IMG/VR virus record: IMGVR_UViG_3300032103_000278 | Coordinates: 1 to 26,554 of that record | DNA length: 26,554 nucleotides | Direction: 5' to 3' (one strand) | From: a virus | Lineage: Duplodnaviria > Caudoviricetes | Shown here: piece by piece, positions 1-26,554 of the stretch | Layout: each line of letters begins with the position of its first letter | How positions within the stretch are numbered: position 1 is the first letter of the stretch | Made by a program: the position numbers and the translations under genes | The notes under the pieces: model-generated | Seen by the model: only the letters and a program-made list of their open reading frames with translations | Databases searched by the model: none | Told to the model about the DNA's origin: nothing

Positions 1-122
1 AATATTCTGACTGGTACAAAGATAATGTTGGATACAAGAATTTGAATAAAATTTTTGCACCACCTGTGTCAAATCTAAAAAAGACAGTAAAACCTGAAGT
101 GAATATACAAAAGAACCGTTAA
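1..122 (+). CDS. 3' end of a host gene (partial, product unknown)
   Basis: The frame from position 3 reads YSDWYKDNVGYKNLNKIFAPPVSNLKKTVKPEVNIQKNR to TAA at 120-122 and is followed directly by a terminator. Confidence 0.55.
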   Translation, partial: YSDWYKDNVGYKNLNKIFAPPVSNLKKTVKPEVNIQKNR

Positions 123-130
123 TAACTTTC

Positions 131-164
131 AACCCCGATAAATCAGAGATTTATCGGGGTTTTT
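131..164 (+). terminator. Intrinsic terminator
   Basis: Perfect 14-bp stem aaccccgataaatc / gatttatcggggtt, 3-nt loop, T-run. Confidence 0.85.
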
Positions 165-337
165 ATGCATAATAACTAGAAAAATTTTAGTGAAACTTTT
201 CCCAAATTTAAATTTCATTTATCCTAAGATTTTAATTAAATTTTATTTTGGATATACTTACAAAAAACATTTTGTAATGAAAACTTCGCTCTGTTTGTAT
301 TACAAAATTTTTCAAGCCGATATTGAATCTCATTCTA

Positions 338-667
338 TCATCTCTTTTGCTTATTCTTCTTTTCTTTCAAAAGACAATCGTAAAAGAATAACTCATCATC
401 TGAAATAACTTTTCCAAATTTTTTAGCTTTTTCAAGATCTTTACATTTATCTATATCAATATATTCAGAAGGATTTAAGCCAATCAAAGCTATAGCTCTA
501 TTGAAATAAGCATCTGCGAAGGTAGAATCGTATTCAAAAGCTTTATTATAGTTTTCAATTGCCTCTTTGAATTTTTTTGCATTATAAAACTCTAGTCCTT
601 TGTCATTGTATTTAATGGCATTTATACGGTTTATTTTTATAGTATCCGTTTGACCATTAATACTCAG
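338..667 (-). pseudogene. C-terminal part of a host TPR-repeat protein gene disrupted by the prophage
   Basis: Hand translation gives LSINGQTDTIKINRINAIKYNDKGLEFYNAKKFKEAIENYNKAFEYDSTFADAYFNRAIALIGL...CKDLEKAKKFGK...KQKR*. This is a clear TPR pattern with no start codon. The missing N-terminus is at 24277-24318. Confidence 0.85.
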
Positions 668-680
668 ATTTTAAGGGGCT

Positions 681-986
681 AAAAACAAAAAGTACATAAG
701 TTAAATATATTTTTGCCTGTTTATTAAGTAGTTAAGTATATACTAAATAAAACGAAAAATACATTTTGATTTAATTTGCCTTTAATTTTGCCCGGTTTTT
801 ACTTTAATTTGATTGAATATAATTGAATACTTATAGCGAGTAGGCTGTAATGATGCAAAGATACGCTAAATATGCTTAAAATGGCTTATTTAGCGTATTT
901 TTTTTATGATTATTTATAGATTTTTAATTGGGTTTTTATAAGTGTTTAAACAAGGTGCCGTGTATGCTTAAAAAACGAAAAATACA
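681..986 (+). repeat. Left-end putative transposase-binding sites (3 copies)
   Basis: aaaaacaaaaagtaca 681-696, aaaacgaaaaataca 749-763 and aaaaacgaaaaataca 971-986. These are reverse complements of the right-end copies. Confidence 0.75.
861..906 (+). terminator. Hairpin plus T-run inside the left end
   Basis: 12-bp inverted repeat atacgctaaata (861-872) / tatttagcgtat (887-898), followed by a T-run. Confidence 0.5.
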
Positions 987-987
987 A

Positions 988-1023
988 GTAGGTCACCCAG
1001 TAGGTTACCCATTAGGTTACCCA
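988..1023. repeat. 3 x 12-bp tandem repeat (candidate pac or protein-binding site)
   Basis: gtaggtcaccca gtaggttaccca ttaggttaccca, adjacent to the third end motif. Confidence 0.75.
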
Positions 1024-1214
1024 AAAAAAGTATATTGATAAATAGATAATACAAAAAAAAGGCTTTATTATGTTAAAAAAAAATTAATCAGGTGGGTATA
1101 ATCCATAATAAAATCATATTAGAATATAAATAAAAAGTATATAAATAATAGTATATCAGATATTTATATAAATAAAAAGCATAAAAATAAAATTATTTAT
1201 AAAAACACGCCAGA

Positions 1215-1343
1215 TCAGGCGGTTTTTTTATTTCCATTGGATGAGGGACGCTCGTAAAATTAGAGGTTCTTTTTTAATTGTACAACTGTTTCTTTCAGTG
1301 ATTCAATAGTTTCTTCTTTTGAATATAGTATTGTTCGCAGTGA
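1215..1343 (-). pseudogene. C-terminal remnant of a probable phage repressor
   Basis: Reads SLRTILYSKEETIESLKETVVQLKKNL*FYERPSSNGNKKTA*. It is coiled-coil-like, has no start, and has the position and orientation of the Mu c repressor. Confidence 0.5.
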
Positions 1344-1378
1344 CCTGCCTTTTTTATTTTATTTAATATTAAAATGTT

Positions 1379-1906
1379 ATGACACTAACAAACAAAAGCG
1401 AAGCTGGCAACTTACTGCCAATGACAGTTACTGAAGGTGTAACTGTAAAAGTCCTACCAAATACTCAGCATGAGTATTTAATGACAACAAAAGAAGTAGC
1501 AACTGGCTATGGTGTTACTAAATATTCTGTATTTAAAACATTAGATAGACACGTTGATGAATTAATTGAAGGAAAACATTTTGTAAAAGGTGTGTACGTA
1601 TTGTCCACACCTACTATTCAACCAAATTCAATATTGTGGATTAAAAAAGGAATTGTAAGATTAGGCTTTTTTATTCGTTCTGAACGTGCCAAACTTTTCA
1701 GAGATTGGGCAGAGGAATTAATCATTAAGCTTGATGAACAGCTGAATCTGTTTAACGAGCCTGTTAAAACAAAACATCTTCCAGAAAAACGTAATCATAA
1801 CAGGATAACACAGGAACGCCTTGTAGATTTACTGGCTGATGTGTGCCGTATAGATGATAAAGAGCTGAGGCTAAGTATTACTAACAAACTAATGGGGAGG
1901 GCTTAA
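1379..1906 (+). CDS. Antirepressor-like DNA-binding protein (ORF6N/Bro-N-like)
   Basis: Motifs LMTTKEVATGYGV...ELIEGKHF...GIVRLGFFIRSERAKLFRDWAE resemble phage antirepressor N-terminal domains. Confidence 0.65.
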   Translation: MTLTNKSEAGNLLPMTVTEGVTVKVLPNTQHEYLMTTKEVATGYGVTKYSVFKTLDRHVDELIEGKHFVKGVYVLSTPTIQPNSILWIKKGIVRLGFFIRSERAKLFRDWAEELIIKLDEQLNLFNEPVKTKHLPEKRNHNRITQERLVDLLADVCRIDDKELRLSITNKLMGRA

Positions 1907-1908
1907 CG

Positions 1909-2112
1909 ATGGTACAAATTAACGAACAGGAAGGCTTAATTACCATAAGTTTTAAAGGTGATGCGGAAGATTACTGGAACTATATACGGGCATTAACAAG
2001 GCTTATTGCCTGCCAGAATAGCGAATTGTATGATGCAGAATGTAATTATTTTGCAACTACATTATTAGAATCGCTACTTCCATCGGCAGAGGAGGTGGTA
2101 AAAATTAATTAA
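1909..2112 (+). CDS. Hypothetical protein co-transcribed with the antirepressor-like gene
   Basis: ATG 2 nt after the upstream stop, followed by a terminator. Confidence 0.65.
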   Translation: MVQINEQEGLITISFKGDAEDYWNYIRALTRLIACQNSELYDAECNYFATTLLESLLPSAEEVVKIN

Positions 2113-2114
2113 AT

Positions 2115-2142
2115 AAAAAAGGAGCGTAAAGCTCCTTTTTTT
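2115..2142. terminator. Bidirectional intrinsic terminator
   Basis: aaaaaa-ggagc-gtaaa-gctcc-ttttttt between convergent genes. Confidence 0.85.
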
Positions 2143-2182
2143 ATGCCTGATAGTGATACGATGACTTAGAGTCATTGTATCA

Positions 2183-2599
2183 CTAATATAACCAAGCTGT
2201 GGTGGCTTTGTAGGTTTGTTTGCACACAAATACTTTGTCTTTTGTTTTTCGTATGTCTTCGCGGGTAAGACAAACGCTGCCCATTGTATTGTCGTTTATC
2301 AGATTAATTGCTTTGCGTGCCTGTGCTATAATGGCAAACTTACTGGCAAGCTGAGCAAGTGCGGGTGATGGTGGATTGGTGGCACTGCTGTCGTAGGGTT
2401 TTAGGTAGTAAGTAACTGTAAACTGTACCGTAGCCCTGTAGTTCTGTTCGGTATATTTGTCGAAATCGACATTATTAATTTCGATGAAAGCAGCGGGATA
2501 TAAGTTAATAAGCTCGTCGGCTTTGGGTGCCATATCAATCCATTTTATTTCGGGTATTTGAGTTAGGCACTGGGCAATGGATAAATAGATTTCTATCAT
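2183..2599 (-). CDS. Putative head-tail joining / tail terminator protein (Mu gp37-like)
   Basis: Size, position after gpG, and the motif EIKWID...YPAAFIE. Confidence 0.55.
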   Translation of the reverse strand: MIEIYLSIAQCLTQIPEIKWIDMAPKADELINLYPAAFIEINNVDFDKYTEQNYRATVQFTVTYYLKPYDSSATNPPSPALAQLASKFAIIAQARKAINLINDNTMGSVCLTREDIRKTKDKVFVCKQTYKATTAWLY

Positions 2600-2632
2600 T
2601 TGAATTAAAAATTAAAAATTACGAATTATGAA

Positions 2633-3079
2633 TTATTTGAAAGTTTGATTAAAGAATTTGTTTATTTCGTTTTCAACCATATCGTCAATTTGTTTGGCAT
2701 GGCCAATAAACTGACGTTTTGGTATGGTGGTTCTGTTGCCACGTCCGGCGGTGGTAGTACCTTTGTTATGAGCAGCTGCATATTTTAGGTCGGAGTAGAT
2801 GATTACAGCAGGACCTTCGGTTTTGTAGTGGATGCTACGCCCGAGGTTGGCAGTGTCGCCTGTAAGTATTTTTCGACTTGAACGTGCACCCGTAATACGT
2901 GGGTCTAACCGTCGTTTTACTTCTTTCCATTTTTCGCCAAAAAAACCTTCTTCTTCAAAGTTATTTTTAAACAAATCAACGGCATTTTTGCCGATAGTAA
3001 TGGGTAGGTTGCGGTTTATAAATTCTTCAATTTGCTGCCCTTTTTTAGTAAGCATAATGCTGAATTGTTTAGGGTTCAT
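2633..3079 (-). CDS. Phage virion morphogenesis protein (Mu gpG / tail completion S family)
   Basis: Motifs NFEEEGF, ILTGDTANLGRSI, YAAAHNKG, IPKRQFIG. Confidence 0.85.
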   Translation of the reverse strand: MNPKQFSIMLTKKGQQIEEFINRNLPITIGKNAVDLFKNNFEEEGFFGEKWKEVKRRLDPRITGARSSRKILTGDTANLGRSIHYKTEGPAVIIYSDLKYAAAHNKGTTTAGRGNRTTIPKRQFIGHAKQIDDMVENEINKFFNQTFK

Positions 3080-3166
3080 TATTATAATGTTTAATGATGT
3101 GAATGATTTTTTTTGCTTTCATAAAAAATATTTTTTAAATAATGATTAAATTGTAATTAAAAGTTG

Positions 3167-3176
3167 TATATTTGCA
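3167..3176 (+). promoter_or_regulatory. Bacteroidota -7 promoter element, antisense to the head operon
   Basis: TATATTTGCA matches TAnnTTTG. Confidence 0.65.
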
Positions 3177-3179
3177 GTG

Positions 3180-3249
3180 AGGTTTTAAACATAAATCGAC
3201 GGAGCAGTTTGGATGCTCCTTCCACGTGGTTTAAAACCTTATTTTTTTA
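3180..3249 (+). ncRNA. Candidate ~70-nt structured small RNA
   Basis: Begins just after the -7 box. Has an 11-bp closing stem (3180-3190 / 3229-3239), an inner hairpin ggagca/tgctcc (3201-3219) and a T-run at the end. Confidence 0.5.
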
Positions 3250-4540
3250 TATATCTGTTAATATCTGCAGGCATTCCATTCTTAATTGTATTCAAATCAA
3301 TATGGTTATAAATCACATAAGGTATTTCTGATTTATACATTTTATGAATTTTTACATTAACATACTTCACTTCATTATTTATAAATGTTTTATAATAAAA
3401 AAAGTAAGCTGTATCTAAATGTTTGCCTGCATCAACTTCGCTAAATCCTAAATACTCCCATTTCTTAAAATTCTCTGATATATTTAATGCATATAATCTA
3501 ACCGGATTGTCAACTGTATGGACCATTATTTTATTAATAGAACTTCGTAAAACAATCAACTGACCTGTTGCTATATTATCAGATTTTAATGTAAATCCTT
3601 TATTAGCATCAATAGTTTCTGTAAAATCTTTAACTATAGGTTTAAGATAGTCTTTATAAACATATTTGTTAATTTGCTTTCTATTTGATTTAGAAACATT
3701 CTCAAAATACGGATGATTTTCAGTAATCAACTTTCCGGTATCATAAGGATTACCGTCCAAGCCTTTTGCAGGAGGTGTTATTTTATCGGGTTTTGCAGTT
3801 GTCTGTGCATCTGTAGTTTTCCAGTCGCATTTGCAGTTCCAGAGGTTGCCGGGTTGGTTTGTTTGCCAGAAAGGATGGTTCTGAGGCAAAATAATACCTA
3901 CATAACCCAAATGCAGTTCGCGTGGATTGGCAGAACGTGATCGTATCCATGTGAGGTTTGGAAAGAGGTGTTTTTCCTGCAGAAAGGTATCCCATTGTTT
4001 GGCAGTACGGCAGCGTGCCACAAAGGTATTGTATTCTGTTTTCTGATACTGATTGAAACGAGCTGAAGCAAGTTTAGCTTTATTTATAAAGTCTTTTTTA
4101 TTACCTTTTTCTTTTTCTACATCAGCTTTTATAACATCGAGTTTTTGCTGCAACTGATAGGTTTTGTGAGCTGCAAAATTGGCAGCATTAAGGCGGAATT
4201 GCTGTACTTTTTCCCAGAATGGATGATTGTTGTCAATATCAGAAAAAACGCTGTCAATAGCTTTAATAAAGTTCGTGAGGTAAATATCGAAAAAATCTTT
4301 ATTTAAATCTTTTGTTTTTGAAGAGTAGATATCGGATAAGGCGTTGCGTGTTTTTGAAGTTCGGTTTATTTCGACAAGCTCAATGACCTTATCAATTGGC
4401 TTAGTGATAGGATGGGCAAAAGTTATCGTATCACTGTGGGCAGCACAGTTGCATCCATCAGGGTGATGACTGTAATATAGTTCTAAAACTTTATCGTTAA
4501 GTAATATTTCCGTTAGCCCCGACGGTGCGGGGCTTTGTCG
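3239..4540 (-). CDS. MuF (gpF-like) minor head protein with C-terminal extension, probably translated as a -1 frameshift fusion to the portal
   Basis: MuF motifs TEYNT, RELH, HPFW...PGNLWNCKC. The frame stays open from 4558, about 135 codons upstream of the annotated TTG at 4153, with no ATG/GTG/TTG in that stretch. Confidence 0.8.
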   Translation of the reverse strand, partial: RQSPAPSGLTEILLNDKVLELYYSHHPDGCNCAAHSDTITFAHPITKPIDKVIELVEINRTSKTRNALSDIYSSKTKDLNKDFFDIYLTNFIKAIDSVFSDIDNNHPFWEKVQQFRLNAANFAAHKTYQLQQKLDVIKADVEKEKGNKKDFINKAKLASARFNQYQKTEYNTFVARCRTAKQWDTFLQEKHLFPNLTWIRSRSANPRELHLGYVGIILPQNHPFWQTNQPGNLWNCKCDWKTTDAQTTAKPDKITPPAKGLDGNPYDTGKLITENHPYFENVSKSNRKQINKYVYKDYLKPIVKDFTETIDANKGFTLKSDNIATGQLIVLRSSINKIMVHTVDNPVRLYALNISENFKKWEYLGFSEVDAGKHLDTAYFFYYKTFINNEVKYVNVKIHKMYKSEIPYVIYNHIDLNTIKNGMPADINRYIKK

Positions 4541-5787
4541 AAAAAATTTCTTAGAGAGTTAAATAATGAAGACATAGAGATACGATTACTTAGAGTTATG
4601 GTATCACTGTTATTGTTTTGCTTTGTTTTATCAGGCTCATCTTCGGCAGGCTTATCTATTGTGTTTTTGCTTGGTTTAGGAATTCCGTATGTTTCGTAAA
4701 AATAATCGTCATCTATGGGTATAAGCCCTGCTAGTTGAGAATCAATAAGAAAACGTTGGTTAAGTGCTGTGTTGTCTTTTTCTATAACAAAATTAAAATA
4801 ACCACCGTTAGCTTTAAAGCCAAAGCATTCTAGAATTTTAATAAATTCGGTATTGAGTTCTGAAAGCAGATAGAGCTTATCAGATTCGGCAAAAGAAAGT
4901 TCGGAATTTTGATGCACTTCGCCTTTATAGTTTCCACCCTGGGCATCTGTGGTCATAGTGTTACCCAGGAATAATTTTGAAACTTGCTCGTCGCAAAATT
5001 TGCTAAGTTCTTTAAAAATATCTACACCTCCTGAACTGGCTCCTTTAGCTTCAACAAATTCGATATTGCAACCTTCTGGTGCTACTATGTGTGTAGCCCT
5101 GCTGGTGGCTTCCATAATCTTATTTAATAAATTAGCAGTTTCGATATCGCCATTAGAATAGGTTGCTTTGCGAAAAGGGAAGCCAAAAATTTCGGCAAAG
5201 GTGCTCCAGTCCTGCATGGCATTTTTTTTAAAAATAACATAAGGAGCTGCCTTAGCCAATAATCCTAAGTTGCGTTGTTGACCTGCAAAAATTGTGTAAT
5301 TGCTGGTGGGAGGAACAGCAAAATTTTCACCTTCGTCGTCATATGCTTCTTTGATAACTATTGATCGTTCGGGCAATACATTTTTTCGAGGAATAAGATT
5401 ATATCCAACCCCTTCGATGCTTAAACTATCAAAGTAAATCAGCGAAAAGCCAAAAGGTATTTTATCTAAAATATCCCAACACATTTGCCTGAAGAAAGGC
5501 ATATTGATAATGGTTTTTATGTTTTCATTTTCTTTGCCTGAGGCATCGAAAAACTTAATTTCGGAATTCAATACATTTAGTTTCCTTTTTTCCATTACTG
5601 CCGATAAATGCGTGTCGAGAATGATTTCGTCATACAAATCGAGTAAAAGCTTACGGCGAGGGTTTGTAATATTTTCGGCTGATTGTAAGGCGTTTCGCCA
5701 TTCTTTAATACCTTTAGCCGAACGATCCACCTGAGTTAAGGTGTAATTAAGAATTTGTATATTGTCGGTTTTCTTTTTAGAAGCCAT
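4513..5787 (-). CDS. Portal protein (DUF935 / Mu gp29-like)
   Basis: Motifs DTHLSAVMEKRK, GLLAKAAP, W..FAEIFGFP, SKLFLGNTMTT, GEVH. Confidence 0.9.
   Translation of the reverse strand: MASKKKTDNIQILNYTLTQVDRSAKGIKEWRNALQSAENITNPRRKLLLDLYDEIILDTHLSAVMEKRKLNVLNSEIKFFDASGKENENIKTIINMPFFRQMCWDILDKIPFGFSLIYFDSLSIEGVGYNLIPRKNVLPERSIVIKEAYDDEGENFAVPPTSNYTIFAGQQRNLGLLAKAAPYVIFKKNAMQDWSTFAEIFGFPFRKATYSNGDIETANLLNKIMEATSRATHIVAPEGCNIEFVEAKGASSGGVDIFKELSKFCDEQVSKLFLGNTMTTDAQGGNYKGEVHQNSELSFAESDKLYLLSELNTEFIKILECFGFKANGGYFNFVIEKDNTALNQRFLIDSQLAGLIPIDDDYFYETYGIPKPSKNTIDKPAEDEPDKTKQNNNSDTITLSNRISMSSLFNSLRNFFDKAPHRRG
4515..4546 (-). promoter_or_regulatory. Putative -1 ribosomal frameshift cassette
   Basis: In-frame T TTT TTC (4546-4540), 5-nt spacer, then a 7-bp hairpin AGCCCCG-caccgt-CGGGGCT (4534-4515). 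Confidence 0.75.
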
Positions 5788-5816
5788 GTAAATAATGGTT
5801 AATGGTTAAAACTAAA

Positions 5817-6221
5817 TTAGTATGTTCTTGGGATAAATCCTGATTTTACGAAAGAGATTACATTGCCATCTTCGTTTTTGGCGGGTTTTGCGCCGTGTAA
5901 AGCTGTTTTTCCTGCCATAAGTTTTTCAAGTTCCTTGATGCTTCGTTCGTAACCTGAAGCTATTGAAACGGGCATATTATCCAATACATCGGCAATAATA
6001 TAGCGAGCTATATTGCAAGCAATATCGAGAAGCATCGGGTTTCTTTCATCAATAGGTTTATTGAATAAATCGGGTATATCGTAATAGTTGCAAAGGTGAG
6101 CTTCTATAATGCTAAGTGCTTTTTTTATAGCAAATTCCACTGCATTGCTATCGTTACGCGATATAGCTTCTATTACTTCGGGGTAAATGCTGTAATTAAG
6201 GTCAGATTCGGAAATAAACAT
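5817..6221 (-). CDS. Head-tail adaptor (Mu gp36 / DUF1320-like)
   Basis: Motifs MFISESDL, YYDIPDLF, RNPMLL..ACNIARY, YERSIKELE; lies between terminase and portal. Confidence 0.8.
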   Translation of the reverse strand: MFISESDLNYSIYPEVIEAISRNDSNAVEFAIKKALSIIEAHLCNYYDIPDLFNKPIDERNPMLLDIACNIARYIIADVLDNMPVSIASGYERSIKELEKLMAGKTALHGAKPAKNEDGNVISFVKSGFIPRTY

Positions 6222-6240
6222 AAAGCTTAATGATTAATGG

Positions 6241-7749
6241 TTAATATTTGTTGTGTCGCGATTGAAATCCGAAAATAGGGTCAACAGCAGCACGTATGTG
6301 TTTGCTTAAAATAGCGATGGCAGCTTCGTCGGCATCTGGGCTGTCGTCGTGTTCTTTACTGCCGGGTTCAATTGAAAGAAGTTGAGCAATACCAACCTGA
6401 ATATCGCCTGAAGCTTTCTCTTTTATATTGTAAAAAATACGGCTTTGCTGGTAAAAAGGAAGCATAGAAAGCATACGGTCGAATTTGTTTGTTTTAGGTC
6501 TATCGGCTTTTATAAGCGGAATGTTTTTTTTTCTTTTGGCGGATATTTCGTTGTAAACCATCATAAGAGCATCGTTCCAGAATTGAGATTCAAAATACCA
6601 GTTAAGGTGAACAGTTTTAGGCAATTGTTCAGCGAAATCGAACATAAAGTTAATAGCCTCAGCCATTTTGCATTGTCGAACGAAAGCTTTGATAAGAAAA
6701 AAATGTTTGTTTTTTATACCCCAGACTTTCACTGCGTTAAAGTCGGCAGTTTTAGCATCGCTATAAGCTACATCCCAAAACCCTATGATGTGGTCGAAAT
6801 GGTCGATACGGGGGCATTCAGCCCATTTGATCATTTCATTTTTAAAAATAGTACCCTGTATATAAGGCTTGTTGTTGAATTCGGCCTGAAAAGAAAGAGT
6901 TCCGATTTGACGTTGTAGCATAATGTAATAATCGCGGGTATATTTTTCTATCCAAAGAGGGTTCAAAAGGGCATCGGTAGCATTCTGCTGACTAAATTCA
7001 AAACCCTCGCGAGTGTCGCGTATTTCGGTAAGTATTGTATGCGGTGCAAATATGTTGTTAACGTGAATGTAACGGCTGCCTCGTTCGTCCATACAAGGGA
7101 TTAAATCTTCGCAAGCCCAGTTGGCAGCTTCTCGGATACGTTTAGGGTTTTTACACATTTGTTTTGTATCCCAGTCGTCGGCTGCAATATAATCGGGGCG
7201 GAACTGTTTGTATCGGATGCCACGAGGGCTTTGTCCCATACCGAGTGAAAAGAAAGCACAATCGTTGTTTGTAATAAAATTGGCTTCTTCCCAGTTTCCG
7301 AATCTAACTTGCTTACCAAAATCGTTGATTAAACGTTGGTTGCTTTCAAATTCGGCTTGAAGGTCGGAAAGAAGTTTTTGCCCTTTTTTTTCGTTTTGCC
7401 CGACGAGAAGCATTACTTTAAGGTCGTTGTTAGCCCATAGCCAAAGGGGAATAAGTAAGTCGACATGAGTAGATTTGGCTAATCCACGGCCCCAGCCAAG
7501 TAAAATTTTTATATGCTTATTTTTACGGATACGATAGGCTAATTTAACATGAAAAGGTGCACATTTGCTAGTTGCATAGTGAGGGAAGTAATATTCAACA
7601 AAAGCTTCATAATCTTTTTTTAGGCTTTCGATACGAGTTTCTTTATCGGAATCGCTTTCAAAAATATTGATGTCGGTAGCACTTTGTATATTTTTACAAA
7701 GTTTTTTGTAGTTTTCGATAGCTTTTTTATCGCGGATAGAAATACTCAT
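6241..7749 (-). CDS. terL: Terminase large subunit
   Basis: Walker A-like RGLAKST, Walker B-like PDYIAADD, nuclease motifs FWDVAY and HDDSPDA. Confidence 0.92.
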   Translation of the reverse strand: MSISIRDKKAIENYKKLCKNIQSATDINIFESDSDKETRIESLKKDYEAFVEYYFPHYATSKCAPFHVKLAYRIRKNKHIKILLGWGRGLAKSTHVDLLIPLWLWANNDLKVMLLVGQNEKKGQKLLSDLQAEFESNQRLINDFGKQVRFGNWEEANFITNNDCAFFSLGMGQSPRGIRYKQFRPDYIAADDWDTKQMCKNPKRIREAANWACEDLIPCMDERGSRYIHVNNIFAPHTILTEIRDTREGFEFSQQNATDALLNPLWIEKYTRDYYIMLQRQIGTLSFQAEFNNKPYIQGTIFKNEMIKWAECPRIDHFDHIIGFWDVAYSDAKTADFNAVKVWGIKNKHFFLIKAFVRQCKMAEAINFMFDFAEQLPKTVHLNWYFESQFWNDALMMVYNEISAKRKKNIPLIKADRPKTNKFDRMLSMLPFYQQSRIFYNIKEKASGDIQVGIAQLLSIEPGSKEHDDSPDADEAAIAILSKHIRAAVDPIFGFQSRHNKY

Positions 7750-7760
7750 TTAAAAAGGAT

Positions 7761-8207
7761 TTAATTGTTTTTTAAAGCTTGTTTTTCGTCGATAAATTTC
7801 CAAGATAAATCTGAAAATAGTTTAAGATTTTTGGGGTCGGTTTTAGATAGCCAGGCAATAAATTCTTCAAAAATTTCGATGTATTTATAAATAGGTTGTT
7901 CTGAGAATTTTTCGATTTCTCTTAAAAGTTGAGCTTTAGTGTCGCTTTGGGCTTTGGTAGGAATATTATTATTATCTTTAATTTGTTGGTTAACAGCAGT
8001 CAATTGAATAAAAGTATCTTTTAGTAGCGATTTTCGTGTAATGTTATTTTGCTGAATAAGTATATCCCAGTCGAAGTTTTTTCGCCATTTACTAATTGTT
8101 TGTTCAGAAATGCCGATTATTTCGGATATTTCTTTTTGCAAAACACCTTTGATAAATAGCGATTGGGCAATTGCTCTTTTATCGGACATTGTTTTTTTTG
8201 AAGTCAT
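7761..8207 (-). CDS. terS: Terminase small subunit (HTH, DUF1804-like)
   Basis: N-terminal HTH QKEISEIIGISEQTISKW...W, directly upstream of terL. Confidence 0.8.
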   Translation of the reverse strand: MTSKKTMSDKRAIAQSLFIKGVLQKEISEIIGISEQTISKWRKNFDWDILIQQNNITRKSLLKDTFIQLTAVNQQIKDNNNIPTKAQSDTKAQLLREIEKFSEQPIYKYIEIFEEFIAWLSKTDPKNLKLFSDLSWKFIDEKQALKNN

Positions 8208-8349
8208 TTATTGGTTATTAGGATATTGAGTTTATAACCGCTAATTACTTAAATGCAATAAGCGGATTATGCAAATATCGAGATATACCTATAAATTTTA
8301 AAGAAAAGGAGCGAGCAGTGCAATATTTATAGCATAGAATGCGGTGTTA

Positions 8350-8381
8350 TTTGTGTACATGTATTTTGTGTTATATGTTTG
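8350..8381 (+). promoter_or_regulatory. Bacteroidota -33/-7 promoter for the capsid-lysis-tail operon
   Basis: TTTG (8350-8353), 20-nt spacer, TATGTTTG (8374-8381), within the divergent intergenic region. Confidence 0.65.
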
Positions 8382-8476
8382 CTCTCTAAATGATTTGTAG
8401 TTTTTTTCATAATTTGGATTTTCCGGCTGCATCGTTTTGACTGTTAACCTTGCAGCCGGTTTTTAAAATAAAAGAA

Positions 8477-9448
8477 ATGATATTTAGAGTAGCTGATGAT
8501 AAGGTTTTGAATAATTATGGATTCAGAATAATAACAGATGGAATAGATGTAAAGGAATTTAAAGAAAATCCGATAATGCTGTACGATCACAATGCAGAAG
8601 CCCCGCCCATTGGAATCTGGATTAATCTTTTGAAAAAAAACGGCGAAATGACCGCAGAACCAGCTTTTGATGCTGATGATACTTTTGCTGTAAGTATCAT
8701 GAAAAAATGCGAAAAAGGCATTATAAAAATGAGTAGCATAGGCGTAATACCTTTGGCATGGAGTGAAGATTCTTTAGATAAAATTGAAAATCAGGAAATG
8801 CCTACTTTGCTTAAATGCAAACTTAAAGAAATAAGTATTACTCCATTTGGGGCTGTAAAAACAGCAGTAAGGCTTTATGATGACAAGGGTAAGATTTTGA
8901 AATTTAAGGAGGGCGAAATAAAGGATTATATAAAACAATCAATGAACAATAATTTTAATTTTAATACTGAAAAACAAATGGAAAAGAATCAATTTGTAAT
9001 TACGCTGAGTGCTGCACTGGCTCTTGGTGATGTAACTGAAGCTGATTTGCTGAAACATATTATAGGGATGAATAACGAAAATGTGAAGCTAAAAGCTGAA
9101 AATCAGAATTTGATAACCCAAAGCGAAGCGCTAAAAAAGGATGCAGAAAATGCCGAAAAAGAAGCAATACTTCAAAAAGCAGTTGATGAAAAGAAAATAA
9201 CCCAAAAAGAAAAAGAGGTTTATTTGAAATTGTCGGCAACTGATATTAAGGAAGTGTTGGAAAGCAAAAAAGGAGCAGTTAATCTGAGAGATTTCACTTC
9301 GACCGCTTCTACAGGCTCAGCAAGCGACATGTTAAAAATGAGCTGGAAAGAGCTTGACGAAAAAGGAAAGCTAGAGGAATTGAAAGCAAGCAATTTTGAG
9401 GTTTTTAAATCAAAATTTAAAGCTGAATTTAATAAAGATTATAATTAA
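8477..9448 (+). CDS. Prohead protease / scaffold protein
   Basis: Motifs NPIMLYDH, PIGIW, SSIG, LKEISI and a coiled-coil C-terminus. ATG 8477 is preferred over TTG 8450. Confidence 0.85.
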   Translation: MIFRVADDKVLNNYGFRIITDGIDVKEFKENPIMLYDHNAEAPPIGIWINLLKKNGEMTAEPAFDADDTFAVSIMKKCEKGIIKMSSIGVIPLAWSEDSLDKIENQEMPTLLKCKLKEISITPFGAVKTAVRLYDDKGKILKFKEGEIKDYIKQSMNNNFNFNTEKQMEKNQFVITLSAALALGDVTEADLLKHIIGMNNENVKLKAENQNLITQSEALKKDAENAEKEAILQKAVDEKKITQKEKEVYLKLSATDIKEVLESKKGAVNLRDFTSTASTGSASDMLKMSWKELDEKGKLEELKASNFEVFKSKFKAEFNKDYN

Positions 9449-9480
9449 CAAAAAACAATAACCATAAATAATTAAGAGAA

Positions 9481-10386
9481 ATGGCAATTCAAGTAGAAAT
9501 TTGGGAAAAAGACATAGTGGAGGGCTTGTATAAGGACAATCAGTTTTTGAACAATGCTTTTAATGCAGATTCTTATGTATTACAAGGGAAAGTAGTGCAT
9601 ATACCCAATGCGGGCAATCCTCCAGCAGTAGTAAAAAACAGGAGTAGTTTACCAGCAACAGCCGTTAAACGTACTGATGTTGATATTACTTATAATCTGG
9701 ATGAATTTACCACCGACCCTATGCTATTGGTAGATGCCGAAAAGGCAGAATTAAGCTACGATAAGCGTAATAGTTTGCTTTCGGAAGCTAAATTGAGTTT
9801 AGCAGATATAGTAGCCGAGTATATGCTTGTAAACTGGAGTCCTGGTGTAAGTGTAAAAACAAGTGGGGCTGCTGTGGCAGGGCACACACCATCGTTTACA
9901 GGGACGAGAAAAGCATTGGTAGCCGATGATATAAGAAAACTAGCGTTAAGGTTCGACAGCGAAAATGTGCCCAGTACCGAGAGGTATTTGATACTCGATG
10001 CCAATATGTATCATCAATTGGTAGGCGATTTGAGCCAGACCCAATATCGTGATTTTTCGGCGTCGTTAGATCAGGCAAAAGGGATAGTAGGCAATTTGTA
10101 TGGTTTTAACATTATGAAACGTTCGTTAGTGTTGGTTTACGATAAGACTACTCAAACTGCAGCCAAAGCCATAGGCGCAGCAGCAGCAGCAAGCGATTGT
10201 GCAGCAGGATTGGCATGGCAAAAGAACAGTGTAGAACGTGCTTTGGGAGAAGTAAAATTCTTTGAAAACGTAGGCAAAGCCGAATATTATGGCGATATTT
10301 ACTCAGCACTGGTAAGAATGGGCGGACGTATCCGCAGAAATGACGGCAAAGGTGTAGTAGCATTAATTCAGGACTGGGTTTCTTAG
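9481..10386 (+). CDS. Major capsid protein
   Basis: 301 aa, follows the protease; motifs VHIPNAG, ELSYDKR, VPSTERYLILD, GNLYGFNI. Confidence 0.85.
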   Translation: MAIQVEIWEKDIVEGLYKDNQFLNNAFNADSYVLQGKVVHIPNAGNPPAVVKNRSSLPATAVKRTDVDITYNLDEFTTDPMLLVDAEKAELSYDKRNSLLSEAKLSLADIVAEYMLVNWSPGVSVKTSGAAVAGHTPSFTGTRKALVADDIRKLALRFDSENVPSTERYLILDANMYHQLVGDLSQTQYRDFSASLDQAKGIVGNLYGFNIMKRSLVLVYDKTTQTAAKAIGAAAAASDCAAGLAWQKNSVERALGEVKFFENVGKAEYYGDIYSALVRMGGRIRRNDGKGVVALIQDWVS

Positions 10387-10450
10387 AGTTATGAATTAAG
10401 AATGATGAGTGATGAGTTGTATCATCATTCATCATTTTATAATAAAAAAA

Positions 10451-10861
10451 ATGCGAGAAATAAAATACATAGCAATACATTGCACAGCAACAAGCCAGCG
10501 GGCAACATTGGAAGGGATAAAAAGATACTGGCAAGAACAATTGGGTTGGAAAAATCCAGGCTATCATTACTTAGTATTGATAAATGGCGAAATAAGACAA
10601 TTGTTAACAGACGACTTGGTGAGTAATGGAGTAGCTGGCTATAATTCGCAGTGTATAAATGTAAGTTATGTGGGAGGTATTGATAATTTAGGGAAGCCTA
10701 TTGATAATCGTACAGTTTCGCAAAAAGAAAGTATGTTAAAATTACTAAAATCATTGAAGAAAAAATATTCAGATGCAATAATACAGGGGCATTACCAATT
10801 TCCAAAAGTAAATAAAGCTTGCCCTTGTTTTGATGCTAAAGAGGAGTATAAACAATTATAG
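10451..10861 (+). CDS. Endolysin, N-acetylmuramoyl-L-alanine amidase (Amidase_2)
   Basis: Motifs IAIHCTAT, GYHY, GH, KACPCF. ATG 10451 follows an A-rich leader. Confidence 0.92.
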   Translation: MREIKYIAIHCTATSQRATLEGIKRYWQEQLGWKNPGYHYLVLINGEIRQLLTDDLVSNGVAGYNSQCINVSYVGGIDNLGKPIDNRTVSQKESMLKLLKSLKKKYSDAIIQGHYQFPKVNKACPCFDAKEEYKQL

Positions 10862-10868
10862 TTAGATT

Positions 10869-11189
10869 ATGTACGAAGCACTAATAACGATACTAATAGC
10901 GTTAGGGACAGGATTGGCTGGAAGTTTTTCGACTGCCATATTTTACCGTAATAAAAGCAAAGCAGAAGTAAGGCAATTAGAGGTGAATGCAGAAGGGAGC
11001 GAGCTTGATAATACTGAGAAAGCTGTAAAAATATGGAGAGAGTTGGCAGAAAAACTTGCTGAAGATTTGCAAAGTTATATGAAAGAGGTGCATCAATTGA
11101 ATGTAAAAATGGATGAAATTAAAAAGCAATTGATGGATATAAAGTGTGAAAATGCAAAGCTTAAAAAACTAATAGCAGAAAAATACTAA
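10869..11189 (+). CDS. Holin-like membrane protein
   Basis: N-terminal TM helix and coiled coil, directly after the endolysin. Confidence 0.55.
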   Translation: MYEALITILIALGTGLAGSFSTAIFYRNKSKAEVRQLEVNAEGSELDNTEKAVKIWRELAEKLAEDLQSYMKEVHQLNVKMDEIKKQLMDIKCENAKLKKLIAEKY

Positions 11190-11194
11190 AGAAT

Positions 11195-11740
11195 ATGAGA
11201 AATTACATTATCATATTTATATTGATACTAATAATATCAGGAGTTAGCGAGCTTTATTTTAGTGAAAGAAGCGAACGCAAAAGATTTGAGGCTAATTACG
11301 ATACGGTAGTAAATGACAAAAAAGATGCAGAAATACTCCATACTACCGAGGTAAAGAAATTTTATAAGAAATTGGATAGTTTGAGAGCCACTAAGGGTAT
11401 AAGAGAAAAAACGGTAAAAACAGTATTTGAAACTAAAATCAATTATATTGACGAAGAAGTATTAATACCTATTTATGATACTATACCTTATTTTGATACG
11501 ATACGTATTGTAAAAAATTATTCCATTACAAAGCCTTGTTACGAATTGCAACTTAGTTCGATAAATGATACTATACTAGAAAAACTAACTATACATGATA
11601 AGTTAATAGGATTTTTATTTTGGGAGCGACCTTATAAGTTTTTATTTGTAAGATGGGGGTCAAAACAATATCGTATGAAAATACAATCGGAATGTATGGG
11701 AGAAATAATACCTGAAAAATTAATAATAATAGAAAAATGA
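11195..11740 (+). CDS. Spanin-like membrane-anchored lysis protein
   Basis: N-terminal hydrophobic anchor followed by a helical region; third gene of the lysis cassette. Confidence 0.5.
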   Translation: MRNYIIIFILILIISGVSELYFSERSERKRFEANYDTVVNDKKDAEILHTTEVKKFYKKLDSLRATKGIREKTVKTVFETKINYIDEEVLIPIYDTIPYFDTIRIVKNYSITKPCYELQLSSINDTILEKLTIHDKLIGFLFWERPYKFLFVRWGSKQYRMKIQSECMGEIIPEKLIIIEK

Positions 11741-11985
11741 AAAGAGTAACAAAAAAAACCGATGTATCGACCGCATCGACTTCGCTCGGTGACCAAAGCT
11801 CAGCAGCTGGCACGGCAGGCGAAGTAGAATTAAGAGAAGCAATGCAAGAATATTTTGATGCAAATGATAAATGCGAAGTGTTGTATGTGGCCAGTGATGG
11901 TGAACCGTTTTATGAATTGCATTTTGCCGAAAATTATCAAAGGAGTTTAGATAAAAATAAAGAAGTAGTAATAATTAATCGTTAA
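11737..11985 (+). CDS. Hypothetical phage protein
   Basis: ATGA overlap with the upstream gene; ends 3 nt before the sheath start. Confidence 0.65.
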   Translation: MKRVTKKTDVSTASTSLGDQSSAAGTAGEVELREAMQEYFDANDKCEVLYVASDGEPFYELHFAENYQRSLDKNKEVVIINR

Positions 11986-11988
11986 ACA

Positions 11989-13233
11989 ATGGCTTTACCA
12001 GATGTAAAAATAACAAAGAAAGATGGTTTGGGGCGAAGAGCGCCGAGCGATGATGGTATTTGTGGCTTGGTGTGTGGTGGAGTACCCACAGCACCAACAA
12101 CTAATACTGATGCATTGGCATTACTAACTCCGGTAAAATTAAAAGGGGTTTCGGATGCTGAATTTTATGGAATAAATGCTGCGTATGATGCTAATAATAA
12201 TATATTAGTATATCATCATATAAAGAGGTTTTTTAAAAGAAACCCATCGGGAACATTGTGGCTGATGCTTGTAGATAATACACCTCCAACCTCTTTAACA
12301 ACAATGGTTGACAAAAATTTGCCAATAATACAGAAATTTATACAAGGTACAAATGGAGAGGTTAAGGTAATAGGATTAGTACTAAATCCACGAACAACTT
12401 ATGTAGCAGTAACAACTAATGGAATAGATGCCGATGTAGAAACAGCCGTACCCAAAGCACAGGAGTTGGCAGATGCTGAGTTTTTGAATAATCGCCCGAT
12501 TAATATTTTACTCGAGGGCAGAAGTTTTACAGGAACGGCAGCAGCTGTGAAAGATATGCGAAGCTTAGCATCTCCAGCGGTAAGTGTAGTAATAGCACAG
12601 GATTTGGCTGTAGCTAATACGGGCAATGCCATACATAAAAAGATGGCAGCCGTAGGCGATGTATTGGGATGTATATCGGCGGCCAAAGTAAATGAGTGTA
12701 TTGGTTGGGTTGACAAGTTTCCGTTGCAGGATTTGGCAGATAATACATTTGTGAATGTGGGGTTAAGTTCGAATTTGAATATTAATAGTTATACATTGAC
12801 TGATTTAGGAACATTACACGATAAGGGTTATATTTTTGCACGACCATTAACCGGATTGCCGGGCTTTTACTGGAGTAGCGACCCGAGTTGTGCAGCCATT
12901 ACAGTAGATGAAGCCTATTTGTGCAATGGCAGAACCTTGAACAAAGCAGCCCGTATGCTTCGCACCTCATTGATAGGTAAATTAAACAGCCCTATAGAGC
13001 TGACTTCTGAAGGTAAAATAAAACCAGCCGTAATAGGAGCATTTGAGAGTGCAGCCGAAGCTGTGTTAAGAAATATGCAGGGGGATGGCGAAATATCGGC
13101 GTACGAAGTGTATATAGACCCTGATGTATTATTTATGCAATCGGGCGAAACAGTAACTATTAATTTTAAGATAGTGCCAGTAGGAGTAGCTCGCCAAATA
13201 TCAGGAGTATTAAAATTAACCGCAAATTTGTAA
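11989..13233 (+). CDS. Contractile tail sheath protein (DUF2586-like)
   Basis: Motifs MALPDVKI, LHDKGYIF, GFYWSSDP, RTLNKAAR, IVPVGVARQI. Confidence 0.85.
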   Translation: MALPDVKITKKDGLGRRAPSDDGICGLVCGGVPTAPTTNTDALALLTPVKLKGVSDAEFYGINAAYDANNNILVYHHIKRFFKRNPSGTLWLMLVDNTPPTSLTTMVDKNLPIIQKFIQGTNGEVKVIGLVLNPRTTYVAVTTNGIDADVETAVPKAQELADAEFLNNRPINILLEGRSFTGTAAAVKDMRSLASPAVSVVIAQDLAVANTGNAIHKKMAAVGDVLGCISAAKVNECIGWVDKFPLQDLADNTFVNVGLSSNLNINSYTLTDLGTLHDKGYIFARPLTGLPGFYWSSDPSCAAITVDEAYLCNGRTLNKAARMLRTSLIGKLNSPIELTSEGKIKPAVIGAFESAAEAVLRNMQGDGEISAYEVYIDPDVLFMQSGETVTINFKIVPVGVARQISGVLKLTANL

Positions 13234-13237
13234 AAAA

Positions 13238-13660
13238 ATGGAAAATTTACCTTTAATAAACGGACGGAGTTTTGATTTTGCCAGTATTCAGTTGGAAATG
13301 CTTGGCATGATAGTGTCGGGAGTGGCATCCATAAAATATGGAGTAAAACAGGAAAAAACTAATAATTATGGAGCAGGCACCAATCCTGTAAGTAGAGGTT
13401 ATGGCAAAAAGGAATACAGTGGTAGCATTCAACTTGAGATGAAAGAAGTTGAACGTATTTACGATGCATTGGGGAAAAATAAAGATTTGACCGACATACA
13501 TCCTTTTCCGATAACAGTATCATATTTAAACAATTACAAAGTGATAACACATAAATTGCGAGATTGTGAGTTTTTGAATGATAATATTGATGCGAAAACA
13601 GGCGATGTAAATATATCGCAAGAATTGGAGTTGATAATAGGAAGTATATCAAAAAGATAA
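13238..13660 (+). CDS. Tail tube protein
   Basis: 140 aa directly after the sheath; motifs INGRSFDF, YGAGTNPVSRGYG. Confidence 0.85.
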   Translation: MENLPLINGRSFDFASIQLEMLGMIVSGVASIKYGVKQEKTNNYGAGTNPVSRGYGKKEYSGSIQLEMKEVERIYDALGKNKDLTDIHPFPITVSYLNNYKVITHKLRDCEFLNDNIDAKTGDVNISQELELIIGSISKR

Positions 13661-13685
13661 TTATAAAATATTAAAAAATAAAGAA

Positions 13686-14024
13686 ATGACAAAGAAAACA
13701 GATAATAAAGTAGAATCATTACCATGTGGAGTAAGTTACGAACAGTTGGCAACATGGAAAGAGGAAACGGAAGTTCATTTAGTAGCTGTAAAAACAGAAT
13801 CGGGTGTTGTAAATGGATATTTTAAAAAGCCCAATTTGCAGGTAATAGGAGCAGCGAGTAAATATGCAACAACAGACCCTGTAAAAAGTGGATTGATATT
13901 ATTTGAGAGTTGTTGGCTTGCAGGCGACCCTGAGATGCGAGAAGTAGACGAAATAAAGATGTCGGCCATAGGGAAGTTGGGAGATTTATTTAAAGTATAT
14001 GAAGCAGAAGTAAAAAAGTTATAG
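13686..14024 (+). CDS. Tail assembly chaperone (gpG-like)
   Basis: Lies between tube and tape measure; ends GTA AAA AAG TTA TAG. Confidence 0.8.
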   Translation: MTKKTDNKVESLPCGVSYEQLATWKEETEVHLVAVKTESGVVNGYFKKPNLQVIGAASKYATTDPVKSGLILFESCWLAGDPEMREVDEIKMSAIGKLGDLFKVYEAEVKKL

Positions 14025-14224
14025 ACCAATCAGTAATATCAGACGAAGGTTTTGAGGATGAGTATCAACGGGGGAATGCACTTATAAGGAGTGCATTTTC
14101 TTTAGAACCGGAAAAATTAAGTTTGACTGATTGGGCAAAATTATACAACGAAGCTTTGTGGCTTGAAAGGTTTAGGTTAAAGAATCAGGCAGATTTACTG
14201 GCGAGGCTGTTTGGAGGAAGTTAA
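14018..14224 (+). CDS. -1 frameshift extension of the tail chaperone (gpGT-like)
   Basis: A AAA AAG at 14012-14018. The -1 frame reads VIDQSVISDEGFEDEYQRGNALIRSAFSLEPEKLSLTDWAKLYNEALWLE...FGGS*. Confidence 0.8.
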   Translation, partial: VIDQSVISDEGFEDEYQRGNALIRSAFSLEPEKLSLTDWAKLYNEALWLERFRLKNQADLLARLFGGS

Positions 14225-14415
14225 GGATTGACATCGTGCGGATCATCGTTCATTAAATGACGGCTGCCTTCGTGAAATAAATCGTGTTTTTCTCTGGAAG
14301 AATAATTTTTGGGTTTGTAGTTTTTGCTTCCAAAAAAAAGAATAGCAATAAAAACAAAGACTAAAAAGAAACCACCAAAAACATAAACATCTGTTGAAAA
14401 AAAGTGCATATCCAT
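14221..14415 (-). CDS. Small single-TM membrane protein (moron)
   Basis: MDMHFFSTDVYVFGGFFLVFVFIAILFFGSK..., with a minus-strand -7-like box TATTTTTG at 14431-14438. Confidence 0.6.
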   Translation of the reverse strand: MDMHFFSTDVYVFGGFFLVFVFIAILFFGSKNYKPKNYSSREKHDLFHEGSRHLMNDDPHDVNP

Positions 14416-14472
14416 ATTTGAAATTTTATACAAAAATAAGAAAATTTGATTAAAATGAAAAAATAAAAATCA

Positions 14473-16530
14473 ATGACAGACAATACAGTAAGTTGGAGGT
14501 TTGAATTGTTTGACGGGATGTCGTCTACGTTTAAGACAATACAAAAGAATTTGGGTGGATTACAAGCAAATATGCTCAAATTTTCGGCTTATGTAGAAGA
14601 TTTGGGGAGTAGATTTATAAGATTTAATAATTTAGCAGATGGCATAAGCAGGCTTAACGATAGTATGAAAGCAGGCATAGCACCGGGGGCTGAATTTCAA
14701 CAACAAATAGCGGACTTGCAGGCTATAACCGGAATAGCAGGTAAAGACCTTGAATCTTTATCTGAAACATCGAGAAATGTAGGCATAAGTAGTGGCTTGG
14801 GAGCATCGCAAGCTGCCGAAGCTTTTAAATTATTAGCCTCCAATATAGATATAAGCACTATAGGAGGAGTAGAAGGTTTAAAGAAATTGCAGCAAGAAAC
14901 CATAGCATTATCAAAAGCATCGGGGGTGGATTTAACCACTGCGGCTAATACTATGTCATCAACCATTAATCAATTTGGATTTAAAGCAACTGAAGCCTCG
15001 CGTGTAATAAATGTACTTGGGGCAGGTGCTAAATATGGAGCTGCCGAAATACCCGATTTATCGGAATCGTTAAAAGAAGCAGGAGCAAGTGCCAATCAAG
15101 CGGGTGTTAGTTTAGAAAGCACAGTAGGTGCGTTGGAAGTATTAAGTCAAAATGCAGTAAAAGGCAGTGAAGCAGGCACTGGTTTGCGAAATGTAATAAC
15201 GCTTTTGCAAACCAAACTTGGCATGGATTTGAGTAAAATGCCTTTGAGCGATGCACTCTCGTTGCTACATCCCAAGCTTAAAGACATTAATTTTATGACT
15301 AATACGTTTGGGCGAGAAAATTTAGCAACAGCACAAATATTGATATCGAACTCGAAAGCAGTAGGCGAAATGACAGAAAAAGTTACCGGAACACAGGTGG
15401 CATATGAACAGGCAGAAATAAGAAGCCGAACTTATGGCGAAGAAATGAAAAAGATAAAAGCTCGTATGGATGATTTAAAAATCTCGGTTTTTAATGTAAC
15501 GGGCGGTTTTTTGCCATGGGTAGAAATAGGCAGCCGTAGTTTGGTAACTATAAGCCGTATGTTGCCTGCATTGGCGATGATGAAAGATGCCTTTAGCTTT
15601 TTATCTCCAATGATAGCAAAAGCGAGTAAGGCAACTTGGGGCTTTTTGGTAAATGTAGGAAAATCAACTTTAGCTTTGCTGGCAAACGGAGCAGTAATGT
15701 TGGGTAGTGCCATAATGAGTTTGGGAGCTTATGCAGCAGGAACTTTGGGAGCTACCATGGCAACCTGGGGGTTTAATGCTGCATTGATGGCTAACCCCAT
15801 AACATGGATAATAGTAGGAATATTGGCATTGGGTGCAGCCATTTACGGTATAGTAAAATACTGGGATGTAATAAAGATGAAGATTTCGCAATTTTGGGAT
15901 TGGTTAAAAAATAGTGTTGTAAAAATAGGTAAATGGCTTTTGGATCATAATCCGTTTATGATGTTGGTAAATGTATTGGATAAAATATTTCCGGGCTTTA
16001 AGGCAAAGCTGAAGCAATTTGCCAGTTATTTTTACGATAACTTTATAAAGCCTGTAATAGAACCCTTTAAGTGGGTTCTAAGGAAAATAGGATTGCTGGG
16101 CGATGAAGAGAATAAATCAAAAGAAAAGCCATATGTAGAAAGCAGAAAGAATTTATTAACAGCAGAGGAAATAGAAAAATTACCAGAGTCGGAGCAGCAG
16201 AAATTAGCTGAAAAGTATTTTGGAAAAGGAGTAGATTTTAAAGAGGCAAAAAAAAGATATTACTCTACTACTTACGCAACAGAAGGAATAGATTTTGACC
16301 CTAATTTGCAAAACGGCAATTTTGCGAGTGGTACAGGAACGGTAAGCGGAAGTGTAGCAGCAGCCAGCACAGGTAAAGAAGTAAGAAATGTGAGTTTTAA
16401 AACCGAGAGTTTAGTTAAGAATCTAACTATACAAGTTACTAACCTAAGCGAAAGTACAGGCAAAATAAAAGACTTAATTTCAGATGCCTTAATAAATGGA
16501 ATGCGAGATGCAGAATTGGCTTTGGGATAA
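14473..16530 (+). CDS. Tape measure protein
   Basis: TP901-type core (INVLGAGAKYGAAEI, GSEAGTGLRN), ANPITWII and W-periodic repeats. Confidence 0.92.
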   Translation: MTDNTVSWRFELFDGMSSTFKTIQKNLGGLQANMLKFSAYVEDLGSRFIRFNNLADGISRLNDSMKAGIAPGAEFQQQIADLQAITGIAGKDLESLSETSRNVGISSGLGASQAAEAFKLLASNIDISTIGGVEGLKKLQQETIALSKASGVDLTTAANTMSSTINQFGFKATEASRVINVLGAGAKYGAAEIPDLSESLKEAGASANQAGVSLESTVGALEVLSQNAVKGSEAGTGLRNVITLLQTKLGMDLSKMPLSDALSLLHPKLKDINFMTNTFGRENLATAQILISNSKAVGEMTEKVTGTQVAYEQAEIRSRTYGEEMKKIKARMDDLKISVFNVTGGFLPWVEIGSRSLVTISRMLPALAMMKDAFSFLSPMIAKASKATWGFLVNVGKSTLALLANGAVMLGSAIMSLGAYAAGTLGATMATWGFNAALMANPITWIIVGILALGAAIYGIVKYWDVIKMKISQFWDWLKNSVVKIGKWLLDHNPFMMLVNVLDKIFPGFKAKLKQFASYFYDNFIKPVIEPFKWVLRKIGLLGDEENKSKEKPYVESRKNLLTAEEIEKLPESEQQKLAEKYFGKGVDFKEAKKRYYSTTYATEGIDFDPNLQNGNFASGTGTVSGSVAAASTGKEVRNVSFKTESLVKNLTIQVTNLSESTGKIKDLISDALINGMRDAELALG

Positions 16531-16546
16531 TTATAAAAGATGACTT

Positions 16547-17203
16547 ATGAGTGATTATACAAATATAAGACATGGATTTAATACAATAAATGGAAATGTT
16601 TATCGCTTGAATTTGCGTCAACTTACAGCACAGTCTTTTGGAATGAGTGGAATTAGCTTATATAGATTACCCGCTTCGACTGGCATCGGCTCCGCTCAGC
16701 CACCGACAGATTATAATGTTGCTATTTTTGAAGCTCAACCGATGGCAAGCGGATTGCTGGGTTTACCAGTATACAGCACCTTACATTTTCCGGCAGGAAA
16801 AGGATATAAAGCTCTTACATTGCTTGAACCTATTATAGAAATATCGGCAGAAAAAAATATAATTAAAACCGCCATACAGGGTAGAATCGGAACGGTTAAA
16901 GAATTTATAAGCGAAGGCGATTTTGTGATTTCGGTAAAATGTATTATAAATGAAGCTAAAGAAGTGGATGAAGCTATTAGAAGATATTTACCACCTTACC
17001 AAGAATTGAGTAAATACTATGATTTATTTCAGCAATCAATAGCTTTGCCAGTAGAATGTAAATTGCTGCAGATATTCGGTATAAACAATGTTGTGGTTAC
17101 TAATTATAATATTACCGAATCGGGTATGGTAAATGTAAAAAACTGTAGCATAAACCTAATAAGCGATATTGCACCCGAAATTCAAATTACAAAAAATGTA
17201 TAA
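16547..17203 (+). CDS. Baseplate / tail tube initiator protein (DUF6046-like)
   Basis: Motif KNIIKTAIQGRIGTVKEFISEGDF; directly after the tape measure gene. Confidence 0.7.
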   Translation: MSDYTNIRHGFNTINGNVYRLNLRQLTAQSFGMSGISLYRLPASTGIGSAQPPTDYNVAIFEAQPMASGLLGLPVYSTLHFPAGKGYKALTLLEPIIEISAEKNIIKTAIQGRIGTVKEFISEGDFVISVKCIINEAKEVDEAIRRYLPPYQELSKYYDLFQQSIALPVECKLLQIFGINNVVVTNYNITESGMVNVKNCSINLISDIAPEIQITKNV

Positions 17204-18128
17204 GCTAAGTTCATTCATAGAAATAGGTAATCTGGTATTCGACTGGGTAAACGAAGTGGCGATTGAAAGTAGTTTTAAAAGCCTTACCGATACCTGTGTG
17301 ATTAAGTTTCCGAGAAATCTGAATTTAAGGAGTAAAAGCATTAAAGACTTAATAAGCAAAGGCGATAAGGTAATTGTTAAATTGGGCTATGATGATGTAT
17401 TAAATACCGAATTTGAAGGCTATGTTGCAGGTGTAAAGCCTAATGTTCCCCTCGAAATAAGTTGCGAAGATGAAATGTATAAACTCAAAACAGGCAGCCT
17501 AAAAAAGAGCTGGCGAAATGTAAACTTATCGGAAGTAATTAAATTTATAACTCCAAGCTATACCACAGATATATATGAAGCCGAATTGGGTAGTTTTTCG
17601 ATAAATAATGAAACCCCCGCACAGGTTCTTATGCGGATAAAAGATACTTATGGTTTGTATAGCTATTTTAAAGACAAAGTGCTGGTATGCGGCAAAGTAT
17701 ATAGCCTGATAAGCAATAAAGAACATGCGTATCATTTTCAGCAGAATATAATAAGCCACAGTTTAGAATATCGCAAAAAAGATGAACTAAAAATAAAAGT
17801 AAAAGCCATAAGCACCAGCGGAGATAATAGTAAAATAGAAGTTGAAGTAGGGGATAAAGACGGCGAGGAGCATACACTTAATTTTTATAAATTAAGTAAA
17901 ACCGAATTAGAGAAAAGAGCAAGAGAAGAAATGATAAAATTGGGCTACGATGGCTATAAAGGCACGTTTACCAGTTTTGGAATACCACAAGCCAAGCATG
18001 GCGATAAAGCCATATTGAGCGATGCCGAATATAAAGAAAGGAGTGGAAGCTATGCCATATTTGGTGTAAAAACTACGTTTGGAATTAGCGGGTTTAGAAG
18101 AGAAATTGAACTTGGACAAAAATGTTAG
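17196..18128 (+). CDS. Baseplate hub (late control D / Mu gp44-like)
   Basis: Motifs LTDTCVIKFP, LGY...EFEGYV, CEDEMYKLK, GYKGTFTSFG. Confidence 0.85.
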   Translation: MYKLSSFIEIGNLVFDWVNEVAIESSFKSLTDTCVIKFPRNLNLRSKSIKDLISKGDKVIVKLGYDDVLNTEFEGYVAGVKPNVPLEISCEDEMYKLKTGSLKKSWRNVNLSEVIKFITPSYTTDIYEAELGSFSINNETPAQVLMRIKDTYGLYSYFKDKVLVCGKVYSLISNKEHAYHFQQNIISHSLEYRKKDELKIKVKAISTSGDNSKIEVEVGDKDGEEHTLNFYKLSKTELEKRAREEMIKLGYDGYKGTFTSFGIPQAKHGDKAILSDAEYKERSGSYAIFGVKTTFGISGFRREIELGQKC

Positions 18129-18132
18129 TGCT

Positions 18133-18651
18133 ATGATTGACTTGTTAAATAAAATAATAGACAAAAGGCTGACACTGATTAATAAGGTAGGTAAAGTAAT
18201 ATCGGTAGATAAAACCAATGCAAGCTGCGATATAGAACCACTAAACGGCGAAGCCGATAAACTAGAAGTAAGATTAACAGCACAGCTTGGCAACGCCAAT
18301 GGTTTTGTGATATATCCGAAGGTTGGAAGTTATGTAATATTTGCTTCGGTTGATAATTTACCTGATTTGAGTTATGTGAGTAAGTTTTCGGAAATTGACG
18401 AAATTGTGATAAACAAAGGAATTAATGAAGGAATGGTGAAAGCTCCCGATTTGGTAAAGCGTTTGAATTTGATTGAAAAGGCATTTAATAAGCTTTTAAA
18501 CGCATACAATAATCATACTCACGAGGTATCAACAGCTGGCAGTGCGACAGCTCAGAGTGGAACTGCAGCTGCTACATCATCGGGGGGTGGTACTGAAATT
18601 GCTCCTATATCAAAGCTGATAGATATTGAAAACTCTAAAATAAAACACTGA
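18133..18651 (+). CDS. Baseplate spike (gpV / Mu gp45-like)
   Basis: OB-fold-like N-terminus (YPKVGSYV) and an HxH tip motif (NNHTH). ATG 18133 is preferred. Confidence 0.8.
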   Translation: MIDLLNKIIDKRLTLINKVGKVISVDKTNASCDIEPLNGEADKLEVRLTAQLGNANGFVIYPKVGSYVIFASVDNLPDLSYVSKFSEIDEIVINKGINEGMVKAPDLVKRLNLIEKAFNKLLNAYNNHTHEVSTAGSATAQSGTAAATSSGGGTEIAPISKLIDIENSKIKH

Positions 18652-18690
18652 GTTAGTTTGTAAATTTTGTAAAGTAATAAAGTTGAAAGT

Positions 18691-18987
18691 ATGCATGATA
18701 TTTTGTTAGACGAAAATGGCGATTTGGTAGTTAAGAATGGTGATCTTTTGATAGGAAACAGTGCATTGCAGCATTTAGATTTGCTATTGCAAAGCAATAA
18801 AGGCGACTGGAAAGAATATCCGCTGGTTGGTGTTGATTTGAATAAAAGCATTAATTCAACAATGAGTTTGCAAAATACTGATGCCATTACTAAGCAAATA
18901 AAACTGCAGATGGAAATGGATGGTTTTACAGGAGTAAAAATAAATGGGACTATTAAAGATATTGAAATATTTGCTAACGAAATATAA
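18691..18987 (+). CDS. Baseplate wedge / sheath initiator (gpW / gp46-like)
   Basis: Motifs DILLDENGDL, KGDWKEYPLVGV. Confidence 0.75.
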   Translation: MHDILLDENGDLVVKNGDLLIGNSALQHLDLLLQSNKGDWKEYPLVGVDLNKSINSTMSLQNTDAITKQIKLQMEMDGFTGVKINGTIKDIEIFANEI

Positions 18988-18989
18988 GA

Positions 18990-19277
18990 ATGAAAAATGT
19001 AAAAGTACAATCAGGTCAAGCGCTATTTGATATTGCACTACTTGAATATGGAAGTATTTCTTCAGTATTTCAAATAGCAGAAGATAACGCAATAGATATT
19101 ATAACTGATGAATTAATTCCTGGATCGGAATTAATGATTGATGAGAATTTAATAATTGATAAAAATGTAGTTATGTATTTTATAGACAATAATATAAATA
19201 TTGCAACAGAAATTAAGCAGGATGTATTGCAAGGGATAGGTTATTGGCAAATTGGAGTTGATTTTGTGGTTAGTTAA
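18990..19277 (+). CDS. LysM / tail X-like baseplate protein
   Basis: Motif VQSGQALFDIALLEYGS...IAEDN. Confidence 0.8.
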   Translation: MKNVKVQSGQALFDIALLEYGSISSVFQIAEDNAIDIITDELIPGSELMIDENLIIDKNVVMYFIDNNINIATEIKQDVLQGIGYWQIGVDFVVS

Positions 19278-19317
19278 AAAGTATGTAAAGTTCTTAAAGT
19301 TTGTAAAGTTAAAAAGT

Positions 19318-20130
19318 ATGGCAAGGACAATTTCGGAAATAAAAAATATAATTATAACAGCAAAAAATAATGAAGCTGTGTTAACAGGGCTGAATTCAAA
19401 CTCAAGTACATCTATATTTAATTTGTGGGCATATATAGTTGCTGTGGCTATTTGGACATTGGAAGTATTGTTTGATAATCATAAAAAAGAAGTAGATAAT
19501 AAAATAAATTCGATGATACCAGGAACAATAAGGTGGTATCATTCAATAGCATTAAAATTTCAATATGGAGATATTTTGGAATGGGTAATTGATAAATATA
19601 CTTATCCTTTAAAAGATATTAATAAGCAAATTGTAAAAAGAGTAGCTGTAAAAGAAGTTGCTGGGCAGCTACGAATAAAAGTATGTAAAGAAACAGCAGG
19701 AGTGCCCGAAGCATTAAGTACACAGGAGCTATATAGTTTTAAGTCTTATATGAATAAGGTAAAATTTGCAGGGACAAATATATCGATAATAAGTTATGGA
19801 GCATGTGAAGTAGATGTGAGACTAAATTTACTATATAATCCGCTATTATTAAATTCGAATGGAACAACAATTATAAATGGAACTCCAGTAATAAAAAATG
19901 CCATAGATGAATATTTAAAAAATATAGTATATGGAGGAGAATTGAATAAGACAAAGCTTATAGATGCATTGCAAAAAGTAGAAGGAGTAGATGATGTATA
20001 TATAGAGTTATTGAGAGTAAAAGAGGATGGAGCTGCATTATTTTCAAATGTATTAACTCAAAATTATGAGTCGATTTCGGGATATTTTATTTTGAATACA
20101 TTAACATTAACATCAAATGCAAATGTTTAG
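19318..20130 (+). CDS. Baseplate J-like wedge protein
   Basis: Motifs MARTISEIK, PGTIRWY, KFAGT, LIDALQKVEGV. Confidence 0.8.
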   Translation: MARTISEIKNIIITAKNNEAVLTGLNSNSSTSIFNLWAYIVAVAIWTLEVLFDNHKKEVDNKINSMIPGTIRWYHSIALKFQYGDILEWVIDKYTYPLKDINKQIVKRVAVKEVAGQLRIKVCKETAGVPEALSTQELYSFKSYMNKVKFAGTNISIISYGACEVDVRLNLLYNPLLLNSNGTTIINGTPVIKNAIDEYLKNIVYGGELNKTKLIDALQKVEGVDDVYIELLRVKEDGAALFSNVLTQNYESISGYFILNTLTLTSNANV

Positions 20131-20611
20131 TATAGATTATAATTTATTAGTTAAAAATCTACTGCCAGTAATGCTACGCAAATCAAAAATAGAAGCATTA
20201 TTAAGGAGCCTAATTTCGCCAGTAAAATTATTGTATTTAAATTATAATGAGTATAGGAGTAAAGTAAATAAAAGAGTTGAATATACAGGTCAAGTAATTT
20301 ATCTTGAAAAATTATTAAGAGATAGATATAATGAACAAGGGATATCAATAATAGATATAAGTAATTTAGATTATAATTATTTGTTAAATAAGTCGGAGAG
20401 TAGTAAAAGAATAGTATTATATAATAAATTAGAAGATGAAACAAAATATTATATTAAAAATTCGAGTGAATTTGTTACTCAAAATCATTTTATTGTAAAA
20501 ATACCATCAACACTATATATTAATTTGGGAGTGGGGGGATTAAACAAAATGAAAGGGTTAATAGATATTTACAGAATAACAGGGAAGAAATATTTAATTG
20601 AAACAATATGA
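20117..20611 (+). CDS. Baseplate wedge protein (gpI-like)
   Basis: Motifs LLPVMLRK, GQVIYLEKLL; directly after J. Confidence 0.7.
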   Translation: MQMFSIDYNLLVKNLLPVMLRKSKIEALLRSLISPVKLLYLNYNEYRSKVNKRVEYTGQVIYLEKLLRDRYNEQGISIIDISNLDYNYLLNKSESSKRIVLYNKLEDETKYYIKNSSEFVTQNHFIVKIPSTLYINLGVGGLNKMKGLIDIYRITGKKYLIETI

Positions 20612-21417
20612 ATAAGTTAAAAACAACGGATAATGGAGGATTTCCATTTGTATTGGATGATATAAGGTGGATTGATAATGCAGTAAGAGAAGCATTTAAA
20701 GGCTTAGTAAGTTCATTAGGAATAACAGCCACAGAATCGTTTAAAATAAGCGGTTGCGTGGTAAGCAATGTGGGCAATGTATATAGCTGGACAGAAGGGT
20801 ATATATATTTATTAGGGGAAATAATGAAAGTAGAATCTGGAAGTATAACAACCCCAATGCAGCCGTGGCAGCAAAATTACGGATTATACTGGCAATTAGA
20901 TGTTAGTTATGATGCAACAGGTATTAAAATATTTGAAAGTGGCATTTCGTATGATACATATGAGATTAGAAAGGGAAAGTTGGTTTATGGTGCATATCCA
21001 ACAAACCAAAATGGTATAATAGATTATATGTCTAGTAATGCTAAATATATGCATACTAAGTTGTTAGAATTGTTAACGAGTCAAGAAATATTATCAAAAA
21101 TTATAACTAGTGAATTGTCTGAAAAACTTCTAAATGCTGAAGAAAATTGGAAAAAAGCGATATTACTCAACAATTATAGCAATCAAGGAAGTCCATTTGC
21201 AGAAGTATCTTATAAGAAGGATATGTTGAATATGATTCATATAAAAGGACTTGCAACAAAAGCTACACCAGATTATATGGCGATATTTAACTTGCCAATA
21301 GGGTATAGGCCAGCAGAGGAAAGAAATATAGGAGGTATTAAAATAAAATCAAATGGCGATGTGGCAAGTTATATGAACACAACAAGTATAAATTTAGAAT
21401 TATCATTTAAAATATAA
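20608..21417 (+). CDS. Tail fibre protein
   Basis: N-terminal GGFPFVLDD and C-terminal IFNLPIGYRP fibre-type motif. Confidence 0.7.
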   Translation: MNKLKTTDNGGFPFVLDDIRWIDNAVREAFKGLVSSLGITATESFKISGCVVSNVGNVYSWTEGYIYLLGEIMKVESGSITTPMQPWQQNYGLYWQLDVSYDATGIKIFESGISYDTYEIRKGKLVYGAYPTNQNGIIDYMSSNAKYMHTKLLELLTSQEILSKIITSELSEKLLNAEENWKKAILLNNYSNQGSPFAEVSYKKDMLNMIHIKGLATKATPDYMAIFNLPIGYRPAEERNIGGIKIKSNGDVASYMNTTSINLELSFKI

Positions 21418-21421
21418 GAAA

Positions 21422-21757
21422 ATGTCAGCAAAATCAGTACAAATATTAAAATCGTGGTTTGAAACCAATAAAAAGCCCACAGAGCAACAATTTCACGATT
21501 TAATAGATAGTTTTTATAATAAAACTGAAAATTTAGATGTGGATAATGGTTTATATGTTAATGGAATAAAAGTGATAACATCTCAACAAGAAGGTATAAA
21601 TAAGTTGGGTGCAGAATTTATATCGGAGCTTGGAGGAATATCAGGCGATTATAATTCGGATGTAATGGTTATAAATGAGGTAATGTTATCAATGCGATCT
21701 AGGATTGATGAATTAATTAGTAAACTTGAAACACATGGATTAATAGCGATATTATGA
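21422..21757 (+). CDS. Tail fibre-associated small protein
   Basis: N-terminal LKSWFETNKKPTEQQFHDLIDS, a motif I recognise from Bacteroidota phage fibre proteins. Confidence 0.55.
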   Translation: MSAKSVQILKSWFETNKKPTEQQFHDLIDSFYNKTENLDVDNGLYVNGIKVITSQQEGINKLGAEFISELGGISGDYNSDVMVINEVMLSMRSRIDELISKLETHGLIAIL

Positions 21758-24129
21758 GAGAAATTTTAATAAAAATAAATGTAAAAGGGCAGGTATTTAT
21801 TGAAAATTCAATAAATTTTGAGGGGGAACATAATGCGACTAAGCTTAAATTTGAAATATCTGCAGATTGGAGAGATAAAATCTTATATCTTGATGCAATT
21901 TATACAAATAATTCAGGACAGCAAAAAATTCAGTTTCCACCGTTATTGGAAGTTGATGGAGAAATTGCATTTTTTATACCTCAAATTTTGACTTTTTCGC
22001 AAAAAGTTAATTTTCAGTTAATAGCAAAAAGTGCTGATGGTAGTATAATATTAGCTTCAGATATTTTTAGTTTGTTTTTTAAAAAATCTATAAATGCAAC
22101 TCCTTCTAATATACCTGCTGTTCAAGATGTAATTGGTATTTTATTTGAACAAATAAGCAATGTTGATATAAAAATAGAAAATACGATAGATTGGATTTTT
22201 GAACAAGACGAATTTATTAAGTCAGATTATCTGCAAAAATTCAATGAACTAAGCGAAGCTTTAGATTTTAATATATCAGAATTGTCTACTTATGTAGAAA
22301 ATTTAGAATCATCTTTAACATTGTTAATTAATGATGTTAAAGATTCAATAATTAACGGAGCTCCTGGTGTATTGGATACGCTTTTAGAAATATCAAATGC
22401 TTTGCAAGGGAATCCGAACGTTATAAATGAACTTATAACCTCAATTGCTGGTAAGGTCGATAAAATTACAGGGAAGGGACTTTCAACTAATGATTTAACG
22501 GTTAATTTAGTTAATGCAATTAGTGCTAATACAGAAGCAAGGCATTCACATAGTAATAAGTCAGTTCTGGATTTAATTACTTCACAAGACAAGCAGAACT
22601 ACGATTTAGCAGCCACGCAATCTCACACCCATATTGATTTAGCAATTTTAAATTCGATTGATAATATTTGGAAAATAGCTGTTGATAATGCCGTTGCCCG
22701 CTTAGCTGCTAAGTTAAATGGAATAGATATTAATTTAAATCAAATAGGATTAACACATTTAACAACTGCCTTGCAGCAACTGATTGGCAGCAATAATAAT
22801 ATTACGAATTACGCTGACGACAATAGTCTTATAAGTTATGTCGAAAATTCAGTAAATAAGATGAAATTTGCGGGTAATTGGGGCGAAGATAAAAAAGGGT
22901 ATCAATTAGATGGAGGTACATCATTTATTACTTCAACATTTACAGGAATTGTAAATTCCTTTGCATTTTGGATTTTCCCAACAGCAAATAACAGGGGAAT
23001 ATTGAATTTTGGAACTAATCTAACGGTGTCCATTAATGCAGCTAATTTAATTACTTTAGGAAATGGGGTGACAAACTCAATAATTTACGTCAATACCTTT
23101 TTAACTAATACAATCACTCTTAATACTTGGAATTTTGTAATGATAAGTTGCGATGCATTTACAGCAACAACTTTTGAATACGGAAGGGTGGGCAGTAGTT
23201 ATTTTATGGGAAAAATATCAAGCTTATATCTCTTTAATAGAGCTTTTGTAGCTGCTGACTATTATAATTTTTTCAACAACGGAAAAGCTGATTTTGTCAT
23301 TCCACATTCTGCAAAATCTGCCTCGAATTTTGAGCGGGTGAAAAATGGTGGGTTTGACACTTCGGCAAATTGGGGATTAACGCCAACTTTTTCGATTAGT
23401 AATGGCAAATTAAATTGTATCAGCGATGGAACATATCAGTCCGCATACCAGCTAAACGCTGCAATTCCTGGTAAATTATATAAAATTACCTTAACTGTAT
23501 CCGATTATGTTTCTGGCGCGATTAGGGTCGGTAATAGCGGAACTATTGGCAACTTCTTTGTATTATCGTCAAATGGAACGCATTCCGCTGCAATAATTAT
23601 GAACTCTCATGTATTTTACATCGAAGGGCATCCTGCCTGTAATATGAAGGTTGATAATGTTAGTATAATTCAACTTGGCTGCATTATGGAATTACGGGGG
23701 GAAAGTGCTGGCAATACTACAATTTTAGATTCTTCTGGCAACGGATTTCACGGCACAGTTAGCGGTAACTTATATTTAATTGAATTGCAAAATATACAAA
23801 AAATTTGGACGGGGAACTTTACAACTAATATTGCGGTTGGCGTTGCAAATAGAGATTTAGCAATCCCTGCTGGCTATATGATTGAGACGATTACATTAAG
23901 AAATAACACAGCTGGCAGTATTACTAATTTTCAAGCTATATTAAATCCCGCAAGTTGGAATCAAACGTTAATTTCTGGTAAGACTATTGCCACAGGGTTA
24001 ACAGTAGAATATTCGACTTTGGCAGATAGAAATGTGGATAATGTAAATAATATGATTTTACGATTTTATTGCTCTGGCAATGGTGCTGGCGGTATTGATA
24101 TTATGGTATTATTACGACGGAAAGATTGA
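21754..24129 (+). CDS. Large receptor-binding / fibre protein (BppU-like N-terminus, fibre repeats, LamG-like and CBM-like domains)
   Basis: Motifs GEHNATKLKF; GAPGVLDTLLEISNAL; KVDKITGKGLSTND; LNTWNFV...FMGKISSLYLFNRAF; VKNGGFD...VDNVSI. Confidence 0.7.
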   Translation: MREILIKINVKGQVFIENSINFEGEHNATKLKFEISADWRDKILYLDAIYTNNSGQQKIQFPPLLEVDGEIAFFIPQILTFSQKVNFQLIAKSADGSIILASDIFSLFFKKSINATPSNIPAVQDVIGILFEQISNVDIKIENTIDWIFEQDEFIKSDYLQKFNELSEALDFNISELSTYVENLESSLTLLINDVKDSIINGAPGVLDTLLEISNALQGNPNVINELITSIAGKVDKITGKGLSTNDLTVNLVNAISANTEARHSHSNKSVLDLITSQDKQNYDLAATQSHTHIDLAILNSIDNIWKIAVDNAVARLAAKLNGIDINLNQIGLTHLTTALQQLIGSNNNITNYADDNSLISYVENSVNKMKFAGNWGEDKKGYQLDGGTSFITSTFTGIVNSFAFWIFPTANNRGILNFGTNLTVSINAANLITLGNGVTNSIIYVNTFLTNTITLNTWNFVMISCDAFTATTFEYGRVGSSYFMGKISSLYLFNRAFVAADYYNFFNNGKADFVIPHSAKSASNFERVKNGGFDTSANWGLTPTFSISNGKLNCISDGTYQSAYQLNAAIPGKLYKITLTVSDYVSGAIRVGNSGTIGNFFVLSSNGTHSAAIIMNSHVFYIEGHPACNMKVDNVSIIQLGCIMELRGESAGNTTILDSSGNGFHGTVSGNLYLIELQNIQKIWTGNFTTNIAVGVANRDLAIPAGYMIETITLRNNTAGSITNFQAILNPASWNQTLISGKTIATGLTVEYSTLADRNVDNVNNMILRFYCSGNGAGGIDIMVLLRRKD

Positions 24130-24165
24130 TTTGACAATGCATATATAGAGTAATTTTAACAAAAA

Positions 24166-24191
24166 AAAAGGCAGTCGAAAGGCTGCCTTTT
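24166..24191. terminator. Intrinsic terminator ending the tail operon
   Basis: aaaaggcagtc-gaaa-ggctgcctttt. Confidence 0.8.
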
Positions 24192-24224
24192 AAATTGGTA
24201 TTTAAATAATGTTTAAATTTGTAA

Positions 24225-24276
24225 AAAAGTGTACTTTTCGATTTTGAAAAGTGTATTTTTCGTTTTTGGAATTATA
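24225..24276 (-). repeat. Right-end putative transposase-binding sites (2 x 22-bp tandem)
   Basis: aaaagtgtacttttcgattttg (24225-24246) and aaaagtgtatttttcgtttttg (24247-24268), inverted relative to the left-end motifs. Confidence 0.78.
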
Positions 24277-24318
24277 AATTACTGAAAAAATAAATAATAA
24301 CAGAATTAATTTTTTCAT
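24277..24318 (-). pseudogene. N-terminal signal-peptide part of the disrupted TPR gene
   Basis: ATG at 24318 reads MKKLILLLFIFSVI and joins LSINGQ... at 667. Confidence 0.8.
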
Positions 24319-24449
24319 AACTTTTATTTTTTTATTTTGAAATACATCCAATACCCCAACAAAAACAATCCAAGGTCATTCCGTTAATTGTATAATTCTA
24401 ATATGACAAAGGTCTGTGATATTGGCAATAAACTGCCCATGTACTAGCA

Positions 24450-25042
24450 TTATTTATTATTTAATTGGCTAATTATTCTTTTTATATCATTTTTATACAT
24501 AGGATCAAAAGCTAATAATTCCTGCTTATTATTAATCATTATCATTAAGGAAATATAATGCTTTAAATTTTTACTAGGAAATAATTCGTCAAGAAATTTT
24601 TTTAATTTAGGGAAATCATCTGTATAAGTTCCTTTATAAATAGCAGAACCCAAAGCGTAAGATTGCATGAAATATTTAATAGAGAATAATACTTTTTGGT
24701 TGGCAGCTAGATCATTTGATATAGAAATTAGTACAAAAGTTGCATCCTCTTTATTATCTTCGATAATTTCTTTATAAATTTCTTTTAAAGCTTTACAACA
24801 TCCTTTACACCATGGTGCCCAAAATATAAGACAACTTACTTTTCCTCTTGTACACAATTCTTTAATGTCTTTTGATGATATTTTTTGAATATTAATTTTA
24901 GTATAATGACTTACGGTATCTATTTTCCCAATATCCTCTTTTTTGAATTCAGAAAATTCTTTTATAAATACCGTTTCAATGTTTTTTTTTGTATTCTGCC
25001 TACAATATCTGAGTTATTGCATACAATTAGCATTATAAACAT
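24450..25042 (-). pseudogene. Thioredoxin-like (TlpA-type) protein with a frameshifted N-terminus
   Basis: FWAPWCKGC motif. The frame is open up to 25013 but blocked by TAA at 25016-25014. The hydrophobic start MFIMLIVC (ATG 25042) is in another frame. Confidence 0.55.
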
Positions 25043-25083
25043 AAAAAAAAATACTTTAGTAATTTTCTTTTTTTAATTGTATT

Positions 25084-25123
25084 AAACATAAAAGACATGA
25101 AATAATGCATGCCTTTTATGTTT
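25084..25123 (-). terminator. Hairpin after the lipoprotein gene
   Basis: 16-bp stem aaacataaaaggcatg / catgtcttttatgttt, with one G-U pair on the minus strand. Confidence 0.65.
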
Positions 25124-25132
25124 GTTAATAAA

Positions 25133-25705
25133 TTAGTGAACACCTAAATTAATAAATGTAATACCATCTATTATTTGATATTGAATATTTCCTTTTTCAA
25201 TTACTATAGGCTCATTATATCCAAACTCAGTTAAAAAACCCTCATCGTCTATAACTAAATCAGAAGTTAAGTGTATCAATCTCTCAGTATTAATTAATCT
25301 GTTAAATGATGTTTGATCTTCTCCTTCGTTCATACAACATAAAATTTCGCCTTTATCATTTTTCACAATTAAACAATTTAGGCTAATATCAGGGTTTGAA
25401 TTGCAAATACCTGTATGAATAACTAACTTACAAATTGCATCACATGGATTACACCCTTCTTTATACAAATTCCCATTTGGATAATAAACAGCGTAATAAA
25501 AACCACTTTTAATATCTATAGTAATATTGAATAATTCTCTAATAAATTTTGCTAATTTTCTTAGCATTTCTTCGTATCCCGGACTTGCTTTTTTAGGTAA
25601 AATTTTATCAATTTTATTTTCATTGGGAATAGGAATCTCTTTTTTACAATAACAAAAAATTGTGCAGATAATAGTAAAACTTAATATGATTGAAATCTTT
25701 TTCAT
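25133..25705 (-). CDS. Putative lipoprotein of unknown function
   Basis: MKK plus a hydrophobic stretch, then YC-KKE (lipoprotein-like signal); internal CxxCxxxC. Confidence 0.7.
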   Translation of the reverse strand: MKKISIILSFTIICTIFCYCKKEIPIPNENKIDKILPKKASPGYEEMLRKLAKFIRELFNITIDIKSGFYYAVYYPNGNLYKEGCNPCDAICKLVIHTGICNSNPDISLNCLIVKNDKGEILCCMNEGEDQTSFNRLINTERLIHLTSDLVIDDEGFLTEFGYNEPIVIEKGNIQYQIIDGITFINLGVH

Positions 25706-25909
25706 TTTGTTTAATTTTTAAAAATTTATGTTTTTTATTGACTTATAAAGGCAATTGCAAATGATTTATTTTCAACACATTGAATGCATACAATTGCCCA
25801 AAAACACTTAAGTTGGTCTTGCATAATTTATTAAAATAACACAAATCTAAAAATTTCGTGGCAGTTGCTAACTGGTATTTTTTTGGTAAATTTGGTAGTT
25901 ATACCTTTA

Positions 25910-25970
25910 TACAAGGTACAAGGTACAAGGTACAAGGTACAAGGTACAAGGTACAAGGTACAAGGTACAA
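25910..25970. repeat. 7-bp tandem repeat (TACAAGG) x8 plus a partial copy
   Basis: Perfect repeats read directly from the sequence. Confidence 0.95.
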
Positions 25971-26179
25971 ATAAAAGAAAAGTATCATAATTTTCAAAGT
26001 GCTCATTTGTTGATATTTATATATTGACTTCCATCTGCTTTTTCTAAATTTTTCGTAAGTTTACAAACATTTTAAGCCAATTTACTTATAAAATAAAATA
26101 TTTTGTTAATTTTTGTTAACACATTTCCACTTTAACGATTCTGTATATGATTCTGATTTTAAAAATCATTAGCCCTTTT

Positions 26180-26228
26180 GTGGGAATTACTGGAGTCGAA
26201 CCAGTGACCCTCCCGTTGTAACGGGATG

Positions 26229-26230
<2 letters not shown>
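26180..26230 (-). ncRNA. tRNA-Val(TAC)-derived 3' fragment (pseudo-tRNA repeat)
   Basis: AGCATCCCG-TTACAA-CGGGAGGGTCACTGGTTCGACTCCAGTAATTCCCACA has a T-arm and an anticodon-like arm, but no 5' acceptor strand or D-arm. Confidence 0.75.
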
Positions 26231-26507
<277 letters not shown>

Positions 26508-26523
26508 TTAATGAAGCCCTTTT

Positions 26524-26554
26524 GTGGGAATTACTGGAGTCGAACCAGTGACCC
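26524..26554 (-). tRNA. 3' end of a tRNA (probably Val) or another pseudo-tRNA copy, cut by the window edge
   Basis: GGGTCACTGGTTCGACTCCAGTAATTCCCAC (T-arm and 3' acceptor strand), identical to the copy 344 bp away. Confidence 0.55.

Follow-up and report, generated by a model that had tools for sequence, protein, structure and literature searches.

A putative programmed −1 frameshift joining the portal and MuF genes of Mu-like phages

Anatomy of the portal/MuF junction

The window, that is, the whole stretch of 26,554 nt analysed here, is a 26.5-kb phage record in which a Mu-type portal gene, gp36 and neck genes are present. Among 29 ORFs scanned by profile there is no transposase, and the record is possibly partial. 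A separate G/GT-like site lies elsewhere in the window, at 14012-14018. The genes and signals of the head module and the portal/MuF junction, in the direction of reading, are as follows.

7761..8207, minus strand: terminase small subunit, head module upstream of the portal and in the same direction (profile matches)
6241..7749, minus strand: terminase large subunit, same module and direction (profile matches)
5817..6221, minus strand: gp36-like adaptor, last gene of this module (5817..8207) upstream of the portal (profile matches)
4513..5787, minus strand: Mu-type portal gene, 424 aa, the zero-frame (short) product (PF06074, PHROG 113, PHROG 35074)
4547..4671, minus strand: charged, weakly conserved linker from the end of the portal core (near Y364/P372) to the FF site (alignment)
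4559..4561, minus strand: TAA closing the −1 frame four codons ahead of the shift site (coordinates recomputed)
4540..4546, minus strand: slippery heptamer T_TTT_TTC (X_XXY_YYZ) in the portal frame, codons F415-F416 (sequence and conservation)
4535..4539, minus strand: spacer, 5 nt to an A-U pair and 6 nt to the G-C core, free in sequence and fixed in length
4515..4534, minus strand: GC-rich hairpin AGCCCCG/CGGGGCT, 7 bp, predicted frameshift stimulator (folding and conservation)
3239..4558, minus strand: MuF open frame (−1), 439 codons, 433 of them after the shift site (ORF list, recomputed)
4154..4540, minus strand: start-less −1 stretch, 129 codons ahead of the first ATG/GTG/TTG, with an LY/YY..H..C.C motif (comparison with L001, the closest relative)
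3824..4048, minus strand: MuF (Phage_Mu_F) core domain, frame residues 171-245 (PF04233, PHROG 220)
3242..3676, minus strand: C-terminal domain, frame residues about 295-439, LPD3-like, of predicted BECR-type RNase fold (fold match, comparison)
3161..3241, no strand assigned: candidate stem-loop past the MuF stop, with a promoter-like plus-strand TAnnTTTG (3167-3174) facing MuF
2633..3079, minus strand: neck/virion morphogenesis gene after MuF (profile matches)

The portal assignment is firm in profile search (PF06074, E 8e-69, 233 bits against a curated cut-off of 23.9), and the family profile also matches two solved portal sequences, 9khx and 8rka. The linker is missing from portals without MuF downstream. 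Recomputation confirmed base for base what the earlier note had read from the junction: the MuF frame opens after the TAA at 4561-4559 and runs about 135 codons without ATG, GTG or TTG up to 4153, the in-frame T_TTT_TTC occupies 4546-4540, and 5 nt further a hairpin at 4534-4515, 80% GC, stands in a region of 35% GC. The first possible start is the TTG at 4153 and the first ATG lies at 3526; given local codon use, a stretch of 135 codons would lack NTG by chance with a probability of 0.013, which is modest on its own. The hairpin folds at −13.4 kcal/mol (z −2.15 alone), and it ends on the first base of the portal stop codon. The two strands of the window hold 78 TTTTTTY sites in all, and only the one at portal/MuF is followed by such a stem. 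A shift at the heptamer would yield a protein of 416+433 = 849 aa, the length of about 849 aa that the earlier note had given; its predicted mass is about 97 kDa, beside 48 kDa for the short product.

The MuF gene lies directly 3′ of the portal gene and belongs to the MuF family: it matches PHROG 220 with E 2e-15, and its core matches PF04233 with E 7e-5 and 24 bits, below the gathering cut-off of 29.6, which most full-length relatives sharing the same tail domain reach. Compared with L001, the start-less stretch has 68% amino acid identity, dN 0.19, dS 0.70 and dN/dS of about 0.27; judged from this comparison, these 129 codons evolve as protein under purifying selection. The C-terminal domain had been called toxin-like. 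It is LPD3-like with a predicted BECR-type fold, and a middling fold match and conserved polar residues make this tail a tentative candidate for a toxin-family domain. Relatives carry glutamine deamidase, PBECR2, LPD3 or CdiA-like domains at the same end of MuF. No ORF of at least 40 codons that might be an adjacent immunity gene lies wholly inside the 160-nt gap between MuF and the neck gene, which instead holds the stem-loop and the antisense promoter-like motif. The stem-loop has no consensus structure among 5 relatives and is, like TAnnTTTG, a tentative candidate part of the portal-MuF system.

Conservation of the heptamer and hairpin

In three collections, which include isolate genomes and phage records, 199 loci have a MuF frame that overlaps the 3′ end of the portal gene in −1; a frame-0 portal stop is present in each, and the loci comprise 110 distinct 41-nt junctions. 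All 199 have an in-frame X_XXY_YYZ heptamer within the overlap (T_TTT_TTC in 187, T_TTT_TTT in 11, A_AAA_AAG in 1), and an even sample of such loci from one host family has T_TTT_TTC in 24 of 25. A stem of at least 6 bp with at least 4 G-C pairs, starting 5-7 nt past the heptamer, follows in 186 of the 199. After dereplication to 74 loci below 80% portal identity, 70 pass this stem test, against 4/171 other T6 sites and 152/7400 random positions; 66 of the 74 pass it at a spacer of 6, with base composition free at each spacer position. Heptamer and hairpin are thus both conserved at portal/MuF junctions, as the earlier note had expected of a true signal. Where another gene follows the portal, linker, FF or T6 occurs in 0/13 cases (negative control), and in the Flavobacterium phage lotta8-1 portal and MuF are separate genes without the signal. 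A conserved upstream Shine-Dalgarno-like motif was not found, occurring in 11/74 loci only.

The same breadth bears on the possibility that the frame is broken only by an indel from sequencing or assembly in the homopolymer, the true gene being one in-frame ORF. In-frame fusions do exist (PHROG 35074; 15 of 248 loci in one survey), and loci L128, L134 and L230 do look indel-broken. An error of this kind would have to recur in all 199 loci across collections, junctions and isolates, with a frame-0 portal stop following each time. In addition, a single Logan contig (depth 35), possibly the window's own source, covers 3800-5300 without an indel. Such an error is effectively refuted.

The two phenylalanines could also be kept as portal residues, along with AP..G, and the hairpin could be a terminator or stability element, with no recoding at all. 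F415 and F416 are indeed more than 90% conserved among 69 portals. The final portal FF is, however, coded as T_TTT_TTY in 72/73 cases, against 6/40 for FF in the portal body and 30/210 in other ORFs; since codon choice is fixed beyond the residues, the constraint acts on nucleotides. The portal stop falls 0-15 codons past the site, often within the spacer, so that the hairpin is frequently untranslated in frame 0. As for a terminator, 5 T in the next 8 nt follow only 1 of 70 hairpins, and the U-run is on the wrong side on either strand. We regard this explanation as very improbable. The predicted shift site itself is pinned by closure of the −1 frame upstream (directly ahead of the site in 5/74) and by the portal stop just downstream (0-1 codons after it in 21/74).

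Stem covariation, also proposed as a check, is borne out in part. The arms vary while pairs are kept: 13 different 5-bp arm pairs occur, G-C/C-G flips included, and a MAFFT alignment of 62 of the 74 loci has double changes at 5/5 pairs (16 cells), a level reached in 0/500 shuffles. Yet slid registers match the true one in double-change cells (33 at −3, 19 at +1), and the covariation score is equal at −3, so that covariation stands only partly above the slid controls. Percent paired alone sets the true register apart (79.7 versus at most 60.8 when slid), in relatives that share ancestry.

Start codons and in-frame fusions among relatives

A separate start for MuF deserves more weight. MuF might be made by coupled or non-canonical initiation just past the portal stop, at ATA 4507 here and at ATG, GTG, TTG or CTG in gut relatives, the hairpin only tuning initiation or protecting the mRNA. 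Over the 74 loci the first ATG/GTG/TTG lies 1-133 codons past the site, within 15 codons in 32, and the first ATG lies 1-355 codons past it or is absent, falling within 18 codons in 17. L001 reads ATG ATG where the window reads ATA TTA, an NTG often overlaps the portal stop in the gut Bacteroidaceae clade, and the annotated MuF of Hankyphage p00 begins at an ATG that overlaps the portal stop. With these early ATGs, additional independent initiation is possible, and Hankyphage p00 and L001 may make free MuF too; the Hankyphage proteomics table S6, which gives proteins and coarse gel fractions, fits fusion and free MuF alike. On the other hand, 42/74 loci have no ATG, GTG or TTG within 15 codons, and the aligned codon may be GTT or CTT. 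The claim that MuF lacks a start stands insofar as none is conserved, and is qualified by the early ATGs. A separate start also leaves unexplained the in-phase T_TTT_TTY, the fixed 6-nt spacer and the −1 frame being open from the heptamer, and the same signal occurs inside in-frame fusions, where no start is needed. As a full account of the junction it seems unlikely.

These fusions are natural counterparts of the predicted product: the in-frame portal-MuF proteins P0124 and P0126 have 803-837 aa and the same tail domain. Of 17 distinct in-frame fusions, 6 retain heptamer and stem, and in these the −1 frame stays open for 22-26 codons. In 8 others the linker contains an A10/T10 run that is the gene's only run of at least 9, although ten-base run lengths come from metagenome assemblies and are possibly wrong. 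Of the rest, L270 has neither heptamer nor run, and two have A8 only. The 74 −1 loci hold 3 A/T runs of that length in 189,742 nt. One clade has a −2/+1 layout, and relatives use three phases around the T-run at similar distance from the hairpin. The −1 layout is found in the Hankyphage of B. thetaiotaomicron, and annotated records of Porphyromonas phages show portal and MuF fused while retaining the signal. Relatives thus seem to obtain the same short and long pair by other routes.

The three phases and the A10/T10 runs, which are typical of slippage, raise the question of whether the fusion arises by RNA polymerase slippage on the T6 run and not by the ribosome. In the accessible part of PMC5009743, efficient slippage is described for runs of 9, and in the known case of stimulation by a stem the hairpin precedes the run on the 5′ side. 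Here the run is just 6 T in 66/74 loci, a 5′ stem occurs in 3/74, like the background of 91/3700, and the conserved stem is 3′, untranscribed at that point. The phase of X_XXY_YYZ to the portal frame, moreover, is kept in both the −1 and the fused class. A run of at least 9 A/T, or a shorter run with a 5′ hairpin, is found in 8 fused relatives and not at the junction of the window. Slippage by the polymerase is a quite unlikely source of the fusion at the −1 junction.

The junction, then, combines an in-frame heptamer in the overlap, a 3′ structure within 5-9 nt downstream, synonymous constraint, and a coding downstream frame without a conserved start. What is observed directly is how the junction is built and conserved, that the start-less stretch is constrained as coding sequence, and that in-frame equivalents occur naturally; the three comparative checks that the earlier note had suggested turned out as it expected, and they favour the frameshift it proposed. 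Heptamer and GC hairpin would act as a programmed −1 ribosomal frameshift signal, by which part of the ribosomes make the 849-aa portal-linker-MuF-C-terminal-domain protein beside the 424-aa portal; the probability of this reading from sequence comparison is put at about 85%. Two tRNA-Phe would re-pair from UUU UUC onto UUU UUU as the hairpin holds out against unwinding, and some ribosomes would then read on into the start-less MuF frame. In this way MuF and its variable effector domain may enter the head attached to a minority of portal-ring subunits, the shift rate setting the short:long ratio. Both products are apparently needed by the family, which may have four ways to them: −1 entry, as in the window phage and most of its relatives; −1 exit, where portal and MuF are fused in frame; the −2/+1 variant; and slippage of the polymerase along a 10-base A/T run. 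By a wider proposal, which we consider somewhat better than an even bet, the portal ring of Bacteroidota Mu-like phages is assembled from a mixture of two isoforms of one gene whose ratio is an essential, tunable dose control for MuF effectors, and lineages switch among these four routes without losing either isoform.

Relation to known recoding systems

Recoding in tailed phages has been described for tail chaperones, capsids and tail tubes, and no report for a portal was found. The literature searches found no description of portal-MuF recoding; the word 'frameshift' is absent from the main text of PMC5576092, PMC11699363, PMC10083569 and PMC5512222. The earlier note's impression of novelty extends to the recoding but not to the fusion as such, as in-frame portal-MuF-PBECR architectures appear in Iyer 2017 (PMC5512222, accessible part). 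As in the MuF polymorphic toxins (Jamet 2017; Bxa, Apk2), muf directly follows the portal gene and the C-terminal domains are variable; papers of the Jamet 2017/Iyer 2017 type, so far as accessible, treat muf as independently started, and the window's MuF differs from these toxins in that no protein immunity gene follows it. If frameshifting occurs as predicted, it would offer a mechanism for targeting and dosing low-copy MuF proteins and toxin domains in the head, an open question, and muf starts would be mis-called across a large group of Bacteroidota phages from gut, oral and aquatic habitats. If the wider two-isoform proposal holds, many Bacteroidales MuF toxins studied as free proteins would be portal-tethered fusions with a mis-annotated N-terminus. 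The Hankyphage in B. thetaiotaomicron and the Porphyromonas phages are testable systems.

The tail assembly chaperones of the lambda gpG/gpGT type use a −1 frameshift, or −2 in Mu (PMC5009743), and resemble the present case in having a heptamer close to the 3′ end of a gene of the structural module, and in short and C-terminally extended products at a set ratio; a putative UUUUUUC site in SPP1 gene 17.5 (PMC6316719) is the identical heptamer. In contrast to gpG/gpGT, recoding would here take place in the portal gene and append an entire minor head protein that carries an effector domain, with the short and the long product both probably part of the virion. Capsid and tail-tube proteins of T3, T7, A2, A118 and PSA, and SPP1 gp17.1* (PMC5009743, PMC6316719), likewise carry a frameshifted C-terminal extension on a fraction of a structural protein. 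In those phages high-copy proteins bear extensions that are mostly Ig-like surface domains, whereas the extension of portal-MuF would be placed at the portal vertex, with a variable enzyme-like domain at its end.

The bacterial gene dnaX (tau/gamma) is recoded by −1 exit from a long ORF in E. coli, by reversed −1 entry in candidates such as Chlorobium, and by polymerase slippage on a 9-base run in Thermus (PMC5009743). The portal-MuF layouts appear to match all three routes and add a −2/+1 form, in a phage head protein that, unlike dnaX, has a U-rich heptamer and no conserved upstream Shine-Dalgarno-like motif. A gene family in which four layouts interchange would offer a natural recoding experiment comparable to dnaX.

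The portal–MuF junction in the window

In this virus record of 26,554 nt, the genes around the junction are arranged as follows.

Minus strand: terminase small, terminase large and gp36-like adaptor
5787-4513, minus strand: Mu-type portal
Minus strand: MuF frame, neck gene and tail-terminator-like gene
Plus strand: protease, capsid, sheath, tube and tape-measure genes

The minus-strand packaging and head-completion genes diverge from the plus-strand protease-capsid-tail genes at a 240-nt gap (8207-8450), and the same divergence is present in Hankyphage (p00). Among named genomes, the portal has its closest relatives in Bacteroidales (~50% identity), so the host is probably a member of Bacteroidota.

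The earlier note had proposed that a -1 shift at the portal end leads into a MuF frame lacking a start codon, and every coordinate behind this proposal was reproduced on recomputation: the heptamer T TTT TTC in the portal frame (4546-4540), the hairpin (4534-4515), the TAA (4561-4559), the stretch of 135 codons before the first TTG (4153), and the 849 aa (416+433) of the predicted portal-MuF product. Judged by the window only, the evidence is modest (hairpin folding z = -2.15; chance of the start-less run, 0.013), apart from the rarity of the stem, a comparable one being found at 1 of the 78 TTTTTTY sites, namely that at the portal end.

Conservation of the heptamer, the stem and the MuF frame

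Portal loci of relatives (247) were gathered from three collections and, with the window (n = 248), fall into 199 in which MuF lies in the -1 frame and overlaps the end of the portal, 15 in-frame fusions, 8 with MuF in +1, 1 in -1 without overlap, 16 without MuF and 9 cut loci. An in-frame slippery heptamer lies inside the overlap in all 199 (T_TTT_TTC in 187, T_TTT_TTT in 11, A_AAA_AAG in 1); 186 of them, with 110 distinct 41-nt junctions, also carry a stem of at least 6 bp with at least 4 G-C pairs. After dereplication to below 80% portal identity (74 loci), such a stem begins 5-7 nt past the heptamer in 70, compared with 4/171 other T6 sites and 152/7400 random positions. Stems are found most often at a spacer of 6 nt, and spacers of 5-9 nt are given for -1 sites in PMC5009743. 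A second, partly overlapping sample (30 loci out of 251 genomes of one host family) contains 25 overlapping -1 cases, 24 with T_TTT_TTC and 23 with the stem.

Past an unalignable linker, F415 and F416 are the only near-invariant residues beyond the portal core (69 aligned portals). The last FF of the portal is encoded as T_TTT_TTY in 72/73, versus 6/40 FF pairs in the portal body and 30/210 in other ORFs. The 5-bp stem arm pairs occur in 13 versions, including flips from G-C to C-G. Stem covariation, suggested as a check in the earlier note, was examined in 62 of the 74 loci, aligned without guidance, with 500 shuffles and slid controls; 79.7% of cells are paired and double changes affect 5/5 pairs, exceeding all 500 shuffles. 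Double changes are about as numerous in the slid controls, so the support from this test lies in the percentage paired. Because the -1 frame is closed directly 5′ of the heptamer in 5/74 loci and the portal stop lies 0-1 codons past it in 21/74, the shift is pinned to the heptamer.

Between the window and its closest relative (L001), codons 10-129 past the heptamer are 68% identical, with 25/15/41 substitutions by codon position, dN 0.19 and dS 0.70; the annotated MuF part is similar (dN 0.18). No MuF start is conserved across the 74 loci: the first ATG/GTG/TTG lies 1-133 codons past the heptamer. The first ATG lies at 1-355 codons or is absent. An LY motif is present at codons 9-45 in 55/74 loci, and in 27 of those 55 it precedes any possible start codon. 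Some free MuF may be made besides the fusion, since an ATG lies within 18 codons of the heptamer in 17/74 loci, the ATA TTA of the window corresponds to ATG ATG in L001, and Hankyphage combines the complete signal with an ATG overlapping the portal stop.

On these comparisons, the recoding signal at the portal end is real and strongly conserved. We put the probability that it is a programmed -1 ribosomal frameshift at roughly 85%, a reading carried by the observed anatomy, conservation and coding constraint; two tRNA-Phe would slip in tandem on the heptamer and the hairpin would stimulate the slip. RNA polymerase slippage is an unlikely source of the fusion in the window because the run is only 6 T, as in 66/74 loci, and no stem lies 5′ of it, such a stem occurring in 3/74 (background 91/3700).

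Other arrangements of portal and MuF

Among 17 distinct in-frame portal-MuF genes, T_TTT_TTC and the hairpin are kept in phase in 6, where a -1 shift would run into a stop 22-26 codons on and yield a short portal; the in-phase signal also occurs inside the fusion in two annotated Porphyromonas phage records and in locus L290. In 8/17 the linker holds an A10 or T10 run, the only run of at least 9 in the gene, although, as metagenome homopolymer lengths may be wrong, the run itself is better established in these loci than their frame class. The remaining fusions have A8 (two) or neither signal nor run (one). The 74 loci contain three runs of at least 9 in 189,742 nt, two at the shift site itself. 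Six further loci, with MuF in +1, have (C/T)TT TTT TCG and a stem of 8-11 bp that starts 4-6 nt past TCG, a layout compatible with a -2 or +1 shift, and phage fF4 (L277) has an A9 run at the portal end with MuF in -1. A quick tree built from 66 portals requires the fused state with signal to have changed 4 times, in at least 2 cases on well-supported branches, and places it once inside the -1 group; the clade of the window has the -2/+1 and T10 loci as its sister group. This range of layouts suggests that selection favors having two products, one short and one long. In PMC5009743, dnaX is described as reaching its products by the same three routes.

The linker of one in-frame fusion (L124) has A_AAA_AAG at codon 414, ending an A10 run, with a 9-bp stem 5 nt on and a -1 frame that stops one codon later, the same layout as E. 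coli dnaX. A-run junctions were also seen at L045:3742 (A_AAA_AAG, MuF in -1) and the L079 portal end (A8, MuF in +1). The junction or MuF frame is atypical in L058, L112, L128, L134/L282, L230, L247, L065, L293 and L305, most of which retain T6C and the hairpin with an apparent indel close by (through decay or faulty assembly); at the L112 junction neither signal nor run is present.

The signal is, by these sequences, widespread in the portal-MuF family but not universal, since it is missing from Flavobacterium phage lotta8-1, where portal and MuF are separate genes. Among the 16 loci without MuF, three are contig ends, in which the FF codons are present, and 13 have another gene next with its own ATG; linker, FF and T6 were found in 0/13 of the latter portals (372-386 aa). 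These short portals (L012, L094, L096-L099, L103, L106, L108, L173, L174, L177 and L179) are immediately followed by a tail-terminator-like gene of ~180 aa.

Proposed role of the fusion and neighboring sequences

Long subunits would enter the portal ring, and MuF might thereby be brought into the head. Since head assembly in Mu involves cleavage of the portal, release of the MuF part at the linker is a possibility. In SPP1, one to two copies of gp7 reach the head through portal binding, according to PMC5576092 and PMC6316719; a portal-MuF fusion would achieve the same covalently.

The mechanism is already known, and its place (portal end) and product (portal-MuF) are undescribed as far as found: no description of a portal-MuF frameshift was found in the literature searched, which includes few subscription papers, and an earlier report may exist. 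The word "frameshift" is absent from the main texts of PMC11699363, PMC5576092, PMC10083569, PMC12135933 and PMC5512222 and appears once in that of PMC10367356, about spanins; "portal" is absent from PMC10885494 and the searched part of PMC5009743. Portal-MuF-PBECR in-frame fusions are already known (PMC5512222), as is a -2 shift in Mu (PMC2628397). Hankyphage particles yielded 3 MuF and 20 portal peptides (PMC12135933, S6 table), which cannot discriminate a fusion.

Elsewhere in the window, an in-frame A_AAA_AAG (14012-14018, plus strand) lies two codons upstream of the stop of a 112-aa gene (13686-14024) between tail tube and tape measure, and the -1 frame is open for ~70 codons beyond it. 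Since it looks like an ordinary G/GT tail-chaperone frameshift, this is likely a second -1 site of the phage besides that at the portal end.

Within 3161-3241, a long stem-loop lies immediately 3′ of the MuF stop, followed by GCAAATATA, which on the plus strand reads TATATTTG (3167-3174), the Bacteroidota -7 promoter box. Similar places occur in L088, L104, L250, L089 and others; the motif lies no more than 130 nt from the MuF stop in 73 distinct sequences among 228 loci, mostly 3′ of hairpins. A short antisense RNA might be transcribed from it, which would be a candidate RNA antitoxin to the RNase-like tails. No structure common to five post-MuF sequences was found with RNAalifold. In P0141, a relative of MuF that shares the tail domain, there is an intein-like insert.
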